A DNA stretch of 64,000 nucleotides, from assembly GCF_041886205.1 (NCBI RefSeq), contig NZ_CP169029.1; one strand, given 5' to 3'. This document shows, piece by piece, positions 1 through 64,000 of the stretch. Under the pieces are notes generated by a model. That model saw only the letters and a program-made list of their open reading frames with translations, did no database searches and was not told the DNA's origin. The position numbers were made by a program, and so were the translations under genes. The DNA comes from Escherichia coli. Lineage in GTDB: Bacteria > Pseudomonadota > Gammaproteobacteria > Enterobacterales > Enterobacteriaceae. Within the stretch, counting starts at the first letter, position 1, and the number at the start of each line of letters is the position of its first letter.

Positions 1-203
1 TCCTGGAACGCAGAGTGGTAGTGACCATAGCGAATAGAAGCACCAATGACCACACGGTCGTAGTTTTCCCACTGTGGTTCTTCAATGCGGTGCACATTGG
101 CGACATCCGCCTGGATCCCCAGTTCTTTCAGTTCCGAAGCCAAGTAGGAGGCAATCTCGCGCGTTTGTCCGTCCCTTGTTGAGAAAAGAATTAATGTTTT
201 CAC
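1..203 (-). CDS. hemG: Protoporphyrinogen oxidase HemG, N-terminal part only (gene runs off the window start)
   Basis: Reverse complement of 1..203 reads (GTG)[66 protein letters not shown], a flavodoxin-like N-terminus; lies directly downstream of trkH as in K-12. Confidence 0.85.
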
Positions 204-214
204 GTATTACTCCA

Positions 215-1666
215 TCATTCACGCCAGAAAGTCGGGGTAAAGAGCACCAGCAATGTAAAGACCTCGAGACGACCAAACAGCATGTTGGCAATCAGGATCC
301 ATTTAGCCACCGGGTTCATACTGGTAAAGTTATCAGCAACCACGCCAAGCCCCGGCCCCAGGTTATTCAATGTCGCAACAACCGAGGCAAAAGCAGAAAA
401 GTCATCCACGCCCGTGGCGATAATCGCCAGCATACTGACAATAAACACCAATGCATAGGCGGAGAAAAATCCCCAAACGGCTTCGAGGATACGTTCCGGC
501 AGTGCGCGATTCCCCAGCTTAATGCTATAGACGGCGTTCGGATGCACCAGTCGTTTCAGCTCACGGTTCCCCTGCTTAAACAGCAGCAGGATGCGGATCA
601 CTTTCAGGCCACCGCCCGTTGACCCGGCACAACCGCCGATAAAAGCTGAACATAAAAGCAGTACCGGCAAAAAGAGCGGCCAGCGGGCAATGCTGTCAGT
701 CGTAAACCCGGCGGTTGTCGCCATCGACACCACCTGGAAAAACGCCTGGTTAATTGTCATCAGCGCCGAACTGTAGACATTGTGAAACCACAGTACGAGG
801 GTACAAATAACCACCAGCGTAAACTGTACGCCGATAAACATGCGAAATTCCGGATCGCGCCAATAAACCTTCAGACTACGCCCACTTAACAGTGAAAAGT
901 GCAGACCGTAGTTACAGCCGGAGATCAGCAGGAAGATAGCAATGATAGTGTTAATAGTCGGGCTGTCGAAATAACCGATACTGGCATCATGTGTCGAGAA
1001 GCCGCCAATAGCGATAGTCGCAAAGCTATGGCCGATGGCATCAAAGGCATCCATTCCGGCAAACCACAACGCCAGCGCACAGGCGACGGTCAGCAAGACA
1101 TAAATCAACCACAGGGTTTTCGCCGTTTCCGCAATTCGCGGGCGCATTTTGTTATCTTTCAGCGGGCCGGGCATTTCTGCGCGATAGAGCTGCATCCCAC
1201 CCACGCCGAGGATAGGCAGTATCGCAACCGCTAACACGATGATCCCCATCCCGCCAAACCATTGCAGCATCTGGCGATAAAAGAGGATGGCGTGAGGGAG
1301 CGAATCCAGCCCCACCAGCGTAGTGGCCCCGGTGGTGGTCAGGCCAGAGAAAGATTCAAAAAACGCATCGGTAATCGTGAGGTTCGGGCTTTCCGAGAAG
1401 ATAAAAGGGAGCGCACCGACACTACCCAGCACGGTCCAGAACAGCACCACTATCAGAAACCCCTCACGGGATTTCAGTTCGCCCTTCTCTTTACGGTTCG
1501 GCCACCACAGCATAGAACCAATGGCGAGGGCGACAAAAAAGGTCTGGGTAAAAGCGCGGCCCGCTCCATCCCGGTAGATGAGTGCTACCAGCCCAGGGAT
1601 AATCATGGTCCCTGAAAATAAGATGACCAGTAGTCCAACGATTCGGGTAATGGCGCGAAAATGCAT
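215..1666 (-). CDS. trkH: Trk-system K+ uptake membrane protein TrkH
   Basis: 483-aa ORF, polytopic membrane protein; sequence and synteny match K-12 TrkH. Confidence 0.95.
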   Translation of the reverse strand: MHFRAITRIVGLLVILFSGTMIIPGLVALIYRDGAGRAFTQTFFVALAIGSMLWWPNRKEKGELKSREGFLIVVLFWTVLGSVGALPFIFSESPNLTITDAFFESFSGLTTTGATTLVGLDSLPHAILFYRQMLQWFGGMGIIVLAVAILPILGVGGMQLYRAEMPGPLKDNKMRPRIAETAKTLWLIYVLLTVACALALWFAGMDAFDAIGHSFATIAIGGFSTHDASIGYFDSPTINTIIAIFLLISGCNYGLHFSLLSGRSLKVYWRDPEFRMFIGVQFTLVVICTLVLWFHNVYSSALMTINQAFFQVVSMATTAGFTTDSIARWPLFLPVLLLCSAFIGGCAGSTGGGLKVIRILLLFKQGNRELKRLVHPNAVYSIKLGNRALPERILEAVWGFFSAYALVFIVSMLAIIATGVDDFSAFASVVATLNNLGPGLGVVADNFTSMNPVAKWILIANMLFGRLEVFTLLVLFTPTFWRE

Positions 1667-1704
1667 CTCTGCCGCTTCCTTAGTTCTGCAAAACGAAGTG
1701 GGGA

Positions 1705-2319
1705 TTATTCTTCAATCGCTAACAATTGCAATGAACCACGGCTAAAATCCGCCAGCTTTGCGGAAAATTCAGCCACTTTCGCCGCCGGAAGCGCCACCCG
1801 CAGCAGAACGAATGCCTGATAATCACTGTTGATAATTTTGCCGTCACACTGCCCCAGCAACGCTTCAATGCCGGTTAACTGACTATATTCACATTGCAAA
1901 GTATATTCGGTTAATGGCGTCTTGCGTTGGGTCGTTAGCTGGCGCAGCGCCTGATTCACGCCGCCGCCATACGCTTTCACTAACCCACCGGTGCCAAGCA
2001 ATATGCCACCGTAGTAGCGCACTACCACAGCGGTAATTTCCCCGACGCCGCTGCCCATTAGCTGGGCGAGCATCGGTTTACCTGCCGTTCCTGCCGGCTC
2101 CCCGTCGTCAGAGAAACCCAGCTGTTGAGAATCATCCGGCGCACCCGCCACCCACGCCACGCAATGGTGGCGGGCATCGGGGTGTTCTGCCCGCACCGAT
2201 TCAACAAACGCTTTCGCCGCCTCAACGCCATCGGTATGCGCCAACAGTGTTATGAAGCGGCTCTTTTTGATCTCTTCAACGACCGTGACCGGTGCCGCAG
2301 GAATTAACCAGCTTTCCAT
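1705..2319 (-). CDS. yigZ: IMPACT-family protein YigZ
   Basis: 204-aa ORF from the ATG at 2317..2319 ([10 protein letters not shown]...); the start overlaps the pepQ stop by 1 nt. Confidence 0.9.
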   Translation of the reverse strand: MESWLIPAAPVTVVEEIKKSRFITLLAHTDGVEAAKAFVESVRAEHPDARHHCVAWVAGAPDDSQQLGFSDDGEPAGTAGKPMLAQLMGSGVGEITAVVVRYYGGILLGTGGLVKAYGGGVNQALRQLTTQRKTPLTEYTLQCEYSQLTGIEALLGQCDGKIINSDYQAFVLLRVALPAAKVAEFSAKLADFSRGSLQLLAIEE

Positions 2320-3650
2320 CACGCCAGTTTCAGATCCCGGGTCATGTTTTCCACGTTGTTTTCGTGGATCACCACGTTGTCTTCGATACGAATGCCGCCG
2401 AACGGTTTCAGTGCTTCAATTTTCTGCCAGTTGAAGTGCTTGCTGAACTGCCCTTCACGCCACGGTGCCAGTAGCGATTCAATGAAGTAGATACCCGGTT
2501 CGATGGTTAACACCATGCCCGGCTGGAGAATACGGGTGCAGCGCAGGTACGGATATTTTGCCGGTGCCGCGAGGTGTGTACCGCTATCATCCTGCATAAA
2601 ACCGGCTACGTCATGCACCTGCAGGCCCAGCGGATGACCGATACCATGCGGCATAAACGGTCCGGTGAGATTGTTTTCGACCATCGCTTCTTCACTCATA
2701 TCGGTGATGATTTGATGTTTACGCAGCAATTTGGCGATACGCTGATGGAACTGGATGTGGTAATCCACATAGCTGACGCCAGCTTTCATGGTGGCGATCA
2801 GCGCAAGTTGTTCATCATTTACGTCTTTCACCAGCTGTGCGTAGTCGTTGTCGCTTTTTGCCGACCAGGTACGGGTCAGGTCAGCCGCATAGCCGTTATA
2901 TTCGGTCCCGGCATCCAGCAGGAAGCTGCGCATCTCTTCCGGCGCCTGATGATCCAGTTTGGTGTAATGCAGCACCGCAGCGTGTTCGTTGAGCGCCACA
3001 ATGTTGCTGTAAGGCACGTCGGTATCACGATGACCGGTCGCGGTCAGATAGGCAATGTTGATATCGAACTCGCTCATGCCAGAACGGAACGCTTCTTCTG
3101 CCGCGCGATGACCGTTGACCGCCATTTTCTGCGCTTCACGCATACAGGCCAGTTCGTACTCGGTTTTGAAGGAGCGATAGTAATGCAGGTAGTCGATCAC
3201 CCCTTTCGGGTTGATGTTGCTGGCCTCAATACCCAGTTGCAGCGCACGTTCCGGCACCGGACCGATATAACCGATATTGCCGCGCGCAGCAGGCAGCAGG
3301 CTACCAATGCCATCGGCTTTCGGCAGCGCGATCACTTCCACATCTTCAGTCCAGAAGGAGGTCGGCAGCGGTTCGACGTTGTGCCAGTAATCAACCGGCA
3401 GATAGAACCACAGTTTCGGCTTATTCACGCCATCCACCAGCAACCAGCAGTTTGGTACCTGAGTTACCGGCACCCACGCTTTGAATTGCGGGTTCACTTT
3501 AAACGGATAGGGATGATCGTCGAGAAAAACGTTGAACAGTTCGCCGGAGTGAATAAGTAACGCATCCAGCTTGAAGCGCGTCAGCGCATCGCGAGTCCGT
3601 TCCTGCAATGTAGCTATATGATTTTTATAGAGCGAGGCCAGTGATTCCAT
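2319..3650 (-). CDS. pepQ: Xaa-Pro dipeptidase (prolidase) PepQ
   Basis: 443-aa [22 protein letters not shown]...; M24-type metallopeptidase; divergent from fadB. Confidence 0.95.
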
Positions 3651-3797
3651 TTTTTACCCTTCTGTTTTTTTGACCTTAAGTCTCCGCATCTTAGCACATC
3701 GTTCATCCAGAGCGTGATTTCTGCCGAGCGTGATCAGATCGGCATTTCTTTAATCTTTTATTTGCATATTTTTAACACAAAATACACACTTCGATGC

Positions 3798-3814
3798 ATC
3801 TGGTACGACCAGAT
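3798..3814. promoter_or_regulatory. FadR operator in the fadBA promoter
   Basis: Palindromic ATCTGGTACGACCAGAT, 26 bp upstream of the fadB start; matches the known FadR box of fadB. Confidence 0.8.
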
Positions 3815-3839
3815 CACCTTGCGGATTCAGGAGACTGAC

Positions 3840-6029
3840 ATGCTTTACAAAGGCGACACCCTGTACCTTGACTGGCTGGAAGATGGCATTGCCGAACTGG
3901 TATTTGATGCCCCAGGTTCAGTTAATAAACTCGACACTGCGACCGTCGCCAGCCTTGGCGAGGCCATCGGCGTGCTGGAACAGCAATCAGATCTAAAAGG
4001 GCTGCTACTGCGTTCGAACAAAGCAGCCTTTATCGTCGGTGCTGATATCACCGAATTTTTGTCCCTGTTCCTCGTTCCTGAAGAACAGTTAAGTCAGTGG
4101 CTGCACTTTGCCAATAGCGTGTTTAATCGCCTGGAAGATCTGCCGGTGCCGACCATTGCTGCCGTCAACAGCTATGCGCTGGGCGGTGGCTGCGAATGCG
4201 TGCTGGCGACCGATTATCGTCTGGCGACGCCGGATCTGCGCATCGGTCTGCCGGAAACCAAACTGGGCATCATGCCGGGCTTTGGCGGTTCTGTACGTAT
4301 GCCACGTATGCTGGGCGCTGACAGTGCGCTGGAAATCATTGCCGCCGGTAAAGATGTCGGCGCGGATCAGGCGCTGAAAATCGGTCTGGTGGATGGGGTA
4401 GTCAAAGCAGAAAAACTGGTTGAAGGGGCGATGGCGATTTTACGCCAGGCCATTAACGGCGACCTCGACTGGAAAGCAAAACGTCAGCCGAAGCTGGAAC
4501 CGCTAAAACTGAGCAAGATTGAAGCCACCATGAGCTTCACCATCGCTAAAGGGATGGTCGCACAAACGGCGGGGAAACATTATCCGGCCCCCATCACCGC
4601 AGTAAAAACCATTGAAGCTGCGGCCCGTTTTGGTCGTGAAGAAGCCTTAAATCTGGAAAACAAAAGTTTTGTCCCGCTGGCACATACCAACGAAGCCCGC
4701 GCACTGGTCGGCATTTTCCTTAATGATCAATATGTAAAAGGCAAAGCGAAGAAACTCACCAAAGACGTTGAAACACCGAAACAGGCCGCTGTACTGGGCG
4801 CAGGCATTATGGGCGGCGGTATCGCTTACCAGTCTGCGTGGAAAGGCGTGCCGGTTGTCATGAAAGATATCAACGACAAGTCGTTAGCCCTCGGCATGAC
4901 TGAAGCCGCGAAACTACTGAACAAGCAGCTTGAGCGCGGCAAGATCGATGGTCTGAAACTGGCTGGCGTGATCTCCACGATCCACCCAACGCTCGACTAC
5001 GCCGGATTTGACCGCGTGGATGTTGTGGTAGAAGCGGTTGTCGAAAACCCGAAAGTGAAAAAAGCCGTACTGGCAGAAACCGAGCAGAAAGTACGCCCGG
5101 ATACCGTGCTGGCGTCTAACACTTCAACCATTCCTATCAGCGAACTGGCCAACGCGCTGGAACGTCCGGAAAACTTCTGCGGGATGCACTTCTTTAACCC
5201 GGTCCACCGAATGCCGTTGGTGGAAATTATTCGCGGCGAGAAAAGCTCCGACGAAACCATCGCGAAAGTCGTCGCCTGGGCGAGCAAGATGGGCAAAACG
5301 CCGATTGTGGTTAACGACTGCCCCGGCTTCTTCGTCAACCGCGTGCTGTTCCCGTATTTCGCCGGTTTCAGCCAGTTGCTGCGCGACGGCGCGGATTTCC
5401 GCAAGATCGACAAAGTGATGGAAAAACAGTTTGGCTGGCCGATGGGTCCGGCATATCTGCTGGATGTCGTGGGCATTGATACCGCGCATCACGCTCAGGC
5501 TGTCATGGCAGCAGGCTTCCCGCAGCGGATGCAGAAAGATTATCGCGATGCCATCGACGCGCTGTTTGATGCCAACCGCTTTGGTCAGAAGAACGGCCTC
5601 GGTTTCTGGCATTATAAAGAAGACAGCAAAGGTAAGCCGAAGAAAGAAGAAGACGCCGCTGTTGACGACCTGCTGGCAGAAGTGAGCCAGCCGAAGCGCG
5701 ATTTCAGCGAAGAAGAGATTATCGCCCGCATGATGATCCCGATGGTCAACGAAGTGGTCCGCTGTCTGGAAGAGGGCATTATCGCCACTCCGGCGGAAGC
5801 GGATATGGCGCTGGTCTACGGCCTGGGCTTCCCTCCGTTCCACGGCGGCGCGTTCCGCTGGCTGGACACCCTCGGTAGCGCAAAATACCTCGATATGGCA
5901 CAGCAATATCAGCACCTCGGCCCGCTGTATGAAGTGCCGGAAGGTCTGCGTAATAAAGCGCGTCATAACGAACCGTACTATCCTCCGGTTGAGCCAGCCC
6001 GTCCGGTTGGCGACCTGAAAACGGCTTAA
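3840..6029 (+). CDS. fadB: Fatty-acid oxidation complex alpha subunit (enoyl-CoA hydratase / 3-hydroxyacyl-CoA dehydrogenase) FadB
   Basis: 729-aa product from [22 protein letters not shown]...; the ORF-track start at 3714 is an upstream in-frame extension. Confidence 0.95.
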
Positions 6030-7202
<1,173 letters not shown>

Positions 7203-7208
7203 GCACTT

Positions 7209-7392
<184 letters not shown>

Positions 7393-7453
7393 TGGTTTGC
7401 CAGATACGTCATAGATCTAAATGCCACTGAATAACAGTTTAGTTGCCGTTCTT

Positions 7454-7478
7454 CCCGCCTGTCAGGGGCGGGTTTTTT
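7454..7478 (+). terminator. Rho-independent terminator downstream of fadBA (also 3' of fre on the other strand)
   Basis: Hairpin cccgcc-tgtcagg-ggcggg followed by TTTTTT. Confidence 0.7.
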
Positions 7479-7483
7479 ATATC

Positions 7484-8185
7484 TCAGATAAATGCAAACG
7501 CATCGCCAAACAGGCGATCTTCCCGCGCATTACGCTCACTGCAAAACAGGTCACGAGCAATTTTCGCCATCTCAAAACGTCCGGCAATATAGATATCATG
7601 CTCTGCCAGCGTACCGTGATCCTGCAATACCGCCGTTAACACGGTGCCAGTACGCCCACGCCAGCCCGCTTCCGGTTGTTCAACCACCGGCACCACTTGC
7701 AGACCAGGGTGCTTTAACGAAAGCGCCTCAAGCTCGCAGAGATCATACAGATGCTGCTCTTCACGCCCGCCCCAGTAAATGGTGATATCACGGTTTGGGT
7801 TACGCGCCAACGCTGTCAGCAAAATCGAGCGGGCATAAGAGAACCCGGTGCCGCCCGCAATCAAAATCATCGGACGCTCTTCATCATCGCGCAGCCACGC
7901 TTCTCCGTGGGGAATATCGACCACGATTTGATGATCTTTGAGGATGCGGTCCATGACTGCTTTCGCGTAAAGGTTGATTTCAGAAGCGCCAATATGCAGC
8001 TCGATAAACCCTTTTTCATCCGGCGTCGAGGCCATTGAGAACGGACGTTTGTCGCGCTCATCCATCACTACCATCAAATACTGACCAGCACGAAAAGAAA
8101 AGGCCGCGTCTGGCACGATGCGGACACGATATACGGTATCCGTGATAGCTTCTACCGAGGTCACTTTACAGCTTAAGGTTGTCAT
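7484..8185 (-). CDS. fre: NAD(P)H-flavin reductase Fre
   Basis: 233-aa product from [21 protein letters not shown]...; the ORF-track start at 8218 is an upstream extension. Confidence 0.93.
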
Positions 8186-8230
8186 GCGCTTTCTCTGTCG
8201 GATCGATAAATAGGGCAAAACAAACGCGCA

Positions 8231-9724
8231 TCAGGCGCTTTTACCGTTGTTAAAAATAGCCAGTTCATCCCAGATGGCGTCAATATGCGCGACAACATCT
8301 GGATCTTTTTTGATGGGACGCCCCCATTCACGCTGGGTTTCCCCCGGCCATTTATTCGTGGCATCCAGCCCCATTTTTGAACCCAGCCCGGAGACAGGCG
8401 AGGCAAAATCCAGATAATCAATAGGCGTATTTTCTACCAGAACAGTATCCCGCGCCGGGTCCATACGGGTGGTAATCGCCCAAATCACATCGTTCCAGTC
8501 GCGTGCGTTGACGTCATCATCGCAAACGATCACAAATTTAGTGTACATAAACTGGCGTAAGAACGACCAGACGCCCATCATGACGCGCTTCGCGTGTCCG
8601 GCGTACTGTTTTTTGATCGTCACTACCGCCAGACGATAAGAACAGCCTTCCGGCGGCAGGTAGAAATCGACAATTTCCGGGAACTGTTTTTGCAGAATCG
8701 GCACGAACACTTCGTTCAACGCCACGCCCAGCACTGCCGGTTCATCTGGTGGACGGCCGGTATAAGTGGAGTGATAAATCGCATCTTCACGCTGGGTAAT
8801 ATGCGTCACGGTAAATACCGGGAAACTGTCGACTTCGTTATAGTAACCGGTGTGGTCGCCATACGGCCCTTCCGGCGCAGTTTCGCCTTGTTCGATATAC
8901 CCTTCCAGCACAATCTCCGCACTGGCGGGCACTTCAAGGTCATTGGAAATACACTTCACCACTTCGGTCTTGGTGCCACGTAGCAATCCGGCAAACGCAT
9001 ACTCTGAAAGCGTATCCGGAACGGGAGTGACTGCACCGAGAATCGTGGCGGGATCGGCACCCAGCGCCACAGAAACCGGGAAACGTTCGCCCGGATGCGC
9101 CGCACACCACTCCTGATAATCCAGCGCGCCGCCGCGATGCGACAGCCAGCGCATAATCAGTTTGTTTTTACCAATCAGCTGCTGGCGATAAATGCCCAGA
9201 TTCTGCCGCTCTTTATGCGGGCCGCGCGTCACTGTCAGCCCCCAGGTAATCAGCGGCGCGGCATCTTCCGGCCAGCAGGTCATAATGGGAATGCGATTGA
9301 GATCGACGTCATCGCCAGAGACGATTTTTTGTTGGCAGGGCGCACCACGCAGCCGCTTTGTCGGCATGTTCAATACTTGCTTAAACTGCGGCAGTTTATC
9401 AAACAGGTCGCGGAAACCTTTTGGCGGCTCCGGCTCTTTCAGAAACGCCAATAATTTACCAACTTCACGCAGCGCCGAAACATCTTCCTGCCCCATGCCC
9501 ATCGCCACGCGCTTTGGCGTACCGAACAGGTTGCACAGCACCGGCATTGAGTAGCCTTTAGGGTTTTCGAACAACAGCGCAGGCCCACCGGCACGCAAAG
9601 TGCGGTCAGCAATTTCAGTGATTTCCAGATGCGGATCCACCGGGAGCGTGATACGTTTTAGCTCACCCTGCTGTTCAAGCAGCGTCAGGAAGTCGCGTAA
9701 ATCGTTATATTTCATGGCGTCCAT
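8231..9724 (-). CDS. ubiD: 3-octaprenyl-4-hydroxybenzoate decarboxylase UbiD
   Basis: 497-aa [31 protein letters not shown]... Confidence 0.95.
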
Positions 9725-9845
9725 TGTAGCCTCTTAATCTGCGCCCATTATACGGCGTTCATCTTTGTGATGCTGTAAATTTGTTAAATTAGCGTGAACT
9801 CTGACGGTATAACGCAAACCGGGGAATATAATTAACTTAGCGTAA

Positions 9846-11158
<1,313 letters not shown>

Positions 11159-11199
11159 CCTGTACTCCATATGACAACCGCCCTGACGGGCGGTTGAAT

Positions 11200-11976
11200 T
11201 TATTCTTCAGTTTTTTCGCTTTCTGCTTCAGCGTCGTTTTCCTCTTCCCGATTTCGCCCTTTACCAACGTAAAAGCGTGAGAAGAAGACACCGATTTCAA
11301 ACAGACAGTACATCGGGATCGCCAACAGCGTTTGCGAGAAGACATCCGGCGGCGTCAGCAACATCCCGACAACGAATGCACCAACCAGCACATACGGGCG
11401 TTTTTTGCGTAAGTCTTCTGGCGAGGTAATCCCCATCCAGCACAGCAGCACAATTGCCACAGGCACTTCAAAGGAGACACCAAACGCCATAAACAACGCC
11501 ATAACAAAGCTTAAATAGCTGGCGATGTCGGTGGATACCTGCACCCCTTCCGGCGCGGTATTGGCAAGGAAGCCAAATGCCAGCGGAAAGACCACAAAGT
11601 AGGCGAACGCCATGCCGATATAAAACAGCAGAGAGCTGGAAACCAGCAGCGGCACCACCAGGCGACGTTCATGCTTATACAGCGCTGGGGCGATAAATGC
11701 CCACACCTGATAGAGAATCACCGGCGCTGACAGAATCAGCGACACCATAAAGGTCAGCTTGATCGGCGTAAAGAACGGCGAGGCCACGTCGGTGGCGATC
11801 ATCGTTGAACCTTGCGGCAACTGCTTGATCAATGGCGCGGATACCAGGTGATAGATGTCATTGGCGAAATAGACCAGACACAGGAATATCACGATCACCG
11901 CGATAATGCAGTTCAGCAGACGCTTACGCAGCTCAATCAGATGCGTGATAAGCGGTTGAGTATCTTCTACAGACAT
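11200..11976 (-). CDS. tatC: Twin-arginine translocase subunit TatC
   Basis: 258-aa [24 protein letters not shown]...; polytopic membrane protein. Confidence 0.96.
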
Positions 11977-11978
11977 GT

Positions 11979-12494
11979 TTACGGTTTATCACTCGACGAA
12001 GGGGAAGGTGCAGCGGTTTTCGGTTCAGCGTCCGCAGCAGGTTTTACCACCGGCTCTGGCGTGGTTTCTGGCTTCTGTTCCGGCGAACTGGCCTGCGTTT
12101 GTGCAGCGGCAGGCGTTACGCCTTCATGCGCAGCTTCATTGTCTTTCACCACCGGGTTATGGATGGTGTGCGCTTCATCGCTCGCCTTTTCAGGATCGTT
12201 TGCAACGTAGGAACGCTTCATCGACTCTGCGGCCTGGCGTAATTCATCCATCGACGCTTTCAGTTCGGGCGTCAGATTAGTGAGGCTCGCCTTTTCAACC
12301 TTTTTCAGACTGTCCTGAAACTCCTGGAGTTTTAACTCCTGGGTCAGTTCGTTCTGCACCGTTGTCGCCAGTGAACGCAACGCGCGAATCCAGCCCGCTA
12401 CCGTTTTTACCGCCACAGGCAGTCGTTGCGGCCCCAGAACGACTAGGCCGATGATGAACACCAATAGCAGTTCGCTAAAACCGATATCAAACAC
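11979..12494 (-). CDS. tatB: Twin-arginine translocase subunit TatB
   Basis: 171-aa [29 protein letters not shown]... Confidence 0.96.
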
Positions 12495-12497
12495 GGA

Positions 12498-12767
12498 TTA
12501 CACCTGCTCTTTATCGTGGCGCTTCGCGTCTTCTGTTTTAGCCTGTTCCTGATTCGTATCCGCCTGCTTATCGGCGATAGTTTTCGCAGTAAAATCAGCA
12601 TCCTGACTGGTTTTATCCTGCTTTGGTTCATCATCGCTCATTGCTTTTTTAAAGCCTTTGATCGACGCACCAAGATCGGAACCGATGGAGCCGAGCTTTT
12701 TGGTGCCAAAAAGCAGTACAACGATGACGGCAATAATCAATAACTGCCAAATACTGATACCACCCAT
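12498..12767 (-). CDS. tatA: Twin-arginine translocase subunit TatA
   Basis: 89-aa product from [27 protein letters not shown]...; the ORF-track start at 12809 is an upstream extension. Confidence 0.95.
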
Positions 12768-12845
12768 ACATGTTCCTCTGTGGTAGATGATGATTAAACA
12801 AGGCCGCATTATACGTTACACGGCCCGCCTTGAGCGATGAAAAAA

Positions 12846-15088
<2,243 letters not shown>

Positions 15089-15101
15089 TTCCGGTCTCCT
15101 G

Positions 15102-15857
15102 TCAGAACTTATAACCACGATGCAACGCCACAACCCCTGCCGTCAGATTGTAGTAGTCGACACTTTCGAATCCAGCATCCTGCATCATGGCTTTCAGGGT
15201 ATCCTGATCGGGATGCATACGGATGGATTCTGCCAGATAACGGTAGCTGTCGGCGTCGTTCGCGACCAGTGAGCCAATACGCGGCAGCACATGGAAGGAG
15301 TATGCATCATAGGCTTTGCTCAGCGGCTCGATAATTGGCTTCGAGAACTCAAGCACCAGCAGGCGGCCGCCGGGTTTCAGCACGCGATACATTGAACGCA
15401 GTGCTTTATCTTTGTCGGTGACGTTACGCAGACCAAACGAAATGGTGATGCAATCAAAGGTGTTATCCGGGAACGGCAGCGCCTCAGCGTTCGCCTGAAC
15501 ATACTCAACGTTGCCAATCACACCGATATTACGCAGCTTCTCGCGTCCCATTTTGAGCATGGATTCATTGATATCAGCAAGGACCACTTTGCCAGTTTCT
15601 CCGACCAGGCGGGAGAATTTCGCTGTCAGGTCGCCGGTGCCACCAGCCAGATCCAGCACGGTCTGCCCACGGCGTACGCCGCTGCAATCAATCGTGAATC
15701 GCTTCCACAAACGATGAATACCAAATGACATCAAATCATTCATGACATCGTATTTTGATGCCACGGAATGGAAAACGTGGGCGACCATATCCGCTTTTTG
15801 TTCCTTCGCGACGGTCTGAAAACCAAAGTGCGTCGTTTCTTGTGACTTATCCACCAT
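15102..15857 (-). CDS. ubiE: Ubiquinone/menaquinone C-methyltransferase UbiE
   Basis: 251-aa [29 protein letters not shown]...; SAM-dependent methyltransferase motif LDLAGGTGD. Confidence 0.95.
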
Positions 15858-15951
15858 CTCAATGCCTGCTCATCAAAAAATTGTTCCAGAAGTGTAACAG
15901 ATTGGGCGTCGATGCCCTAGATTTCTACCCGGCTTAACTACCCCCAATGGG

Positions 15952-17379
15952 CTAGCGCGACTGCTGATTATATTCATCATCGCGTTGATAAGCTTCATCA
16001 TTCGGCTGCTCCGGAACCGACCGAAGTCGATACTCTTCATCCTGGCTCACCGCCTGTTCAGCCAAATCCGGATTAATCTCGCGTTTTATTTCTACTCCTA
16101 AACCGCGAAACGCTTCTGCCTGCGCCAGCACATTTCCGCGCCCTGAAGAGAGTTTTTTCATTGCCTGCCGATAGTTATCCTGCGCTTTGTCGAGACTTTG
16201 ACCAATCGCGGACATGTCATCGATGAACAAACGCATCTTGTCGTACAGCTTGCTGGCACGATCGGCGATTTGCTGGGCGTTGCGGCTTTGATGCTCATAA
16301 CGCCACAGGTTGGCGATAGTGCGCAGCGCCACCAGCAGCGTAGTCGGGCTAACCAGCATGATATTGTTTTTCAACGCTTCGGTGATCAGCTCCGGCTGGC
16401 GGTCAAGCGCCAGTAAAAAAGCGGGTTCAACGGGAATAAACATCAGCACGTAATCCAGGGTTCGCAGCCCCGGCAGTTGTTGATAATCTTTGCGTCCCAG
16501 CAAACGGATATGGTTACGCACCGACGCGATATGTTCCTGTAGCGCGCTTTCGCGGGTGTAGTCGTCTTCGGCGTTAAAATAGCGTTCATAGGCGACCAGC
16601 GTCATTTTGGCGTCGATCACCACATCTTTTCCCTGCGGCAGCCGCACGATGACATCCGGCTGCATCCGCGAGCGGGCGTCATTTTCGATGCTGACCTGGG
16701 TTTCATATTCATACCCTTCACGCAGACCGGAAGCCTCCAGCACCCGCGTCAATACTACCTCGCCCCAGTTGCCCTGGGTTTTATTGTCGCCTTTCAGCGC
16801 GCGCGTCAGGTTGATCGCTTCCTGGGCCATTTGCGCATTGAGCTGCTGGAGATTGCGAATTTCGTGGGTCAGGGTATGGCGTTCTTGTGCTTCTTTACCG
16901 AAGCTGTCCTGAACCTGACGGCGGAAACCGTCCAGTTGTTCACGTAGCGGCGACAACAGGCTGTTCAGACTCTGACGGTTTTGCTCATCAACCCGGCGAT
17001 TGCTGTGCTCAAAAATACGGTTGGCGAGGTTTTCAAACTGCTCACTGAGGCGCTGCTCGCTGTTAATCATCTGGCGAATTTTATCGTCAGCATGTTGCTG
17101 TGCGGCTTCCATCCGCGTGGTTACTTCACGCAGATCGGCCTCCAGAGAGGTGTTAATACTTTGCAGGCTGCGCACTTCGTTATTGAGTAACTCGCACTCT
17201 GCACGCCAGTGCTCGCTTTGGGTAATTTGTTGTTTTGCCGCGCTTAACTCCGCGACCATCTCTTCACGTTCAGCTAATTGCTCGGCTTTTTGCTGCGCAT
17301 GTTGATAACTGGCAAACAGCCAGCCAATTGCCACACCCACCAACGCAATAACTGCGTAAACCATGATTGAGAAATCCAC
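15952..17379 (-). CDS. rmuC: DNA recombination protein RmuC
   Basis: 475-aa ORF with N-terminal TM segment and long coiled-coil region; synteny between ubiE and udp. Confidence 0.92.
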   Translation of the reverse strand: MDFSIMVYAVIALVGVAIGWLFASYQHAQQKAEQLAEREEMVAELSAAKQQITQSEHWRAECELLNNEVRSLQSINTSLEADLREVTTRMEAAQQHADDKIRQMINSEQRLSEQFENLANRIFEHSNRRVDEQNRQSLNSLLSPLREQLDGFRRQVQDSFGKEAQERHTLTHEIRNLQQLNAQMAQEAINLTRALKGDNKTQGNWGEVVLTRVLEASGLREGYEYETQVSIENDARSRMQPDVIVRLPQGKDVVIDAKMTLVAYERYFNAEDDYTRESALQEHIASVRNHIRLLGRKDYQQLPGLRTLDYVLMFIPVEPAFLLALDRQPELITEALKNNIMLVSPTTLLVALRTIANLWRYEHQSRNAQQIADRASKLYDKMRLFIDDMSAIGQSLDKAQDNYRQAMKKLSSGRGNVLAQAEAFRGLGVEIKREINPDLAEQAVSQDEEYRLRSVPEQPNDEAYQRDDEYNQQSR

Positions 17380-17470
17380 AACGCCTCCTGACGCAACAAC
17401 TTACCCGCACAAAATAGAATTGTGCTGTACAAACGTCCAGTTGGAAAGGCATTTCCTGCGAGGCGCTACG

Positions 17471-17500
17471 CAAAAATACAAAAGGCCGAACGCGTCGGCC
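17471..17500 (-). terminator. Rho-independent terminator of udp
   Basis: On the minus strand: hairpin ggccgacgcgttcggcc followed by TTTTGTATTTTT, immediately 3' of the udp stop. Confidence 0.7.
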
Positions 17501-17519
17501 TTCAGACAGGAGAAGAGAA

Positions 17520-18281
17520 TTACAGCAGACGACGCGCCGCTTCCACCACGATTTTCACCGCATGGCTTTCGGTTTGTTTCATCGTCTCAGCATTCGGGAT
17601 CTCTTGCTGGGTGCGGTTAACGATAACACCCGCTACCATACCGGCACGCAGGCCCTGACTTGCACACATGGTCAGCAGGGTTGCAGATTCCATTTCATAG
17701 TTCATTACGCCCATCGCCTGCCACTCTTCCATAGAACCTTTAAAGTGACGAACTACGCGACCAGAGTAAGTATCGTAACGTTCCTGGCCTGGGTAGAAGG
17801 TATCAGAAGAAGCCGTCACGCCAACGTGAGTCGTCGCGCCAATGGATTTCGCCGCTTCAACCAGCGCAGTCGTACATTCGAAATCAGCGACAGCCGGGAA
17901 TTCCAGCGGTGCGAAGTGCAGGCTCGCGCCATCCAGACGGACAGACGCCGTGGTAACCAGGACATCACCCACATTAATATGCGGCTGAATAGCGCCCGTT
18001 GTACCGATACGCAGGAAGGTGCGAATGCCCAGCTGTGCCAGCTCTTCAACAGCAATAGAGGTAGACGGGCCACCGATACCGGTAGAGCAGACGATAACAG
18101 GTTTACCATCCAGCTCTGCACGCCAGGTGGTGAATTCGCGGTGAGATGCCAGCTTAACCGGCTTATCCATCAGCGCGGCGATCTTTTCCACACGATCCGG
18201 GTCGCCAGGGACGATGGCAAGCGTAGCCCCTTGTAAATCGTTTTTAGTGAGGCCGAGATGAAAAACATCAGACTTGGACAT
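17520..18281 (-). CDS. udp: Uridine phosphorylase Udp
   Basis: 253-aa product from [31 protein letters not shown]... Confidence 0.95.
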
Positions 18282-18542
18282 ATACAACTCCTCTGTGAAT
18301 CGGTTTAGTCAGAAGAAGCAAAAAGACACTTTACCGAAGGGTTTAACATTTTTTCGTGATACTCATCACCATGACGCAAATGCGTTGCATAAATTTACCC
18401 ACCAAAAGTGATTCAAATCACATAAATCACTCTTCATTCTGCAGGACTGCATAAAAGATGAGCCGATTCAGGCAATGTGATTTGTTGCATGCTGACTATA
18501 GTTAACATTGCGCAACATTTTTATAAGGGTACGGAGAATACC

Positions 18543-19358
18543 ATGGCAACAACACAACAATCTGGATTTGCACCTGCTGCATCGCCTCTCGCTTCGACCA
18601 TCGTTCAGACCCCGGACGACGCGATTGTGGCGGGCTTCACCTCTATCCCTTCACAAGGGGATAACATGCCTGCTTACCATGCCAGACCAAAGCAAAGCGA
18701 TGCCCCACTGCCAGTGGTCATTGTAGTGCAGGAAATTTTTGGCGTGCATGAACATATCCGCGACATTTGTCGCCGTCTGGCGCTGGAGGGGTATCTGGCT
18801 ATCGCACCTGAACTTTACTTCCGCGAAGGCGATCCGAATGATTTTGCCGATATCCCCACGTTGCTTAGCGGTCTGGTAGCAAAAGTGCCTGACTCGCAGG
18901 TGCTGGCCGATCTCGATCATGTCGCCAGTTGGGCTTCCCGCAACGGCGGCGATGTTCATCGTTTAATGATCACCGGATTCTGCTGGGGTGGACGTATCAC
19001 CTGGCTGTATGCCGCGCATAATCCACAGCTAAAAGCTGCAGTGGCGTGGTACGGCAAACTGACGGGCGACAAGTCGCTGAATTCACCGAAACAACCTGTT
19101 GATATCGCAACCGATCTTAACGCGCCGGTTCTCGGCTTATATGGCGGTCTGGATAACAGTATTCCGCAGGAGAGCGTTGAAACCATGCGCCAGGCGCTGC
19201 GGGCTGCTAATGCGAAAGCAGAGATTATCGTGTACCCGGATGCCGGGCATGCATTCAACGCTGATTATCGCCCGAGCTATCATGCCGAATCTGCGAAAGA
19301 TGGCTGGCAGCGAATGTTGGAATGGTTTAAGCGGTATGGTGGGAAGAAGTCGCTGTAA
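18543..19358 (+). CDS. ysgA: Dienelactone hydrolase-family protein YsgA
   Basis: 271-aa product from [18 protein letters not shown]..., preceded by GGAGAA; the ORF-track start at 18477 is an upstream extension. Confidence 0.88.
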
Positions 19359-19397
19359 TGAGAAAAGACCGGGTGGTATTACCACCCGGTTTGGATT

Positions 19398-21659
19398 TTA
19401 CCCCCGACGCAAGTTCTGCGCCGCCTGCACCATGTTCGCCAGTGCCGCGCGGGTTTCTGGCCAGCCGCGCGTTTTCAGGCCACAGTCCGGGTTGACCCAC
19501 AGGCGCTCTGCCGGAATGCGTTTTGCCGCTTTCTTCAGCAGGGCTTTAATCCATTCCACGCTCGGTACGTTTGGCGAGTGAATGTCATAGACGCCTGGAC
19601 CGATTTCATTCGGATAATCAAACTCTTCGAACGACTCCAGCAACTCCATGTCAGAACGCGAAGTTTCGATGGTAATCACATCCGCATCCAGCGCCGCAAT
19701 GGAATCCATGATGTCGTTGAACTCGCAATAACACATGTGAGTGTGGATTTGTGTGTCATCTTTCGCCACGGCGGCGTTGATACGGAAGGCCTCTACGCCC
19801 CACTGGAGATAGGCGTCCCAGTCGCTACGACGCAGCGGTAAACCTTCGCGCAGCGCCGGTTCGTCAATCTGGATGATACCAATCCCTGCCGCTTCCAGAT
19901 CGGCCACCTCATCACGCAGCGCCAGCGCAATCTGTTTGGCGATGGTTTCACGGCTGACATCTTCACGCGGGAACGACCAGCAGAGTATGGTCACCGGCCC
20001 CGTCAGCATCCCTTTCACCGGTTTGTCGGTCAGCGATTGCGCATACTTCGCCCACTCCACGGTAATCGGTGCCGGGCGGCTAATGTCACCAATGACAATC
20101 GGTGGCTTCACGCAGCGGGAACCGTAGCTCTGTACCCAACCGTTTTGCGTAAAGACAAATCCGTCGAGGTGCTCGCCAAAGTATTCCACCATGTCATTAC
20201 GCTCGGCCTCGCCATGTACCAGCACATCCAGTCCCAAACGTTCCTGCTCAACAATGGCCTGCTTGATATGTTCCGCAATGCCCGTGCGGTAGTTGTTGGC
20301 GTCGAGATTACCCTTTTTGAAATCCAGACGCAGGGTACGAATTTCCGTGGTTTGCGGGAAAGAACCAATCGTGGTGGTCGGCCACGCTGGCAGTTTAAAA
20401 CGCGCACGCTGGGCTTCGGCACGCACTTCATAGACATTCGCACGCTGGCTGTCCTGGGCGGTGATCGCCGCCAGACGCTTTTCTACCGCCGGATTATGTA
20501 CACGAGTAGAGTGACGACGCGCCTGAATTGGGGCGCTCCACTCTGCCAGAGCTGCCGTGTCACCACTGTTCAGCGCATCGCGCAGCAGTGCCAGTTCATG
20601 GCATTTTTGTAGGGCGAAGGCAAACCAGCTTTTCACTTCTGCATCAAGACGCGTTTCCACGCTCAGGTCGATGGGGCTGTGCAGCAACGAGCAGGAAGAT
20701 GCCACCCACAAATCACGTTTGCCGACAATGTCCTTAATTTGCGCATATTTCTCGGTAAGATCGGCGCGCCAGACGTTACGACCATTGATCAGACCCGCAG
20801 ACAGCAACCAGTCAGAAGGTAGGCGCTTGTGCAGTTCAGCAACGTCATCTTTACCATGTACAAGGTCCACATGCAGCCCCTGAACAGGCAGCGCAGTAAT
20901 CGTGTCGAGGTTTGGCGTTACGCCTTCAAAATAGGTGGTCAGCAGCAGTTTCACCTGGCCCTGGAGCGCGTCGTAAGCGGGTTTGTATGCGTCCAGCCAC
21001 GCCTGCGGTAGTTCCAGTACCAGCGCGGGTTCGTCGATCTGTACCCACTCAATGCCGCGTTTTGCCAGTTCTGCCAGCACTTGCTGATAAACCGGCAGAA
21101 TGTCGTTCAGCAGGCTCAGGCGGTCAAATTGTTCACCTTTCACTTTCCCCAGCCACAGCCAGGTAACCGGCCCCAGCAGCACAGGTTTCACCTTGTGGCC
21201 CAGCGCCAGCGCCTCGTCCACTTCGTCCAGCAGCTGCGTCCAGGTCAGTTTGAACTGTTGGCCTTTAACGAACTCCGGCACCATGTAGTGATAGTTGGTG
21301 TTAAACCATTTGGTCATTTCCGCTGCCGCCGCAGGTTCGCCAGTTGGCGCACGTCCACGACCAATACGGAACAGGGTGTCGATATCTACCGAACCATCTT
21401 TGTTCTGATGACGTGGCGGAACATTACCCAGCAGCAGACTGGTGGTCAGTACATGATCATACCAGGCAAAATCGCCCACCGGCAGCAGGTCGATACCCGC
21501 TTGCTTTTGTTGATCCCAGTGACGAGCACGCAATTCACGCCCTACCGCCAGCAGTTCTTCACGCGTGGAGTTCCCCGCCCAATAACTCTCTTGCGCTTTT
21601 TTCAGCTCGCGACGCAGGCCAACGCGAGGGAAACCGAGGGTGTGATTAAGAATTGTCAT
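19398..21659 (-). CDS. metE: Cobalamin-independent methionine synthase MetE
   Basis: 753-aa [32 protein letters not shown]... Confidence 0.97.
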
Positions 21660-21776
21660 TATATGCCCCTTATGGAATTTTTAGTATTTAGCCGTCCAGA
21701 TGTTTACACATCCATAATTGGCGGTTACTGTATATTCCTCAAGCGCAAATTATTCATGCCGAAGTGAAGGACTTTC

Positions 21777-22730
21777 ATGATCGAAGTAAAACACCTGAAA
21801 ACGCTACAAGCGTTGCGGAACTGCGGCTCTCTCGCAGCCGCTGCGGCGACGTTGCATCAGACGCAATCCGCCCTGTCTCACCAGTTTAGCGATCTGGAAC
21901 AACGCCTTGGCTTCCGGCTATTTGTGCGTAAGAGCCAGCCGCTACGCTTTACACCGCAGGGAGAAATCCTGTTGCAACTGGCAAACCAGGTGCTGCCGCA
22001 AATCAGCCAGGCACTGCAAGCCTGCAATGAACCGCAGCAGACGCGTCTGCGCATTGCCATTGAGTGCCATAGCTGTATTCAGTGGCTGACGCCCGCGTTA
22101 GAAAATTTCCATAAGAACTGGCCGCAGGTAGAGATGGATTTTAAATCGGGCGTGACGTTTGACCCGCAGCCTGCGTTGCAACAGGGCGAGCTGGATCTGG
22201 TGATGACCTCCGATATCCTGCCGCGCAGTGGCCTGCATTATTCGCCGATGTTCGATTATGAAGTACGCCTGGTGTTAGCGCCTGACCATCCACTGGCGGC
22301 AAAAACGCGTATTACACCGGAAGATCTCGCCAGCGAGACGCTATTAATTTATCCGGTGCAGCGTAGTCGACTGGATGTCTGGCGGCATTTTCTTCAGCCG
22401 GCAGGCGTCAGCCCGTCACTGAAAAGCGTCGATAACACCTTATTGTTGATTCAGATGGTTGCCGCGCGGATGGGTATTGCCGCGCTACCGCATTGGGTAG
22501 TAGAGAGTTTTGAGCGCCAGGGTCTGGTGGTCACCAAAACCCTGGGCGAAGGCTTGTGGAGCCGACTGTACGCCGCCGTGCGCGATGGCGAGCAGCGTCA
22601 GCCGATTACAGAAGCATTTATTCGCTCAGCGCGCAATCACGCCTGCGATCATCTGCCGTTTGTGAAGAGCGCGGAGCGACCCACTTACGATGCACCCACA
22701 GTGAGGCCAGGATCACCAGCGCGCCTGTAA
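21777..22730 (+). CDS. metR: LysR-family transcriptional activator MetR
   Basis: 317-aa [44 protein letters not shown]... with HTH; divergent from metE. Confidence 0.95.
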
Positions 22731-23517
22731 TAAACGTTGGCCAGTGCGGCTGTTGGTGCCAGATAGCCAGGTTAACCAGCAGCCCTGCCGGAACGTGCAT
22801 ATTATTCATAATGCCCAGCGTTCCGGCGTCCACCTGCGTCGCGCCGTAGTTCCACATAAAGTAGCCAATCCCGGAAGCCACCACGCCAAGAAACACCAGA
22901 ATGCCCCATTGCAGCGTGGTTTGCGGCATTTTCTGCGCATTTCCCAGCAAGAACCATGCAATTACCGCCACCAGGAACGCGCCAAGATAGAACCACGCAA
23001 AGGCGTTATGCTGCGGCATCGGGCGAGTTTCCATCAGGCGTTTGTAACCCACCATGCCGATGGCAAAAGTGATATTGGAGAGTTGCACCAGCAACAAGCC
23101 AGTCCAGAAATGGTCGGTGACCTGATCATAGCGAATAATCCCGGCACCAATCACCGCCAACAAGGCACTAAAAGCATATCCCCAGCGCAGACGGCGCTTA
23201 CTCATGATGTCATAAATCAGCGTGATGTAGAGCGGCGTCAGTACGGTGAACAACAGCAGTTCGGAGACCGTCAGGTAGAGATAGGCGCGGAAACTCAGCA
23301 TATACATCACGCCAAGCTGCATCGCGCCCACCAGCATATACAGGCCGACTGTTTTCAGGCTATTGCCACGGGTACGCAGAAACGGCAGAAAAACGAGCGC
23401 CGCCAGGCCAACTCGCACCAGCACCGCAAAATAGCTATCGACGTGCCCCGCAAGGTACTCGCCATAAAAGCTAAAGGAGAAGGCCCACAGAATCGTGGTG
23501 ATGATAAGTAGCGCCAC
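22618..23517 (-). CDS. yigM: EamA/DMT-family membrane transporter YigM (BioP)
   Basis: 299-aa [20 protein letters not shown]..., about 10 TM segments; its 3' end overlaps the metR 3' end by 113 nt (convergent). Confidence 0.9.
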
Positions 23518-23608
23518 ACTGGAAAACTCTTTGATTAACGAGTATCCATTGTAGCGAAGTATCAGGTTGACAACTGTTTAATGTTTGCTCAATCGTGTGC
23601 GTTTTTAC

Positions 23609-23941
23609 TCATCGTCCAACGTTACCCGCTGCAACGAAAAGTAGTTGATTAATAATGGATTCACGCGCGCTCTCCACGCTCAGATTCCAGTACTTGGTGT
23701 CGAGAGCCAGTTTCATAAAAGGCGCGTGCCAGTCTTGTTCTCTTTTTTCAAAAACCACTTCAGCGACTTTATAGCCCGTCCAGCTACGATACAAATGCAA
23801 AACGTTATTCTCAAAATAGATAAACCATTTGTATTCCATCGCTGGAGGAATAAACCCCATTTCCAGATTACGCATTTGCGCTTCATCTAACGTCAAATTA
23901 AGCTCAACCCTCTGCCAGTCAACGGTAAATGCTTTGAGGTT
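23609..23941 (-). CDS. Candidate small protein of unknown function (110 aa) between yigL and yigM
   Basis: ORF from ATG 23939..23941 (MTKATKQSWHNLKAFTVDWQRVELNLTLDEAQMRNLEMGF...) with AGGGA about 9 nt upstream; fits exactly in the gap between the yigL terminator hairpin and the yigM start; no family recognised. Confidence 0.35.
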   Translation of the reverse strand, partial: NLKAFTVDWQRVELNLTLDEAQMRNLEMGFIPPAMEYKWFIYFENNVLHLYRSWTGYKVAEVVFEKREQDWHAPFMKLALDTKYWNLSVESARESIINQLLFVAAGNVGR

Positions 23942-24035
23942 ATGCCAGCTTTGCTTCGTCGCTTTTGTCATGCGTATTCCCTGCCTGGTTTTTAAGTGCT
24001 CTCCCGCAATCAACGTAATGCGGGAGAGGCTGGCA

Positions 24036-24836
24036 TTAACTGAGATAGAGTTTACGCAGATAATGCGGTACCGCGTCGTCGGCATTAGTACCAATCACTT
24101 CCAGCTCTGGATGCAGATCTTTCAGCCGTTGATGCGCGCTGCCCATAATGCAGCCTTTCCCCGCCATCGACAGCATTTCGGCGTCGTTCATCCCGTCACC
24201 AAAGGCAATACAATCCTTCAGGCTGTAGCCCAGTTTCTTCGCCACCGCTTCCAGCGCATGGCCTTTCGACACGCCGCCCGCCATCACTTCCAGACAGGTT
24301 AAGGTAGAGAAACTGACGTTGACGCGATCGCCCCAGCGAGCGTTAATCGCCTGCTCCAGCGGCAGCAGTTGTTCATGGGAATCGCAGGTGAAGAACACTT
24401 TGCTGACGCCTTCCGGCTCCAGTAATCCAGGCTCATACAGCGCATATTTGAACACCGCTTCTTTAAAAAAGCGCATCTCTTCCGGGCGATGGCGATTCAT
24501 AAACCATTCGTCGTCGCGATAAACGTTAGTAATGATGTCCGGATTGTCGTTGACCACACCAAACAGATCGCTGGCAATGTCGCGATCCAGGTTATGAGCA
24601 AAAATCAGATTACCATCCAGATCGTGAACGCGCGCGCCATTGGAGGTAATCATGTAAGACTTGATCTCCAGATTATCGCGAATTTGCCCCACATCGACGT
24701 GATGGCGACCAGTCGCAAACACAAAGTTGATACCGCGCGCGGTAAGCAGCTTCAGAGTTTCTTTGGCGTAAGGAGATAACGTATGGTCGGGAGAAAGTAA
24801 CGTGCCATCTAAATCAGACGCAACAACCTGGTACAT
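24036..24836 (-). CDS. yigL: HAD-superfamily (Cof-like) sugar-phosphate phosphatase YigL
   Basis: 266-aa product from MYQVVASDLDGTLLSPDHTL... with HAD motif DxDGT; the ORF-track start at 24962 is an upstream extension into pldB. Confidence 0.93.
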   Translation of the reverse strand: MYQVVASDLDGTLLSPDHTLSPYAKETLKLLTARGINFVFATGRHHVDVGQIRDNLEIKSYMITSNGARVHDLDGNLIFAHNLDRDIASDLFGVVNDNPDIITNVYRDDEWFMNRHRPEEMRFFKEAVFKYALYEPGLLEPEGVSKVFFTCDSHEQLLPLEQAINARWGDRVNVSFSTLTCLEVMAGGVSKGHALEAVAKKLGYSLKDCIAFGDGMNDAEMLSMAGKGCIMGSAHQRLKDLHPELEVIGTNADDAVPHYLRKLYLS

Positions 24837-24843
24837 AAGAAAT

Positions 24844-25866
24844 TTAAACCTCTGTAGAGCGGTTTCCGCTGGGTGAGTTATGCCTGTTGAAAAAATCAAC
24901 AATGGCGTGGAGCGCGACTGAGCGCATTGCGTCCTTTTCAAAAAGGATCTCATGGTAAGCACCTTTAATTACCAACGGTCGTCCCCCTTCGACAGGATAG
25001 CCCGCGGCGGTGCGGAGTTCACAAAAACGGTCATGCATGCGGTTATCCACCACGCGTTCCTCTTCAGCCTGCAAGAGAAGCGTTGGCGTGGCGTCATCAC
25101 CCGCACCGGCTAACACCTGTTCGCCAGCCAGAATACTTTCGCGTACCCAATGGTAGGTCGGCCCACCGACGCGAATCGTTGGGTCATCAGCATAGAAGCG
25201 TAAGTTACGTCGATATCGCTGTCTGCTGTGGGTCAGTACGTTGATAGCAAACGGCAACGCGCGCCAGCGCCCGGTGCCTATTGCATAGCCATCACGGAAA
25301 CGTGGATGCGCTTCGGCCCAGTTGAGGATCTGCCGTGCCATAAATGACGGCATACGAATCACGATCCCAAACATTGGCGCAGTTAGCGCAATGGCGTCAC
25401 ATACACCTGGATGGCGTTGCAGAAATAATGTGGAGATCGCACCGCCCATCGAATGTGCCAGTATATAGCGTTTACGCCACGGACCGGGCTGAACCTCCTG
25501 CTGCCAGAATGCCGCCAGATCATCAACATAATCATTAAAGCGATTAACATGCCCGAGATGCGGATCGGCTAACAGGCGACCGGAACGTCCCTGCCCGCGA
25601 TGGTCGATGATTAAGACATCAAACCCCAAATGGAACAGGTCGTAGGCCAGTTCCGCATATTTTACGTAGCTCTCAATACGCCCCGGGCAGATGACTACCA
25701 CCCGGTCATGGTGCTGTGCGCGAAAACGGACAAAGCGCACCGGAATGTCATCCACACCAGTAAACTCTGCTTCATCACGCTGACGCCAGAAATCAGTCAG
25801 CGGTCCCATGGTAAAAGCAGCAAACGCGTTTTCTCTTGTTTCCCAGTCTTTTTGCTGCTGAAACAT
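24844..25866 (-). CDS. pldB: Lysophospholipase L2 PldB
   Basis: 340-aa ORF MFQQQKDWETRENAFAAFTMGPLTDFWRQRDE...; alpha/beta hydrolase with GHSMGG. Confidence 0.95.
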   Translation of the reverse strand: MFQQQKDWETRENAFAAFTMGPLTDFWRQRDEAEFTGVDDIPVRFVRFRAQHHDRVVVICPGRIESYVKYAELAYDLFHLGFDVLIIDHRGQGRSGRLLADPHLGHVNRFNDYVDDLAAFWQQEVQPGPWRKRYILAHSMGGAISTLFLQRHPGVCDAIALTAPMFGIVIRMPSFMARQILNWAEAHPRFRDGYAIGTGRWRALPFAINVLTHSRQRYRRNLRFYADDPTIRVGGPTYHWVRESILAGEQVLAGAGDDATPTLLLQAEEERVVDNRMHDRFCELRTAAGYPVEGGRPLVIKGAYHEILFEKDAMRSVALHAIVDFFNRHNSPSGNRSTEV

Positions 25867-25976
25867 CGGGTAATCTGCCTCTTAAACCACGTAAAATCGT
25901 TTTTTTTAGCGTGCCTGACACAACGCTGCGACAGTAGCGTATTGTGGCACAAAAATAGACACACCGGGAGTTCATC

Positions 25977-26597
25977 ATGACCTTAGAATGGTGGTTTGCC
26001 TACCTGCTGACATCGATCATTTTAAGCCTGTCGCCAGGCTCTGGTGCAATCAACACTATGACCACCTCGCTCAACCACGGTTATCGCGGCGCGGTGGCGT
26101 CTATTGCTGGGCTTCAGACCGGACTGGCGATTCATATTGTGCTGGTTGGCGTGGGGTTGGGGACGCTATTTTCCCGCTCAGTGATTGCGTTTGAAGTGTT
26201 GAAGTGGGCAGGCGCGGCTTACTTGATTTGGCTGGGAATACAGCAATGGCGCGCCGCTGGCGCAATTGATCTTAAATCGCTGGCCTCTACTCAATCACGT
26301 CGACATTTGTTCCAGCGCGCAGTTTTTGTGAATCTCACCAATCCCAAAAGTATTGTGTTTCTGGCGGCGCTATTTCCGCAATTCATCATGCCACAGCAGC
26401 CACAACTGATGCAGTATATCGTGCTCGGCGTCACCACTATTGTAGTCGATATTATTGTGATGATCGGTTACGCCACCCTTGCTCAACGGATTGCTCTATG
26501 GATTAAAGGACCAAAGCAGATGAAGGCGCTGAATAAGATTTTCGGCTCGTTGTTTATGCTGGTGGGAGCGCTGTTAGCATCGGCGAGGCATGCGTGA
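25977..26597 (+). CDS. rhtB: LysE/RhtB-family homoserine/homoserine-lactone exporter RhtB
   Basis: 206-aa [30 protein letters not shown]... Confidence 0.95.
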
Positions 26598-26606
26598 AAA
26601 ATAATG

Positions 26607-26640
26607 TCGGATGCGGCGTAAACGCCTTATCCGACTTACT
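26607..26640. repeat. REP element
   Basis: gtcggatgcggcgtaaacgccttatccgac palindrome between the convergent rhtB and rhtC. Confidence 0.8.
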
Positions 26641-26658
26641 CTGAAGACGCGTCTGGCA

Positions 26659-27279
26659 TCACCGCGAAATAATCAAATGAATGCCAAATCCGGCAAATAA
26701 CGCCCCGGCAAAACCATCAATCCACTTCGCCAGACGTTGATAACCACGGCGCATTTGCGGCAGGGCAAACAGGCTGGCAACGACGGTAAACCACGCCAGT
26801 GTTTCGACAATAATCAACGCGAAAATGCCCCAGCGCGCGGTAGTGCCAACGTTATCGCCGACAAACAATGAGAATACCGAACCAAAATAGATAATCGCTT
26901 TCGGATTGGCGAGATTGGTCAGTAAGCCTTTCAGGAAACTGCGCCCGCTTTTCGCCAGCTCAATCTGTGGTGCAGGCGCAGATACAGCCTCTTTTTTCAG
27001 TGCACCGCGTAGCATCTGGTAACCCATCCAGCAGAGATACAGGCCTCCGCCAACCATAATCAGCGTATGCAGCCAGGCCATTTTTTCGATAATCAAATGC
27101 AGGCCAAGCAACGCAATCCCAGCCCAAACCATTACACCGCAGGTAATGCCCAGCACGCCCATCATCGCTTCTTTACGGGAACGACTGACAGCGGTCTGAG
27201 AGACAAAAAAGAAATCGGGACCGGGACTCATAAGCGCCACAATGTGCACCATGGCGACGGTGAGAAATAACATCAACAT
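26659..27279 (-). CDS. rhtC: LysE/RhtB-family threonine exporter RhtC
   Basis: 206-aa ORF MLMLFLTVAMVHIVALMSPGPDFFFV... Confidence 0.95.
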   Translation of the reverse strand: MLMLFLTVAMVHIVALMSPGPDFFFVSQTAVSRSRKEAMMGVLGITCGVMVWAGIALLGLHLIIEKMAWLHTLIMVGGGLYLCWMGYQMLRGALKKEAVSAPAPQIELAKSGRSFLKGLLTNLANPKAIIYFGSVFSLFVGDNVGTTARWGIFALIIVETLAWFTVVASLFALPQMRRGYQRLAKWIDGFAGALFAGFGIHLIISR

Positions 27280-27342
27280 ACATTTGACTCGCGGGGGAAA
27301 CGTTTACGGAGTCTTCATCCTGGCACTTTTTTATGCTGCTGA

Positions 27343-29172
27343 CTACTCTTCGTCGTCGCCATCGACATGCGCACGAATCAGCGCCATAAACGGTTTACCA
27401 AAGCGTTCCAGCTTGCGCATCCCAACGCCGTTAACGCTGAGCATTTCGCTGGCGGTGATCGGCATCTGTTCAGCCATCTCAATCAAGGTTGCGTCGTTAA
27501 ACACCACGTACGGCAGGACATTACTATCATCGGCAATCGATTTACGCAGTTTGCGTAATTTGGCGAACAGTTTGCGATCATAGTTGCCGCCGAACGATTT
27601 CTGCATCGCTTTCGGTTTGAGCGCCACGATACGCGGCACGGCAAGTTGCAAAGAGGATTCGCCGCGCAGCACCGGGCGCGCGGCCTCTGTCAGTTGTAGG
27701 GCAGAATGCTGGGCAATATTTTGCGTCACCAGGCCGAGGTGAATCAGCTGGCGGATCACGCTCACCCAATGTTCATGGCTTTTATCACGGCCCATGCCAT
27801 AGACTTTCAGTTTGTCATGACCATAGTCGCGGATACGCTGGTTATTAGCACCACGAATCACTTCCACCACATAACCCATCCCAAACCGCTGATTCACACG
27901 ACCAATGGTGGAAAGGGCAATCTGAGCATCGGTTGAACCGTCGTACTGTTTCGGCGGATCGAGGCAGATATCGCAGTTCCCGCACGGCTCCTGCCGCCCT
28001 TCGCCAAAATAGTTCAGCAATACCAGACGACGGCAAGTTTGCGCTTCGGCAAAAGCGCCCATCGCATTGAGTTTATGACGTTCGATATCCTGTAACTGCC
28101 CCTGCGGCTTCTCTTCCAGGCAACGGCGCAGCCACGCCATATCGGCCGGATCGTAAAACAGCATCGCTTCCGCGGGCAGGCCATCACGCCCGGCGCGACC
28201 GGTTTCCTGATAATAGGATTCGATATTGCGCGGAATATCAAAGTGGACCACGAAGCGAACGTTTGGTTTATTGATGCCCATGCCGAACGCCACCGTCGCC
28301 ACCACAATTTGCAGGTCATCGCGCTGGAATTTCTCCTGCACGTCGGCGCGGACATTATTTTCCAGCCCGGCATGATAGGCCGCCGCGCTAATACCCTTGC
28401 TTTGCAGGCGCGCAGCGGTGTCTTCTACTTTCGCCCGGCTGTTGCAGTAGATAATGCCGGACTTACCGCGCTGTTCCTGCACGTAGCGCATCAACTGATC
28501 GAGCGGTTTGAATTTCTCCATCAGCATGTAGCGAATATTCGGACGGTCAAAACTGCTGATTTGAATCAGCGGATCGTTCAGCCCCAGCAAGCGCACGATA
28601 TCCTGGCGCGTGGTGTCGTCGGCTGTGGCAGTCAGCGCCATAAACGGCAGCGTCGGGAACCGCTGGCGCAACTGACCGAGCGCGGCATATTCCGGGCGGA
28701 AATCGTGGCCCCATTGGGAGATACAGTGCGCTTCATCAACGGCTAATAACACCGGATTCCAGTGCGCCAGATGCTCAAGAAAGTTATCCAGCATCAGGCG
28801 TTCCGGCGCGATATAAAGCAGGCGGATTTGCCCGGTGCGACAGCCTGTCATCACTTCAAGTTGCTGCTCGCGGGTTTGCGTCGAGTTAAGGCACGCCGCC
28901 GCCACGCCGTTGGCTTGCAGTTGATCCACCTGATCTTTCATCAACGAAATCAGCGGTGAAACAACCACGGTAAGGCCGTTTAGCAATAAGGCAGGAATTT
29001 GATAGCAAAGGGATTTTCCGCCACCAGTGGGCATAACAACCAGACAATCGCGACCGGAAAGCACAGTGTCGATAATTTCTTCCTGGCCGGGGCGAAACTG
29101 TTGGTAGCCAAAGGTTTCTTGTAAAACCTGTTTAGCTCCGGACTCCAGATTCAACACTTCCGCCTGCGCCAC
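27343..29172 (-). CDS. recQ: ATP-dependent DNA helicase RecQ
   Basis: Walker A GGGKS, DEAH box, zinc-binding and HRDC regions; likely GTG start giving the 609-aa (M)[14 protein letters not shown]... product, with an in-frame ATG 6 nt upstream at 29178. Confidence 0.95.
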
Positions 29173-29304
29173 ATTCACCCCGATTGCCTGAAATAAAAAC
29201 AGGCGCTATTTTCAGCGCCTGCGCGAGAAACTGCAATGCTTTTAGTCTCTGAGAGGGTAATCCTGGATGATGGATTCCAGATTTGCCAACCACTCAACCG
29301 TTCA

Positions 29305-30174
29305 TCAAAACAAATCGTTTAGCATAACCCCTACACCGACACGGGTCTGGTTGAAGTTATAGTCGATGAGCGATTCGCCATAGCCGCTGTAAACCTGAGT
29401 ATAAAGGCGCACATGTTTGGTGATCGGGTAACTTAAGCCTAACTCCGCGCCGCCGTAACCGGTGTTCCAGTTGTACTGTCCTTTCGCACTGAGCACCGCA
29501 TCACCGAGGTGATAGCCGATTTTAAGCTGGTAGTAACCCATATATTTGGTGATATCCGGGTTATCGTCAGTATTACCCACCACATACCACGGCTTCACCT
29601 CTACCAGCCAGTTACCGTTTTCTGCCATCAGGCGGGTATAAAGGCGGTTCCAGCTGCGGGAGGTCGGGTCGGAACGCCCGTTAGAGTCGTGGTTATACCC
29701 CATCTCCACATCGCGCAGCGTCCAACCTGCAAAACGGTAATCGGTGGCAAAACCGAGAAACAATTGCGGTTCATAGTTGGTTTCACGAAACGGTGAAGAC
29801 TCTTCGCTATTGGACAGTTGCCACCAGGATTTTTGCGTATAAGACGCACCCAACACCGAGTTTGGGCCTAAAATCCCACGCCACAGCGGAAATGCCAGGC
29901 TCAACTGAAACTTTACTTCATCCTTACGCGCATTTTCCGCCCAGTCGTAACTGGCAATCGCTTCTTTGTTCAGATCGCTGGTTTGGGTGTAGATGAGGTA
30001 GTTGGTGTCATAAGGATAGAGCGTGAACGGATTGTCATGCTCCTGCAGCATATTGGCGATAATACTGCCACGCACCGCTGGCGCGTCATGCACCTCTTTC
30101 ACCGTTGCCTCTTGTGCATATACTGCCATAGGCAACATAAACACCGGCAACAACCAGCCCTGCAGAGTCCGCAT
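29305..30174 (-). CDS. pldA: Outer-membrane phospholipase A PldA
   Basis: 289-aa ORF with signal peptide MRTLQGWLLPVFMLPMAVYA and beta-barrel-like sequence. Confidence 0.95.
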   Translation of the reverse strand: MRTLQGWLLPVFMLPMAVYAQEATVKEVHDAPAVRGSIIANMLQEHDNPFTLYPYDTNYLIYTQTSDLNKEAIASYDWAENARKDEVKFQLSLAFPLWRGILGPNSVLGASYTQKSWWQLSNSEESSPFRETNYEPQLFLGFATDYRFAGWTLRDVEMGYNHDSNGRSDPTSRSWNRLYTRLMAENGNWLVEVKPWYVVGNTDDNPDITKYMGYYQLKIGYHLGDAVLSAKGQYNWNTGYGGAELGLSYPITKHVRLYTQVYSGYGESLIDYNFNQTRVGVGVMLNDLF

Positions 30175-30338
30175 CGGTCGTGTTCTCCGTAACGAATTAT
30201 TGATAAGGTGAATATTTTTCTGCGGGCTATTTTACATACTTAACTCCATTGCCGTTAGTTATCCCTTCCTAAAGTAGAAACCAACAACAAAGAAGCATAA
30301 AATCAACATTTCATTAACCAATGAAGTGTAAGGATGAT

Positions 30339-30806
30339 ATGTCTGCCGTACTGACCGCTGAACAAGCCCTGAAATTAGTGGGTGAGATGTTTGTTTATCA
30401 TATGCCATTTAACCGCGCATTGGGGATGGAACTGGAGCGTTACGAAAAAGAGTTCGCACAGCTGGCCTTTAAAAATCAGCCAATGATGGTGGGCAACTGG
30501 GCGCAAAGCATTTTGCACGGCGGGGTCATTGCATCGGCGCTGGATGTCGCCGCAGGTCTCGTGTGCGTGGGAAGTACCTTAACCCGCCACGAAACCATCA
30601 GTGAAGATGAACTACGCCAGCGGCTATCGCGGATGGGGACCATTGATCTTCGCGTTGATTATCTGCGCCCAGGCAGGGGCGAGCGTTTTACTGCTACCAG
30701 TAGCCTGTTGCGTGCAGGCAATAAAGTCGCCGTCGCCCGCGTTGAATTACACAATGAAGAACAGCTTTATATTGCCAGTGCCACCGCCACCTATATGGTA
30801 GGTTGA
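30339..30806 (+). CDS. yigI: Hotdog-fold (4HBT/PaaI-like) thioesterase YigI
   Basis: 155-aa product from [29 protein letters not shown]... Confidence 0.9.
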
Positions 30807-30857
30807 AGACATAAAAGCAGGTAAACTGCTGTTACCAATTAAAAATGAGTATTCCCG

Positions 30858-31748
30858 ATGGATGCAAAACAAACGCGGCAGGGCGTATTACTCGCTCTTG
30901 CCGCTTATTTTATTTGGGGTATTGCGCCAGCGTACTTCAAGCTAATTTACTACGTGCCCGCCGATGAGATCCTGACGCATCGCGTGATCTGGTCGTTTTT
31001 CTTTATGGTGGTGCTGATGAGTATTTGCCGCCAGTGGTCCTATTTAAAAACGCTGATTCAGACGCCACAGAAAATTTTTATGCTGGCAGTCTCTGCCGTA
31101 CTGATTGGTGGCAACTGGCTACTGTTTATCTGGGCGGTGAACAATCACCATATGCTGGAAGCGAGCCTTGGTTACTTTATTAACCCGCTGGTGAACATTG
31201 TGCTGGGGATGATTTTCCTCGGCGAGCGATTCCGCCGGATGCAATGGCTGGCGGTGATTCTGGCGATATGTGGCGTGCTGGTTCAGTTGTGGACTTTTGG
31301 TTCACTGCCGATCATCGCGCTGGGGCTGGCATTTAGTTTTGCCTTCTACGGCCTGGTACGCAAGAAGATTGCCGTTGAAGCGCAAACCGGCATGTTAATC
31401 GAAACCATGTGGTTGCTGCCCGTGGCGGCGATTTACCTGTTTGCTATTGCCGACAGCTCAACCAGCCATATGGGACAAAACCCGATGTCGCTGAATTTAC
31501 TGCTGATCGCCGCCGGTATTGTCACTACCGTACCGCTGTTGTGTTTTACCGCCGCTGCCACACGCCTGCGTCTCTCAACGTTAGGCTTTTTCCAGTATAT
31601 TGGCCCGACGCTGATGTTCCTGTTGGCTGTGACGTTTTATGGTGAAAAACCGGGTGCCGATAAGATGGTGACTTTCACCTTTATTTGGGTGGCGCTGGCA
31701 ATTTTTGTGATGGATGCAATTTATACGCAGCGTAGAACGTCCAAATAA
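30858..31748 (+). CDS. rarD: EamA/DMT-family transporter RarD
   Basis: 296-aa ORF MDAKQTRQGVLLALAAYFIWGIAPAYFK..., 10 TM segments. Confidence 0.95.
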   Translation: MDAKQTRQGVLLALAAYFIWGIAPAYFKLIYYVPADEILTHRVIWSFFFMVVLMSICRQWSYLKTLIQTPQKIFMLAVSAVLIGGNWLLFIWAVNNHHMLEASLGYFINPLVNIVLGMIFLGERFRRMQWLAVILAICGVLVQLWTFGSLPIIALGLAFSFAFYGLVRKKIAVEAQTGMLIETMWLLPVAAIYLFAIADSSTSHMGQNPMSLNLLLIAAGIVTTVPLLCFTAAATRLRLSTLGFFQYIGPTLMFLLAVTFYGEKPGADKMVTFTFIWVALAIFVMDAIYTQRRTSK

Positions 31749-31842
31749 AAAATAAATATATTCTGAAAAAATATGCTGACTCTTGCATGAGAGTGGGCAT
31801 ATTGCCATGCTGACAGGAGACTAACACAAGGATGTAAAATTT

Positions 31843-32223
31843 ATGTTACGTATGTTTATCCCAACATCTAACGGTAAGATTTCAAGACGTCAGTATATAT
31901 TTTCATTTATTTTAACAAATCTGATTTGTATCCTGCTTATATCTTTTTTTTCCAATGCTGGCTCAGTATTTTTCGTTTTAATATTTACCATTCTTTTACA
32001 TTATCTCGTCATCAATATGAATTGCCAACGGCTCCGTGATAGTGGTTTCACATATATAAAAACTTATATTTTTAGTACATTAGCCATCTATGTCATCTCT
32101 TTCATCACAATGATTGTCGAACATTTTGACTGTTCCGGTAATGGTCCGATGATTTTTTTGATTTTTTATTTTTCCACCTTTGGCATGTTAGTTCTTGCCC
32201 CTACTGATTCACCCCGCAAATAA
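31843..32223 (+). CDS. yigG: Small inner-membrane protein YigG (function unknown)
   Basis: 126-aa ORF with about 3 TM segments in a markedly AT-rich stretch; position matches K-12 yigG. Confidence 0.8.
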
Positions 32224-32237
32224 TTTATGGAGATTTT

Positions 32238-32618
32238 ATGAGTAAGGATTATATGGAAGATGGTTCATTAACTGAAAAGTGGAAGTACCGCTTTTCTTTT
32301 TATGATGAACATGGGTTCCCTGGATTTTGGGGTGCAAGCCCAGAATATAAGAAAGCATTTAAAGCATTAAAACCAAGACAAAGGATAACAATTCAAACAA
32401 ATATTATTGCATTTTTCTTCTCATGGATCTATTTATTTGTCTTGGGATTATGGAAGAAAGCTATTGTTGTTCTAGTGCTGGCAATATTTTCTTTAATTTT
32501 TGGTTACATGATTGGCTATAATGTATTTGGTTTTATCATCGCCGCTTATGTTTCATACAATACCAACAGATGGTTCTATGAAAAAGAAGTAAAAGGTATT
32601 AATACCTGGAATTTATGA
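32238..32618 (+). CDS. yigF: Small inner-membrane protein YigF (function unknown)
   Basis: 126-aa ORF MSKDYMEDGSLTEKWKYRF... with 2 TM segments; AT-rich; 14 nt after yigG. Confidence 0.8.
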   Translation: MSKDYMEDGSLTEKWKYRFSFYDEHGFPGFWGASPEYKKAFKALKPRQRITIQTNIIAFFFSWIYLFVLGLWKKAIVVLVLAIFSLIFGYMIGYNVFGFIIAAYVSYNTNRWFYEKEVKGINTWNL

Positions 32619-32660
32619 ATAACAGGTGGCTTAGCCAGGCTAAGCCACCGCTCTCGTTTT

Positions 32661-33611
32661 TTACAACCAGTTCTTCCGCTTAAAGTACAGATACGGTGCC
32701 AGGCCCGCGAGTATCATAAAGATAATCGCGCCTGGGTAACCAAAGCTCCACTTCAGTTCCGGCATAAACTCAAAGTTCATCCCATAGCTGGAAGCAACCA
32801 GCGTTGGCGGCAGGAACACGACGGATACCACCGAGAAGATTTTGATAATGCGGTTCTGCTCGATGTTGATAAAGCCCATCGCCGCCTGCATCAGGAAGTT
32901 CACCTTCTGGAACAGAGATTCGTTATGCGGCAGCAGGGATTCGATATCTCGCAGGATTTCACGCGCCTGCTCCAGTTGCCCGCCCGGTAAACGCGCCTTA
33001 CGCACCAGGAAGTTGAGCGCACGCTGGGTATCCATCAGACACAGGCGAACTTTCCAGCCGATATCTTCCAGTTCCGCCAGCGTGGAGAGCGCCTCGTCGT
33101 ACTCATCGCCCTGATGCCCTTCCATAATTACCCGGCTCAACTGCTCCAGATCGCTGTAGATGTTTTCAATTTCATCTGCCAACTGTTCGATTTTGGTTTC
33201 GAACAGATCCAGCAGCAACTCGTAGGCGTTACCGTCTACCATCGACTGGCTACGGGCACGCATACGATACAGACGAAAAGCGGGCAGTTCACGCTCACGC
33301 AGAGTAAACAGACGACCATCACGGATGGTAAATGCCACAGTGGAGTTACCGGCGTGATCTTCCGCATCTTCAAAGAAGAAGAAGGAGTGAATATGCAGGC
33401 CGTCGTCGTCTTCAAAGAAACGTGCCGATGCTTCGATGTCTTCCAGTTCCGGGCGGGTTGCCAGGCTCTGGCCAAGTTCAGATTGTACGCGCAGTCGCTC
33501 GTCGTCGTCCGGTTCGACAAGATCAATCCATACTGCATTTACAAGGGGTTGTGACTCTTCGACTTCCAGCCGGGTCAGTCGGTTATTTTCCAGTTGAAAT
33601 GCGCTCAGCAT
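32661..33611 (-). CDS. corA: Mg2+/Co2+ transport protein CorA
   Basis: 316-aa product from [21 protein letters not shown]... with C-terminal YGMNF motif and 2 TM segments. Confidence 0.96.
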
Positions 33612-33980
33612 GACCGGGACTCCCAATGCTTAAAATATCGGACAGTTCGGTGGGCACACAGAAACAAATTGGGTTTCAGACCATTAAACAGCCTGACTCA
33701 GCGCGACGGGAAAAATTGAGGTCGCTGACAACCGCTAAGGCTATCAGCAAAAAGGGATAGCCTTAGGAGTTGATCCTGGATGACAGGATAGTGAGCCAGT
33801 ATCTACTGGGTGTGTCCAAGGCGAATGTCCTCTTAGAGTGATCGTGCGCGCATGTTACGCCAGCAAAATTTTGCCGTCAACACGCAACAGAACACCACAG
33901 AACAATAGTTGAACTTCGCGCTTTTTGGTACTCGTCAAGGTCGCTAACAGGATAAAAAAATCCCACATCCAGGACCTATA

Positions 33981-34745
33981 ATGGCGCATCGGCTACTCAT
34001 TGGTAAAGGAATGATCACCTTGAATCTCAAACGGATTTTTCTCACCCTCACCTTACTTCCCTTGTTTGCTGTTGCCGCTGATGATTGCGCACTCTCAGAT
34101 CCGACGCTGACCGTACAGGCGTATACCGTTAATCCTCAAACAGAGCGGGTGAAAATGTACTGGCAAAAAGCCAATGGCGAAGCGTGGGGAACGTTACATG
34201 CTCTGCTGGCGGATATGAATAGTCAGGGTCAGGTGCAGATGGCGATGAACGGCGGCATCTATGATGAAAGCTATGCGCCGCTCGGTTTGTACATCGAAAA
34301 CGGTCAGCAGAAGGTGGCGTTAAATCTCGCTTCAGGTGAAGGGAATTTCTTTATTCGTCCTGGCGGCGTGTTTTATGTCGCGGGAGATAAAGTCGGCATC
34401 GTTCGTCTGGATGCCTTTAAAGCCAGTAAAGAGATTCAGTTTGCGGTGCAGTCAGGGCCAATGTTGATGGAAAACGGTGTAATTAATCCGCGTATTCATC
34501 CCAACGTCGCCTCACGCAAAATTCGTAACGGTGTTGGGATTAATAAACATGGGAACGCCGTGTTTTTGTTGAGCCAGCAGGCAACAAATTTTTATGATTT
34601 TTCCTGTTATGCCAAAGCGAAACTGAACGTTGAGCAGCTGCTTTATCTTGATGGCACGATTTCACATATGTATATGAAAGGCGGGGCAATCCCGTGGCAA
34701 CGCTATCCTTTTGTCACCATGATTTCCGTCGAGCGGAAAGGTTAG
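33981..34745 (+). CDS. yigE: DUF2233-family protein YigE
   Basis: 254-aa ORF with N-terminal signal/TM segment; K-12 position between corA and uvrD. Confidence 0.88.
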   Translation: MAHRLLIGKGMITLNLKRIFLTLTLLPLFAVAADDCALSDPTLTVQAYTVNPQTERVKMYWQKANGEAWGTLHALLADMNSQGQVQMAMNGGIYDESYAPLGLYIENGQQKVALNLASGEGNFFIRPGGVFYVAGDKVGIVRLDAFKASKEIQFAVQSGPMLMENGVINPRIHPNVASRKIRNGVGINKHGNAVFLLSQQATNFYDFSCYAKAKLNVEQLLYLDGTISHMYMKGGAIPWQRYPFVTMISVERKG

Positions 34746-34784
34746 AATGATAGTTTTGTGTCAGATACTAAATATGCTGCTGAT

Positions 34785-34887
34785 GCCGGAAGCGGCGTAA
34801 ACGCCTTATCCGGCCTACATGACGTTGCAATTTATTGAATCTGAATGATTTTTTAGGCCAAATAAGGTGCGCAGCACCGCATCCGGC
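34785..34887. repeat. BIME/RIP-type element: two inverted REP units flanking an IHF-like core
   Basis: gccggaagcggcgtaaacgccttatccggcctac ... acgttgcaatttattgaat ... ggccaaataaggtgcgcagcaccgcatccggc between the convergent yigE and uvrD. Confidence 0.8.
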
Positions 34888-34891
34888 AACG

Positions 34892-37054
34892 TTACACCGA
34901 CTCCAGCCGGGCGTAAGCTGCCACCAGCCATTTGATTCCCTGGCCCTGGAATGCCACCTGCAAACGGCTATGTTCGCCGCTGCCTTCCATATTGACGATA
35001 GTGCCTTCACCAAACTTAGCGTGGCGTACGCGCTGGCCGAGCTTGTAGCCGCTGTCGTTCTCGACCATCGGCGTACCCATCCGCTGATGGCTAACCGGGC
35101 GGCTTACCGTGGCGCGCAGGCGCACCTCTTCCACACACTCTTCCGGCAGCTCGCCAATAAAGCGCGACGGGCGATGGTAAACTTCTTTGCCATACAGACG
35201 GCGAGTTTCCGCGTAGGTCAGCGTCAGTTTCTGCATCGCGCGGGTTACACCAACGTAGGCCAGACGGCGTTCTTCTTCCAGACGCCCGCCTTCATCCAGC
35301 GACATCTGGCTTGGGAACATGCCCTCTTCCATACCAACGATAAACACCTGAGGAAACTCCAGACCTTTCGCCGAGTGTAGCGTCATCAACTGCACCGCAT
35401 CCTGCCAGGTATCCGCCTGCCCTTCACCTGCTTCCAGTGCCGCATGGGAGAGGAACGCCTGCAGCGGCATTAAATCTTCGTCTTCTTCGTTGTAGCTGAA
35501 CTGGCGCGTTGCCGTCACCAGTTCCTCTAAGTTTTCGATACGCGTCTGACCTTTTTCGCCCTTCTCCTGCTCGTACATGGTGCGCAGGCCGGAGTCTTTA
35601 ATTACCCGGTCAGTCTGTACATGCAGCGGCATATCGGCAGTTTCTTGCGCTAAGGCGTCGATTAATTCCATAAATCGCTGCAAGGCGCTGGCAGCTCGCC
35701 CGGCGAGCGCTTTTTCCTGCAACAGCTCACGACATGCCTGCCAGAGTGTTAACTGGCGATCGCGCGATGTCTGACGTACCACGTCCAGCGTCCGGTCACC
35801 AATACCCCGCGTTGGCGTATTCACCACACGCTCAAAGGCCGCGTCGTCGTTGCGGTTGGCAATCAGGCGCAGATACGAGAGCGCATCTTTGATTTCCTGG
35901 CGTTCGAAGAATCGCATCCCGCCGTAAATACGGTACGGCATACTGGCCTGCAATAACGCCTCTTCCAGTACACGCGACTGGGCGTTGCTGCGGTAGAGAA
36001 TGGCGCACTCGGCAAGCGCCCCGCCGTTGTCCTGCCAGGTTTTGATGCGGTTAACCACAAAACGCGCTTCATCGAGTTCGTTAAAAGCGCAATAGAGGGA
36101 AATAGGCTCACCGTCCGCGCCATCGGTCCACAGTTTTTTACCCAGACGCCCGTTATTGTTTTCAATCAGGGCGTTAGCGGCGCTCAGAATATTGCTGGTA
36201 GAGCGGTAGTTTTGCTCCAGACGAATAGTTTCGGCACCGGGGAAATCATTAAGGAAACGCTGAATATTCTCCACCTGCGCCCCGCGCCAGCCGTAGATTG
36301 ACTGGTCGTCATCACCGACGATCATCACTTTGCCGGTGTCGCCCGCCAGCAGGCGGATCCACGCGTACTGAATGTTGTTGGTATCCTGGAATTCGTCCAC
36401 CAGGATGTTGGTAAAACGTTCGCGGTAGTGTTGCAGGATATGCGGCTTGTTAAGCCACAGTTCGTGGGCGCGCAGCAGCAGCTCGGCGAAGTCCACCAGG
36501 CCCGCGCGGTCACACGCTTCCTGATACGCCTGATACACCTTCTGCCAGGTCTGCTCCACCGGATTACCGTAGCTTTGAATATGATGCGGACGCAGGCCTT
36601 CATCTTTCTGGCTGTTGATGTACCACATTGCCTGGCGCGGCGGCCACTGCTTCTCGTCGAGGTTCATGGCTTTGATCAGACGCTTAAGCAGGCGTAGCTG
36701 GTCTTCACTGTCGAGGATCTGGAAATCCTGCGGCAGATTGGCGTCCATATGGTGCGCACGCAGCAAACGATGCGCCAGCCCGTGGAAGGTGCCGACCCAC
36801 ATGCCGCCCTGGCTGGTGCCCATCAGTTGCCCGATACGATGACGCATTTCCGCCGCCGCTTTGTTGGTAAACGTCACCGCCATAATCGAGTATGGCGAGC
36901 AGTTTTCCACGCTCATCAGCCAGGCGATACGATGCACCAGTACGCGCGTCTTACCACTGCCCGCGCCCGCCAGCACCAGAAGGTTGCTGCGTGGCGCGGC
37001 CACCGCTTCGCGCTGTTTGTCGTTAAGGCTGTCGAGCAGGTAAGAAACGTCCAT
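34892..37054 (-). CDS. uvrD: DNA helicase II UvrD
   Basis: 720-aa product from MDVSYLLDSLNDKQREAVAAPRSNLLVLAGAGSGKT... (Walker A); the ORF-track start at 37243 is an upstream extension. Confidence 0.97.
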   Translation of the reverse strand: MDVSYLLDSLNDKQREAVAAPRSNLLVLAGAGSGKTRVLVHRIAWLMSVENCSPYSIMAVTFTNKAAAEMRHRIGQLMGTSQGGMWVGTFHGLAHRLLRAHHMDANLPQDFQILDSEDQLRLLKRLIKAMNLDEKQWPPRQAMWYINSQKDEGLRPHHIQSYGNPVEQTWQKVYQAYQEACDRAGLVDFAELLLRAHELWLNKPHILQHYRERFTNILVDEFQDTNNIQYAWIRLLAGDTGKVMIVGDDDQSIYGWRGAQVENIQRFLNDFPGAETIRLEQNYRSTSNILSAANALIENNNGRLGKKLWTDGADGEPISLYCAFNELDEARFVVNRIKTWQDNGGALAECAILYRSNAQSRVLEEALLQASMPYRIYGGMRFFERQEIKDALSYLRLIANRNDDAAFERVVNTPTRGIGDRTLDVVRQTSRDRQLTLWQACRELLQEKALAGRAASALQRFMELIDALAQETADMPLHVQTDRVIKDSGLRTMYEQEKGEKGQTRIENLEELVTATRQFSYNEEDEDLMPLQAFLSHAALEAGEGQADTWQDAVQLMTLHSAKGLEFPQVFIVGMEEGMFPSQMSLDEGGRLEEERRLAYVGVTRAMQKLTLTYAETRRLYGKEVYHRPSRFIGELPEECVEEVRLRATVSRPVSHQRMGTPMVENDSGYKLGQRVRHAKFGEGTIVNMEGSGEHSRLQVAFQGQGIKWLVAAYARLESV

Positions 37055-37112
37055 TGGCACCGCCGCGTAAAAATAGGTTGGGCGGAGAAGCGCAACGCCC
37101 TCCGCCAAAAAG

Positions 37113-37128
37113 CTGGGTATATATACAG
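37113..37128. promoter_or_regulatory. LexA (SOS) box in the uvrD promoter
   Basis: Minus-strand CTGTATATATACCCAG, about 60 bp upstream of the uvrD start; matches the known uvrD SOS operator. Confidence 0.85.
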
Positions 37129-37137
37129 ATTTGCTGA

Positions 37138-37854
37138 TTATATCAGCGAGGTCAGAGATGCCAACCGGGAAATTTCCAGATGCGGCAGTAAACGGCTGTC
37201 CCAGGTTTGCATCAGATCGCCATTTTCCGGTCTGATCCAACAAGCCTGCATTCCGCTGCGAATTGCCCCACCCACGTCAGTGGTGAGATCGTCCCCAACA
37301 TGTAAGATCTCGCCGATCGGCACGTTGAGTTTTTCCGCAGCCAGAAAGTACATATCGCTGAACGGTTTTGAGCGCCCGTGCGGGCCAGCGCGCAGCACAA
37401 ACTCAAAATAATCCCCCAAACCAAACAGTTCCGGCTGGGCGTTACCGTTGGTGATCGCCACCAGCGGCCATTTCTTCGCCAGCTGTTTTAAGGTGTCGTG
37501 AGTTTGCTGCGGGACGTCGATTCGGCTGCGCCATTTGGCAAAGTTAATCATTGCTGCGTGTGCGCCTGCACTGGCTTCTTCGGCACTCAGCCCGGCGTCG
37601 AGCATCGCTTGTTCAATCGATCGAAAACGCCAGCGCGTCACATCGTGATAAATCTCGGGTTCCGCTTCCCGTACCGCCTGGCGCAGGCGTTGCAGATCTT
37701 CATTCCGGAAGCTGCGCAGCGCCGGATGATAATTTTGCACAAAGGTAAGCGCCTCTCGCTCGGTGCGCAAAATCACCGGACGGTTATCGTAAAGGGTATC
37801 ATCCAGGTCAAAGGTGAGCGCCGAGATGCGCCCCAAAGGCCGGTAAAAACGCAT
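37138..37854 (-). CDS. yigB: HAD-family phosphatase YigB
   Basis: 238-aa [30 protein letters not shown]... with HAD motif DxDDT. Confidence 0.93.
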
Positions 37855-38750
37855 TATTTCCCCCGTTTGGCGCGTGGATGCGCCGCATCGTACACCGAGG
37901 CAAGGTGTTGAAAATCAAGATGAGTATAGATTTGCGTGGTGGAGAGGTTGGCATGACCCAGCAGCTCCTGCACACCACGAAGATCGCCGCTCGACTCCAG
38001 CATATGCGTGGCGAACGAGTGACGTAATTTATGCGGATGAACGTGATTATTCAGCCCTTGTTTTATGCCCCATTCGGCAAAGCGTTTCTGCACATTACGC
38101 GCGGAGATACGCTTGCCCAGTTTCGACAGAAAAAGCGCGTCGTCTTCGCTACCAAACAGGTCGCGCAAATCAAGCCAGTGCTCAATCCACGCCACAGCGT
38201 TGCGACCAATCGGCAGGCGGCGCTCTTTGCTGCCTTTCCCCATTACCCACACTTCACCAGACTCCAGGTCGAGGTGTTTGATATCCAGCCCCACCAGCTC
38301 GGAAAGACGCAGACCCGCGCCGTACATCACTTCCAGCATTGCACGGTCGCGTACAGCGAGGGGATCGTTGATATCAATATCCAGCAGCCGATTCATATCG
38401 TCGACGTCGATGTTTTTCGGCAGATGACGCGGCGCTTTCGGTGCCGAAACTCCTTTCGCCGGGTTAGCTTTGAGTTCGTTCTGGCTGACCAGCCAGTCAA
38501 AAAAGCTACGTAGCGCAGAAAGCCGTAACGCCAGACTTGCTGCTCCCAGCCCTTTACGGCGACTGCGTACAGCAAAATTGCGTACCATCGCTGCATCGCA
38601 TTGTTGCCAGCTTTGCAGGCCGTTTTCGCTGGCAAAATTGATGATCGCCTCAAGCTGACGCTGGTAGTTAAGTAGGGTTATCGGGCTAAGCTGACGCTCC
38701 ACGCTCAGATAACGTAGGTAGCGTTCTACATCGGTGTGTAAATCGGTCAT
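37854..38750 (-). CDS. xerC: Tyrosine site-specific recombinase XerC (chromosome dimer resolution)
   Basis: 298-aa [37 protein letters not shown]... with C-terminal catalytic [15 protein letters not shown]; sits in the conserved dapF-yigA-xerC-yigB operon. Confidence 0.96.
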
Positions 38751-39454
38751 ACGCGTTCAATCCAACGCTCCAGAAGCTCCGGCAACATCAGCGCAATTTC
38801 ATGAAGTAACTGCGTTCCCTGCCCTTGTTGATAGTGACTGGCATCGCGACTGGTAAACAGCACGATACCCAAATCAGCATCGCTTCCCAGCATCGACATC
38901 GCCACCGATCCCACCGCTTTCGCTTCCGGTAGCACCACCAGCAGCTCCGGTCCGTTAAGCGGCCCAAGATAGTGCTGTTCCTGCCCCAGACGCTGAATAC
39001 GCAGCGGTTCGAAAGACTGACGGCTTAATGCCAGATGAGTGTGGTTCGACGGCGCACCTAAGCGCCAGCGATCCGGAAACAGGCGCAGACTCGCACCAGC
39101 CAGGCCGAGATCGCGCGCCCAGCGGTGAAAGCGCATCAGCATATCATCGAGACTGCTGGCGGCGGTGAGACTGCGCTGCAGGTAGAGTAGGCGATAAAAC
39201 AGCCCTTCGTTGGCGATAGCCTGTTCCATCAACAGCGCCATGTTCTCCTCCAGAACATGAATATGATTACGTGCGCGGGCCATGTGCCATTCGACCAACG
39301 AAACGGTGCCGCGTACCGGATGCGGCACACGTATCGCTTCGACTGCGCGCGCATTGCGGATAAAAAACTCAGGATTTTTAATCAGATAATCGACAACCGC
39401 CCGGTCATCAAGCTCCGTGAGTGTTTCCTGCAGTTCTTCCCCTGGTTGCTTCAT
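38747..39454 (-). CDS. yigA: DUF484-family protein YigA
   Basis: 235-aa ORF; 4-nt overlaps with both the dapF stop and the xerC start. Confidence 0.9.
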
Positions 39455-40275
39455 AGATGAATAAATCCGTCGTAGACATGTACCGCCGGGCCAGTCATAT
39501 ATAACGGGTGACCCGGACCTTTCCAGGCGATATCAAGACGACCGCCGGGGAGTTCCACGCGTACTTCTTCGGCCAGCAAACCTTGCTGAATCCCTACCGC
39601 CACCGCCGCACATGCGCCGCTGCCGCAGGCCTGGGTTTCTCCTGCCCCACGCTCATAGACGCGTAAACGAATATGCTCGCGCTTAACCACTTGCATAAAA
39701 CCGATATTGGCGCGCTCCGGAAAACGTTCGTGGCTTTCCAGAACAGGACCAAGCGTTTCTACCGCCGCAGTATCGACATCATCGACCTGAATCACGCAAT
39801 GCGGATTTCCCATCGACACCACGCCGCATAAGATTGTCTGCTCGGCAGCGCGCATAATATAGGTCTTTTCCGCTTTGTTAGCGCGAAACGGCACGGCAGA
39901 AGGTTCGAAGTTGGGTTCGCCCATATTTACGCGGACCAGATCGTCATCGGTGACGGTCAGAACCATCCGCCCGTTGGCGGTGCTGACGCGGATATCGCGC
40001 TTATTGGTCAGCCCTTTCAGACGCACGAAACGGGCAAAGCAGCGCGCGCCGTTGCCGCACTGCGCCACTTCACTGCCATCAGCATTGAAAATGCGATAGT
40101 GAAAATCCAGTTCAGGATCATACGGCGGCTCAACCACCAGCAACTGATCAAACCCTACCCCCAGGTGCCGATCCGCCAGGCGACGAATCAGTTCCGGTGA
40201 AAAAAAGACATTCTGCGTTACCGCGTCGACGACCATAAAATCGTTGCCAAGGCCATGCATTTTCGAGAACTGCAT
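39451..40275 (-). CDS. dapF: Diaminopimelate epimerase DapF
   Basis: 274-aa product from [21 protein letters not shown]... with catalytic Cys motifs. Confidence 0.96.
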
Positions 40276-40311
40276 CATTTACTCCAATCACGCGGGTACA
40301 GAAACTGACTT

Positions 40312-40515
40312 TTAGTAATTCACCTGGGATGGACCATCGCCAGTGGCACGGTCGTTTTTATCCGGCACCGTGGATTGCGTTTGTGTCTCTACCGGTTTGG
40401 TCGGCGGCGGTGCATTTTTATCTGCAGGCGGGAAATAGAGCGGACCTTTCAGACCGCAGCCCGTCAGGCTGAAGAGAGTAAGTAATACAGTGAGTGCCTT
40501 AAACACGTTTTTCAT
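40312..40515 (-). CDS. yifL: Small lipoprotein YifL (LptM)
   Basis: 67-aa ORF MKNVFKALTVLLTLFSLTGC..., lipobox LTGC, Pro-rich tail. Confidence 0.92.
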   Translation of the reverse strand: MKNVFKALTVLLTLFSLTGCGLKGPLYFPPADKNAPPPTKPVETQTQSTVPDKNDRATGDGPSQVNY

Positions 40516-40703
40516 TATGGATTGCCTGTAAAGTTCATCGCTTTCTGCTTTCTATCATCGCAGGAGAAGGCGTAAAAGCAAGCGTTTAGCGACTCTTTAT
40601 GAAGTCTGAAAAGTGAGGAAATGCTGCGAGTATAACGCTTACTCGTGGGGATTTATGTTTTGCTGGTAGTTTCGTGATCGGCACCTCGCGCCAGGATGGC
40701 TTT

Positions 40704-42182
40704 ATGCACTATCGCAATGTGGTTTGTTTGTTGTCTTGTTCGTTGTTTTTATCGTCGGCATGGGGATGTCGGCTTGATGAGCCGGAACATAATATTTACC
40801 AGAAACAGGGAAAAGGCGTGGTGTACCTGCGCCCTTATAAAGAAACAAATCTTTCTCTACCTGACGTGAATTACAAGAGTTTGCGTCGTTTACCTAATTT
40901 ATTAATAGACGCAACAACACAAGATGAATGGAATAAAGAACCACCTCTGACTGATCTAACAACTGACAACCTCTATGAGGGCGCACAAGCCTGGTATCCC
41001 CATTACTCCTGGCATAGCGATGGTCGCTATATCCTCTACGCGGGTGAAGTAGTGCAAAATCCTCACGACGCACCACCCGTCGATATCGCCTCATTCAAGG
41101 CATGGGGAGATTTTGCCGCAGATAAACACAGTCTCTATTTTGAAGGCAAGCGCACCGATAACAATGGCGGGGGAAATCGCTTAGATATCAAAACACTGCA
41201 TCAGGTGGAATTCCGGCCTCCCTGGGATCCTGACTTACTGGGGCTGATATTACGTGACGCTAATTTCTTGTATATCAATGGGCATCGCCTCGCAGATCCC
41301 GATAGTTTCCGTGTGCTGGCACAAAAGTCATGGGATCAACGAGGAAAGTTTTCTACCGCGTTTAATCCCTGTGTGGCTATGCCATTTGGCCCATGGGATA
41401 CCCTGGCTCGTACACGGACCAAAATCCTGATCAACGGCGAACAGCTTGATGCCGACCCGGACACTTTTTCCGTCGTGCGCTGGATGCCCGGCTCACTCTT
41501 GACCTGGCGTGATAAAAACGGGCTGCAGCGTAAAGTCCTCGACAAGGAAAATCTGGCGTGGGATGAGGATTTAACAAAGCACTGTCTGGATTTTTCTCTG
41601 CTGGAAAAGAAAGTGTTCTGGCGTCGGGGGCCTGACTGTAAACAGGAAGAATTACCGGGACTCGATCCGGAACAGTTTCACCCCATCAGTGATGCTGTCG
41701 CACAGTATCAGGACTCGCTTTATACCATCATCGAAACAGAGTCTGGTGACCGCAAGCTGGAGATCGTGAAACTTGATGATCCTAATCTTATTATCAACAA
41801 ACGTTTCAACGCCGGGAAACGCCACGGCTATTTACTTACGCGTGCCGAAGGGTGGCCAAACCATTCCGGTTTACACGTGTTTGAATCTGATGGACCGCTG
41901 ATCTTACTGGATAACCGCTCTCCGGATGAACGCGAAGCCCATCTTAATGACCATCCCTTTTTGCGCAGATGGTATGCCCGCGATAACCGCTACGTTTACA
42001 GCTTTGATGGCGCGCAGCTCTGGCGATACCGCACCGCGGATCCGAAACAAGTTCGCTTAATCTGGAAGGAACAACATTCGGGATATGGCTATGGCGTAAA
42101 TTACAAAACGGGATATCTGGACGGAAAAATTACCGATGACGGCGAATTTATTCCTGCCCCGCGCAATGAGGCGACAAAATGA
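40704..42182 (+). CDS. Exported repeat protein with DKNYY-like motifs, function unknown (paralog 1 of a tandem pair)
   Basis: 492-aa ORF from ATG 40704 with AGGA 5 nt upstream (in-frame GTG at 40674); N-terminal hydrophobic signal MHYRNVVCLLSCSLFLSSAWGC; repeated D-x-x-SF...DK-x-x-LY-[FY]-x-G-K motifs such as VDIASFKAWGDFAADKHSLYFEGKR; not matched to any K-12 protein I recall. Confidence 0.75.
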   Translation: MHYRNVVCLLSCSLFLSSAWGCRLDEPEHNIYQKQGKGVVYLRPYKETNLSLPDVNYKSLRRLPNLLIDATTQDEWNKEPPLTDLTTDNLYEGAQAWYPHYSWHSDGRYILYAGEVVQNPHDAPPVDIASFKAWGDFAADKHSLYFEGKRTDNNGGGNRLDIKTLHQVEFRPPWDPDLLGLILRDANFLYINGHRLADPDSFRVLAQKSWDQRGKFSTAFNPCVAMPFGPWDTLARTRTKILINGEQLDADPDTFSVVRWMPGSLLTWRDKNGLQRKVLDKENLAWDEDLTKHCLDFSLLEKKVFWRRGPDCKQEELPGLDPEQFHPISDAVAQYQDSLYTIIETESGDRKLEIVKLDDPNLIINKRFNAGKRHGYLLTRAEGWPNHSGLHVFESDGPLILLDNRSPDEREAHLNDHPFLRRWYARDNRYVYSFDGAQLWRYRTADPKQVRLIWKEQHSGYGYGVNYKTGYLDGKITDDGEFIPAPRNEATK

Positions 42183-43501
42183 ATGGTCAAATAATCACTG
42201 TTGCACTCATCCTGTTGGGGCACATATTTCTGACGCCTGCTGTACAGGCCATAGGGTTCGACTATTACAATGATCACGGTGTTATGTCTTACGGTAAAGG
42301 TTATGGGGAGGATGAGAAAATCATTGCCCAATTTCCGAAGATGAACAGAGCCGATTTGCGCCTTGTGACAAATATATCCGGGGAGCGGGAGTTGGTGGAA
42401 GGCTATATACCCACCGATGAAATAAGCATAAAAAATGAGGAATACCACTGGGTGACAGACGGCCGCGTTATTCTCTGGCGTGGCAAAATCGTTAGCAATC
42501 CACCGGGAACACCCACTGTCGATATTGCCAGCTTTCAGGCTATGGGCCGCTTCGCGGTCGATAAATATAGCCTCTATTTTGACGGACAGCGCACCGAAAG
42601 TAATAGCGGCGCGTCACGTGTTGATCTGGCGACACTAAAAGCTATCGAAGGTAACTCTACCACGCTGGTGGATAGTAAAAATCTCTATTTGTCCGGTCGA
42701 CGTCAGGGGAGCAGCAGTAATGTTACTGTATTAGAAAAAAGATGGTGGGGTATTAATCCACGTCTTATGAGTGTAAACAGAAATTTGTATTCCAATGATC
42801 TGCTTATCCGCAGTGGGCAGAATATTTATTTAAATGGCGTTCACCTTACGGCGAATGCAGACTCATTTGAGATAATTCGCTGGAGACCTCATTCACTGCT
42901 GGTTTTTCGCGACAATAAGGGTCTGCATCGTTATCCCTTTGGTCAATTATCAGGCAAGGCAATACCCGTAGATGATGACGTCTCTTTTGAAGTAGGGGAA
43001 AGTCGCGTTCGCTGGCGTAAACAGCTCACGTCCGACCGTCAGTGGAGCAAGTGGATAGACCTACCAGGTATTGAACCTGAACAATTCCATCTGATTACTG
43101 GCAATATTGCGCAGTATAAAGATCGTCTGTATGTAACAAAATTATCGACTTTTGGTGAAGACCAGCTTGAAATAATTCTGCTGGATTCGCCAGACCTGGT
43201 CATTGATAACTCATTTAATGGCGGCAAACAACATGTTTACTTTATCCGCCAATTACGGTCAAAGAGCGTGCAAATTATTCCAACTAACGGCCCGCTAATT
43301 AAAAACGATCGCTTCGCTTATGACGATCGCAATGTTTATACATGGACCGATACAGAGGTAAGGATTACGCCCTCCCCCTGCCCGGCGAAAACACACGTCA
43401 GAGAAGAGAATGTGCGTGAACTTCACAACAGAGACATTATTATTCCGTTGACGGATGAATCATGCCAGAACGCAGCAGACGAGCAAACTTTGAAGCCCTG
43501 A
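42179..43501 (+). CDS. Exported repeat protein with DKNYY-like motifs, function unknown (paralog 2 of a tandem pair)
   Basis: 440-aa ORF; ATG overlaps the upstream TGA (ATGA); GAGG about 9 nt upstream; signal peptide MNGQIITVALILLGHIFLTPAVQA; aligns with the upstream ORF (VDIASFQAMGRFAVDKYSLYFDGQR, PGIEPEQFHLITGNIAQYKDRLY). Confidence 0.75.
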   Translation: MNGQIITVALILLGHIFLTPAVQAIGFDYYNDHGVMSYGKGYGEDEKIIAQFPKMNRADLRLVTNISGERELVEGYIPTDEISIKNEEYHWVTDGRVILWRGKIVSNPPGTPTVDIASFQAMGRFAVDKYSLYFDGQRTESNSGASRVDLATLKAIEGNSTTLVDSKNLYLSGRRQGSSSNVTVLEKRWWGINPRLMSVNRNLYSNDLLIRSGQNIYLNGVHLTANADSFEIIRWRPHSLLVFRDNKGLHRYPFGQLSGKAIPVDDDVSFEVGESRVRWRKQLTSDRQWSKWIDLPGIEPEQFHLITGNIAQYKDRLYVTKLSTFGEDQLEIILLDSPDLVIDNSFNGGKQHVYFIRQLRSKSVQIIPTNGPLIKNDRFAYDDRNVYTWTDTEVRITPSPCPAKTHVREENVRELHNRDIIIPLTDESCQNAADEQTLKP

Positions 43502-43548
43502 CCCCATGCCGCTATACTGCCGCCATCACTTAAAAACAGGATACAACA

Positions 43549-43869
43549 ATGAACGACAGTGAATTTCATCGCCTGGCTGATCAACTCTGGCTGACCATTG
43601 AAGAACGCCTGGACGACTGGGATGGCGACAGCGATATCGACTGCGAAATCAACGGCGGTGTACTGACCATTACCTTTGAAAACGGCAGCAAAATCATTAT
43701 CAACCGCCAGGAACCGCTCCACCAGGTATGGCTGGCAACCAAACAGGGCGGCTACCATTTTGACCTGAAAGGCGATGAGTGGATTTGCGATCGCAGCGGC
43801 GAAACCTTCTGGGATTTGCTGGAACAGGCGGCGACGCAGCAGGCGGGTGAAACAGTCAGTTTCCGCTAA
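43549..43869 (+). CDS. cyaY: Frataxin homolog CyaY (iron-sulfur cluster assembly)
   Basis: 106-aa [36 protein letters not shown]... Confidence 0.96.
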
Positions 43870-43908
43870 GATTGCATGCCGGATAAGCCTCGCTTTCCGG
43901 CACGCTCA

Positions 43909-46455
43909 TCACGAAAAATACTGCTGTAATAGCGGCGTGTCATGATCCTGATTGGCAGGCGGCATGTTACCGATAGATTTTGTGCGGAACGGAATCACCT
44001 GTTCACGACCATCAACCTTCACAATCTGATAGAACTGCGGCAGGTTGAAGTTGATGAAGCTTGAGCCGTAGGTGAAGCGGTCGTGCGATGACGAGTAGAA
44101 GCGACTGACGTCACGCACCAGCTCCTCTTTGCTGCCTTCGCAGTGGTGATACACCTCAACCCGGTTGCTTTCGTCGAGAATGTAGATATTAAAGCCATTC
44201 TCATCTTGCGTTTCTTCGAAAAAGAACTGGATGATCCCTTCGCTGGCAAAGCCGTCCACCACCGCCGGTAATTTGACGTGATTGGTTTCAACCTGCACTG
44301 ACAGGCCGTGCAGTTTGTTATGCGAAATAGCGCCATAAAACTCGATGGCGTTTTCCAGTTTCTGTACCGATACATTCAGGCGTTCGAAGAACAACCCCCA
44401 GGTTTGACCAGAAACGCGCAGCGCCTTGAAGCGTCCGGTTTCCTGGCGGGTGCTGGAAAGACGCAGTTCAATACACTCAGAAACCAGTTGCTGCACGCGA
44501 GTACGGATTAAGCCGCGCAGATGCTGGCTATAACAGAAGACTTCCACGCTATCTGGCGGTGCGGCGTCCTGATGCATTTTGCCGAGAATAGTTTTCAGGG
44601 CTTCGATCATCGATTGCTCGCCGTTGAAGTGCAGCGTACGCACTTCGTTCCACGAGTTGCGGTACAGCAGGTCAACGCTACCTACCAGGCAATTTTGATT
44701 CTCGCCAAAGCTGAAGACATCCAGCTTACGGAAATCAAAATGCACCACCTGATTGCGGAACGCAGCTGTCGGGTCATATTCCAGGTTAACGATAATCGCC
44801 AGATGGCGGATCTCACACGGGCTGTAGAGCGCCTTCGGTGTCGGTGCAGGTAAGCGCAGCGGGAAATGGTGCGACACGTCGGCGACCATCTCCTGCAACT
44901 TAGGCAAATCGACAATGCCGTTACCTTTAATATACAAGCGGGTGCGCGAGGTCAGCAGGCCGTTAAACCATGCCCACGCCACCAGTTTATTCAGGTAACG
45001 GTTATATTCCAGCGGCTGATGGCTGATGATCGACTCAATATTTGGCGCGCGGTTATACAGATACCAACCTGAACGGTTAGCCCGGCCCGGCGGCACATAA
45101 ATAAAGGTCAGATTCGGTTCCGAGAGATCGGGTGAAATCTGCGGGTTTACCAGAGTTACTTTACCTGGCAATGCTTCAAACGCGGCATACAGCTTACGCG
45201 TCAGCACACCGATATCCTGCGGGCTGGCGGAAACGCTAAGGTTATTGCGACGCGCAAAGCGGATCAGATTGCGGTAGCTCTGCATCATCGCGTCGAGCAA
45301 CTCGTTGTGCGCCTCACGCACCTGATCAATCTTCCAGTTAGCGCGGTTATCGAGCATTGCCAGACGAGCATCGTCCCAACCCCACTCGCTCACTAACTGG
45401 CTCAACACTGCGCGACGCCAGCCTACGCAGGCGCGTTCACGGCTGAGCTTTTCGCACACTTTTAAATAGAAGCAGCGACGTACTAAATCCAGACGGGTGA
45501 AATCTTCAATCGCCGTCAGGTATTCAGTAACACGCTCCAGCATCATGCAGTATGGATCGAGACCAAACGATACAATCTCGCCGTCGTGCAAACGCTGTTT
45601 GATATCTTTCGCCAGCAGACGTGGGTTCGGGTATTCCCAGGAATAGGCTTCCAGCAGCAGTGTTTTCAGCACCGCTTTGTATGGGGAATCGATACTCTTG
45701 TAGAGCTGCCAAAGGCTGGCACCAAAGTACTCTTCAGCAGAAAGCGAGCTTAAGCCACCGAGATCCAGCCATTCATTTGGCGTCAGCACGCCCTGCGCGT
45801 AAAGCGTCATCACATAGTCATCGTAATGCTCTTCTTCGTCGCACGGCACCATATTCCACAGAATACGCTTACCGGCGAGACGCACGGCGGTACGATAAAA
45901 TTCGTCAAGCAGCAGTATATGCTGGGTGGAGCCACAATCTTCGCCCCCCAGGCTGCCGCTTTCATTATGACGGAAGCGATTTTCATCAATCAGGAAGAAG
46001 CTGACTTCCACACCCAGCGAGGCGGCCCAGCTTTCCAGCAGGCTGCATTTACGTTGTAGTAACTGGCGCTCTTCGCTATCGAGCCAGGATTGATGACAGA
46101 CCCAGATATCCAGGTCAGAGGAACAACTTTGCCCTACGGACGAGGTGCTGCCCATGGTGTATACACCAGTAATTGGAAGCTCACCTTTCGGCGGATCCTG
46201 TACTGACATTCCACGATACAGTTCAAGCTCGTTCAGGTAGTGGCGTTGAGTTTCATCAGGCGTGTAAAGGCAAATGCCTTTGGGAACGTTACCATCAAGG
46301 TAACCCGGCATTAGCGGATGGTGATAGTGCAACAATGTCGGCAGTAGACTGTAGACCTGTTGGAATGCAGGCCCCATAGCAGCAAGCGCGCGATCCACAC
46401 GCAATTGATTTATGGCATCCAGTCTCTGTTTCAGAGTCTCAATATAGAGGTACAA
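43909..46455 (-). CDS. cyaA: Adenylate cyclase CyaA
   Basis: 848-aa ORF (M)[27 protein letters not shown]...; the initiation codon is TTG (plus-strand caa at 46453..46455), as in K-12. Confidence 0.96.
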
Positions 46456-46841
46456 GACGTATCGCCTGATTTGCTACCCGTCATGACTGTGATTCCGCCA
46501 ACATCAACGGTAACACGCGGCATTCGGGATATTTCGTATGTCAAAGGTAACCGTTACCACTTTTCGCGCCTGGTTTTTTTAGTTTCACGACGAAAAAATG
46601 GTCTAAAACGTGATCAATTTAACACCTTGCTGATTGACCGTAAAGAAAGATGCGCTACATACAAGTGTAGCACCGTTTATTCTCTGTAAATTCCTTATTA
46701 CGACGGCGTGAAACGCCTGTCAGGATCCACTGCCAGACCTCATTTTACGGTTTGCGCAGGCGTCTACGTTTCACCACAACACTGACATCACTCTGGCAAG
46801 GATGTTAGGATGGACCACGGATGATAATGACGGTAACAAGC

Positions 46842-47783
46842 ATGTTAGACAATGTTTTAAGAATTGCCACACGCCAAAGCCCACTTGCACTCTGGCAGGC
46901 ACACTATGTCAAAGACAAGTTGATGGCGAGCCATCCGGGCCTGGTCGTTGAACTGGTACCGATGGTGACGCGCGGCGATGTGATTCTTGATACGCCGCTG
47001 GCGAAAGTAGGCGGAAAAGGCTTATTTGTAAAAGAGCTGGAAGTCGCGCTCCTCGAAAATCGCGCCGATATCGCCGTACACTCAATGAAAGATGTGCCGG
47101 TTGAATTCCCGCAAGGTCTGGGACTGGTCACTATTTGTGAGCGTGAAGATCCTCGCGATGCCTTTGTGTCCAATAACTATGACAGTCTGGATGCGTTACC
47201 GGCAGGCAGTATCGTCGGGACGTCCAGTTTACGTCGCCAGTGCCAACTGGCTGAACGCCGCCCGGATCTGATTATCCGCTCCCTGCGCGGCAACGTCGGC
47301 ACTCGCCTGAGTAAACTGGATAACGGCGAATACGATGCCATCATTCTTGCCGTAGCCGGACTAAAACGTTTAGGTCTGGAGTCCCGCATTCGCGCCGCGT
47401 TACCGCCCGAGATTTCTCTTCCGGCGGTAGGACAAGGTGCGGTCGGTATTGAATGCCGCCTTGATGATACACGCACTCGCGAGCTGCTTGCCGCGCTGAA
47501 TCACCACGAAACTGCACTGCGCGTTACCGCAGAACGCGCCATGAATACCCGTCTCGAAGGCGGATGTCAGGTGCCAATTGGTAGCTACGCCGAGCTTATT
47601 GATGGCGAAATCTGGCTGCGTGCGCTGGTCGGCGCGCCGGACGGTTCGCAGATTATTCGCGGTGAACGCCGCGGTGCGCCGCAAGATGCCGAACAAATGG
47701 GGATTTCGCTGGCAGAAGAGCTACTGAATAACGGCGCGCGCGAGATCCTCGCTGAAGTCTATAACGGAGACGCCCCGGCATGA
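46842..47783 (+). CDS. hemC: Porphobilinogen deaminase (hydroxymethylbilane synthase) HemC
   Basis: 313-aa product from [23 protein letters not shown]...; divergent from cyaA. Confidence 0.96.
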
Positions 47784-48520
47784 GTATCCTGGTCACCCGC
47801 CCGTCTCCCGCTGGAGAAGAGTTAGTGAGCCGTCTGCGCACACTGGGGCAGGTGGCCTGGCATTTTCCGCTGATTGAGTTTTCTCCGGGTCGACAATTAC
47901 CGCAACTTGCTGATCAACTGGCAGCGCTGGAGGAGAGCGATCTGTTGTTTGCCCTCTCGCAACACGCTGTTGCTTTTGCCCAATCACAGCTGCATCAGCA
48001 AGATCGTAAATGGCCCCGACTACCTGATTATTTCGCCATTGGACGCACCACCGCACTGGCACTACATACCGTAAGCGGACAGAAGATTCTCTACCCGCAG
48101 GATCGGGAAATCAGCGAAGTCTTGCTACAATTACCTGAATTACAAAATATTGCGGGCAAACGTGCGCTGATATTACGTGGCAATGGCGGTCGTGAGCTAA
48201 TTGGGGATACCCTGACGGCGCGCGGTGCTGAGGTCACTTTTTGTGAATGTTATCAACGATGCGCAATCCATTACGATGGTGCAGAAGAAGCGATGCGCTG
48301 GCAATCCCGCGAGGTGACGACGGTCGTTGTTACCAGCGGTGAAATGTTGCAGCAACTCTGGTCGCTGATCCCACAATGGTATCGTGAGCACTGGTTACTA
48401 CACTGTCGACTATTGGTCGTCAGTGAGCGTTTGGCGAAACTCGCCCGGGAACTGGGCTGGCAAGACATTAAGGTCGCCGATAACGCTGACAACGATGCGC
48501 TTTTACGGGCATTACAATAA
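47780..48520 (+). CDS. hemD: Uroporphyrinogen-III synthase HemD
   Basis: 246-aa [22 protein letters not shown]...; ATGA overlap with the hemC stop. Confidence 0.95.
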
Positions 48521-48541
48521 CTCTCATAACAGGAAGCCATA

Positions 48542-49741
48542 ATGACGGAACAAGAAAAAACCTCCGCCGTGGTTGAAGAGACCAGGGAGGCCGTGGACAC
48601 CACGTCACAACCTGTCGCAACAGAAAAAAAGAGTAAGAACAATACCGCATTGATTCTCAGCGCGGTGGCTATCGCTATTGCTCTGGCGGCGGGCGTCGGT
48701 TTGTATGGCTGGGGTAAACAACAGGCCGTCAATCAGACCGCCACCAGCGATGCCCTGGCTAACCAACTGACGGCATTGCAAAAAGCCCAGGAGAACCAAA
48801 AAGCCGAGCTGGAAGGCATTATCAAGCAACAGGCTACGCAGCTTGAACAGGCGAATCGTCAGCAAGAAACGCTGGCAAAACAGTTGTATGAAGTCCAACA
48901 AAAGGTCGCCACCATTTCCGGCAGCGATGCTAAAACCTGGCTGCTGGCTCAGGCCGATTTTCTGGTGAAACTCGCCGGACGGAAGCTGTGGAGCGATCAG
49001 GACGTCACGACCGCTGCAGCGTTGCTGAAAAGTGCAGACGCCAGCCTGGCGGATATGAATGACCCGAGTCTGATTACCATTCGTCGGGCAATTACCGATG
49101 ATATCGCCAGCCTTTCTGCAGTATCGCAGGTGGATTATGACGGCATCATCCTTAAGCTTAATCAGCTTTCAAATCAGGTAGATAACCTGCGTCTGGCCGA
49201 TAATGACAGCGATGGTTCGCCGATGGATTCCGACGGTGAAGAGCTTTCCAGTTCCATCAGCGAATGGCGTATCAATTTGCAAAAAAGCTGGCAGAACTTT
49301 ATGGACAACTTCATTACGATTCGCCGTCGTGATGACACCGCCGTACCGCTGTTAGCGCCAAATCAGGATATCTATCTGCGCGAAAATATTCGCTCTCGCC
49401 TGCTGGTCGCTGCACAAGCTGTACCGCGTCATCAGGAAGAGACTTATCGCCAGGCGCTGGAGAACGTCTCCACCTGGGTACGTGCTTACTACGATACTGA
49501 TGATGCCACCACCAAAGCATTCCTCGACGAGGTGGACCAGTTAAGCCAGCAAAATATCTCGATGGATCTTCCGGAAACCCTGCAAAGCCAGGCGATGCTG
49601 GAAAAACTGATGCAGACTCGCGTGCGTAACCTGCTGGCACAACCGGCAGCGGAGACAACGGAAGCTAAACCTGCACCTGCACCTGCACCTGCACCTGCAC
49701 CGCAAGCTGATACTCCGGCAGCCGCGCCGCAAGGAGAATAA
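48542..49741 (+). CDS. hemX: HemX membrane protein (putative uroporphyrinogen-III C-methyltransferase family)
   Basis: 399-aa [27 protein letters not shown]...; N-terminal TM segment, coiled coil, C-terminal (PA)n tract. Confidence 0.93.
49670..49699. repeat. Perfect (CCTGCA)x5 hexanucleotide tandem repeat inside hemX
   Basis: cctgcacctgcacctgcacctgcacctgca, encoding [10 protein letters not shown] near the HemX C-terminus. Confidence 0.9.
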
Positions 49742-49743
49742 CC

Positions 49744-50940
49744 ATGCTAAAAGTGTTATTGCTCTTTGTGTTGCTGATTGCGGGGATCGTGGTTGGCCCG
49801 ATGATTGCCGGTCATCAGGGTTATGTGCTGATCCAGACCGACAACTACAATATCGAAACCAGCGTCACGGGCCTCGCGATTATTTTGATTCTGGCGATGG
49901 TAGTACTGTTTGCCATTGAGTGGCTACTGCGGCGGATCTTCCGCACTGGCGCGCACACCCGTGGGTGGTTTGTCGGGCGTAAGCGTCGCCGTGCACGTAA
50001 GCAGACCGAACAGGCGCTGCTGAAACTGGCGGAAGGCGATTATCAGCAAGTTGAAAAGCTGATGGCGAAAAATGCCGATCACGCGGAACAACCGGTGGTG
50101 AACTATCTACTGGCTGCCGAAGCCGCGCAACAACGTGGTGATGAAGCACGCGCCAACCAACATCTGGAACGCGCAGCGGAGCTGGCCGGCAATGACACCA
50201 TTCCGGTAGAAATCACCCGTGTACGTCTGCAACTGGCCCGTAATGAAAACCATGCTGCACGCCACGGCGTGGATAAGCTGCTGGAAGTTACGCCACGCCA
50301 TCCGGAAGTATTACGTCTGGCAGAACAGGCGTATATCCGCACAGGTGCATGGAGTTCGCTGCTGGATATTATCCCATCAATGGCGAAAGCCCATGTTGGT
50401 GATGAAGAACATCGTGCAATGCTGGAACAACAGGCATGGATTGGCCTGATGGATCAGGCGCGTGCCGATAACGGTAGCGAAGGTTTGCGTAACTGGTGGA
50501 AAAACCAAAGCCGGAAAACGCGTCATCAGGTAGCGTTGCAGGTGGCAATGGCGGAACATCTTATTGAATGTGACGATCATGATACTGCCCAGCAAATTAT
50601 CATCGACGGCCTGAAACGCCAGTATGACGATCGTCTGCTGCTGCCGATTCCGCGTCTGAAAACCAATAACCCGGAACAGCTGGAAAAAGTGCTGCGCCAA
50701 CAGATCAAAAACGTCGGCGATCGCCCGCTGTTGTGGAGCACACTGGGTCAGTCGCTGATGAAGCACGGCGAATGGCAGGAAGCATCGCTCGCCTTCCGTG
50801 CAGCGCTGAAACAACGTCCGGACGCCTACGATTACGCATGGCTTGCCGACGCGCTGGACAGACTGCACAAGCCGGAAGAAGCCGCAGCGATGCGTCGCGA
50901 CGGTTTGATGTTAACGTTGCAGAATAACCCGCCACAGTAG
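49744..50940 (+). CDS. hemY: HemY protein (TPR-containing inner-membrane protein)
   Basis: 398-aa ORF MLKVLLLFVLLIAGIVVGPMIAGHQGYVLIQTDNY...; starts 2 nt after the hemX stop. Confidence 0.95.
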   Translation: MLKVLLLFVLLIAGIVVGPMIAGHQGYVLIQTDNYNIETSVTGLAIILILAMVVLFAIEWLLRRIFRTGAHTRGWFVGRKRRRARKQTEQALLKLAEGDYQQVEKLMAKNADHAEQPVVNYLLAAEAAQQRGDEARANQHLERAAELAGNDTIPVEITRVRLQLARNENHAARHGVDKLLEVTPRHPEVLRLAEQAYIRTGAWSSLLDIIPSMAKAHVGDEEHRAMLEQQAWIGLMDQARADNGSEGLRNWWKNQSRKTRHQVALQVAMAEHLIECDDHDTAQQIIIDGLKRQYDDRLLLPIPRLKTNNPEQLEKVLRQQIKNVGDRPLLWSTLGQSLMKHGEWQEASLAFRAALKQRPDAYDYAWLADALDRLHKPEEAAAMRRDGLMLTLQNNPPQ

Positions 50941-50950
50941 TTCCTTCTCA

Positions 50951-50981
50951 CCCGGAGGAAAGCACCTCCGGGACCTTTCTG
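50951..50981 (+). terminator. Probable terminator of the hemCDXY operon
   Basis: Hairpin cccggagg-aaagca-cctccggg followed by a T-rich tract, 10 nt after the hemY stop. Confidence 0.45.
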
Positions 50982-51618
50982 ATGCATAAAAAAACGCCTG
51001 CTCTTATTACGGAGCAGGCGTTAAAACAGGTCTGTATGACAACAAGTGGGTGCTTCACTCAACGTTGTGTCCATGGTGTCTGATGAGGCATAAGCGACAT
51101 CTGTCAGTGGACGATAAGCACCGTAAACGGCTCTGCGTCATTCCGGAGTTTATGAGGCACTAAGGCGAACATAAGAGATAGAATGAGCATCTACTCGTTT
51201 ATTATGCCACAGAGAATCGGGAAATAACATCCCTTAACACTTGTTATGAGATAATTCTGTACCCCTCTTTGCTTCCTGAGTAATAACTTCCTGAGTGAAT
51301 ATTTACCCTGAGCTTGATTCTACACATACTCATTATGAATGATAAAATTCATTCAATTAATAACACATATATTAATTGCTGTTAAAACTAAAAACAGCAT
51401 CAATAATCAACGCGATATAATAAACCTGCCTTACATATCAACTGCGCCAGAGGTAGGATTGAAAATGCTCTCCTGATTTTTAAATTCATTTTTGGGATAA
51501 ATAAATAATTTATTTTTATCACTATTATTTATGCAATCATCCTGTCAGGGAGAGGGATCTCAATTATCAATGCTTAATTACGTCATCATTTTGATGACAT
51601 GAAACCGGAGCATTTTGC

Positions 51619-53274
51619 ATGGAATTTTCGTTTTCACCCAAACTTCTTGTTGTTGCTGTCGCCGCCGCTCTTCCTCTCATGGCCAGCGCAGCTGATACCC
51701 CGTCAACTGCCACCGCACGCAAAGGCTTTGCCGGATACGATCACCCAAACCAGTATCTGGTTAAACCGGCGACCACTATTGCCGACAACATGATGCCAGT
51801 AATGCAGCATCCGGCGCAGGATAAAGAAACCCAGCAGAAGCTGGCAGAACTTGAGAAAAAAACCGGTAAGAAGCCCAACGTAGTGATCTTTCTTCTGGAT
51901 GACGTGGGCTGGATGGACGTCGGCTTTAACGGCGGCGGCGTGGCAGTGGGTAACCCTACACCAGATATCGACGCCGTTGCCAGCCAGGGGCTGATTTTAA
52001 CTTCGGCGTATTCTCAACCAAGCTCTTCCCCAACCCGCGCCACCATTCTCACCGGACAATACTCCATCCACCACGGCATTCTGATGCCGCCAATGTACGG
52101 GCAACCGGGCGGGCTGCATGGGTTAACCACGCTGCCGCAGTTGCTGCACGATCAGGGCTACGTCACTCAGGCCATCGGGAAATGGCATATGGGAGAAAAC
52201 AAAGAGTCGCAGCCGCAGAACGTTGGCTTTGATGATTTCCGTGGCTTTAACTCGGTGTCTGATATGTACACCGAATGGCGCGACGTTCACGTAAACCCGG
52301 AAGTGGCCCTGAGTCCGGACCGTTCTGAATACATCAAGCAATTACCGTTCAGCAAAGATGACGTTCATGCAGTGCGCGGCGGCGAACAACAGGCCATTGC
52401 CGACATTACGCCGAAATATATGGAAGATCTGGATCAACGCTGGATGGACTATGGCGTTAAGTTCCTCGACAAGATGGCGAAGAGCGATAAGCCTTTCTTC
52501 CTCTATTACGGCACTCGCGGCTGTCACTTCGATAACTACCCGAACGCCAAATATGCGGGTAGCTCTCCGGCGCGCACCTCTTACGGCGACTGCATGGTGG
52601 AGATGAACGATGTGTTCGCTAATCTGTATAAAACACTGGAGAAAAACGGTCAGCTTGATAACACGCTGATCGTCTTTACCTCCGATAACGGACCGGAAGC
52701 CGAAGTACCGCCGCACGGACGCACACCGTTCCGTGGTGCGAAAGGTTCGACCTGGGAAGGCGGCGTTCGCGTACCGACTTTCGTTTACTGGAAAGGGATG
52801 ATCCAACCGCGTAAATCTGACGGTATTGTCGATCTGGCAGATCTCTTCCCTACCGCGCTGGATCTGGCAGGGCATCCTGGAGCGAAAGTGGCGAATTTAG
52901 TGCCGAAAACCACCTTTATCGATGGTGTGGACCAGACATCCTTCTTCCTGGGAACAAATGGTCAGTCTAACCGTAAGGCCGAGCACTACTTCCTCAACGG
53001 TAAACTCGCTGCTGTGCGTATGGATGAGTTCAAGTATCACGTCCTGATTCAGCAACCTTACGCTTATACCCAGAGCGGATATCAGGGTGGATTCACCGGC
53101 ACAGTAATGCAAACGGCGGGATCGTCGGTGTTTAACCTGTACACCGATCCGCAGGAAAGCGACTCTATCGGCGTGCGCCATATTCCGATGGGTGTACCGC
53201 TACAGACCGAAATGCACGCATATATGGAGATCCTGAAAAAATATCCACCACGCGCGCAGATTAAATCTGATTAA
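51619..53274 (+). CDS. aslA: Arylsulfatase-family protein AslA
   Basis: 551-aa ORF with signal peptide [24 protein letters not shown] and sulfatase signature region ([17 protein letters not shown]). Confidence 0.93.
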
Positions 53275-53310
53275 GCCGGCGCTATCGCTACATCGGGCCA
53301 CACTGACCTT

Positions 53311-53411
53311 GCCGGATGCGATGCTGACGCATCTTATCCGGCCTACAGAACGTTGCAATTTATTGAATTTGCAAGGATTGTAGGCCGGATAAGGCGTTCA
53401 CGCCGCATCCG
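53311..53411. repeat. BIME/RIP-type element: two inverted REP units flanking an IHF-like core
   Basis: gccggatgcgatgctgacgcatcttatccggcctac ... acgttgcaatttattgaat ... taggccggataaggcgttcacgccgcatccggc between the convergent aslA and aslB; the core is identical to the one at 34821..34839. Confidence 0.8.
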
Positions 53412-53439
53412 GCAATCAACCGCAGGCGGCCGCCGATTT

Positions 53440-54675
53440 CTACTTACTCACCACCAGCAAATGCGCCTGCATAATGTCGCTGGCCGGGCGACCGTGCGCC
53501 AGCAAATCAGCCATTGCTTTAAGATATGGCGGTAGATGGCGGAAATAACGCTGATATCCGGCACACAAATAATTCAGCCCCGGTTTGCCGCTGGCATCGA
53601 GCATGAAGCGGTGTTTCGGGCAGCCTCCCCAACATGCTTTTAACACGTTACAACTGCGACACTGCGCCGGTAACTGCTTAAATTTATCTTCACCAAACAC
53701 CTGCTGTTGCGGGGAATCGATCATTTCTGCAATTGTTTGCTGGTGCATATTCCCCAGCCGATATTGCGGATAAACATAGTGATCGCAGGCGTAAACGTCG
53801 CCGTTGTGCTCAACAATCACCGAGCGCCCACAGGTTGGCTGATGATGGCAAACCGCACCCGGCGCACCGACAAAATTGGCAAACGCCCATTCGATATTCA
53901 TCACGAAAATCTTGCCGACGTCGCGTTTGATCCAGTGGTCGAATATCGCCACCAGAAACTCACCGAACTCCTCGGGGCGCACCGACCATTCCGTTAGCTC
54001 ACCCTGAATATCACCAGGCGCATGTAACTTAAGTCCATCGCGGGCAGCTGTTTCATCAGCCAGGCGCTCGACCACCGGAATAAACTGGATGAATTCGACT
54101 CCCACATCGCACAAAAAATCATATACCTGCAACGGTTGCTGCGCGCTGGTGCGATTAACGCAGACCAGCACGTTATAGTCGACATGATGCTTTTGCAGCA
54201 GCTTCAAGGCACGCATCACCAGTTTATGCGTGGGTCTGCCGCCTTTGGTCACGCGATATTGATTGTGGATCTCAGCCGGACCATCCAGCGATAACCCAAC
54301 AAGAAAATGATTTTCTGCCAGAAATGCACACCATTCATCATCGAGCAGCACGCCGTTAGTCTGGAAGCTGTTACTTATCTTCCTGCCAGCACCATATTTC
54401 GCCTGTAGCGCCACGGCACGGCGGTAAAAATCCAGCCCGAGTAACGTTGGTTCGCCGCCCTGCCAGGTAAAAGCCACTTCGTTTTGGGTTTCGCTGGCGG
54501 CGATATAGTGACGGACATACGCTTCCAGCGTGTCATCGTCCATATGCGTGACTGGCTTTTCGCGGTAAATGGATTGTTTTTCGAGATAAAAACAGTAGTC
54601 ACAGTTCAGATTACAATCGGAACCGCTCGGTTTCGCCATCACATGAAAAGCACGCGTTGGAATCTGTTGCAGCAT
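53440..54675 (-). CDS. aslB: Anaerobic sulfatase-maturating enzyme homolog AslB (radical SAM)
   Basis: 411-aa product from MLQQIPTRAFHVMAKPSGSDCNLNCDYCFY... (CxxxCxxC radical-SAM motif); the ORF-track start at 54705 is an upstream extension. Confidence 0.92.
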   Translation of the reverse strand: MLQQIPTRAFHVMAKPSGSDCNLNCDYCFYLEKQSIYREKPVTHMDDDTLEAYVRHYIAASETQNEVAFTWQGGEPTLLGLDFYRRAVALQAKYGAGRKISNSFQTNGVLLDDEWCAFLAENHFLVGLSLDGPAEIHNQYRVTKGGRPTHKLVMRALKLLQKHHVDYNVLVCVNRTSAQQPLQVYDFLCDVGVEFIQFIPVVERLADETAARDGLKLHAPGDIQGELTEWSVRPEEFGEFLVAIFDHWIKRDVGKIFVMNIEWAFANFVGAPGAVCHHQPTCGRSVIVEHNGDVYACDHYVYPQYRLGNMHQQTIAEMIDSPQQQVFGEDKFKQLPAQCRSCNVLKACWGGCPKHRFMLDASGKPGLNYLCAGYQRYFRHLPPYLKAMADLLAHGRPASDIMQAHLLVVSK

Positions 54676-54791
54676 GGTCGCTCCTTGCCTGAAGTCATCC
54701 TTCAATACGTTAAGGGCGAAATCATACCGTGGGACAATGAGTTATTACGGGCGTTTATTGCGAAGGGAGAGTGACGAAATGCACAGAAAAC

Positions 54792-54813
54792 AAAAAACCC
54801 CGCCGAAGCGGGG
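54792..54813 (-). terminator. Rho-independent terminator of the tRNA operon
   Basis: Minus strand: ccccgc-ttcg-gcgggg hairpin followed by TTTTTT, immediately 3' of proM. Confidence 0.8.
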
Positions 54814-54821
54814 TTCAAAAT

Positions 54822-54898
54822 TGGTCGGCGAGAGAGGATTCGAACCTCCGACCCACTGGTCCCAAACCAGTTGCGCTACCAAGCTGCGCTACTCGCCG
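54822..54898 (-). tRNA. proM: tRNA-Pro (anticodon UGG)
   Basis: Reverse complement reads CGGCGAGTAGCGCAGCTTGGTAGCGCAACTGGTTTGGGACCAGTGGGTCGGAGGTTCGAATCCTCTCTCGCCGACCA. Confidence 0.97.
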
Positions 54899-54940
54899 AA
54901 ATACTGCTTTTTGAATTTTTAGTTCAATTCTTTAAAGTCG

Positions 54941-55027
54941 TGGTGCGAGGGGGGGGACTTGAACCCCCACGTCCGTAAGGACACTAACACCTGAAGCTAG
55001 CGCGTCTACCAATTCCGCCACCTTCGC
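54941..55027 (-). tRNA. leuT: tRNA-Leu (anticodon CAG)
   Basis: Reverse complement reads GCGAAGGTGGCGGAATTGGTAGACGCGCTAGCTTCAGGTGTTAGTGTCCTTACGGACGTGGGGGTTCAAGTCCCCCCCCTCGCACCA (87 nt, long variable arm). Confidence 0.97.
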
Positions 55028-55047
55028 ATTGTCACAACTTCTAATAA

Positions 55048-55124
55048 TGGGGTGGCTAATGGGATTCGAACCCACGACAACTGGAATCACAATCCAGGGC
55101 TCTACCAACTGAGCTATAGCCACC
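55048..55124 (-). tRNA. hisR: tRNA-His (anticodon GUG)
   Basis: Reverse complement reads GGTGGCTATAGCTCAGTTGGTAGAGCCCTGGATTGTGATTCCAGTTGTCGTGGGTTCGAATCCCATTAGCCACCCCA, including the extra 5' G. Confidence 0.97.
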
Positions 55125-55181
55125 ACTACAAATCTTGTTACGCGGTATTACTACCACCGCAGCTCAAGCGCCGGGACTAAA

Positions 55182-55258
<77 letters not shown>

Positions 55259-55360
55259 TTAGCGCCGTTGCGGGGGTGGATAATACGGACTTCCCACCCC
55301 TCTGTCTAGTCTCTTTTTAAATAAATTGCGCGTTTGGTTACGGTTTGTGCGTTTTGCTGC

Positions 55361-56746
55361 TTATTCCTCCAGTTTATGTGCTTTACCGTGGCGATTAAGC
55401 CCAAAAACTTTATAAATCGCCGTCACCGCCAGCATAAAGATGATGCCGACAAACAGCGACATACGCGTATCTTCATTAAAGTACATGCCGATCAAAACGC
55501 AAATCAGGAATGCCATTGTTACGTAGTTGGCCCACGGGAACAGGATTGAGCGGAACGGATGGCTGGCAATCGCCGCTTTATGTGCACGCCGAAAACGCAG
55601 CTGGCTTATCAATATCACAAACCATGGCACCATCCCCGGAAGCACGCTGGCACTGTAGACGTAGACAAACACACGCTGCGGATTGGGAATGATGTAGTTC
55701 AGGCATGAGCCAATTAGCAGAATAGCAATAGATACTGCCACACCCGCAACTGGTACGCCGTGACGGGAAACTTTCGCCATCGCCGCCGGTAACTGACGGT
55801 TTTTCGCCAGTGCGTAGAGCATACGTCCGCAACTGTACATGCCGCTGTTACAGCCAGAGAGCGCAGCCGTCAGCACCACAAAGTTGATAATGCCCGCCGC
55901 TGCGGTAATACCGATTTTGGCAAAAGTCAGTACGAACGGGCTGCCGTTGCTGCCAATTTCATTCCACGGGAAGATGGTGACGATAACGAAAATCGCGCCT
56001 ACGTAGAAAATCAGGATCCGCCACAGCACTTTGCCTACGGCACTGCGCAGCGTCACCTGCGGATTCTTCGCTTCACCGGCAGTAATGCCAATCAGCTCCA
56101 CGCCCTGGTAGGACGCCACCACAATACACAGCGCGGTCAGGAACCCTTTCCAGCCACCCGCAAAGAAACCGCCATGCTCTGTGAGATTGCTAAAACCAAT
56201 CGACTGCCCGCCATTGCCAAAGCCAAAGAAAATCACGCCCAGGCCAATGACAATCATCACGATAATCGTGGTGACTTTGATCATCGCGAACCAGAACTCG
56301 ATTTCGCCGTACAACCGCACCGCCGCCAGATTCGCCAACGCCACCAGCGCCACCGCGATCAATGCAGGTATCCACTGCGCCATCTCCGGGAACCAGAACT
56401 GGACATAAACGCCAATGGCGGTGATTTCAGAGATCCCCACCGCCATCCACATAAACCAGTAAGACCAGGCGGTGAGATAGCCAAAGAACGGGCTCATATA
56501 ACGATGCGCATAAACGGCGAACGAACCGGTAACCGGTTCGAGGAACAACATTTCGCCCATTGAACGCATGATGAAAAAGACGAACAGCCCGGCGATGATA
56601 TAGGCCAACAATACGGATGGCCCGGCCCATTTCAGGGTACTGGCGGCCCCCATAAACAGGCCGACGCCAATAGTGCCCCCCAGGGCGATGAGTTCGATAT
56701 GTCGAGCTTCCAGCCCACGCTGTAGCTCTGGTTTGTTATCTGCCAT
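55361..56746 (-). CDS. yifK: APC-family amino-acid permease YifK (Thr/Ser transporter)
   Basis: 461-aa [36 protein letters not shown]..., 12 TM segments. Confidence 0.95.
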
Positions 56747-56936
56747 AAATCCTCGTGTTGTGTTTGCATGCTTTCCGGTGTTACCGGTTATCGTTATGGG
56801 TACATCGAGTGTTGCGAATGTTTTCGTAATTCAGGAGAAATGGCAAATAAAGCATTAAAAATTTGAATGCTTTGTGTAATAAAAAGACAGGCAGGCGACG
56901 AAGTGACCACTCCGTCGCTATACAAAGAGAGGAAAA

Positions 56937-57677
56937 TCAGAGATCGCCGGTGTAATGCCAGCGTAAATAACGCAGCAAACGAAGCTGACGCTTAATGCGG
57001 CTCGGCTGCGAAAGCAGGCGGTAGAGCCACTCCAGTCCCAGCGTTTGCCAGATTTTCGGTGCGCGTTTTACGTGACCGGTGAAAACATCGTAAGTCCCGC
57101 CAACGCCCATATACAGCGCATCTGGATGCACCAGACGGCAGTCGCGCATGAAGATCTCCTGCTTTGGCGATCCCATCGCAACGGTGACGATTTGCGCTCC
57201 GCTGGCATGAATGCGTTCAAACAGCGCCTGACGCTGCTCGGGTTTAAAATAACCATCCTGACTGCCAACGATATTCACATTCCATTGGTTGCGCAGTTTA
57301 GCTTCAGTTTGCGCCAGCACTTCAGGTTTACCGCCCACAAGAAATACCGGCGTCCCTTCTTTGCCTGCGCGCGCCATCAGCTCTTCCCAGAGATCGGCAC
57401 CGGCAACGCGGGAAACCTGCGCCTGCGGGTACTTTTTACGTACTGAACGTACAACGCTGATGCCATCCGCATATTTAAATTCGGCAGCGTTAATTAACTC
57501 CCTGACCTCGGCGTTATCTTCAATGGTCAGCATTTTTTCAGCATTAATGGCAACTAGCGTTCCCTGCTTAAGCTGCCCGTCAGCAAACAGATAATCGAGG
57601 GCGTGCTGCATATCACGCCAACCAATCAACTGTAAGCCACGCAGCGTATAGGTCGGTGCCGTGGTGTTGTTATTCAT
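56937..57677 (-). CDS. wecG: UDP-N-acetyl-D-mannosaminuronic acid transferase WecG (ECA biosynthesis)
   Basis: 246-aa [34 protein letters not shown]...; WecB/TagA/CpsF glycosyltransferase family. Confidence 0.95.
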
Positions 57678-57679
57678 TG

Positions 57680-59032
57680 TTATCCTTCAACCTGCGTCCG
57701 GAGCGATGATTTTGTACGTTTATGAATGAGTCCGGCGCTTTCAAAAAGCCAGTACAACAGTTTTGCGATCATCAGACATGCGCCGAAGACCACGATAAAA
57801 AAGACTACGCGTGAGACAAACGAATCCAGCCCTTCACGTGCCAGCACGATCATATTGAAGATCGCCCCAAAGCAGAAACTGTGCAATATCGCAGCCTTAT
57901 AGCGATTAGTCTCGCGGTTGCCCAGCTCATACAGCCAGTCGAACCATTTGATGATCAGTCCAACCACAATCGCCCCGAGCGGGATGAACAACGCGCCGCC
58001 CATCACCACCAGTGAGCCTATAAGCGTAGGCGAGATCGCCAGTCCGGAGTGGTTATTCAGCACTTCCCAGGTAAAGTAGTTGGCTGAGTTCAGCACCATA
58101 CTCGGGCGACCCGGCCACAGCCAGGAAGGGATAAAGACATAGAAATCGCGGACAATTGGAGCCAGGCCCTGGAAGTCGATGTTGTCGTAGTTCTGCAACA
58201 GCAACGCCAGATTCTCCCACGGCGAGAAGGTGTCGCGAGTGAGATAGAGAAATGTATAGAACGCTTCATCGCCGCTCACATTCATTCCATAGCGTTTTAG
58301 CGCCAGCCAGAACATGCCAACAATCCCCAGCACGCCCGCCGCCGCCAGCATCCACAACGAAATCCAGCCGCGAATAATGCCAATAAACAGGAAGATAGCG
58401 AATGCGATGATGATATTAGCGCGAGTGCCGCCGACAATCATATAAGTCAGCAAGCCAAAGGCGACCGTGCTGACGAGGAAAAACAGCCACGCTTTGCTGT
58501 CCTGGCGCAGAAAGTAGACCACCAGCATCGCCGGGATGAAAAAGTAAAAGAAGCGTTTTAACGCCACGCCGGAGACTTCACTGGAGAAGATCTGACTGTA
58601 GGAGTTAAGCCGGAACAGCAAAAAGCCGTTGTGCATGAAGAAGATGCCGACGCTTACCAGCGCGATGCCCATCAGGATCACCCACGTGAGATTGGTCTCC
58701 ACGCGGTTCATGGTAAACAGCGGACGGCGCGGTACATCAGCAACGCGTTTGCGTAGGCGGGTTTTGTAGGTGACATAGTAAACCGCGTAGAAACAGCCCG
58801 CAGAAAGCAACGCCTGCAACAAGATTTCTGGCGGCGCGACACCAACATCAAAGCGAAATACCAGCACGCTGGTCAGTGGGAAGCCGAAGAAAAAGGTGAG
58901 CAAAAACAGCAATGAAAAGAAGACATTGAAGTTAAAGCGCACACGGCGAAACTCAAACCAGGTCAGCGTGGCAATAAACAGCGTGCAGAGCAGCCAGACA
59001 ACAAACAGGCCACTGAATTGCAGCAGACTCAT
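57680..59032 (-). CDS. wzyE: ECA polymerase WzyE
   Basis: 450-aa polytopic membrane protein [23 protein letters not shown]...; starts 4 nt inside wecF. Confidence 0.95.
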
Positions 59033-60108
59033 GCGACCTCCCCGGCGGCAATCGCCAACGCCCGCTGCCAGCCTTGTAGATAGTTAGGGCTAAAGAAGGC
59101 AATGGTGTTTTTATCCACCGACGCCAACTGGCGCTGCGCTTCACGCACAATATCCTCGTTGAGATCGTCGGTAGTAAACAGCACTGGCAAATGCTGTTCC
59201 GTCATATCCTGCCAGAACGGATTTTCCCGGTTAAGCACACAAGGAATGCCCGCCTGAATCAGTAAGCACAGCGTACCAATGCCCTGCTGGCGGGCAAAAA
59301 TAAAGTAACCAAGATCGCACTGACGAAGTAGCGCCAGATAGGCGTCAAATTCCAGTTTTTCGCTCAGAACTTGCAGATTTTCTTCGCTGAATAACTCCAG
59401 CCCCACCTGACGAACTTCCTCGATGTACGCTTCGTTATTAGGCGGATATCCCATCGGCACCACCACTTTTACCATATCGCCAAATTGCTGATGAACGGCG
59501 CGCAAGGCAGCAATATGCTCATTGCTGCGGTCGCCGGAGTTCCCCACCAGAATGGTCATTTTCCCTTCACGTTGCCGAGCGTTCGCCATCGTATTGAGAG
59601 AAGGGTCCATCCGCGTCGGGAAGTACAGCAGTTCGCCCCGCACCTTTGGATGCGTTTTGGCAAAAAAGCTCAAATCGCCGCGGGTGGCAAATACACAGCC
59701 GACTCGCTTTTGCGCCAGGCGACGTAGTGGGTAAAAAAGCTTATATCTCAAACCACTGGAAAGTTCGTACAGGTCTGCCCCCCAGATATGCCAGTAAAAC
59801 TGGCTGGGCTTAATGCCACCATTCAGCAGAGCCAGCCACAGTGTGGGATTGAACTGACCGTGGAAGAAAAAACGCTGCTGACGGTTAGCTTTTGCTTTCG
59901 CGATGACCGCTTCCGCCAGCGATTTTTTCCCAGGGAAAAATTGCACAGAAAGCGCCGGACAGCTATCACTTAAGCCGTCGTCCTTGCCAACAACCATAAA
60001 CTCGCGCGCGTCCTCGCTCGCCGCGGCCAGCGAGTCATTGAAAAACCGCAAAACGGTTCGGTTATGGTGAGGGATATCCGATCCCAGTACGTGAATCAGT
60101 ACAGTCAT
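59029..60108 (-). CDS. wecF: TDP-Fuc4NAc:lipid II 4-alpha-fucosyltransferase WecF
   Basis: 359-aa [30 protein letters not shown]... Confidence 0.95.
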
Positions 60109-61355
60109 GCCCGCCTACGCCAGAGTAAAAACACGCCACAACAAAGAGAAAAATAGACGATATAGGTTGCCATATAGGCCTGCGCCGCGCCCAGTGCACC
60201 ATGCGCAGGGATTAGCCAGTGGGCAAATACCATCAATAAAGTGAACTGGCTGACTTCCGCCAGAATATAAAACCGCAGTGACGCTTTGGCGATCACCAGA
60301 TAACCAAATACATAAGCGCCCACTTTTAACACATCACCCACCAACTGCCAGGCAAAGAGATCGCGCATAGCGGTAAATTTATTCGACAACAGCAGCCAGA
60401 TAGCAAAATCACGCAGCAACCAGACGGTAAAACTCGCTGCCGCTACTGCCGGTAAGACGAATTTCAGCGATTTAACCACTTCCCGGGTGATATCGCGCTT
60501 TTCCGTTAGCCGCGACAACGTGGGCAGCAAATATACGCTGAACGATGCCGTAATAAATTGCAGGTAGGCATCGGAAATACTGCTCACCCCTTGCCAGATC
60601 CCCACCTCATCCCAGCTATACTGCGCCGCCAGCAGTTTACGCATCATGATGTAAGCAACAGGCAAGGTCACCGACGTAATCAACGCCATGAGCGTAAATT
60701 TGCTCAACTGCCCTGCCAGACCGTTATCCCAGCTGGGTTTCAGATAGCTTAACGGGATGACACCACGTTTGATCAACATGATGGCGGCAGGGATTACCAC
60801 CAGCGCGGGAATCAGCGCCAGACCCAGCAACGCCCCTTCATAACCGCCCAAACGGTAACTGACGTAGTACGCGAGAACGCCAATCAAGCTGCCAACAATC
60901 AGAGATAACGCATTACCTGCGGCATCGCGAAAGCCTTTCATCAGCGCCAGTAACAGGTTGCCCCAGGCGATCCCCATTTGCACCAGCGCCACTAAACGCA
61001 CCAGCCCCTGATAGTCGGTATTACCAAACAATCCCTGGCTGATTGGCGCTGCTGCCAGCACAAAAACCAGCGCCATCAGCGTAGAGAAACCAAGTACCAT
61101 CGCTGATGAAGTGCCGACCACGCGGCGCAGCTGTTGCGGATTATTATGGTACTGGGCAACGTATTTGGTTACACCGTTAAAGATGCCAGCCCCGGCAAGC
61201 ACGCCGAGCACGGTAATCAACTGGCGGAAATTTGCCGCCAGCCCAAGCCCCGCCGGACCAAATGACACCGCCAGCAACTTACCGACCAGTAACCCGGCAC
61301 CAATCTTGACCAGTGTACTGGCCGCCGTCCACAAGGACGCTTTCGCCAACGACAT
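60105..61355 (-). CDS. wzxE: ECA lipid III flippase WzxE
   Basis: 416-aa polytopic membrane protein [26 protein letters not shown]... Confidence 0.95.
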
Positions 61356-61356
61356 A

Positions 61357-62487
61357 TCAGGAGAAGTAGTTCAACAAAGTCGCAATTACCGTACGCTGAT
61401 TGACGGGCGACAAGTTGTAGAACAGCGGCAGGCGCAGCAGGCGCTCGCTCTCTTTGGTGGTGTAGCGATCTTCACCGTGGAACTCACCAAAGCGTTCCCC
61501 CGCAGGGCAACCGTGCAAAGGAATGTAATGGAACACCGCCATGATTTCCGCTTCTTTCAGAAAGTTAATCAACGCGCTCCGGTCATCAATATCCCGCAGT
61601 TTAATGTAGAACATATGCGCGTTCTGCACGCAGCCATCGGGAATCGACGGCAGCTCGATACGCCCGGCTTTCGCCAGAGGCGCTAACGCATCGTAGTAGT
61701 TTTGCCACAGCGCCAGACGTTGCTGGTTGATACGATCCGCTGCCTCCAGTTGCGCCCACAGGTACGCAGCTTGCAGATCGGACATCAAATAGCTGGAGCC
61801 GATATCTCGCCAGGTATATTTATCGACCTGACCACGGAAGAACTGGCTGCGGTTAGTGCCTTTTTCACGGATGATCTCGGCTCGTTCGATCAACGCTTTA
61901 TCGTTAATCAGCGTCGCGCCGCCTTCACCACCCGCCGTGTAGTTTTTGGTTTCATGGAAGCTAAAGCAGCCAATATGACCAATGGTTCCCAGTGCACGCC
62001 CTTTGTAAGTGGACATCACGCCCTGAGCGGCATCTTCCACCACAAACAGATTATGCTTTTTCGCCAACGCCATAATGGTGTCCATTTCGCAGGCCACGCC
62101 CGCGTAATGCACCGGCACGATAACGCGCGTTTTGTCGGTGATCGCCGCTTCAATCAACGTTTCGTCGATGTTCATGGTGTCCGGGCGAACATCCACAAAA
62201 ACGATTTTTGCGCCACGCAGCACAAAGGCATTGGCGGTGGAGACAAAGGTGTAGCTCGGCATGATCACTTCATCGCCAGGCTGGATATCGAGCAGCAGCG
62301 CCGCCATCTCCAGCGAAGCGGTGCAGGATGGCGTCAGTAACACTTTGGCGCTGCCAAAACGTTGCTCCAGCCACTGCTGGCAGCGACGGGTAAAACCGCC
62401 ATCGCCACACAGTTTGCCGCTACCCATTGCCGACTGCATATAGTCGAGTTCGGTTCCCACCACCGGCGGTGCGTTAAATGGAATCAT
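61357..62487 (-). CDS. wecE: TDP-4-keto-6-deoxy-D-glucose transaminase WecE
   Basis: 376-aa ORF MIPFNAPPVVGTELDYMQSAMGSGKLCGDGGF...; DegT/ArnB aminotransferase family. Confidence 0.95.
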   Translation of the reverse strand: MIPFNAPPVVGTELDYMQSAMGSGKLCGDGGFTRRCQQWLEQRFGSAKVLLTPSCTASLEMAALLLDIQPGDEVIMPSYTFVSTANAFVLRGAKIVFVDVRPDTMNIDETLIEAAITDKTRVIVPVHYAGVACEMDTIMALAKKHNLFVVEDAAQGVMSTYKGRALGTIGHIGCFSFHETKNYTAGGEGGATLINDKALIERAEIIREKGTNRSQFFRGQVDKYTWRDIGSSYLMSDLQAAYLWAQLEAADRINQQRLALWQNYYDALAPLAKAGRIELPSIPDGCVQNAHMFYIKLRDIDDRSALINFLKEAEIMAVFHYIPLHGCPAGERFGEFHGEDRYTTKESERLLRLPLFYNLSPVNQRTVIATLLNYFS

Positions 62488-62491
62488 GTGA

Positions 62492-63166
62492 TCACCTGTA
62501 TAACCAGTACGCGGTGCTTTCTACATTCGCACCACTTTGTATGTATCGTTTAAGCGCGGCGGTGTTGCCCATTTGGGTCGCCACCCGCAAAGTTGTTTTA
62601 CCGCGAGCATACGCCCAGTTTAGCGCCGTTTGCATCAGCTCAGCACCTACACCGCGTCCAGCCAGCAGGCCAATTCGCGCATCTGTCGCATTGAGTTCCC
62701 GTAAAGAGACATAACCGCGAATACCGCCGGACACCGCACGTAAAATCAGACATTGATGATCAAAGGTGCCGCGCACGGCATTTTCAATCCACTGTGCATA
62801 AAAGCGTCTGCTGGCGTCAGGCGCATACCACGGCGCACGAAAACGGCTTTGCGCAAATGCGGCGCTGGCTAACTGACGTAATGCGGGAATATCGGTCTCT
62901 TGTGCCACTACAGCACCACTATCACTGACATTGTTCACGGGTAGTGCCAAATCAACTTCACCTTCTACCAGGGAGAATCCCAGCTGTTGCAGGGCATCCA
63001 GTTCACCCGTATTTGATGCCGCAATTTTGGCCTGCACCCGTGACCACGGCGCTAACACGTCTGGCGTCAGGAGCGGTGCTTCAGACGTAATGCGCACGAT
63101 GGCGCTGTTAACACCAAAGAAGGCGTTTTCCCAGGTTAGTGGCTCAATACTGGCGCGGACGGGCAC
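62492..63166 (-). CDS. wecD: TDP-fucosamine acetyltransferase WecD
   Basis: ORF of 224 codons [38 protein letters not shown]... (GNAT family); the true start may be internal, giving a shorter product; the longest form overlaps rffH by 23 nt. Confidence 0.88.
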
Positions 63167-64000
63167 GAAGTAACTCCAGCAGATATTGGCCGTAGCCAGT
63201 TTTCGCTAATGAACTGGCAGCACGCTTCACACCCTCGTCATCGAGCCAGCCGTTACGCCAGGCGATCTCTTCCAGGCAGGCAATCTTAAAGCCCTGGCGT
63301 TTTTCTACTGTCTGCACAAAGGTACTGGCTTCAATCAGGCTGTCGTGAGTGCCAGTGTCCAGCCAGGCAAATCCGCGCCCGAGCAGTTCAACGGTCAGGT
63401 TGCCCGCCTCGAGGTACATCTGGTTGATGGAGGTAATCTCCAGTTCACCACGCTCCGACGGCTTCACCTGCTTTGCGTACTCCACGACTTTACTGTCGTA
63501 GAAATAAAGCCCGGTCACCGCCCAGTTTGACTTCGGCTGTTTTGGCTTTTCTTCCAGCGAGATAACGCGGAAATTGTCGTCAAACTCCACCACGCCAAAG
63601 CGTTCCGGGTCCATCACCTGATAGCCAAATACCGTCGCCCCTTCCGTGCGCGCCGCAACATGACGCAGCTTCGGACTGAAGCCCTGACCGAAGAAGATGT
63701 TATCGCCCAGCACCAGACAAGAAGGTTCACCGTTGAGGAAGGTTTCACCGATGATAAAGGCCTGCGCCAGACCGTCCGGGCTGGGCTGTTCGGCGTATTC
63801 CAGCTGGATACCGAACTCACTACCATCGCCCAGCAGGCGCTGGAAATAACCTTTATCTTCCGGCGTAGTGATGATGAGAATTTCGCGGATACCGGCCAAC
63901 ATCAGCACCGACAGCGGATAGTAAATCATTGGCTTATCGTAAATCGGCAACAGTTGCTTCGATACGCCGCGCGTAATCGGATGCAATCGGGTGCCGGAAC
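63144..64000 (-). CDS. rffH: Glucose-1-phosphate thymidylyltransferase RffH, 3' part (5' end lies beyond the window)
   Basis: The frame is open to the window edge and reads ...[51 protein letters not shown]... Confidence 0.93.

Follow-up and report, generated by a model that had tools for sequence, protein, structure and literature searches.

The 113-nt convergent overlap of metR and yigM (bioP) in Escherichia coli: conservation in Enterobacterales and strand-wise constraint

The window analysed here is a stretch of 64,000 nt of Escherichia coli DNA. Within it, metR and yigM (also named bioP) run towards each other and share their 3' ends. The open reading frame (ORF) listing gives the following arrangement.

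21777..22730, + strand: metR coding sequence, ATG start, 317 aa and a TAA stop
22618..23517, - strand: yigM (= bioP) coding sequence, GTG start, 299 aa and a TAA stop
22618..22730, both strands: convergent metR/yigM overlap of 113 nt, phase 123:132

MetR is a LysR-type activator of metE and metH. In a profile search it matches the NCBIfam MetR equivalog NF011950 over residues 1-317 (741 bits), and it contains the Pfam domains HTH_1 at residues 5-63 and LysR_substrate at 86-288. YigM, whose second EamA repeat extends to residue 275, matches TIGR00950 (310 bits) and the EamA family; it is classed as a DMT/EamA-family biotin transporter and carries the RefSeq name 'bioP: biotin transporter'. Both partners are bona fide conserved protein-coding genes, with thousands of homologues and, for bioP, a published function.

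The overlap contains MetR residues 281-317 and the metR stop on one strand, and YigM residues 263-299 and the yigM stop on the other. The ORF listing reproduces both ends, so that the coordinates given for the 113-nt overlap in the original prediction are exact, as is its estimate of about 37 codons per gene. In codon terms, metR position 1 faces yigM position 1, position 2 faces 3 and position 3 faces 2. Both annotated C-termini are the first in-frame stops. The tails are treated here as annotated, that is as predicted, on the assumption that translation runs up to the first in-frame stop.

The overlap is real, but it was known before, both from annotation and from the literature. Côté et al. 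(2016, mBio, PMC5120140) stated that metR and yigM overlap in E. coli K-12, and reported the function of bioP (yigM) as a biotin transporter. The feature described here is identical to that K-12 overlap (Côté et al., 2016; RefSeq/EcoCyc), with no difference. Their paper contains no analysis of conservation or of strand-wise constraint, and what is added here is the conservation and a map of which strand is constrained where. Neither Pallejà 2008 nor bioRxiv 724807 mentions metR or yigM.

Of 5426 complete E. coli genomes, 5423 contain the stretch, and the genes annotated under it are metR and 'bioP: biotin transporter'. E. coli LHM10-1 is 100% identical to the query over 22300-23000, and its RefSeq annotation (locus L001) places metR at 1978..2931 and bioP at 2819..3718, which is again an overlap of 113 nt. 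In K-12 MG1655, RefSeq has bioP at 4011076..4011975 and metR at 4011863..4012816, with the identical 113-nt overlap. An annotation artefact, in which one of the C-termini would be wrong through a sequencing error, a frameshift or an earlier stop, is extremely improbable in the light of these figures: the ORF ends are identical in 5423 of the 5426 genomes, the same ends recur without indels in about 75 other species (from the best 80 of at least 562 matches), and conservation extends to P302 in MetR and to P282 in YigM, both points lying inside the overlap. The observation on its side is a single Citrobacter braakii MetR (P0006, 323 aa, from one genome), which is frameshifted after HLPFVR and passes through the overlap region in another frame; either a genuine mutation or a sequencing error may lie behind this.

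Between bioP and yigL, the minus strand carries a 120-aa ORF at 23609..23971, annotated as 'hypothetical protein' WP_000158817.1 and with no Pfam match. In K-12 MG1655 bioP and yigL are only 75 nt apart, and from the sequence the ORF looks like a strain-variable insertion. The yigL ORF itself (24036..24962, - strand) has 308 aa from a GTG, against 266 aa (801 nt) in RefSeq, giving an upstream in-frame start candidate.

To assess conservation, loci were collected by a MetR-alignment scan with one genome per species. The best 80 of at least 562 confirmed matches were taken, and together with two E. coli records they make up the 82 loci measured. In nearly all of these 82 loci the two genes converge. 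An overlap of 113 nt is found in Enterobacteriaceae and Yersinia, and in most of the loci (best 80 of at least 562). Among the matches listed, an earlier metR stop shortens it to 95-98 nt in Rahnella, Hafnia, Pectobacterium, Dickeya and Brenneria, and a few species have 116 nt. Four families are represented with the overlap among the matches listed, namely Enterobacteriaceae, Yersiniaceae, Hafniaceae and Pectobacteriaceae; Erwiniaceae, Morganellaceae and Budviciaceae are absent from these best 80 of at least 562 matches.

For 75 loci, each from a different species (from the best 80 of at least 562), there is an ungapped alignment of 1741 nt that runs from the start of metR to that of yigM. Most Enterobacteriaceae and Yersinia keep the lengths of 317 aa for MetR and 299 aa for YigM. 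The original prediction had pointed to conservation of both reading frames across species as one check, and both ORF lengths are indeed conserved. The 3' ends of both ORFs are length-conserved among orthologues, which is the criterion used by Pallejà. On the basis of the species distribution, the arrangement is ancient, descending from an ancestor of at least four Enterobacterales families.

Further out, YigM homologues from Vibrio and Microbulbifer (51% identity) are encoded by genes that do not adjoin metR, and they end 2-18 residues past the last helix with unrelated tails. One sequence, P0243 (57% identity), was considered as an overlap-bearing outgroup and rejected, since it is probably an error-ridden Dickeya-like contig.

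Constraint within the overlap was measured as the per-site diversity in the 75 species (from the best 80 of at least 562), phylogeny being ignored. Outside the overlap, the diversity at codon positions 1, 2 and 3 is 0.115, 0.048 and 0.439 in metR, and 0.18, 0.083 and 0.472 in yigM. Inside it, the pattern divides the overlap into the following parts.

22618..22623, - strand: yigM TAA stop and last codon (E299), opposite MetR F281-I282; an island of extra constraint
22624..22671, both strands: MetR-dominated half, with MetR R283-S298 opposite the YigM passenger tail 283-298
22672..22683, both strands: dual-constraint core and switch point, with MetR A299-E300-R301-P302 opposite YigM P282-A281-V280-W279
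22684..22730, both strands: YigM-dominated half, with YigM 263-278 opposite the MetR passenger tail 303-317 and the metR stop

Over 22618-22683 the second positions of metR are nearly invariant, and its third positions, which are the second positions of yigM, vary. Over 22684-22730 it is the second positions of yigM that are nearly invariant, and its third positions, the second positions of metR, that vary. The switch in these 75 species falls at 22683/22684.

The first of these halves encodes MetR R283-S298, the conserved C-terminal helix of the regulatory domain. The third positions of metR codons 283-298 have a diversity of 0.420, compared with the metR baseline of 0.439 (P=0.34); read as yigM second positions, the same sites (22624-22671) have this 0.420 against a yigM second-position baseline of 0.083. 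The other half encodes YigM 263-278, the end of the last transmembrane helix. Here the third positions of yigM codons 264-278 have a diversity of 0.481, compared with a yigM baseline of 0.472 (P=0.57), and as metR second positions the sites of 22684-22730 have 0.481 against the metR second-position baseline of 0.048.

The core is different in that synonymous sites are frozen. MetR R301 is CGA in 75/75 species and P302 is CCC in 74/75, these two codons lying opposite YigM V280 and W279. YigM W279, V280 and P282 are invariant in an alignment of Enterobacteriaceae only, and position 282 is K in Pectobacteriaceae. MetR 282-302 is conserved in all four families.

MetR 282-302 thus dictates the sequence of the YigM tail 283-299, and the end of the last YigM helix (GA.VI.ASLWVHR.W) dictates that of the MetR tail 303-317. 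Dual coding, in the sense of fewer synonymous changes imposed by the partner, is not seen across the overlap, as the two P values above indicate. The original prediction held that the overlap constrains both proteins over 37 codons. This does not stand: the constraint is split, and each tail leaves the synonymous diversity of its partner unchanged. Real dual constraint covers only about 12 nt (22672-22683), together with the last YigM codon and its TAA stop.

The two tails have further features in common. Amino-acid diversity in the 75 species reaches 0.47 in each of them and is 0.10-0.24 in the protein bodies next to them. The MetR tail differs between species in length as well as in sequence, giving total lengths of 311-318 aa; MetR has 311-312 aa in Rahnella, Hafnia, Pectobacterium and Dickeya, and also in Citrobacter gillenii. 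YigM has 284-285 aa in two clusters of 42 and 66 sequences (P0195 and P0196) from E. coli-like and Salmonella lineages, one of the short variants being named Salmonella Gaminara. In Pectobacterium fontis (locus L077, about 3887), a premature YigM stop two codons after the P282 position reduces the overlap to 50 nt. The short YigM variants all end just past the constrained WVAP motif. The original prediction named an earlier stop used in vivo, or a frameshift in relatives, as examples of what would tell against the overlap. This is partly borne out: relatives do have earlier stops, at the MetR and YigM lengths just given, but these shorten the overlap and do not abolish it.

Structural data were also considered. 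The AlphaFold2 model of YigM has a mean pLDDT of 87, with residues 286-299 below 50. The MetR model, built from a 14-sequence alignment, has a mean pLDDT of 43 and is unusable, and the end of the domain was taken instead from the structure of the Neisseria meningitidis MetR regulatory domain (4ab5), which aligns to MetR residues 87-296 only.

The length of the tails was compared with what read-through would give by chance. In 42 long ORFs of the window, the antisense frame in phase 123:132 has 0.045 stops per codon, and the chance of its staying open is P=0.50 for 15 codons or more and P=0.45 for 17 codons or more. The tail lengths of 15 codons (MetR) and 17 codons (YigM) are therefore the chance expectation, at the median. 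The existence of the two ORFs themselves is not a matter of chance, both being conserved genes.

An alternative is that both tails are functional, so that this would be true dual coding with selection on both strands. The YigM tails are alike among Enterobacteriaceae and the tail lengths are conserved, as this would predict; but the likeness is a shadow of MetR conservation, since the YigM tail changes at its second positions as fast as metR does at synonymous sites (0.420 vs 0.439), and the MetR tail likewise as fast as yigM does at such sites (0.481 vs 0.472). Conservation of length is forced, since indels would strike the partner gene, and natural truncated variants are common. The Keio metR deletion, which inactivates YigM, could also be taken to favour functional tails. 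The design of that deletion reportedly leaves only the last six metR codons. YigM would then be lost from about residue 270 on, including the constrained end of its last helix, so the deletion is no test of the tail. The removal of the helix end fits the behaviour of the Keio metR mutant, which phenocopies a yigM deletion; disruption of yigM was given as the reason why this mutant is synthetically lethal with bioA and sensitive to a BioA inhibitor (Côté et al., 2016, PMC5120140). Also in favour of functional tails is the very end of yigM, where E299 and the TAA are invariant and the matching synonymous sites of metR are frozen. Taken together, we regard functional tails as unlikely.

This end of yigM deserves closer description. 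The metR third positions 22619 (F281, TTT) and 22622 (I282) are T in 75/75 species: F281 is TTT in 75/75 and the I282 codon is ATT/ACT in 75/75. Comparable invariant synonymous sites elsewhere number 0/199 in metR and 1/137 in yigM. The two positions are the middle bases of the yigM stop and of YigM E299. The yigM stop is TAA in 75/75 species, and the metR stop switches freely between TAA and TGA (34 vs 25). Retention of a stop was considered as the reason for the invariant T at 22619 and rejected, because T22619C would give TGA, which is still a stop. A purely neutral tail falls short here, since 22619 and 22622 are invariant in 75/75 against 0/199 elsewhere. Some selection therefore acts on the last YigM codon and the identity of its stop, or on the hexamer TTTATT/AATAAA (22617-22622) itself.

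Setting this short stretch aside, we hypothesise that the overlap is the product of two abutting unrelated genes and two chance read-through passenger tails. We consider this probable, and it would need no selected function. The functional coding regions of metR and bioP would abut tail-to-tail without a spacer, presumably having been brought together by juxtaposition, and each frame would continue antisense into the neighbouring gene as far as the first stop codon met by chance. Read-through would thereby add a tail of 15 residues to MetR (303-317) and one of 17 residues to YigM (283-299), and the 113 nt would be made up of these passenger tails, both stop codons and about four core codons needed by both proteins. 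The geometry would then be held in place by the harm that indels would do to the conserved part of the partner gene, and by the position of the stops: MetR F281-I282 face the yigM TAA and YigM I263-T264 face the metR stop, all four being conserved residues. The transcripts would probably be ended by Rho, as published data indicate for the bioP strand and as we infer for metR. A neutral origin of this kind is compatible with a regulatory use that may have been gained later.

A few genomes depart from the usual arrangement. In Serratia sp. PL17 (locus L082, 3903..4009), the two genes are separated by 107 nt inserted exactly at the switch point, behind the R301 codon. The insertion provides each gene with a 3' end of its own, and there is no overlap. 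YigM ends at WVAPKIISK and has 287 aa. MetR retains the tail PGAGVTSVKPLASQP, which is similar to the Yersinia tail. The Ile codon equivalent to I282 is ATC, and yigM no longer ends there. Since Yersinia, Rahnella, Rouxiella and Chimaeribacter, of the same family, carry the overlap, the separated state of PL17 is the derived one. Its descent from an overlapping state is supported by the likeness of the MetR-tail DNA to that of the Yersinia overlap (local score 12, P=0.0045). The same MetR-tail DNA has no detectable likeness to its own downstream copy (P=0.67), and a tandem-duplication step in the resolution of the overlap is something that we only infer. The PL17 spacer contains a GC-rich hairpin (-16 kcal/mol, z -2.1), which fails the terminator scan.

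In Enterobacterales bacterium AwEntero, which is symbiont-like (locus L069), the metR ORF runs to 4122 and yigM ends at 3937, giving 186 nt in an unusual phase; this would imply insertions, deletions or decay in that lineage. In E. coli NIPH17_0020 (locus L002, 2772..2940), a deletion at the junction has left both metR and bioP as pseudogenes without C-termini. One event has thus produced a natural double knock-out of metR and bioP.

Transcription through the junction was examined in the region around the overlap. On neither strand of 21600-23700 was an intrinsic terminator-like site found, shuffled sequences giving 2.5 +/- 1.4, and the same region contains no GC-rich hairpin with A-/T-tracts that would make a bidirectional intrinsic terminator at the junction. 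The promoter scan returned only the known promoter-like site between metE and metR. No Rfam match with E<=1 was found in 19000-25500, and RNA folding across the overlap is unremarkable for either strand (z -2.1 and -1.8). With no intergenic space for a terminator, and none found, each transcript must extend antisense into the partner gene. On both strands, C exceeds G within 100-250 nt past each stop, which is compatible with Rho loading, though weak evidence for it. Published data add the following feature.

22889, - strand (bioP sense strand): peak of a Rho-dependent termination region, K-12 position 4011704 (+) (Adams et al., 2021)

This region on the bioP strand has a Rho score of 5.07 and p=1.3e-12, with an upstream/downstream coverage of 98/21 without bicyclomycin and 300/326 with it (Adams et al., 2021, eLife, PMC7815308, supplementary file 2). 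The resolution of the peak is coarse, as the coverage windows are 800 nt, and the window position of about 22889, inside bioP, was converted through the K-12 annotation. At this resolution, the published data indicate only that Rho halts transcription of the bioP strand somewhere near the bioP 3' end or antisense to metR. Those supplementary files of Adams et al. (PMC7815308) that are in text form hold one entry for yigM and none under the name of metR.

It may be asked whether head-on transcription of this kind couples the two genes. Biotin synthesis consumes SAM. If the overlap were selected, convergent transcription would make metR and bioP mutually repressive, through polymerase collisions or 3'-end pairing, and would link methionine/SAM to biotin uptake. 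Without a terminator between the genes antisense read-through is unavoidable, and when Rho is inhibited transcription continues for 800 nt past the peak, over the bioP 3' end and antisense to metR. The arrangement is stable in four families, but the cost of an indel to the partner gene fully explains that stability. Apart from two sites, the synonymous sites of the overlap are no more conserved than the proteins require; an element acting by RNA pairing could do without such conservation, though nothing positive points to one either. Serratia sp. PL17 has its genes apart, and a literature search found no expression data joining metR and bioP. Regulation by overlapping 3' ends is known for convergent pairs, arfA/mscL being an example (PMC10070815). 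On balance, selection for such coupling is distinctly improbable.

A related proposal brings in the frozen hexamer. Here the Rho-checked, terminator-less convergence would make metR and bioP antagonistic in cis, and the frozen TTTATT would be a termination or RNA-processing signal for the bioP end and not a protein requirement. We would give this reading very little weight. The passenger-tail explanation is the one that we retain for the overlap as a whole.

Conserved convergent overlapping gene pairs of prokaryotes were reportedly described by Rogozin et al. in 2002, and the excludon concept is said to come from Sesto et al. in 2013. Like other conserved convergent overlaps, metR/yigM consists of two bona fide genes that share their 3' ends in phase 123:132, the one most often found among convergent overlaps of at least 5 nt (49%; Lillo & Krakauer, 2007, PMC2174442), and its origin fits the read-through or stop-loss model (PMC2174442, PMC2478687). 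It differs in its length, since 113 nt exceeds 60 bp, the limit beyond which annotated overlaps are mostly errors (Pallejà et al., 2008, PMC2478687). The same study found 54 possibly real long convergent overlaps, most of them conserved only in very close species, whereas metR/yigM is conserved across an order.

The metR and bioP transcription units also meet head-on, as do the bidirectional-terminator pairs in which polymerase collisions aid termination (bioRxiv 10.1101/2022.10.23.513370). Unlike those pairs, metR/bioP has no hairpin with a T-run in 21600-23700, and only the derived Serratia PL17 has an intergenic hairpin. As for arfA/mscL (PMC10070815) and for excludons, the metR and bioP transcripts must be complementary over at least 113 nt. 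In contrast to them, metR/bioP gives no sign of reciprocal regulation, of a functional long antisense transcript or of opposing functions.

On the basis of these observations, the metR/yigM overlap is an ordinary and old overlap of the commonest convergent type, and it opens no new question. The sole loose ends are the invariant last codon and TAA of yigM, and the possible coupling in cis. If true, antagonism in cis would tie biotin uptake to methionine/SAM status. The overlap provides a teaching case: it is long and conserved across an order, and real dual coding is nearly absent from it. In practice, removing either metR or bioP cleanly also damages the other gene, and knock-out phenotypes need to be read with care: the Keio metR mutant is a biotin-uptake mutant as well (Côté et al., 2016, PMC5120140).

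Follow-up and report, generated by a model that had tools for sequence, protein, structure and literature searches.

Does the interval between yigL and bioP (yigM) in this Escherichia coli chromosome hold an overlooked gene, an accessory insert or an open reading frame (ORF) that arose by chance and, if it is a gene, what might its product do? Within the window (the whole stretch of 64,000 nucleotides that was analysed), the chromosomal order is ...metE-metR-bioP(yigM)-X-yigL-pldB-rhtB..., where X is a minus-strand ORF of 120 codons. An earlier note, made from the letters alone, had described an ORF filling the yigL-yigM gap, and positions 23518–24035 do constitute the whole of that gap, which is bounded by the GTG start of bioP at 23517 and the yigL stop codon at 24036–24038. 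The features of the region are listed here in order of position.

22618..23517, minus strand: bioP (yigM), the downstream neighbour (ORF call and annotation).
23518..23576, minus strand: the 59-nt bioP leader, common to both alleles, with the indel boundary directly upstream.
23577..24035, no strand assigned: allele-specific 459-bp segment comprising the hairpin, the ORF and a 32-nt tail (alignment with Nissle and K-12).
23609..23971, minus strand: coding sequence for 120 aa, from ATG 23971..23969 to TGA 23611..23609 (ORF call, translation and PGAP CDS WP_000158817.1).
23978..23982, minus strand: Shine-Dalgarno-like AGGGA (read from the sequence).
23999..24028, minus strand: RNA hairpin with a perfect 10-bp stem and a 10-nt loop, located between the stop codon of yigL and the start of the ORF.
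24036..24836, minus strand: yigL, the upstream neighbour (ORF call and annotation).
24039..24047, minus strand: the last sense codons of yigL, encoding the same residues (..YLS*) as the common allele with different codons.

The peptide and the stop codon (23611..23609) that had been reported for this ORF stand, whereas its start, given as ATG 23939..23941 with a product of 110 aa, has to be moved by 30 nt to ATG 23971..23969, so that the product has 120 aa and the N-terminus MTKATKQSWHNLKAF... We place the start at this codon because the N-termini of the family relatives described below align there. A mechanically called longer ORF of 161 aa, which begins at TTG 24094 within yigL and overlaps that gene, was rejected on the same alignment to Met1. 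Upstream starts are used in some public gene calls of the ORF protein (P0001, P0159). The AGGGA that had been noticed is present and lies 6 nt upstream of the corrected ATG (23982..23978) as a putative Shine-Dalgarno sequence; in the divergent L010 allele, GGTGA is found at a comparable spacing from the start. The segment had also been called more AT-rich than both neighbours, which agrees with the GC contents of 43.8% for the ORF and 44.7% for the insert versus 51.6% for yigL, 55.1% for bioP and 52.4% for the window. No sigma-70 promoter of its own was called for the ORF in a promoter scan, the single promoter-like match on the minus strand falling within the ORF. Downstream, bioP and metR converge, with an overlap of 113 bp between their 3' ends (22618–22730), as they do in K-12.

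The strong hairpin that had been described 3' of yigL does precede the ORF, although its stem is of 10 bp and not 11: the inverted repeat CTCTCCCGCA/TGCGGGAGAG at 23999–24008 and 24019–24028 is perfect over 10 bp. The stem is retained in the centroid fold, and its 81-nt context has a minimum free energy of −23.3 kcal/mol (z = −2.1). It does not look like a Rho-independent terminator, as the stem has no U-tract and is followed by CACUUAAAAACC on the minus strand, and the hairpin at 23999–24028 was not called in a scan for intrinsic terminators. In L010 the stem is preserved and the loop is altered at about half of its positions, and in L013 one C-to-T change in the stem leaves a G-U pair. Since the stem is kept in both allele classes (defined below) while the loop differs, the comparison suggests that the fold of the RNA is of importance, perhaps in stabilising the pldB-yigL message at its 3' end. 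Rfam gave no match to the segment on either strand, and we rejected on that ground the notion that the segment is an RNA element.

The common E. coli allele has 16 bp where the window has 459 bp (23577–24035), a net difference of +443 bp that agrees with 751 versus 308 bp. In K-12 MG1655 and Nissle 1917 the yigL-bioP gap is only 75 bp long and contains no gene, the latter as the earlier note had stated for K-12. On the bioP side, K-12, Nissle, L010 and L022–L027 have the same or almost the same 59-nt leader. On the other side, yigL ends in TAT CTC AGT TAA in the window and in TAT TTA TCG TAA in Nissle; because these terminal codons differ but encode the same residues, the allele boundary lies inside the 3' end of yigL. 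The segment is carried by 8 of the 5,426 complete E. coli genomes, every time at the yigL-bioP site. Of the two suggestions made earlier, that of a small accessory insert was thus sound (459 bp in place of 16 bp, in very few genomes), and that of an unannotated small protein was not, since the NCBI pipeline already calls a hypothetical protein in every carrier (WP_000158817.1, or a shortened form in strain 6EVA). Exact copies of the ORF protein occur on 406 public contigs, each time under the name hypothetical.

Neither terminal inverted repeats nor a target-site duplication were found at 23577/24035, and the segment has no other substantial ORF besides the 120-aa gene. A tblastn search of the ORF protein against 50,697 phage records gave no match, and the plasmid records yielded just six weak, partial matches, all to distant family members. 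A mobile element (insertion sequence, MITE or other) was therefore rejected for want of terminal repeats, target duplication, another substantial ORF or a phage match, and a phage or plasmid origin of the E. coli gene was rejected on the two tblastn searches. The window contains another variable region at 40674–43501 (plus strand), between lptM and cyaY, where two adjacent ORFs of about 492–502 aa and 440 aa are annotated in RefSeq as 'hypothetical protein' or, in other strains, 'DKNYY family protein'; neither has a PADLOC or NCBIfam match. That segment is unevenly present, being complete in 1,394 and partly represented in 4,478 of the 5,426 complete E. coli genomes.

With respect to lineage, the window is identical to strain wlxctx60 in every region compared. 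The eight carriers share 100% identity over their 4.4-kb flanks, where the best non-carriers reach 98.7–99.2%, and at 20–30 kb on either side the carriers are again the best matches, with non-carriers at 97.4–98.3%. Being each other's best matches both in the flanks and at 20–30 kb, the carriers represent a rare and separate lineage of E. coli. We rejected the alternative of an otherwise ordinary strain with a local insertion, as the carriers form a distinct lineage across the whole window. Divergence from K-12 is near zero over pldB and 1.5–6% from yigL through the ORF into bioP, so that the divergent tract has its centre on yigL-ORF-bioP, which speaks for spread by recombination.

The gene is found at the same yigL-bioP site in other Escherichia backgrounds (L010, L013 and L022–L027). 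The L010 copy has 83% amino acid identity to the ORF protein within a locus of ∼ 93% DNA identity over 11 kb, the L022/L023 copy encodes a protein labelled E. fergusonii in NCBI, and those of L025–L027 are named 'MULTISPECIES: Escherichia'. We distinguish allele class A (the window, L013 and L022–L027) from class B (L010). Synonymous divergence (dS) between the window and class B is 0.355 for the ORF, 0.344 for yigL, 0.339 for pldB and 0.416 for rhtB, and these values indicate that the ORF has co-diverged in situ with its neighbours. Among the class A alleles themselves, dS is 0–0.06 for the ORF versus 0.07–0.38 for yigL; as the ORF has the lower values, the segment has moved recently between diverged backgrounds by recombination. 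When L022/L023 (locus 3106–6354) are compared with the window, dS is 0.52 for pldB, 0.07 for yigL, 0.03–0.04 for the ORF and 0.07–0.08 for bioP, a pattern that places a recombination breakpoint between pldB and yigL and implies transfer of a yigL-ORF-bioP block between species-level lineages. A Transposase_31/Rpn-type gene (PF04754) lies between rhtC and rhtB in L022, L023, L026 and L027 (locus 1356–2216) and is absent from the window and from K-12. A scan of species-representative genomes provided no outgroup that would polarise gain versus loss of the gene. On the history that we favour, the gene would long have occupied the yigL-bioP site in the genus Escherichia, spreading between lineages through homologous recombination of its flanks; it would have been lost from almost all E. 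coli and is probably under weak constraint at present. In its population genetics, and with no bearing on mechanism, the segment resembles the orphan-gene indel polymorphisms at E. coli intergenic sites, in that it occupies a fixed position between core genes without signatures of mobility and owes its distribution to lineage and to homologous recombination of the flanks.

Selection on the ORF was assessed from the same alleles. The earlier note had named, as observations that would count against a gene, synonymous-site evolution indistinguishable from that of intergenic DNA and a disrupted frame in close relatives. As to the former, dN/dS of the ORF against the divergent allele is 0.17–0.24; in the comparison of the window with L010 it is 0.24 versus 0.02–0.05 in the neighbouring genes, and the deficit of non-synonymous changes per site in the ORF is significant (Fisher p = 1.5e-5). 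Both allele classes keep an intact frame, at a dS of about 0.35 between them. Frame disruption is confined to a minority of copies and occurred at least twice independently: in strain 6EVA a 13-bp tandem duplication at about codon 11 breaks the frame, and, among the public products, P0004 and P0162 show a frameshift or truncation. Changes segregating within class A comprise 8 non-synonymous and 5 synonymous ones, for which neutrality is not rejected (p = 0.15), and pairwise dN/dS in recent comparisons rises to about 1.5, on small counts. Over the long term, the gene has been kept by purifying selection; its recent evolution, as far as these alleles indicate, is compatible with neutrality, and recent constraint appears weak. 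The lineage of the window differs from all other class A alleles by the clustered non-synonymous changes P92T, E93K and C95W (23687–23698, codons 92–95), which sit in the loop preceding the last helix of the predicted structure and could reflect a small conversion tract or local positive selection.

The protein has no counterpart in the standard collections: the Pfam, NCBIfam, PADLOC and PHROGs profiles include no family for it even at E ≤ 1 (E ≤ 10 for Pfam), PDB sequences gave no match, and none of 74 short relatives matched Pfam, chaperone families included. A word-indexed search with the ORF protein returned just seven relatives, and a scan of 100,044 species-representative genomes found a copy in Aeromonas media and one weak actinobacterial match, with no others. 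Exhaustive profile searching brought up 1,604 representative clusters at E ≤ 1e-3, of which 281 reach E ≤ 1e-10. With profile A5, whose relatives cover positions 1–117, a score of 5.8e-69 was obtained for the Escherichia proteins, and the ORF protein matches a profile built mostly from distant members at E 1e-32. The family is marked by the signature GF[IV]PxxME[DY]KWFxYFE...LxxH/Y-RSWTG in an alpha+beta domain of ∼ 110 aa. In 148 aligned domains, G39, P42, M45, W49, F50, R62, S63, W64, T65 and G66 are 92–99% conserved and W9 is conserved in 90%; the E. coli protein retains W9 and all of the ten, and has Tyr at two less conserved positions where the majority of members have D47 and H61. Homologues in some 1,600 representative clusters, with identities from 95% to about 25%, put the ORF far outside what chance would produce.

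An AF2 model of the ORF protein (pLDDT 90.6, pTM 0.85) has the predicted order strand-helix-four strands-helix. A fold search of AFDB50 gave 305 matches at E ≤ 1e-3, with query-normalised TM scores of 0.75–0.92 for nearly all of the 50 listed. These matches include many uncharacterised proteins of 112–160 aa, modules within NUDIX, ADP-ribosylglycohydrolase, SMI1/KNR4, metallo-beta-lactamase and HNH proteins, and a few eukaryotic proteins (sponge, coral, choanoflagellate and fungus). As modelled, the fold is thus confidently predicted and looks new, with no solved relative among PDB sequences. That the ORF is a chance frame in non-coding accessory DNA, or that function resides in an RNA or a mobile element instead, can be regarded as effectively refuted: the segment is AT-rich and neither a promoter nor a terminator was called for the ORF, but homologues down to about 25% identity, conserved motifs, a confident predicted fold and dN/dS well below 1 all contradict this view, as do the lack of an Rfam match, of terminal repeats and of a target duplication; the homologues, the fold and dN/dS together led us to discard the chance ORF. 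By its sequence and those of its relatives, the ORF is shown to be a real protein-coding gene under selection that is restricted to certain lineages and belongs to a large unnamed domain family. A literature search found no published name for the domain and matched a general survey of NAD/ADP-ribose systems alone.

Stand-alone proteins are the commonest architecture of the family, accounting for 95 of the 168 domain hits counted (proteins of ≤ 170 aa) and for most of the 120 family proteins listed in a second profile search, and the 120-aa product therefore has a usual form for the family and shows no obvious sign of being a fragment; its end coincides exactly with the domain boundary. Outside Escherichia, the closest relatives (45–50% identity) are 320–541 aa long and have an extra domain of ∼ 200 aa, often with a NUDIX domain as well. 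The Aeromonas relative is a single protein of ∼ 320–336 aa in P0008, in the AFDB entry A0AAW9F2U3 and in the L011 ORF, and appears as two overlapping ORFs of 178 and 142 aa in Logan contigs (L004–L009), which suggests a frameshift or an assembly difference in those samples.

These observations bear on whether the Escherichia gene still has a function. It might be a decaying relic, once functional, perhaps as part of a larger protein with an N-domain and a middle domain (with or without NUDIX), as in the closest relatives of the Aeromonas type, and now functionless in the few Escherichia lineages in which it survives. Its presence in merely 8 of 5,426 complete genomes, the disrupted copies (the duplication in 6EVA and the products P0004, P0162 and P0165), segregating class A changes that cannot be told from neutral ones, the multi-domain make-up (320–541 aa) of the closest relatives outside Escherichia and the lack of a partner gene in cis all fit such a fate. 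Set against this are the dN/dS of 0.17–0.24 maintained, with an intact frame in both allele classes, across dS of about 0.35, the retention of every family-invariant residue, a stop codon placed exactly at the domain boundary in a family in which the stand-alone form is the commonest, and the occurrence of the exact protein on 406 contigs, with intact variants in several Escherichia backgrounds. A relic is a serious rival, because no ADP-ribose-related partner lies within about 25 kb and recent constraint is weak, and we nevertheless consider it unlikely.

What the domain does is best approached through the company that it keeps elsewhere. In a census drawn from the best 150 profile matches, NUDIX is found in 24 of the 50 longer family members scanned, a share that may be inflated as the profile was seeded on the NUDIX-fused subfamily. 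The other partners among these 50 are ADP-ribosylglycohydrolase (ARG), Macro, NADAR, PARG_cat_microb, PTP-SAK/Tc-R-P phosphatase and HIRAN, as well as HARE-HTH and RNAP alpha-CTD; the domain is joined to partners at either end, and the independent AFDB list and the second profile search show the same fusion partners.

Gene contexts are similarly suggestive in some relatives and heterogeneous in others. On the Aeromonas plasmid pE31A, the operon WYL regulator - ADP-ribosylglycohydrolase - hypothetical - NUDIX+domain has DUF262 and SNF2 genes after it. Among the NUDIX-fused relatives, the closest one lies between a Type III R-M system, UvrD and a giant sacsin-like protein, and the Aeromonas two-domain relative lies between a MksB-MksE-MksF-DUF7281 cluster and rmuC. 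One stand-alone copy, on a TrfA plasmid, adjoins HicAB and a large helicase; others are found in a phage-/plasmid-like region and next to an AlkZ-like gene. In Lachnospiraceae (L035–L038; L035 3940–5423), the gene for a 140-aa stand-alone member shares 4 nt with the 3' end of a Fic gene. This pair is followed by a CotH kinase-like gene, giving a candidate two- or three-gene module, which, judged by gene order, would tie the domain to AMPylation besides ADP-ribosylation. In the window, rmuC (about 15950–17380) is ∼ 8 kb from the E. coli ORF, and in Aeromonas it lies within two genes of the homologue; this proximity may be a coincidence or a remnant of synteny inherited from a common gammaproteobacterial ancestor. 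No ADP-ribose-related partner gene is present within ∼ 25 kb on either side of the ORF in the window, where the neighbours are pldB, yigL, bioP, metR and metE and no ADP-ribosylglycohydrolase gene with a Nudix- or WYL-type regulator adjoins it.

Because relatives are fused to enzymes that process ADP-ribose and are found in defence islands or WYL-ARG-NUDIX operons, we infer that the domain may serve as a recognition module. It would recognise an adenine-nucleotide adduct or its carrier, that is, ADP-ribose or AMP on a macromolecule or, alternatively, a soluble ADP-ribose derivative or the transferase itself; AMP enters as a possible ligand because translational coupling links one of the stand-alone relatives to a Fic (AMPylating) enzyme. 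The E. coli protein would then be the bare module, a binder or buffer in phage or toxin conflicts, and any partner would act in trans, as none is encoded within ∼ 25 kb. We regard as evenly poised the proposal that the locus carries an accessory gene for such a bare recognition module for adenine-nucleotide adducts or their carriers, and not a missed core gene. Two observations weigh against the recognition module: the neighbours of stand-alone relatives are heterogeneous (AlkZ-like, HicAB/helicase and Fic), and the near-invariant H/Y-R-S-W-T-G and M-E-D-K motifs could mark a catalytic site.

Those motifs are a reason to ask whether the domain has catalytic activity of its own towards a nucleotide derived from ADP-ribose or a related one, which would make the E. 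coli protein a small stand-alone hydrolase or transferase. R62, S63 and T65 are near-invariant, E46, K48 and H61 are 76–80% conserved, all six are in loops or turns, and the domain is found together with enzymes that process ADP-ribose one after the other. We consider this quite improbable for the E. coli protein. A broader formulation, in which the KWF/RSWTG domain is an unrecognised reader or small enzyme for ADP-ribose or AMP adducts, with a fold that has no solved relative, and in which the Escherichia protein is its minimal form, for instance a sponge or sensor that blunts ADP-ribosylation driven by phages or toxins, is put forward as a tentative idea that is rather more likely to be wrong than right.

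The same partner enzymes invite comparison with toxin-antitoxin biology. DarG combines a macrodomain with a DarT-binding domain and Tri1 an ARH with a Tre1-occluding extension, so that both are two-part antitoxins or immunity proteins of ADP-ribosyltransferases (ARTs). Relatives of the E. coli protein likewise join a small non-catalytic module to an enzyme that removes ADP-ribose, but, unlike in DarG and Tri1, no cognate ART lies beside the copies examined, and the sole tightly linked transferase is Fic, in one clade. Accordingly framed as a rival, the domain would be an immunity- or antitoxin-type protein that blocks a nucleotide-transferring toxin (ART or Fic), with the fused hydrolases as a second, enzymatic layer. 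Fusion to ARG, Macro, NADAR and PARG, which are enzyme classes of ART antitoxins and immunity proteins, fusion with a SMI1/KNR4-annotated protein, the stand-alone copy translationally coupled to a Fic gene and copies on plasmids next to TA modules speak for such a role. It conflicts with the absence of an ART or Fic gene adjoining the E. coli, Aeromonas or most other copies examined, with a strict family-wide polar motif where toxin-specific immunity proteins normally diversify, and with the prevalence of NUDIX, the commonest partner and an atypical immunity enzyme. On balance, we find an immunity function improbable.

The proposed recognition module finds its nearest published setting in the ARG-centric systems that counter ADP-ribose, in which TY-Chap1–3 are predicted chaperones (Iyer, Burroughs, Anantharaman and Aravind, 2022; PMC9503650, section 3.8). 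As in those systems, relatives occur in a WYL - ADP-ribosylglycohydrolase - NUDIX operon flanked by defence genes and are fused to ARG, Macro, NADAR, HIRAN and the rhodanese-phosphatase-type domains PTP-SAK/Tc-R-P, the partner set described there (PMC9503650). The E. coli locus differs from these operons in having neither an ARG nor a regulator, a feature seen just in the distant Aeromonas pE31A relative. The predicted five-strand sheet with two helices also bears a superficial likeness to the TY-chaperone fold as described in PMC9503650. Membership in the TY-chaperone/YbjN group was, however, supported by neither profile nor structure comparison: hhalign gave a probability of 0.1% against E. 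coli YbjN, and there was no match to T3SS chaperone or YbjN structures. By analogy, the domain may be likened to the ADP-ribose readers (Macro, WWE and NrtR-type Nudix sensors), whose recognition of ADP-ribose or ADP-ribosylated targets is what is proposed here; like them, it is found both fused to enzymes of ADP-ribose metabolism and alone.

For the genomics of E. coli, the finding is a minor one, namely a rare, already annotated hypothetical gene that K-12 lacks, and no core gene has been missed. The locus also illustrates neatly how an accessory gene can persist and move solely via homologous recombination at a fixed site of the core genome. The family level is more useful, as it defines a domain of ∼ 110 aa with ∼ 1,600 clusters and strict motifs for which we found no Pfam entry, solved structure or published name. 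If the domain binds ADP-ribose adducts, it would be a new reader or adaptor in the toolkit of NAD/ADP-ribose conflicts, and the stand-alone Escherichia protein would then offer a convenient, genetically tractable model for biochemistry and phage assays.

Follow-up and report, generated by a model that had tools for sequence, protein, structure and literature searches.

Hotspots of the Escherichia coli genome are variable regions that lie between conserved core genes. The gap between rarD and corA is occupied in strain K-12 by two small genes, yigG and yigF, which papers on promoter islands and on IPOD-HR use as a textbook case. The K-12 yigF-yigG region is the 'promoter island' of Figure 1 in one study, where it is classed as alien and carries non-productive promoters (PMC3661553). 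An H-NS-repressed intragenic promoter lies within yigG (PMC7229825), and the pair sits under a small extended protein-occupancy domain, or EPOD (PMC8282354 and its bioRxiv version). The AT-richness, alien status and H-NS/EPOD silencing of the K-12 allele are therefore published facts. Salmonella yigG mutants show modest attachment, aggregation and chlorine phenotypes, which are weak and partly complemented (PMC3579871). No biochemical function of yigG or yigF is reported in the literature. The second gene pair relevant to this locus is DUF3289-DUF943. Experiments have shown DUF3289 to be a colicin-M-like toxin, with DUF943 as the matching immunity protein; the two are candidate T6SS cargo (PMC11148199, PMC12469244). 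Searching the literature for a named hotspot at the rarD-corA slot gave no useful result.

The DNA analysed here, referred to as the window, is a 64,000-nucleotide segment of an E. coli chromosome (NZ_CP169029.1) with the gene order pldA-yigI-rarD-[islet]-corA-ysgD-yigE-uvrD. The islet comprises 912 bp (31749-32660): rarD stops at 31748 on its left and corA, on the minus strand, at 32661 on its right. Its GC content is 33.1%, compared with 52.4% for the whole window. No other 912-bp stretch of the 64 kb (mean GC 0.524, sd 0.035) is as low (0.331, z = -5.6). Codon usage follows the same trend. GC3 is 0.32 in yigG and 0.29 in yigF, versus 0.52-0.69 in pldA, yigI, rarD, corA, yigE and uvrD. Rare AT-ending codons (ATA, TTA/CTA, AGR) are strongly overused in both islet ORFs: ATA supplies 17-22% of isoleucine codons there and 0-5% in flanking genes, and CTG 11-14% of leucine codons as opposed to 23-74%. 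On a CAI-like index for which the flanking genes set the scale, the islet ORFs reach 0.48-0.50 and the flanks 0.62-0.74. The initial annotation, made from the letters of the sequence, had described an AT-rich 0.9 kb with atypical codon usage between rarD and corA, encoding two 126-aa polytopic membrane proteins 14 nt apart. The composition measures bear out the first part, and ORFs, hydropathy and an AlphaFold model agree with the second. The AT-rich patch is the E. coli yigG-yigF islet, a feature known beforehand. The gene names given at that stage are right at the family level, but the alleles are not those of K-12 (72-75% amino acid identity). Two aspects had been missed: the rarity and strong divergence of the allele, and the multi-state nature of the rarD-corA gap as a cassette slot. 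The islet is made up of the following parts.

31749-31832, plus strand: leader of 84 nt directly 3' of rarD, 96-98% conserved.
31770-31803, no strand given: hairpin (RNAalifold, 15 pairs; single-sequence fold z = -3.4).
31843-32223, plus strand: yigG-like ORF of 126 aa (NCBIfam YigG match, dN/dS, AlphaFold model).
32224-32237, plus strand: spacer of 14 nt with the yigF ribosome-binding site GGAG (ORF coordinates).
32238-32618, plus strand: yigF ORF of 126 aa (DUF2628 Pfam match, 46.0 bits).
32625-32660, plus strand: terminator region, a GC-rich hairpin followed by a T-run (dG -20.5 kcal/mol, z = -4.7).

Two hairpins flank the yigGF-type islet. The left one (31770-31803) lies in the leader, which is common to yigGF-type and UTI89-type E. 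coli genomes and missing in the O157 type. Compensatory changes support 3 of its 15 pairs in an RNAalifold comparison of Escherichia, Superficieibacter and Salmonella. Because an A6 run precedes this hairpin and no U-run follows it on the plus strand, the U-run falls on the minus strand. On its left side the islet is bounded by this structure, which is probably a terminator or insulator facing rarD. The right hairpin (11 bp, 32625-32649) is followed by the T-run on the plus strand. It is the predicted intrinsic terminator of yigGF, arranged back-to-back with the corA stop, and forms the right boundary of the cassette; in alignments, homology among all cassette types restarts at the corA stop. 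Both ORFs have ribosome-binding sites of the GGAG/GGA type, and no terminator separates yigG from yigF in the 14-nt spacer of this allele. In a sigma-70 consensus scan, the 94 nt that precede yigG contained no sigma-70-like promoter, and shuffles of matched composition had no fewer promoter-like sites. An Rfam scan of 31000-34200 gave chance-level matches only.

The islet is patchily distributed within the species. At least 80% of it is present in 2,915 of 5,426 complete E. coli genomes (54%). AT-richness (33% versus 52% GC) thus goes together with patchiness, as in a xenogeneic islet, and flank-like GC with universal conservation is clearly not what is seen. Since roughly 46% of E. coli genomes are without the pair, any role it has is dispensable. 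The window allele itself is rare. It occurs at 100% identity in eight of the 5,426 genomes (LHM10-1, for example), which come from pig, pigeon, poultry, frog, bear and human sources. A second class, including M24 and AF23, is about 89% identical to the window islet at the DNA level, and the K-12 class, the commonest, about 82%. Across the same 5,426 genomes, 628 match the window islet at 80-90% identity and 2,306 at 60-80%. Divergence from K-12 is limited to approximately 31850-32620, where local identity falls to 58-65%, compared with 95-100% in rarD and corA. Between allele classes, dS is 0.47-1.2 in the islet and 0.11-0.17 in rarD and corA (4-10 times), which makes the classes far older than the surrounding core genome. 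For both genes, dN/dS between classes is 0.12-0.33; both ORFs are thus protein-coding and under purifying selection.

The trees of the two genes differ. In the YigF tree, Salmonella and Superficieibacter (83-86%) are closer to the K-12 allele than the window and M24 alleles are (70-75%). In the YigG tree, the E. coli alleles group together. Escherichia whittamii has a YigG like that of the window next to a YigF like that of K-12. The two trees are mosaic, a pattern that points to recombination. E. coli carries at least three old yigGF allele classes, together with a fourth, unannotated YigG-like lineage of the O157 type.

Decay is also common at the locus: yigG has a stop in BL21 and yigF a stop in E105, IS1 insertions and deletions occur, and yigG of Enterobacter E76 looks truncated. 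The pair could accordingly be a functionless relic, that is, decaying or spurious ORFs of an AT-rich promoter island over which H-NS cover merely blocks spurious transcription. This account would explain why pseudogenes, IS insertions and deletions are so frequent, and it fits the status of K-12 yigF-yigG as the type example among promoter islands, its promoters being non-productive (PMC3661553), as well as the failure of PGAP to call yigG of the window allele. We nevertheless hold it to be distinctly unlikely. The dN/dS range of 0.12-0.33 is maintained over dS values up to 1.2, and no allele class, and only a minority of the genera examined, has lost either frame. The gene lengths (126 + 126 aa), the short spacer, the motifs and the order of the genes are kept across genera, and the structural model of YigG is confident (pLDDT 89, pTM 0.80).

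That model and the hydropathy profile agree on four helices in YigG, at residues 15-38, 42-66, 72-92 and 100-118. YigG is predicted to be an inner-membrane protein with both termini in the cytoplasm (N-in/C-in). Against the NCBIfam model NF008474 (PRK11371, 'protein YigG') it scores 201.9 bits, below the equivalog cutoff of 217. For this reason the PGAP annotation of all eight carrier genomes lacks the ORF and shows only the DUF2628 gene (yigF). By sequence, the window YigG is a homologue of K-12 YigG (72% identity), but not an equivalog by NCBI's rule. Its match to DUF805 (PF05656) is likewise below threshold (20.2 bits, gathering cutoff 25.7, E = 9e-4), and sub-threshold DUF805 matches are found in 10 of 16 YigG-family members (best E = 6.7e-6). 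The hallmark of DUF805 is a four-helix layout with a cytoplasmic loop R-L-H/R-D-x-G. In the alignment of the YigG family, R63 and R65 are invariant and D66, G68 and P120 nearly so; the R63-G68 motif, RxRD.G, forms the loop after helix 2, predicted to be cytoplasmic. A membrane-embedded glutamate, E93, and two cysteines are also conserved. YigG is best described as DUF805-like, a divergent satellite of DUF805 that forms a tiny family of its own: an exhaustive HMMER profile scan of 1.84 billion representative proteins recovered only 29 YigG-like clusters.

YigF belongs to a different family. It matches DUF2628 (PF10947) at 46.0 bits, above the gathering cutoff of 23 (E = 7.3e-12), with residues 17-117 aligned to profile positions 9-91 of 93. 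A charged N-terminal region of about 50 aa is followed by a hydrophobic block (53-108), split by WKK into what hydropathy and AlphaFold suggest are 2-3 membrane spans. Its segments are an N-domain with KWKYRFxFYD, predicted to be cytoplasmic, a YLFVLGLWKK helix and an NxWFYEKEVKG tail. The motifs KW.xRF.F and YL..LGLWKK are invariant in an alignment that includes Pseudomonas proteins of 40% identity. These matches identify YigF as a bona fide DUF2628 protein, with a predicted location in the inner membrane. To our knowledge, neither DUF805 nor DUF2628 has a known function. PDB sequence searches with the YigG and YigF family profiles gave nothing meaningful, and profile-profile comparison of YigG with YigF detected no relationship between them.

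The two unrelated proteins are encoded side by side in several genera. In Salmonella Omuna, Superficieibacter (where yigG is uncalled) and Kosakonia cowanii, yigG is directly followed by yigF, and Enterobacter sp. E76 carries the pair with its apparently truncated yigG. Among five more distant YigG-like genes examined, a DUF2628 gene follows directly in all five. In other genera the two genes overlap by 4 nt at one extreme and lie 35 nt apart at the other, with Superficieibacter at 14 nt. Convergent corA lies downstream of the distant pairs wherever the contig is long enough; in one metagenomic lineage an enolase-superfamily gene replaces rarD as the left neighbour, and synteny with corA is kept. 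A YigG-type gene directly followed by a YigF-type gene near the corA 3' end is found in every case with both frames intact, in at least five enterobacterial genera. The pairing is one-way. YigF relatives of about 40% identity occur singly, with no YigG partner, in Pseudomonas and on megaplasmids of Pantoea. Strict pairing of the genes argues for an obligate two-protein membrane module, and we infer that YigG and YigF form one. Most likely they would assemble, from one mRNA, into a hetero-oligomeric membrane complex. A fused YigG-linker-YigF model based on a paired alignment, with a disordered 30-residue linker, reached pTM 0.66; as the five predictions varied (pLDDT 57-74), this support is suggestive. 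A Foldseek search of the fused model against BFVD gave no match, and neither the structure searches nor the sequence searches yielded a functional analogue.

At least four arrangements of the rarD-corA gap exist in E. coli.

(a) yigG-yigF alone: K-12 and the window.
(b) yigG-yigF, a 147-nt corA 3' fragment, DUF3289-DUF943: BL21.
(c) 84-nt leader, 58-nt yigG remnant, DUF3289-DUF943: UTI89.
(d) O157 type, with a 103-aa membrane ORF on the opposite strand, a 128-aa ORF, a corA fragment and DUF3289-DUF943: 1,431 genomes.

The UTI89-type arrangement is a deletion derivative. Enterobacter E76 repeats the BL21 layout with an added 192-nt rarD 3' fragment. The 128-aa ORF of the O157 type is a YigG homologue of 25% identity (hhalign probability 92.7%, E = 4e-7) and is unannotated in the records inspected. 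The 103-aa ORF of the same type has no relationship to YigF in a profile-profile comparison. DUF3289-DUF943 occupies the slot in about 2,627 E. coli genomes as well as in Enterobacter E76, and an orphan DUF943 follows yigF in E. whittamii. Where cassettes are stacked, a corA 3' fragment, joined in Enterobacter E76 by the rarD 3' fragment, lies between them. The duplicated corA ends offer direct repeats for gain or loss of the DUF3289-DUF943 cassette.

Sharing a slot with a validated colicin-M-like toxin-immunity pair, one member of which occurs as the orphan DUF943 of E. whittamii, raises the question of whether YigG and YigF have a similar task. They could be an immunity or exclusion module that protects the inner membrane against a membrane-acting toxin from competitors (a T6SS effector, a CDI toxin or a bacteriocin) or a phage, with an arms race or balancing selection keeping the alleles. 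Many immunity proteins are small, AT-rich, strain-variable membrane proteins, and so are YigG and YigF. Several deep lineages coexist within one species, including the 25%-identical YigG-like ORF of the O157 type, and the YigF alleles of E. coli are not monophyletic relative to Salmonella and Superficieibacter. Change in YigG is fastest in the periplasm-proximal TM1-loop-TM2, the least constrained part (dN/dS up to about 1.0 in TM1); its cytoplasmic loop does not vary. Segment-wise analysis, however, found no segment with dN/dS convincingly above 1. No toxin gene adjoins yigGF in the window or in any other context examined, and in the Pseudomonas genomes examined the YigF relatives stand alone with no recognised toxin gene beside them. 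Neither protein resembles DUF943 (hhalign probability < 1%), matches a PHROG or is assigned to a PADLOC family at E <= 0.1. Strict pairing of two unrelated proteins is also unlike immunity genes, which normally come singly. The gap between convergent genes is generically permissive for insertion, so that co-location is weak evidence for an immunity role. On balance we regard this role as rather unlikely. A specific version, to which we give a low probability, is a polymorphic two-subunit inner-membrane protection module against a membrane-targeting toxin or a phage, with diverged alleles under balancing selection in a 'competition slot'. If this were true, some yigGF allele classes would be older than the Escherichia-Salmonella split and kept by balancing selection, and the competition slot would also house a T6SS effector-immunity pair and the YigG-like lineage of the O157 type (a type found in about 1,400 genomes).

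The constant neighbour suggests a further possibility. In all enterobacterial genomes examined, including those with another left neighbour in place of rarD, the pair sits at the 3' end of corA, and YigG conserves its membrane-embedded E93 and two cysteines. The two proteins might act as accessory subunits of a neighbouring transporter, or modulate it: the CorA Mg2+/Co2+ channel or the RarD EamA exporter. We consider this very improbable. The pair is convergent with corA and hence not co-transcribed with it, and genomes of the BL21 and E76 types have DUF3289-DUF943 between the pair and corA. CorA does not co-vary with the pair: its protein is 100% identical across E. coli, against differences of 25-30% in YigG and YigF. 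Both corA and rarD are kept in the nearly 50% of E. coli genomes that have no yigGF pair, and the Pseudomonas relatives of YigF are not near corA.

The origin of the pair is best considered at the level of genera. Scanning some 100,000 species-representative genomes for the pattern returned six loci: four in Escherichia species, one in Superficieibacter and one in an 'Alistipes' MAG, the last a contaminant contig. The GC content of the pair is 35-44% against flanks of 53-57% in every genus measured, a set outside which Kosakonia falls. The window contains no integrase, tRNA or significant flanking repeats, and in a PHROGs scan neither YigG nor YigF matches a phage protein family. Cargo of a mobile genomic island, prophage or plasmid was rejected as an origin, given the lack of an integrase, tRNA, repeat or phage-family signature. 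Carriage of the pair by plasmids or phages was rejected too, as such records are mislabelled chromosome segments or tiny host fragments. On the simplest reading, the pair would be an ancient, fast-evolving tenant of the slot, reshuffled within and between species via homologous recombination in the flanks. The initial annotation had proposed an old horizontal acquisition. This is consistent with a pair that adjoins corA in Escherichia, Salmonella, Superficieibacter, Enterobacter and Kosakonia and is AT-rich wherever measured. An old acquisition is compatible with the data, but it must pre-date these genera or have proceeded by allelic replacement.

The explanation we favour, as somewhat more likely than not, combines a silenced, dispensable operon, a heteromeric inner-membrane pair, an envelope-related accessory role and a cassette slot driven by recombination. 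The model can be summarized in five steps. (i) yigG-yigF would be an accessory operon of two genes on the chromosome, kept AT-rich and, if K-12 is a guide, largely silent under H-NS; for the window allele, silencing is inferred from the K-12 allele, where occupancy was measured. (ii) One mRNA would yield YigG and YigF, acting jointly as a hetero-oligomeric inner-membrane complex. (iii) The role of this complex would be a dispensable, envelope-related accessory function, a best guess that derives from the modest phenotypes of Salmonella yigG mutants. (iv) The module may have resided for a long time at the corA 3' end, between convergent genes, while evolving very fast; through the conserved rarD and corA ends, homologous recombination would swap, stack and delete it. 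(v) The outcome would be several old allelic classes plus alternative cassettes, of which the window has the rarest E. coli class. Two orphan y-genes are in this way recast as a strictly coupled pair, with YigG probably a satellite of DUF805. The pair would be an ancient and fast-evolving tenant of the corA 3' gap that shares its slot with a T6SS effector-immunity cassette. The comparison also flags two annotation gaps, the window-type yigG and the 128-aa ORF of the O157 type.

The closest described system is K-12 yigG (b3818) and yigF (b3817). It has the same slot, gene order, lengths (126 + 126 aa), AT-richness, leader and terminator hairpin, and its proteins are homologous over their full length with those of the window. 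It differs in sequence: islet DNA is about 82% identical, as against 97-98% for the flanks, and the proteins are 72% (YigG) and 75% (YigF) identical. Among protein families, YigG appears to share with Pfam DUF805 (E. coli YhaH and YhaI) an N-terminal SRxxY and the cytoplasmic R-x-R-D-x-G loop after helix 2. Unlike that family, it falls below the gathering threshold and is paired with a YigF-type gene wherever both frames are intact. YigF is a member of Pfam DUF2628, with a score above threshold. The DUF3289-DUF943 pair is likewise an AT-rich two-gene cassette with its own terminator in the rarD-corA slot. It has no sequence relation to YigG or YigF, is not in the window, and includes a soluble toxin, in contrast to two membrane proteins. 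Finally, the slot resembles E. coli hotspots in its alternative contents, its exchange by flanking homology and its duplicated corA 3' and rarD 3' fragments. It differs in its small size, 0.8-2.6 kb, without integrase, tRNA or mobile-element genes, and in holding deeply diverged homologous alleles alongside unrelated cassettes.

Gain and loss of cassettes in the rarD-corA gap have left recognizable sequence traces in several genomes, listed here in the coordinates of each comparison locus.

L013:5429-5910, Enterobacter sp. E76: duplicated corA 3' fragment and 192-nt rarD 3' fragment
L007:2410-2556, E. coli BL21: duplicated corA 3' fragment
L004:2619-2765, E. coli O157:H7 TW14359: duplicated corA 3' fragment
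L005:4150-4460, E. coli UTI89: 84-nt leader and 58-nt yigG remnant (codons ~10-28)

In E76, BL21 and O157, the duplicated corA fragments lie between stacked cassettes, and the E76 rarD fragment is 97% identical to the resident gene. These duplications are the footprints of flank-mediated recombination that added cassettes, and as direct repeats they open a route to later cassette loss. The leader and yigG remnant are retained in strains carrying the DUF3289-DUF943 effector-immunity pair alone, which are therefore deletion derivatives of a yigGF-containing ancestor. Exchange also occurs within genes: the metagenomic YigG variant P0088 combines an M24-type N-terminal half with a K-12-type C-terminal half, and is thus a product of intragenic recombination between allele classes.

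Escherichia whittamii carries a DUF943 gene (E = 2e-26) downstream of yigG-yigF (L028:4882-5379). No ORF of 100-199 aa lies between yigF and this gene, which may thus be an orphan immunity gene that occupies the same slot.

A conserved hairpin immediately follows the rarD stop codon.

Window 31770-31803: hairpin, U-run on the minus strand

The U-run falls on this strand because an A6 tract precedes the hairpin. Compensatory substitutions have kept the structure in Superficieibacter and Salmonella. One possible role is to shield rarD from antisense transcription leaving the AT-rich islet. Elsewhere in the window, the ysgD/CorL leader ORF (18 codons, TTG start) lies upstream of corA at 33763-33819 on the minus strand. 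The stretch with the second-lowest GC content is ~50940-51620, where 912-bp windows drop to about 0.41; it matches a 679-bp gap without ORFs of at least 80 aa.

Some database records labelled as plasmids bear recQ-pldA-yigI-rarD-...-corA-uvrD and are thus chromosomal segments. The yigF sequence in two tiny 'phage' records comes from the host, and an 'Alistipes' metagenome-assembled contig is E. coli yigGF. Mislabelling or contamination likely explains these records (L036, NZ_OY843411.1; L034, K. cowanii p888-76-2; OR851002.1; OR845793.1; L030). Genes are also missed. The yigG-like ORF of the window allele (31843-32223) is unannotated by RefSeq/PGAP in all eight genomes that carry this allele. 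The probable cause is its score of 201.9 bits against the NCBIfam YigG model NF008474, below the cutoff of 217. Its reading frame is intact and under purifying selection. A second example comes from the O157 cassette type, which 1,431 complete genomes of E. coli carry.

L004:2208-2594, plus strand: 128-aa ORF in the rarD-corA gap of O157:H7 TW14359

In all O157-type records inspected, this ORF is absent from the annotation, and only an opposite-strand 99-aa ORF is annotated. Its product is a distant homologue of YigG, with 25% identity and an hhalign probability of 92.7%.

Follow-up and report, generated by a model that had tools for sequence, protein, structure and literature searches.

What fills the long interval that separates corA from its divergent neighbour yigE in Escherichia coli, and does it hold a regulatory leader? 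Enteric bacteria take up Mg2+ mainly through the channel CorA. Within the window (the whole stretch of 64,000 nucleotides of E. coli DNA that was analysed), corA lies on the minus strand at 33611..32661, with its ATG at 33611-33609, and yigE on the plus strand at 33981..34745 according to the RefSeq annotation of an identical E. coli stretch, which also places a small coding sequence, ysgD, between the two genes. From the corA ATG at 33611 and the annotated yigE ATG at 33981, the intergenic gap thus runs over 33612..33980, and its 369 bp agree with the approximately 370 bp between divergent start codons given in the initial annotation of this DNA. Divergent gaps of such size are nothing unusual in E. 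coli. The 601 bp around the gap are present in 5425 of 5426 complete E. coli genomes, and this stretch is at least 99% identical in 5439 of 5443 E. coli records.

The initial annotation saw in this gap enough room for a long corA leader, an expectation that is borne out, and found an Mg2+-responsive structured leader like that of mgtA conceivable. We are highly confident that most of the corA-yigE region is the known regulatory leader of corA, in which a uORF and Rho bring about transcription attenuation in a manner analogous to mgtA/mgtL. Of the 369 bp, the leader takes only ~234, and the other ~135 bp (33846-33980) are the corA promoter plus, presumably, the control region of yigE. Among the best 80 CorA matches in Enterobacterales, yigE was the divergent neighbour in Escherichia only, so that the comparison says little about the yigE side.

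Two further observations concern the surroundings of the gap. On the plus strand, the annotated start codon of yigE (33981) shares bases with a perfect TATAAT (33977-33982), and an in-frame ATG at 34011 would open a protein beginning MITLNLKRIFLTLTLLPLFAVA, which is signal-peptide-like; because of these two features, yigE may in fact start 10 codons downstream of its annotated ATG. For this TATAAT, no -35 was detected, and the orthologues compared came from Escherichia alone. Besides, IncHI1 plasmids such as R27 and pHCM1 carry a 1.6-kb Escherichia-type corA segment, present in 66 PLSDB records, mostly from Salmonella and E. coli. This segment (window 32661-34261, R27 (NC_002305.1) 4620-6220) comprises the whole of corA, the entire gap with corL/ysgD, and yigE up to its nt 281, and it is 98.3% identical to the window overall and 100% identical in the leader. 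These plasmids therefore bring a second corA copy with its native attenuator.

The position of the leader follows from its promoter and transcript start:

33852..33880, minus strand: corA sigma-70 promoter, with -35 TTGACG (33880-33875), a spacer of 17 nt and -10 TAACAT (33857-33852)
33851-33846, minus strand: G+C-rich discriminator GCGCGC, directly after the corA -10
33612..33845, minus strand: corA 5' leader mRNA, ~234 nt, starting at 33844 +/- 1

In a promoter scan of 33400-34200, the corA promoter was the sole promoter-like site. Both GTTGAC and GCGTAACATGCGC (the -10 region with its flanks) are kept upstream of corA in 79 of the 80 Enterobacterales loci with the best CorA matches, and Mg2+ has no effect on the corA promoter itself in E. 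coli (PMC11552253). As for the transcript start, primer oFM4, from the supplement of the E. coli study (PMC11552253), joins PLtetO-1 to ...GAGCAC/GATCACTCTAAGAGG; the 5' base of primer 'corA41-71txR', nt 41, falls at 33803; and a +1 at 33844 agrees with the published termination sites, U211 and G216-U220. By three lines of evidence, the +1 lies at 33843-33845, i.e. with a spread of 1-2 nt, and we infer it to within 1 nt. The E. coli leader primers of the same study (PMC11552253) match the window exactly. Leader positions are hereafter numbered so that nt n corresponds to window position 33846 - n.

Close to its 5' end, the leader holds a short reading frame with its own ribosome-binding site:

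33828..33832, minus strand: corL Shine-Dalgarno GAGGA (nt 14-18), 8 nt upstream of the UUG start
33763..33819, minus strand: corL uORF, identical to RefSeq ysgD (WP_211180520.1), with a UUG start and 18 codons (MDTPSRYWLTILSSRINS), then UAA at 33765-33763

UUG is the corL start codon reported for E. coli (PMC11552253), and translation of YsgD has been detected by initiation ribosome profiling and by tagging (bioRxiv 10.1101/511675; PMC12350097). Among the best 80 CorA matches, 79 loci have the GCGTAACATGCGC anchor, and a corL ORF could be located in 78 of them; it has 18 codons in 72 of these 78 Enterobacterales loci, and 17, 19 or 25 in the others. The N-terminus MD[TA]PS[RKT][YC]WL is common to all 78 loci, and MDTPSRYWL, the conserved N-terminus tested, is present in the window. 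Third positions of codons 1-9 are invariant except in codon 3 (91%), and codons 10-18 vary, with length and stop position fixed. The Shine-Dalgarno bases G14 A15 G16 G17 A18 show no variation in 57 leaders. Such a pattern of constraint agrees with a translated element that works in cis, rather than with an independently functional peptide.

A second frame overlaps corL on the minus strand (33744-33842), and extends over 32 codons from an AUC at nt 4-6 to a UGA at nt 100-102. It is probably the 'CDS177' for which PIRT-seq indicates translation (PMC12350097). In other genera, indels in the 5' leader would disrupt this frame when read from the AUC.

The corA leader is an element already described, in Salmonella in 2015-2017 and in E. 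coli in 2024. In the account of the Salmonella leader given in PMC5314796 (citing Kriner & Groisman, J Mol Biol 2015, PMID 26523680), it adopts two exclusive conformers, contains the corL uORF and undergoes Rho-dependent termination. The placement of these elements in E. coli rests on base identities at the positions mutated in Salmonella, rather than on an alignment. If nt 1 is set at 33845, the E. coli numbering agrees with that of Salmonella for each of these bases as far as nt ~125, and downstream of the stem D loop it is offset by +2. Every mutated base is present in E. coli with a complementary partner; C175-177 of Salmonella, too, have their E. coli counterparts, at the +2 offset. From these identities, we infer that the Salmonella stem positions can be transferred to E. 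coli as follows, the bases mutated in Salmonella being given last for stems A to E:

33760..33822, minus strand: stem A, nt 24-30 (GCCUUGG) with nt 80-86 (CUAAGGC), closing a three-way junction; M1* (G24 C25 C26) / M1 (G84 G85 C86)
33809-33796, minus strand: hairpin A1, inside stem A, nt 37-50
33789-33773, minus strand: hairpin A2, inside stem A, nt 57-73
33722..33750, minus strand: stem-loop B, nt 96-107 with nt 113-124, OFF conformer, rut site exposed; M7/M5, U97/C99 with G121/G123
33729..33772, minus strand: stem-loop C, nt 80-90 with nt 101-111, ON conformer; M1/M2, G84 G85 C86 with G105 C106 C107
33703..33725, minus strand: stem-loop D, nt 121-125 with nt 139-143, ON conformer; M5/M6, G121/G123 with C143/C145 (+2 offset)
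33676..33696, minus strand: stem-loop E, nt 150-156 with nt 164-170, downstream of stem D and of both conformers; Salmonella hairpin 152-172, U152 C153, G155 G156 and U168 C169 mutated (+2 offset)
33671..33757, minus strand: putative rut region, ~nt 89-175, transferred from Salmonella 89-177 (PMC5314796)
33655..33665, minus strand: predicted RNA polymerase pause element, G181...U190 G191, after the consensus G(-10)...Y(-1)G(+1)
33625..33634, minus strand: Rho/NusG-stimulated termination sites U211 and G216-U220, in vitro (PMC11552253), positions assuming +1 = 33844
33609..33624, minus strand: corA Shine-Dalgarno GGGAG (33624-33620) and ATG (33611-33609), both conserved

By joining nt 24-30 to nt 80-86, stem A pairs the start codon of corL with its stop codon. 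Stem C, which is part of the single-sequence MFE fold and could be extended by nt 74-78/113-117, competes with stem A and stem B alike. Stem D uses G121-A124, as does stem B, and masks the pyrimidine-rich rut segment CCUCAAUUUUUCCC. Stem-loop B was flagged as a 12-bp hairpin by the terminator-like scan, together with the CCUCAAUUUU that follows it, in which the U-run begins 7 nt after the stem; no termination is on record at this site. In every 60-nt window of the putative rut region, C equals or exceeds G in number and there are 9-12 YC dinucleotides, a composition compatible with rut function. The UGUUUC..UGUG of the pause element is conserved across the leader alignment; G181...U190 G191 appears equivalent to the major Salmonella pause U192, which would place the E. 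coli pause at U190.

Is this architecture more than a transfer of published positions? The 236-nt leader RNA reaches -76.4 kcal/mol, versus -58.9 +/- 4.3 kcal/mol for 200 dinucleotide shuffles (z = -4.09); the leader is thus better by 17 kcal/mol, and none of the 200 shuffles folded as well. Conservation was evaluated on 80 Enterobacterales corA loci, which correspond to the best 80 CorA protein matches (none from Salmonella) and cover the Enterobacteriaceae, Yersiniaceae, Pectobacteriaceae, Erwiniaceae and Hafniaceae; since loci were chosen via the CorA protein, the set is unbiased as to the leader. The 57 distinct leaders of the alignment share 68 invariant columns. Over nt 1-175, their mean identity to E. 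coli is 83%, compared with 58% for the synonymous third positions in the corA genes of these genomes; conservation of the 3' third of the leader (nt 176-234) is seen within Enterobacteriaceae only.

Both conformers are maintained in these 57 leaders. Pairing amounts to 94.4% for the OFF structure (A, A1, A2, B, E), in which both partners have changed at 8 pairs, and to 95.7% for the ON structure (A1, A2, C with its extension, D, E), in which both have changed at 14 pairs. Slid controls, in which 3' partners were moved by 1-3 columns, were 21-46% paired, and none of 500 shuffles matched the observed pairing percentage, double-change counts or covariation score. Stem by stem, the compensatory changes affect four of the six pairs of A2, U100-A120 of stem B (replaced by C-G, with many G-U intermediates; 93.3% paired), four pairs of stem C (96.9% paired), including C74-G117 to U-A in four leaders, three of the five pairs of stem D (100% paired), e.g. 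GCGAC/GUCGC to GCAGC/GCUGC, and three pairs of stem E (95.1% paired), none of whose pairs is invariant. Stem A is 98.7% paired and almost invariant. Since many paired positions are shared by two structures and a reading frame, they do not vary; covariation is therefore informative for A2, B, C, D and E, and silent on stems A and A1. Without any structure input, RNAalifold predicts A, A1, A2, B, part of D, and E, and this unguided consensus fold recovers the published architecture.

Three variations were noticed among the loci compared. In Yersinia aldovae (L071 949-1203), the corL stop is lost (CUAAGG to CGAAGG), which leaves a corL of 25 codons and a weakened stem A. Serratia sp. Ag1 (L072 878-1203) has a 323-nt leader, with an insertion of ~75 nt ahead of the corA ribosome-binding site, and Pantoea (L067, L078, L081) has an insertion of 20-40 nt between the pause element and the corA ribosome-binding site.

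These results bear on what the initial annotation had proposed for the leader. A transcription start within about 30 nt of the corA ATG and a lack of conserved structure had been named as grounds for abandoning it; the sole promoter lies ~234 nt upstream, in agreement with the primers of published constructs, and the suggested structure prediction with covariation across enterobacteria yielded conserved structure with compensatory changes in both conformers. The likeness to the mgtA leader holds for the presence of structure and, from the literature, for the Mg2+ response, with uORF/Rho attenuation as the mechanism; it does not extend to a match with the Rfam model of the mgtA Mg sensor. Indeed, a cmscan of 33400-34200 at E <= 10 returned three chance-level matches only (mir-76, AaHKsRNA54, sR53), and neither the mgtA Mg sensor (RF01056) nor the M-box/ykoK (RF00380) was matched at this threshold.

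The Mg2+ response, the Rho dependence, the effect of corL and the stems tested by compensatory mutagenesis in Salmonella are experimental results obtained elsewhere, whereas coordinates, ORF, promoter consensus, folding excess and the conservation and covariation of both conformers were computed here. corA was long considered constitutive (PMC11552253). In Salmonella, stem-loop B keeps the rut site (89-177) accessible, which lets Rho terminate inside the leader; corL overlaps stem A, and its efficient translation favours B and termination; and stem-loop E and pauses at U192 and U240 add control, U240 being the U of the corA AUG and a site of both pausing and termination (PMC5314796). Compensatory mutagenesis supports the Salmonella stems (PMC5314796). 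In E. coli K-12, repression of corA by Mg2+ requires the 5' upstream region independently of the promoter (PMC11552253; Vezina Bedard et al., RNA Biol 2024). This repression is modest, ~3-fold between 20 and 50 uM Mg2+, and occurs only at stationary-phase entry; the Rho termination score of corA is 3.3, and Rho/NusG raise termination at U211 and G216-U220, where 3' ends were mapped (~nt 211-220), from 24% to 55% (PMC11552253). Translation of corL and expression of corA are inversely related: changing the corL UUG to AGG derepresses corA, changing it to AUG represses corA, and a corL-lacZ fusion goes up 1.7-fold at higher Mg2+ (PMC11552253). In the Rho R66S mutant, the Mg2+ response of corA is still 2.4-fold, and upon loss of the corL start codon a 1.3-fold response remains (PMC11552253); the latter implies that other factors contribute. 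A 2025 review counts corA among the established Rho-dependent attenuators (PMC12360218).

Taken with the conserved architecture, the mechanism best supported is the published one. In this model, a constitutive sigma-70 promoter starts the transcript ~234 nt ahead of corA, and higher intracellular Mg2+ favours efficient translation of corL. The translating ribosomes prevent stem A from closing and cover the 5' arm of stem C; stem-loop B then forms, and the rut region (~nt 89-175), left single-stranded, lets Rho load and terminate transcription at polymerases paused at ~nt 211-220 and at the corA start codon. With poor corL translation, stems C and D form and hide the rut region, pausing decreases and the polymerase reads into corA. 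Stem-loop E adjusts the site and efficiency of Rho action.

Mg2+ might instead be sensed directly: acting on the RNA as on a riboswitch, it would select A and B without any corL translation, as was first proposed for the Salmonella mgtA leader. The authors of the E. coli study allow for a direct effect of Mg2+ on leader folding (PMC11552253), the conserved three-way junction resembles that of mgtA, and the essentially invariant synonymous positions of corL codons 1-9 imply that the RNA sequence, and not the peptide alone, is constrained. However, changes of the corL start codon act strongly in both directions (PMC11552253), the mgtA Mg sensor and M-box models remain unmatched even at E <= 10, and our literature search found no Mg2+-titrated binding or probing data for corA. 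We consider direct sensing unlikely.

Alternatively, the leader could mainly set mRNA stability, its long helices being cleaved by RNase III, without acting on elongation. Stem C, with 11 bp (extendable to 16 bp), would be a plausible substrate, but Rho ChIP and in vitro termination directly demonstrate an elongation block (PMC11552253), and a leader devoted to stability appears quite unlikely. RNase III cleavage and Rho attenuation are, in any case, mutually compatible mechanisms.

That corL/ysgD would mainly encode a small protein functional in trans, with an incidental RNA structure, is very improbable. Although YsgD is translated and detectable when tagged, and its nine N-terminal residues are conserved, its C-terminal half varies freely at fixed length and stop, the frozen synonymous sites of the conserved half point to a constraint on RNA or on translation kinetics, and corL start-codon mutations act on corA in cis (PMC11552253). 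Finally, the null reading, i.e. back-to-back promoters with an unstructured 5' UTR whose length has no regulatory meaning, may appeal to the ordinary size of a ~370-bp divergent gap taken alone and to the former view of corA as constitutive, but its probability is practically nil, as it is already refuted by conservation far above that of synonymous sites, by compensatory changes in several helices together with the fold z of -4.09, and by the published mutational and Rho experiments (PMC11552253, PMC5314796).

Beyond the uORF- and Rho-based attenuation retained here, the predicted folds hint at pairings over longer distances. Single-sequence MFE and RNAalifold both suggest two such helices (33640-33830, minus strand): nt 16-23/198-206, between the corL ribosome-binding region and the segment just upstream of the 3' U-tract, and nt 50-54/146-150, between a GCUCA in corL and a UGAGU just ahead of stem E. 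They are pairable at 87% and 96%, respectively, across the 57 leaders. They are nearly invariant, or poorly aligned outside Enterobacteriaceae, and double changes occur at one pair only; there is therefore no usable covariation for either helix, and covariation neither supports nor rejects them. A third pairing, between the leader 5' end and the corA Shine-Dalgarno in the E. coli MFE fold, was set aside, its 5' CACUCU being Escherichia-specific.

A leader-spanning helix between nt 16-23 (GGACAUUCG) and nt 198-206 (CGAACUGUCC) may thus exist. Its 3' arm would directly precede the U-tract and the mapped 3' ends (~nt 211-220). If real, this helix could act as a long-range terminator-like or pause-stabilizing hairpin, explain the 24% of Rho-independent termination in vitro, and physically couple corL initiation to the termination zone. 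Separately, the invariant discriminator GCGCGC that follows TAACAT (33846-33857, minus strand) belongs to the block conserved in 79 of the 80 loci. Promoters repressed by ppGpp/DksA typically have G+C-rich discriminators, and this one could place corA under stringent control. We found neither idea in the corA literature, and a search on ppGpp and the corA promoter returned nothing relevant. Taken jointly, the leader-spanning helix and stringent control are a long shot.

Through its uORF and Rho, the corA leader ties Mg2+ uptake to translation capacity. The addition made here is a modest one, namely that at least five Enterobacterales families have retained both conformers, the promoter and corL.

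How does this element compare with known systems? The Salmonella corA leader is the same locus, in which the promoter, the UUG-initiated 18-codon corL, stems A-E, the rut site, the pause and the termination zone map base for base. With its 238 nt, the Salmonella leader exceeds that of E. coli by ~4 nt, of which 2 lie in the stem D loop and 2 near the 3' U-tract; the two otherwise differ in nothing of substance. The E. coli K-12 corA leader has the same sequence as the leader in the window.

Like the corA leader, the mgtA leader with mgtL (RF01056) is long, carries a uORF inside a three-way junction, adopts two exclusive folds and is repressed by Mg2+, and in Salmonella it is subject to Rho-dependent termination as well. 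However, Rfam models detect no homology between the two leaders. corL contains a single proline, whereas mgtL is rich in Pro and acidic residues. Unlike that of mgtA, the corA promoter is not controlled by PhoP; as to Mg2+, only the intracellular ion affects corA, which is responsive to Mn2+ as well. The corA leader is thus one that works like the mgtA leader without detectable homology to it.

The M-box (ykoK) of Firmicutes and mycobacteria is, like the corA leader, a cis-acting RNA located upstream of an Mg2+ transporter that lowers expression at high Mg2+. It binds Mg2+ directly through a defined conserved fold, whereas the corA leader, which has no match to the M-box, acts via uORF translation and Rho. 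Comparable, too, are tnaC-tnaA and other uORF-controlled Rho attenuators, in which, as in corA, a ribosome on a short leader ORF decides on access to rut (PMC12360218). In tna, the stalled ribosome shields rut directly, whereas in corA the ribosome acts indirectly, through the choice of the RNA fold.

What the first reader, a model, noticed from the sequence alone, without database searches (positions are those of the whole stretch)
34785..34887. Two BIME/RIP-type elements share an identical 19-bp core (this locus and 53311..53411)
Both convergent-gene junctions (yigE/uvrD and aslA/aslB) carry inverted REP pairs flanking the same central sequence acgttgcaatttattgaat, which resembles an IHF-binding core as found in RIP elements. 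These may act as terminators or mRNA stabilisers and as IHF or gyrase binding sites, and they are recombination hotspots.
Basis: partly seen in the sequence, partly recalled or inferred. Interest (0 to 1): 0.22.

Follow-up and report, generated by a model that had tools for sequence, protein, structure and literature searches.

The report
Two known REP–IHF-site–REP repeat elements
Both sites are copies of a long-known E. coli intergenic repeat (two inverted REP hairpins around a conserved binding site for the DNA-bending protein IHF), so the finding is correct but ordinary; the only mildly new thing is that one copy has flipped orientation in place during E. coli evolution.

Summary
ACGTTGCAATTTATTGAAT occurs exactly twice in the window, at 34822-34840 and 53350-53368. 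Each copy sits in a ~105-bp element made of two inverted REPs around a 33-34-nt linker, between the convergent genes yigE/uvrD and aslA/aslB.

These are members of the known L-motif BIME family of E. coli, also called BIME-1, RIP or RIB. Its linker carries a published IHF site. I collected 125 relatives from other Escherichia, Pseudocitrobacter and Citrobacter genomes, and E. coli genomes carry at least ~31 linker copies (median).

- Fifteen of the 19 shared bases are the family's conserved core (ATTCAATA[A/T]ATTGCA on the minus strand).
- In K-12 and five other strain alleles read, the aslA/aslB copy differs at one base, so exact 19-bp identity is a haplotype quirk.
- Both copies are atypical: neither has the Z1 REP or the conserved outer flanks of the canonical element.
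- Gyrase binding is published for BIME-2 and atypical BIMEs, not for BIME-1.
- IHF occupancy at these two loci could not be checked.

Both loci are highly polymorphic. The aslA/aslB element is inverted in place relative to E. albertii and about 50 E. coli genomes.

Verdict: already known, low interest.

The parts
34784..34818 (-). Locus A, REP next to yigE. It is a Y-type 35-nt REP reading GTAGGCCGGATAAGGCGTTTACGCCGCTTCCGGCA on the minus strand. In the family's canonical orientation it occupies the position where Z1 normally sits.
   Evidence: REP regex hit; typed Y rather than Z1; inverted-repeat arms.
34819..34852 (-). Locus A linker (L motif), 34 nt. On the minus strand it reads AAAATCATTCAG ATTCAATAAATTGCA ACGTCAT.
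   Evidence: Sequence. Its spacing (12 nt, 15-nt core, 7 nt) fits the family, where 12 nt occurs in 97/125 members and 8 or 7 nt in 109 and 12 of 125.
34828..34840 (-). Locus A predicted IHF core ATTCAATAAATTG, one mismatch to WATCAANNNNTTR. The 19-mer shared with locus B is 34822-34840 on the + strand.
34849..34854 (-). Locus A A6 tract (T6 on the + strand), ending 8 nt upstream of the IHF core. This is the arrangement described for A-tract-containing IHF sites such as lambda H'.
   Evidence: Sequence. Four or more A's at this position occur in 81/125 family members. The role of the A-tract is described in bioRxiv 10.1101/382655. The 8-nt spacing in H' is from memory.
34853..34888 (+). Locus A degenerate REP-like arm next to uvrD: TTAGGCCAAATAAGGTGCGCAGCACCGCATCCGGCA, with TTAG in place of GTAG. 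It ends 3 nt from the uvrD stop codon (34892-34894). Its outer 26 nt are shared with the single hairpin found in strains that lack the element.
53310..53346 (-). Locus B, REP next to aslA. It is 37 nt and reads GTAGGCCGGATAAGATGCGTCAGCATCGCATCCGGCA on the minus strand. It has Z2-like length but CCGGAT-type arms, so it is not Z1.
53347..53379 (-). Locus B linker (L motif), 33 nt. On the minus strand it reads AATCCTTGCAA ATTCAATAAATTGCA ACGTTCT. It has no A-tract.
53356..53368 (-). Locus B predicted IHF core ATTCAATAAATTG. The shared 19-mer is 53350-53368 on the + strand.
53380..53414 (+). Locus B, REP next to aslB. It is a consensus Y-type 35-nt REP: GTAGGCCGGATAAGGCGTTCACGCCGCATCCGGCA.
   Evidence: It matches the published E. 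coli REP consensus (PMC2817692 Table 1; PMC12306157).
53309..53415 (.). The whole locus B element, bounded by the 12-bp terminal inverted repeat TTGCCGGATGCG / CGCATCCGGCAA. This is the segment found inverted in E. albertii, E69 and about 50 E. coli genomes.

Best explanation
Both loci are single-unit members of the E. coli L-motif BIME family (BIME-1, RIP or RIB): two inverted REP palindromes separated by the conserved ~35-bp L linker.

On DNA, the L linker is most likely bound by one IHF heterodimer. The predicted core is ATTCAATAAATTG on the minus strand, and locus A also has an A6 tract 8 nt upstream. IHF binding would bend the linker sharply and bring the two REPs together.

On RNA, transcripts from either convergent gene that read into the element fold the two REP arms into one ~100-nt hairpin. 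This would block 3'-to-5' exonucleases and may attenuate read-through into the opposing gene.

The shared 19-mer is the family-conserved IHF core plus four neighbouring bases. It is not a sign of a special link between the two loci.

Shown here: the anatomy, family membership of the linker, copy number, the RNA fold and the polymorphism. Inferred from literature on the family: IHF binding, bending, and mRNA protection or attenuation.
For: - The 19-mer is unique to these two sites, and the elements align at 83%.
- A pattern scan recovered 132 matches, of which 125 are used as family members. Their architecture is Y-REP, 12 nt, ATTCAATA[A/T]ATTGCA, 8 nt, Z1-REP. Y is on the left in 113/125 and Z1 on the right in 116/125. 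The window loci share the core and have spacings of 11-12 and 7 nt.
- REP-pair linker length is tightly constrained to 33-36 nt in 140 of 148 pairs. The window loci have 33 and 34 nt.
- The 49-nt consensus linker hits 5,425 of 5,426 E. coli genomes at a median of 31 places, which is a lower bound.
[quoted passage not shown] The inter-REP sequence of BIME-1 interacts with IHF (PMC2817692). RIP elements are REP elements with an IHF site (PMC2892488).
- The core matches WATCAANNNNTTR with one mismatch at both loci. The A/T variant position falls in the NNNN part.
- RNA folds give -47.4 to -78.8 kcal/mol, with z-scores of -3.4 to -8.3, on all four strands.
- Both elements sit at the 3' ends of convergent genes, which is the location named in the title of the RIB paper.
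- The locus B element is at the orthologous site in E. albertii, so it is old.
Against: - IHF binding at these two copies was not tested. A one-mismatch consensus match is common by chance: 55 hits in the window against 47 expected.
- Locus B lacks the A-tract.
- Neither copy has the Z1 REP or the A/B flanks of the canonical element, so they are not textbook BIME-1.
- The elements are dispensable. About 45% of E. coli genomes lack the yigE/uvrD element, and about 26% have lost the linker at aslA/aslB. This argues against an important locus-specific function.
- The original IHF-binding papers (Boccard & Prentki 1993; Oppenheim et al. 1993) could not be read.
Confidence: 0.85

Rival explanations
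1. The elements are essentially selfish, non-autonomous mobile DNA. They would be REP doublets spread by the REP-associated Y1 transposase, with no host function at these two sites, and the IHF site would be a relic or a host factor used by the element itself.
For: - Dispersed in tens of copies per genome.
- Canonical members carry conserved outer flanks like a MITE: the A flank in 89/125 and the B flank in 86/125.
- Presence/absence polymorphism at both loci.
- TnpA(REP) cleaves and recombines BIMEs in vitro (PMC3333891).
- BIMEs have been proposed as non-autonomous transposable elements (PMC2817692).
Against: - This does not exclude the best explanation: a mobile origin and IHF binding or RNA effects can coexist.
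- The locus B element has been kept at the same site since before the E. coli / E. albertii split.
- These two copies lack the A/B flanks.
Confidence: 0.4
2. The two loci share the 19-mer because one was recently copied from the other, or because of gene conversion between them, 18.5 kb apart.
For: Both loci share three minority features:
- the AATAAAT core variant (21 of 136 matches);
- a 7-nt right spacer (12 of 125 family members);
- an ACGT tail seen in no independent paralogue (the only other case, L072, is an E. coli yigE/uvrD contaminant contig).
Against: - The REPs on either side differ in type and length, and the left halves of the linkers are unrelated (AAAATCATTCAG against AATCCTTGCAA).
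- In K-12, E69 and E. albertii, locus B has GCGT rather than ACGT, so the fourth shared base is a recent single change in the window haplotype.
- Locus B predates E. coli, whereas locus A is present in only ~55% of strains.
Confidence: 0.08
3. The elements act mainly as bidirectional intrinsic (Rho-independent) terminators for the convergent gene pairs.
For: Very stable hairpins form on both strands. There is one weak terminator-like hit at 34878-34866 on the minus strand, downstream of uvrD.
Against: - No U-run follows the long hairpins, and there is no hit at locus B.
- In many strains a separate classical terminator-like hairpin (GGCGGCCACAAAATGGCCGCTTTT) lies beyond the aslA/aslB element.
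- The literature describes REP effects as Rho-dependent attenuation and mRNA stabilisation (PMC2817692, PMC3333891).
Confidence: 0.1
4. The elements are preferred DNA gyrase sites.
For: REPs in general bind gyrase (cited in PMC6379681). 'Atypical' BIMEs are said to bind gyrase (PMC2817692).
Against: - Genome-wide cleavage mapping finds enrichment in BIME-2 (Y-S-Z2 tandem arrays), and gyrase sites are slightly under-represented at IHF sites (PMC6379681).
- These loci are single units with the long L linker, not the short S linker.
Confidence: 0.08

Closest known systems
BIME-1 (Bachellier/Gilson/Hofnung classification): Y REP - L linker - Z1 REP, single copy
   Same: - Single-unit element with two inverted REPs.
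- Homologous L linker with the same core and near-identical spacing.
- At least one Y-type REP.
- Intergenic position at gene 3' ends.
   Different: - The REP on the TTG side of the core is not Z1. It is a Y-type 35-mer at locus A and a 37-nt CCGGAT-type REP at locus B.
- The other arm of locus A is degenerate (TTAG in place of GTAG).
- The conserved outer flanks seen in about 70% of canonical members are absent.
- The right spacer is 7 nt rather than 8.

Strictly, both copies fall in the 'atypical BIME' bin, meaning chimeras of Y/Z/L motifs.
RIP (repetitive IHF-binding palindromic) / RIB (reiterative IHF BIME) elements: Oppenheim, Rudd et al. 1993; Boccard & Prentki 1993
   Same: [quoted passage not shown] The IHF core is identical to the family core at every consensus position.
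   Different: IHF binding to these two copies was not verified here. Locus B lacks the A-tract that most family members carry.
BIME-2 (Y - S - Z2 tandem arrays; gyrase targets; source of naRNA4)
   Same: Built from the same REP repertoire. One such array is in this window at 7209-7391.
   Different: BIME-2 has a short ~15-nt S linker without an IHF core, is tandemly repeated, and binds gyrase. The two loci of the finding are single units with the L linker.
Phage lambda H' IHF site
   Same: The locus A linker has an A6 tract, an 8-nt spacer, then a WATCAA-like core and TTG. This is the same layout as H' (layout recalled from memory; the consensus and the A-tract role are in bioRxiv 10.1101/382655).
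   Different: One mismatch in the WATCAA hexamer (ATTCAA). The context is a chromosomal repeat, not a recombination site.

Membership tests
RIP / RIB (REP-IHF-REP) elements | Two REP palindromes in inverted orientation flanking a central non-REP segment | tested here: met
   Inverted arms are 86-100% complementary at both loci. The uvrD-side arm of locus A is degenerate.
RIP / RIB (REP-IHF-REP) elements | Central segment homologous to the family's conserved L / IHF-site sequence | tested here: met
   The 15-nt core ATTCAATAAATTGCA matches the scan pattern ATTCAATA[A/T]ATTGCA that recovered the 125 relatives, and the spacings are 11-12 and 7 nt. Linker length of 33-34 nt falls within the family's 33-36 nt.
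RIP / RIB (REP-IHF-REP) elements | Match to the IHF consensus WATCAANNNNTTR | tested here: inconclusive
   There is one mismatch at both loci, the same as in the canonical family core. One-mismatch matches are as frequent as chance in the window (55 against 47 expected).
RIP / RIB (REP-IHF-REP) elements | Specific binding of IHF in vitro or in vivo | not testable with these tools
   No ChIP peak tables or supplements were held for PMC3333857 or PMC8407004.
RIP / RIB (REP-IHF-REP) elements | [quoted passage not shown] | tested here: met
   Both lie between the stop codons of convergent genes.
BIME-1 sensu stricto | One Y REP and one Z1 REP (30-nt, CCTGAT type) | tested here: not met
   Y is present at both loci, but neither has Z1. 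Locus A has a degenerate arm plus Y, and locus B has Y plus a 37-nt CCGGAT-type REP. In 116 of 125 relatives the REP in that position is Z1.
BIME-1 sensu stricto | Long conserved L linker; occurs as a single unit rather than a tandem array | tested here: met
   only one REP pair at each locus.
BIME-1 sensu stricto | Conserved outer flanks (GTTGACAAAGTGCGCTTTGTTCA ... ATTTTGCGTTTGTCATCAGTCT), seen empirically in the family here | tested here: not met
   Present in 89 and 86 of 125 relatives. Absent at both window loci with up to 6 errors allowed.
BIME-2 | Y and Z2 REPs with a short S linker, tandemly repeated | tested here: not met
   Linkers are 33-34 nt with the L core, and the elements are single units. 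A true BIME-2-like array lies elsewhere in the window at 7209-7391.
Intrinsic terminator | GC-rich hairpin followed directly by a U-run | tested here: not met
   Locus B has no hit, and locus A has one weak 5-bp stem.

The most novel reading that the evidence does not exclude
The aslA/aslB element behaves as an evolutionarily invertible segment. Its whole 107-bp interior has flipped in place between its own 12-bp terminal inverted repeats. Each of the two linker haplotypes occurs in both orientations, which suggests the flip has happened more than once.

If such flips are a general, previously undescribed property of REP doublets, they would be a new source of intergenic variation. They would swap which REP type and which face of the asymmetric IHF bend points at each gene. 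The mechanism could be hairpin-mediated template switching or recombination between the arms.

The flip itself is well supported. That it is recurrent, general and not already described in papers I could not read (for example Bachellier et al. 1997, Genetics) is uncertain.
Probability: 0.3. Interest if true: 0.35.

Novelty: already known. Interest (0 to 1): 0.15.

Why it matters
As stated, the finding matters little. L-motif BIMEs (RIP/RIB elements) have been known since 1991-1993, and the same two elements are present in E. coli K-12.

The analysis is useful mainly as a correct annotation of two intergenic regions. It also warns that the identical 19-mer is a family core, not evidence of a link between the loci.

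The strain comparison adds modest value. Both junctions are hotspots of structural polymorphism, and every breakpoint lies inside a REP. One element has been inverted in place. This illustrates how REP doublets reshape 3' intergenic regions.

Tried and rejected
- **Chance:** rejected. Two exact hits against 0.01 expected.
- **Promoter in the linker:** no sigma-70-like site at either locus.
- **Known RNA family:** Rfam at gathering threshold has no hit at either locus.
- **Recent duplication between the loci:** rejected because the REP types, left linker halves and outgroup states differ.
- **Remnant of the SAM_HAT gene in the K-12-type yigE/uvrD spacer**, which would have given the direction of the gene/BIME replacement: no significant similarity. 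The score was 17 against a shuffle mean of 15.7, and only the 26 nt next to the uvrD stop are shared.
- **Orientation polymorphism at yigE/uvrD:** a synthetic flipped query found no genome above 87.6% identity.
- **Locus-level IHF ChIP evidence:** none available. No supplements are held for PMC3333857 and PMC4550694, and there were no hits in the supplements of PMC12306157 or the text of PMC8407004.
- **Original papers:** Boccard & Prentki 1993, Gilson 1991, Bachellier 1997 and Clément 1999 are not held.
- **Feature annotation:** the RefSeq K-12 feature table returned no repeat features for these regions.
- **Literature on REPIN/BIME inversion:** nothing relevant found.

Full report
**1. Observation**

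The 19-mer ACGTTGCAATTTATTGAAT occurs on the + strand at 34822-34840 and 53350-53368. It occurs nowhere else in the window, even with three mismatches allowed, against 0.01 expected from shuffles.

Each copy lies in the spacer between convergent ORFs:
- 33981-34745(+) and 34892-37243(-)
- 51619-53274(+) and 53440-54705(-)

Near-identical E. coli genomes annotate these as yigE/uvrD and aslA/aslB. The window is E. coli but not K-12. The best matches are strains LHM10-1 and MB53 at 100%, and K-12-like strains are about 97%.

Inverted-repeat arms flank both cores, and the two elements align at 83% mean column identity over 135 alignment columns.

**2. Anatomy**

Read on the minus strand, which turned out to be the family's canonical orientation:

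- **Locus B** (53415 to 53309): TTGCCGGATGCGGCGTGAACGCCTTATCCGGCCTAC | AATCCTTGCAA ATTCAATAAATTGCA ACGTTCT | GTAGGCCGGATAAGATGCGTCAGCATCGCATCCGGCAA. This is a consensus 35-nt REP, a 33-nt linker, then a 37-nt REP.
- **Locus A** (34888 to 34784): TGCCGGATGCGGTGCTGCGCACCTTATTTGGCCTAA | AAAATCATTCAG ATTCAATAAATTGCA ACGTCAT | GTAGGCCGGATAAGGCGTTTACGCCGCTTCCGGCA. This is a degenerate REP-like arm lacking GTAG, a 34-nt linker, then a 35-nt REP.

Only eight recognisable REPs exist in the 64 kb:
- the three well-formed REPs of these two elements;
- a four-REP array with short linkers at 7209-7391;
- a solitary REP at 26606-26639.

**3. Family**

I scanned one genome per bacterial species for ATTCAATAWATTGCA, then 2-14 nt, then GTAGG.

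- The hits came from E. albertii (23 matches), other Escherichia species representatives, three Pseudocitrobacter genomes (13-15 each in the two listed in full) and a Citrobacter MAG.
- Some hits were E. coli-like contaminant contigs, and a few (L029, L031) were unrelated chance matches.
- The 125 bona fide members share one architecture.
  - A Y REP (GCCGGATGCGGCGTGAACGCCTTATCCGGCCTAC) lies on the left in 113.
  - 12 nt, usually AAAATCGTGCAA, precede the core in 97.
  - The core is followed by 8 nt in 109 and 7 nt in 12.
  - A 30-nt Z1 REP (GTAGGCCTGATAAGCGTAGCGCATCAGGCA) lies on the right in 116.
  - Conserved outer flanks are present in 89 and 86.
- REP pairs in these loci have linkers of 33-36 nt in 140 of 148 cases.
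- A 49-nt consensus linker finds 5,425 of 5,426 complete E. coli genomes, with a median of 31 places per genome.

This is the element the literature calls BIME-1. [quoted passage not shown] Nunvar et al. state that the BIME-1 inter-REP sequence interacts with IHF (PMC2817692). Darling et al. describe RIP elements as REP elements containing an IHF site, sitting in hypervariable intergenic regions (PMC2892488).

**4. Where the two loci fit**

Their linkers are clear homologues of L. Their REP make-up is not canonical:
- neither has Z1;
- neither has the outer flanks;
- both have the 7-nt right spacer;
- both have the minority AATAAAT core variant, seen in 21 of 136 matches.

By the strict Y-L-Z1 definition they fail one defining feature and belong with 'atypical' BIMEs. 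By the REP-IHF-REP (RIP) definition they qualify on sequence.

**5. Meaning of the 19-mer**

Fifteen of the 19 bases are the family core. The remaining four (ACGT on the + strand) are shared with no independent paralogue in the sample. The only other copy of that tail, L072, is an E. coli yigE/uvrD contig inside a MAG.

In K-12, O157:H7, GPEC1292, PSS-08-1, CE0032f and E69, locus B reads ACGCTGC. The outgroup E. albertii has the same base at that position. The exact 19-bp identity is therefore a single recent substitution in the window's haplotype on top of family conservation.

The left linker halves and the flanking REPs differ between the loci. A copy or conversion event between them is unlikely.

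**6. IHF site**

Both cores match WATCAANNNNTTR with one mismatch (ATTCAA for WATCAA), at 34828-34840(-) and 53356-53368(-). The consensus is cited in, for example, bioRxiv 10.1101/382655 and PMC10380432.

- The canonical family core has the same mismatch.
- The A/T difference between these loci and the family majority lies in the NNNN positions.
- On its own a one-mismatch match is uninformative: 55 found against 47 expected.
- The weight of the argument therefore rests on homology to a family for which IHF binding is published.
- Locus A also has an A6 tract ending 8 nt upstream of the core, and 81 of 125 relatives have at least four A's there.
- A-tracts in the other half-site help IHF clamp the bend.
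- Locus B has no A-tract.

Occupancy at these loci could not be checked.

**7. RNA level**

All four transcripts (both strands, both loci) fold the two REP arms onto each other as one long hairpin with the linker as loop.

| Locus | Strand | MFE (kcal/mol) | z-score |
|---|---|---|---|
| A | + | -47.4 | -3.4 |
| A | - | -52.4 | -5.1 |
| B | + | -76.8 | -8.3 |
| B | - | -78.8 | -6.7 |

- No promoter-like site is present, and essentially no intrinsic-terminator signature.
- The likely RNA roles are those reported for REPs: 3' protection of mRNA and Rho-dependent attenuation (summarised in PMC3333891, PMC2817692 and PMC12306157).
- The uvrD-side stem starts 3 nt after the uvrD stop codon.
- REPs this close to a stop codon are reported to stall terminating ribosomes (cited in PMC12306157; the distance rule is from memory).

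**8. Gyrase**

Genome-wide cleavage mapping finds gyrase enriched in BIME-2, and slightly depleted at IHF sites (PMC6379681).

**9. Polymorphism**

*yigE/uvrD*
- 3,010 of 5,426 genomes carry the element, and it is 98% identical in five sampled alleles.
- The three sampled genomes without it (two of them O157:H7 and MS10858) have a 903-bp gene for a SAM hydroxide adenosyltransferase family protein instead (PF01887 / PF20257).
- Those genomes also have a single hairpin, GCCGGATGCGGTGTGGCGCACCGCATCCCGC, next to the uvrD stop.
- Only the 26 nt next to uvrD are shared between the two allele types.
- The direction of this replacement is unresolved.

*aslA/aslB*
- About 2,250 genomes have a full element.
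- About 1,400 have a single hairpin. The deletion junctions lie at the short direct repeats CGCATC or ATCCGGC inside the REPs.
- About 1,760 have lost nearly all of aslA. That deletion ends exactly at the CTAC of the aslA-side REP and leaves the linker and the other REP.
- These counts are derived from the coverage classes.

Every breakpoint is inside a REP, which supports the 'recombination hotspot' remark.

**10. In-place inversion (noticed in passing)**

The aslA/aslB element is present at the orthologous site in E. albertii and in the species representative E69. With the flanks in the same orientation, its interior is reverse-complemented relative to the window and K-12.
- Identity to the window element is 0.76-0.78 on the same strand and 0.92-0.97 after reverse-complementing.
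- The 12-bp terminal inverted repeats and the outside flanks are unchanged.
- Within E. coli proper, the 50 best-matching genomes carry the E. albertii orientation at 92-96% identity over the whole query. These include the O145:H28 lineage and EC42405, and two of them were confirmed by reading the sequence (EC42405, O145:H28 RM12581).
- Identity then drops sharply to 85% for all others.
- Two linker haplotypes, 'ATCGTG' and 'CCTTG', each occur in both orientations.
- The window shares its left-flank haplotype with the forward-oriented EC42405.

This suggests more than one flip, or a flip plus recombination.

A synthetic flipped version of locus A finds nothing above 87.6%, so that locus is not polymorphic for orientation. 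Among canonical family members in other species, 5 of 54 orthologous pairs differ in orientation. Two of the three flip groups aligned (covering 4 of the 5 pairs) have different element boundaries and may be re-insertions; the third (L065/L085) did not look orthologous on alignment. I found no description of such flips in the searchable literature.

**11. Verdict**

The elements belong to a family described over thirty years ago and are present in K-12, so the finding is already known and of low interest. The atypical REP composition, the REP-bounded indels and the in-place inversion are small additions that do not change the classification.

Noticed in passing
window 53309-53415; L022 9254-9407; L075 7610-7783; L135; L136: The aslA/aslB element is inverted in place, between its 12-bp terminal inverted repeats TTGCCGGATGCG / CGCATCCGGCAA, relative to E. 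albertii, E69 and about 50 E. coli genomes (for example the O145:H28 lineage and EC42405). Both linker haplotypes occur in both orientations, which suggests more than one flip.
   Followed up: partly
window 34746-34891; L003 577-1523, L004, L005: The three sampled genomes that lack the yigE/uvrD element carry a 903-bp SAM hydroxide adenosyltransferase family gene (PF01887 / PF20257) and a single hairpin next to the uvrD stop; by coverage class about 45% of E. coli genomes lack the element. Only 26 nt next to uvrD are shared between the two alleles. Which state is ancestral is unresolved.
   Followed up: partly
window 51619-53346; L006 1361-1605: About a third of E. coli genomes have lost nearly all of aslA, leaving a 138-bp N-terminal pseudogene. 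The deletion ends exactly at the CTAC end of the aslA-side REP and leaves the IHF linker and the aslB-side REP.
   Followed up: partly
window 53309-53415; L130 376-476, L131 376-465: About a quarter of genomes have the aslA/aslB element collapsed to a single hairpin. In isolate 538 the two outer REP halves are joined at the direct repeat CGCATC. In CFSAN061768 a single Y REP is left, with the junction at ATCCGGC.
   Followed up: partly
window 53416-53439: The window, K-12, GPEC1292 and O145 read GGCGGCCGCCGATTT between the element and the aslB stop. O157, PSS-08-1, E69 and others have GGCGGCCACAAAATGGCCGCTTTT, a classical terminator-like hairpin with a T-run for aslA-direction transcripts. The window allele appears to have lost the loop.
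   Followed up: no
window 7209-7391: A four-REP array of alternating Y-type and Z2-type REPs with short linkers, which is BIME-2-like. The Rfam family naRNA4 (RF02564) hits 7261-7338(-) at 91 bits.
   Followed up: no
window 34889-34894: The uvrD-side hairpin begins 3 nt after the uvrD stop codon, in both the BIME-bearing and the gene-bearing alleles. REPs this close to stop codons are reported to stall terminating ribosomes, so uvrD expression might be affected.
   Followed up: no
window 14483-14734, 50988-51194, 54825-55258, 26606-26639: Other RNA and repeat features: Erse sRNA (RF02757, 313 bits), GlmZ (216 bits), a four-tRNA cluster downstream of aslB (Arg-His-Leu-Pro in K-12), and a solitary REP at 26606-26639.
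   Followed up: no
L030, L032, L072, L081-L085: E. coli-type RIP elements appear on short contigs of MAGs or assemblies labelled Bacteroides, Alistipes, Collinsella, Desulfosporosinus, Methylobacterium and Alkalicoccobacillus. L072 is 94-99% identical to the E. coli yigE/uvrD locus. These are almost certainly enterobacterial contamination of those assemblies.
   Followed up: partly

Follow-up and report, generated by a model that had tools for sequence, protein, structure and literature searches.

Together with lptM (yifL), the genes dapF, yigA, xerC and yigB very probably (about 85% in our estimate) constitute a native transcription unit of the Escherichia coli core genome, lptM(yifL)-dapF-yigA-xerC-yigB, in which yigA and xerC are linked by co-expression in cis and not by a demonstrated partnership of their products. 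The unit was analyzed in a window of 64,000 nucleotides of E. coli DNA, on the minus strand of which all its genes lie. The dapF-yigA-xerC-yigB unit is real, ordinary and already known, and since the literature already describes the operon, the finding is not new. Its first description, as dapF-orf235-xerC-orf238, is said to be that of Colloms et al. in 1990. Being annotated, published and present in essentially every E. coli, the operon carries little weight as a genome feature.

The gene dapF (positions 39451-40275) encodes diaminopimelate epimerase (274 aa; TIGR00652, 348.5 bits against a cut-off of 114.65), yigA (38747-39454) a DUF484 protein (235 aa; PF04340, 301.5 bits against 24.2; NF008203, 407 bits against 254), xerC (37854-38750) a tyrosine recombinase (298 aa; XerC equivalog TIGR02224, 371.1 bits against 335.15) and yigB (37138-37854) an HAD-family phosphatase (238 aa; equivalog NF008018, 493.3 bits against 225), the Pfam and NCBIfam scores of all four exceeding the curated cut-offs. 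Each of the four open reading frames has a single stop codon, at its end, and the RefSeq coordinates in a 100%-identical genome are the same. A script run on the open reading frames and their junctions confirmed that the four genes are tightly packed and co-directional. The "four-gene operon" of the first-pass annotation was right in this respect and one gene short: 36 nt before dapF ends the small lipoprotein gene lptM (yifL; 40312-40515, minus strand), recognized by Pfam LptM_cons, by NCBIfam NF047847 and in the RefSeq annotation, and because papers place it at the head of the operon, which they list as yifL-dapF-yigA-xerC-yigB, the unit has five genes, of which lptM is probably the first to be transcribed. 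The same five genes have been reported to go up together in a sigma-70 variant strain.

In genes, order and strand relations the locus is like that of E. coli K-12, including uvrD downstream and cyaY and cyaA past lptM; the differences are allelic only, apart from an accessory insert of two genes that separates lptM from cyaY. This insert, present at full length in 1394 of 5426 complete E. coli genomes, had been placed directly next to the four-gene operon, from whose first gene, dapF, it is separated by lptM; it is lptM that the insertion adjoins. A PADLOC search gave no matches for YigA or for either of the neighboring accessory proteins. The operon segment itself was found in 5425 of the 5426 genomes and thus belongs to the core genome; over 3.6 kb its identity is 95-99% with the majority of E. 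coli genomes and reaches 99% or more with only five.

The products of three of the genes are readily assigned. DapF has both catalytic cysteines (C73 and C217). XerC scores 281.9 bits with the XerD model, which is under the cut-off of 329.6 and identifies it as XerC, not XerD; it matches both the N-terminal SAM-like domain (PF02899) and the C-terminal catalytic domain (PF00589) and has all catalytic residues (R148, K172, H240, R243, H266 and Y275). To judge from its sequence it is the recombinase for chromosome-dimer and plasmid-multimer resolution; xerD, dif and ftsK lie outside the window. YigB, with its DxD motif (DLD at residues 16-18), is the characterized 5-amino-6-(5-phospho-D-ribitylamino)uracil/FMN phosphatase of the riboflavin pathway and has served as the E. 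coli positive-control ARAPDP phosphatase (PMC12051542). Of the two genes counted earlier as being of poorly known function, only yigA therefore deserves the description, YigB being biochemically characterized.

YigA has no established function, as the first-pass annotation had stated, and its mentions in the literature on yigA and DUF484 are incidental: the protein does not bind RNA in Salmonella, the gene appears in lists of expression or mutation changes, and the listed genotype of strain DH10B includes a yigA nonsense allele. The protein covers positions 2-219 of the 219 positions of the PF04340 profile; at its N-terminus it has short helices, which are followed by a long one (residues ~53-97) and then by a GAF domain (~102-228). 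It matches PDB entry 3e98 by sequence (E = 3.5e-13), and with its AlphaFold2 model (mean pLDDT 91.1) Foldseek returned 3e98 as the best match (probability 1.00), followed by other GAF domains. YigA is therefore confidently predicted to be a long helix joined to a GAF domain, like 3e98.

The next gene downstream of yigB is uvrD (34892-37054, minus strand; DNA helicase II according to the RefSeq annotation and the translated open reading frame). The operon does lie directly upstream of this SOS-regulated gene, as had been claimed: a uvrD promoter-like site TTGGCA-16-TATAAT (37137-37164, minus strand; 11 of 12 matches, with a TG extension) lies within the last yigB codons and a LexA box, CTGTATATATACCCAG (37113-37128, minus strand), can be read just past the yigB stop codon, the consensus of SOS boxes being CTG-N10-CAG. 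In the uvrD leader a G+C-rich hairpin, GGCGGAGGGCGTTGCGCTTCTCCGCC (37081-37106, minus strand), is followed by a T-rich stretch; the 86-nt yigB-uvrD intergenic region folds with -21.2 kcal/mol. The operon transcripts possibly end at this hairpin, or it may attenuate uvrD.

Within the operon the only terminator-like site on the coding strand was a weak stem of 5 bp in xerC, and the whole scanned region had 6 such sites where 4.6 were expected from shuffled sequences. In a simple scan no sigma-70 consensus turned up ahead of lptM or inside yigA or xerC, and the coding strand of the operon had no convincing internal promoter of either the sigma-70 or the sigma-54 type. The five genes, for an envelope lipoprotein, diaminopimelate epimerase, a GAF protein, the XerC recombinase and an HAD phosphatase, are thus predicted to be carried on a single mRNA, which would run up to the separate, LexA-repressed uvrD promoter.

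The overlaps of 4, 4 and 1 nt noted in the first-pass annotation were verified by script. The stop codon of dapF and the start codon of yigA share ATGA (39451-39454, minus strand), those of yigA and xerC likewise ATGA (38747-38750) and those of xerC and yigB TAATG, with one common nucleotide (37854). At such junctions a ribosome ending one frame could stay on the mRNA and begin the next, and translational coupling across them is plausible. It fits yigA and xerC in particular, because the Shine-Dalgarno sequences ahead of both are weak: that of yigA (-3.3 kcal/mol) falls in the weakest quarter of a control set of 38 genes, and xerC has only a distant, badly spaced GGAG. With neither gene having a well-placed Shine-Dalgarno sequence, coupling would make the output of XerC depend on the ribosomes arriving from dapF. 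The gene yigB may initiate independently, since its own Shine-Dalgarno sequence is strong (GGGGGA, -8.6 kcal/mol); that of dapF is good (GGAG).

The overlaps could also be incidental genome compaction, the genes using their own ribosome-binding sites, xerC and yigB having an internal promoter, and coupling or stoichiometry being irrelevant. We consider this unlikely, although several observations are in its favor. Stop and start codons often share 1 or 4 nt, as they do in 8 of 31 same-strand neighboring pairs in 50 kb of the window (three of the eight in this operon), and a single overlap is therefore unremarkable. The Shine-Dalgarno sequences of yigB and dapF are good, and the junctions are open to direct initiation: a search for RNA structure masking the start codons at the junctions found none, with z-scores of +0.5 to +1.7. 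Finally, a genomic SELEX study of K-12 lists a weak RpoN/NtrC site between the two genes yigA and xerC, at the head of a xerC-yigB unit. We do not regard this site as supported by the sequence, because near the yigA/xerC junction the coding strand has no sigma-54 consensus and matches across the window are at chance level (40 against 45 expected). Besides the lack of sigma-70 consensus sequences within yigA and xerC and the poor spacing of their Shine-Dalgarno sequences, it argues against mere compaction that in other Enterobacterales the overlaps are nearly invariant. Among the matches listed, the dapF/yigA overlap is found in 29 of 34 loci, the 4-nt yigA/xerC overlap in 30 of 31 and the xerC/yigB overlap in 26 of 26 (by 1 nt in 24 of them), a conservation that exceeds chance.

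At least ~130 loci of other bacteria, the majority gammaproteobacterial, were surveyed for gene order. They were retrieved by a degenerate DNA pattern, designed by hand to match the motif PHxxxGxVSLVEx[H/Q], so that the sample is biased to lineages that keep the motif. Among the matches listed, a Xer recombinase gene directly follows the DUF484 gene in 93 of 99 loci, dapF directly precedes it in 97 of 103, and a yigB-like gene comes after xerC in 59 of 78. The order is also kept in all eight distant DUF484 homologues with enough flanking DNA; a protein search named further DUF484 members in Pseudomonas, Thiothrix and Sedimenticola, whereas word-indexed protein searches yielded little beyond close relatives. 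The dapF-DUF484-xerC core would thus be an old gene order, inherited across Gammaproteobacteria. The conservation of the yigA-xerC coupling, raised in the first-pass annotation, is borne out strongly for the adjacency of the two genes; for the overlap it is near-universal in Enterobacterales and looser elsewhere, the 4-nt form being found, among the matches listed, in only 9 of 69 loci of other taxa and an overlap of any length in 24 of the 69. Since a gap often separates DUF484 from xerC outside the Enterobacterales, the overlap is not required for keeping the gene order. From these comparisons the best-conserved junction is the ATGA of dapF/DUF484 (a 4-nt overlap at 78 of 111 junctions overall and at 47 of 75 outside the Enterobacterales, among the matches listed). 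Where the trio breaks, DUF484 is, as gene order has it, the hub that stays with either neighbor: five Luminiphilus/Halieaceae loci have dapF-DUF484-HAD without xerC between, and six loci from Woeseiaceae and other Gammaproteobacteria have DUF484-xerC without dapF upstream (among the matches listed).

A further comparison is with Pseudomonas aeruginosa. In its lppL operon xerC (sss) comes after PA14_69700 and before PA14_69720; lppL, lysA and dapF presumably lie upstream of PA14_69700. From its position by xerC, the title of 3e98, which names PA5279, and the Stutzerimonas loci we infer that PA14_69700 is the DUF484 gene. PA5279 is the P. aeruginosa DUF484 protein whose solved GAF structure, 3e98, matches E. 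coli YigA. The Stutzerimonas loci, which represent the Pseudomonadaceae in the sample, have the DapF-DUF484-XerC core of E. coli, and in two of the three xerC is followed by an HAD gene like yigB; where E. coli has an overlap of DUF484 and xerC, they have a gap of ~100 nt.

When PA14_69700, which lies upstream of xerC, was removed by a markerless in-frame deletion, the mRNA of xerC and of the next gene fell. The ciprofloxacin and pyocin phenotypes of the mutant were restored by xerC alone, which indicates that in PA14 XerC works without the protein encoded upstream; these XerC-dependent phenotypes would come from reduced expression of xerC. The wrinkled biofilm phenotype was not restored by xerC, and because it is independent of xerC, the protein at the DUF484 position has some role of its own. 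An internal promoter or a change in mRNA stability would account for the effect on mRNA no less well than coupling; an internal promoter in the deleted gene, which would explain the loss of downstream mRNA, would speak for incidental compaction. On balance the link between yigA and xerC is best read as co-expression in cis.

What YigA itself does may be sought on the side of either neighbor. One proposal is that it works together with DapF in the cell-wall/lysine branch, for instance as a sensor of diaminopimelate or of a peptidoglycan precursor, with xerC as a passenger. This we hold to be improbable, although the dapF/DUF484 junction is the best conserved, DUF484 remains by dapF in the loci without xerC, and lysA and lptM are often found just upstream of dapF in distant loci (in other sampled non-enteric loci lysA lies between lptM and dapF, unlike in E. 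coli). Against it stand the six loci in which DUF484-xerC lacks dapF upstream and the fact that DapF is a well-studied stand-alone enzyme. One contig (L011) contains a fused DapF-DUF484 open reading frame that would have served as a Rosetta stone for an association of the two proteins; it was rejected because the DapF C-terminus is out of register, which points to a frameshift in the last ~10 dapF codons and not to a designed fusion.

The other proposal, a functional interaction between YigA and XerC as hinted at in the first-pass annotation, would make YigA a partner or regulator at the protein level, a GAF sensor binding XerC or the XerCD-dif complex and tuning dimer resolution. The adjacency of the genes in 93 of the 99 loci listed and in all eight distant contexts, the ATGA overlap kept in Enterobacterales and the sensor-type GAF fold of YigA, which has no output domain of its own and would therefore need another protein to act through, could be cited in its favor. 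It is countered by the rescue of the PA14 pyocin and ciprofloxacin phenotypes by xerC alone, by the five Luminiphilus/Halieaceae loci that keep dapF and DUF484 with no xerC between DUF484 and the HAD gene and, as a weak negative, by an AlphaFold2 model of linked YigA and XerC (31 paired sequences, a shallow alignment), in which the two were not placed confidently relative to each other (pTM 0.38) although both proteins were folded confidently. Moreover, XerCD-dif recombination has been reconstituted with FtsK alone, and XerC is functional in bacteria without DUF484. A protein-level partnership of YigA and XerC is thus not supported, and we give it little chance.

Somewhat broader, and in our opinion equally doubtful, is the idea that YigA is a ligand-sensing GAF protein tying envelope or metabolic status to dimer resolution by XerC or to surface and biofilm behavior. 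It might respond to a metabolite related to diaminopimelate or peptidoglycan, which would agree with the conserved presence of dapF next to it. The idea gains some room from the shallowness of the AlphaFold2 test, from the restriction of the PA14 complementation to pyocin and ciprofloxacin phenotypes and from the biofilm phenotype that does not depend on xerC. If true, such a role would explain why dapF, DUF484 and xerC are kept together across Gammaproteobacteria and other proteobacteria.

Co-expression in cis has a practical consequence. Mutations, insertions or deletions in dapF or yigA are likely to alter the level of XerC, as in P. aeruginosa, and phenotypes of yigA/DUF484 mutants therefore need controls for the level of xerC. 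The question of what YigA senses or does is also narrowed, in that DUF484 stays with one neighbor or the other where the trio breaks and in that for the PA14 pyocin and ciprofloxacin phenotypes XerC has no need of the protein at the DUF484 position.

The core order is not confined to loci with a yigB-like gene. Metagenomic loci of the type dapF-DUF484-xerC-hslV-hslU, an order typical of Betaproteobacteria, share the core and mostly a dapF/DUF484 overlap of 4 nt or similar; unlike in E. coli, xerC is followed by hslVU and there is no yigB-like HAD gene. The DUF484 proteins of these loci are only ~25-30% identical to YigA.

On the minus strand of the window dapF (39451-40275; TIGR00652, 348.5 bits), yigA (38747-39454; PF04340, 301.5 bits; NF008203, 407 bits), xerC (37854-38750; TIGR02224, 371.1 bits against a cut-off of 335.15) and yigB (37138-37854; NF008018, 493.3 bits) are complete open reading frames, each checked to have a start codon and to end in one terminal stop codon. 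All four products exceed the curated cut-offs of the Pfam and NCBIfam profiles, and the XerC protein scores under the cut-off of the NCBIfam model for XerD. The catalytic residues of XerC (R148, K172, H240, R243, H266 and Y275), both cysteines of DapF and the DxD motif of YigB are intact. A script check of the sequence found that dapF/yigA and yigA/xerC each share 4 nt (ATGA) and xerC/yigB 1 nt (TAATG), all on the minus strand, which bears out the four reading frames and their overlaps of 4, 4 and 1 nt in the first-pass annotation.

The unit is a known E. coli operon, real, ordinary and already known, which was reportedly first described by Colloms et al. in 1990 as dapF-orf235-xerC-orf238. 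Relative to that operon the arrangement is unchanged here, the differences being only allelic divergence and a neighbouring accessory insert. Along the minus strand lptM (yifL) is separated from dapF by 36 nt; yigA, xerC and yigB come next, and uvrD begins after a further 83-nt gap. Because two papers give the unit as yifL-dapF-yigA-xerC-yigB, with yifL at its head, it comprises five genes rather than the four originally assigned to it, and the accessory insert, taken at first to adjoin dapF directly, sits beyond lptM. One paper describes a joint rise of the five genes.

The yigB end holds the region's single strong sigma-70-like site (TTGGCA-16-TATAAT; 37164-37137, minus strand), and the yigB stop codon falls partly or wholly within its -10 element. 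Downstream of this site comes first a LexA box (CTGTATATATACCCAG; 37128-37113, minus strand) and then a G+C-rich hairpin (37106-37081, minus strand). Together they are the uvrD control region, in agreement with the earlier placement of the operon upstream of SOS-regulated uvrD.

In 50 kb of the window, overlaps of 1 or 4 nt occur in 8 of 31 same-strand neighbor pairs, three of the eight in the operon. A single overlap of this kind is thus no more than chance; the non-random part is the conservation. An exhaustive profile search for DUF484, the family of YigA, returned 868 clusters, and for nine distant DUF484 proteins (about 25-37% identity to YigA), obtained by profile and follow-up search, the encoding contigs were inspected. 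The order dapF-DUF484-xerC was present in 8/8 of these contexts with sufficient flanking DNA, xerC being followed by a HAD gene in four and by hslVU in the other four. A second sample, one genome per species, was collected with a degenerate DNA pattern for PHxxxGxVSLVEx[H/Q], the most conserved motif of the family; it yielded at least 120 loci, mostly from Gammaproteobacteria of many orders, is biased by the motif and leaves out the Alphaproteobacteria. The loci were annotated with purpose-built profiles, and downstream start codons were picked by homology. Among the matches listed, a Xer-type recombinase directly follows DUF484 in 93 of the 99 loci that leave space for it, DapF directly precedes it in 97 of 103, and a YigB-like HAD gene comes after XerC in 59 of 78. 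The overlaps, again among the matches listed, are found in Enterobacterales versus other taxa at 29/34 versus 50/75 dapF/DUF484 junctions, 30/31 versus 24/69 DUF484/xerC junctions and 26/26 versus 13/32 xerC/yigB junctions; in Stutzerimonas a gap of about 100 nt lies ahead of xerC. Conservation of the yigA-xerC pair holds for adjacency, and for the overlap in Enterobacterales but less so elsewhere.

The trio is broken in two ways. At five Luminiphilus/Halieaceae loci (L012, L019, L045, L050, L101) the HAD phosphatase gene is immediately 3′ of DUF484 in the order dapF-DUF484-HAD, without xerC between, and at six loci from Woeseiaceae and other Gammaproteobacteria (L048, L052, L081, L095, L114, L115) DUF484-xerC lacks an upstream dapF. 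DUF484 therefore stays with either neighbor and is not bound to the one or the other. A single metagenome-assembled genome has the DUF484-xerC pair on two contigs, L114 and L115, which could reflect duplication or mixed strains. At locus L011 (4001-5548) an open reading frame of 515 amino acids (P0263) joins DapF and DUF484; its DapF part loses register with relatives toward the C-terminus, so a frameshift or an assembly error where the two genes overlap is likelier than a true fusion. Twelve separate stretches of P0200, a protein of 2693 amino acids in the representative library, match YigA (E=2.7e-17); it is apparently large and repetitive, with segments that resemble DUF484.

From the sequence, translational coupling appears plausible for yigA and xerC (probability about 0.6). 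Besides the ATGA, ATGA and TAATG overlaps themselves, it is favored by the weak Shine-Dalgarno pairing of yigA (-3.3 kcal/mol, in the lowest-strength quartile of 38 control genes) and by the lack of a well-spaced Shine-Dalgarno site for xerC. Neutral or against it are the strong GGGGGA site ahead of yigB, the retention of the same gene order in lineages without overlaps, and the junction RNAs, which have less structure than shuffled controls and so leave direct initiation unhindered. A weak RpoN/NtrC site is listed between yigA and xerC in a genomic SELEX study; no sigma-54 consensus was found there on the coding strand, and matches in the window (40 versus 45 expected) are at chance level. 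One of these chance-level matches, with one mismatch, lies antisense within yigB (TGGCGCAGGCGTTGCA; 37679-37694, plus strand).

A functional interaction of YigA with XerC, which the first-pass annotation had hinted at, is without support. The counterpart operon of P. aeruginosa has been studied genetically: in PA14, PA14_69700 lies directly upstream of xerC within the lppL operon, and its markerless in-frame deletion lowers mRNA levels for xerC and the gene that follows it. We take PA14_69700 to be the DUF484 gene from its position, the title of PDB entry 3e98, [quoted passage not shown], and the Stutzerimonas loci. Since xerC alone reverses the excess pyocin and ciprofloxacin sensitivity of the mutant, the link to the XerC phenotypes is in cis and XerC works without the PA14_69700 protein; the wrinkled biofilm is not reversed, so this protein has a separate function as well. 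In a crude complex test with AlphaFold2 (monomer model), YigA and XerC joined by a 25-residue linker and supplied with a shallow, 31-row same-locus paired alignment both folded confidently, but with a pTM of 0.38 there was no confident mutual arrangement, which is weak evidence against a complex.

That the role of YigA is not well established still stands. Its sequence matches 3e98 (E=3.5e-13), and the confident AlphaFold2 model from 70 homologues (mean pLDDT 91.1, pTM 0.74) places short helices at the N-terminus, followed by a long helix (about residues 53-97) and a GAF domain (about residues 102-228), with no output domain; the first Foldseek match is 3e98, ahead of further GAF sensor domains. 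Conservation is strongest in the PHxxxGxVSLVE motif, R62, N82, G164 and S183. In Salmonella YigA did not bind RNA, and PADLOC has no model matching it. A sensor role in which YigA links envelope or metabolic state to XerC or surface behavior is quite improbable. E. coli DH10B, whose listed genotype has a yigA nonsense mutation (PMC7657623, strain table), is a natural strain for asking whether losing yigA translation reduces XerC. YigB, initially counted with YigA as poorly known, is a characterized phosphatase: NCBIfam names it 5-amino-6-(5-phospho-D-ribitylamino)uracil phosphatase, and a 2025 JBC paper used the E. coli enzyme as positive control, noting that it also dephosphorylates FMN and that its deletion causes no riboflavin auxotrophy (PMC12051542).

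All but one of the 5426 complete E. coli genomes (5425) contain the 3.6-kb operon segment, and in the four that match it with 100% identity RefSeq annotates exactly these genes. The allele in the window (37000-40600) is uncommon, only 5 of the 5425 having at least 99% identity over 3.6 kb and the others 95-99%, which suggests a minority lineage or a segment recombined beside the accessory insert. This insert (40704-43501, plus strand, between lptM and cyaY) consists of two genes with a 4-nt overlap for hypothetical proteins of 492 and 440 amino acids with signal-peptide-like N-termini. Searches of NCBIfam and PADLOC with both proteins gave no match; matches to the DKNYY family are weak (26.8 bits against a cut-off of 25 for the 440-residue protein; 21.8, below the cut-off, for the other). 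Among 5426 E. coli genomes, 1394 carry both genes of the pair at full length, and most of the rest have just a short remnant annotated as DKNYY family protein. Elsewhere in the window the convergent genes metR (21777-22730, plus strand) and bioP (22618-23517, minus strand), as annotated by RefSeq in an identical strain, share 113 nt at their 3′ ends (22618-22730).
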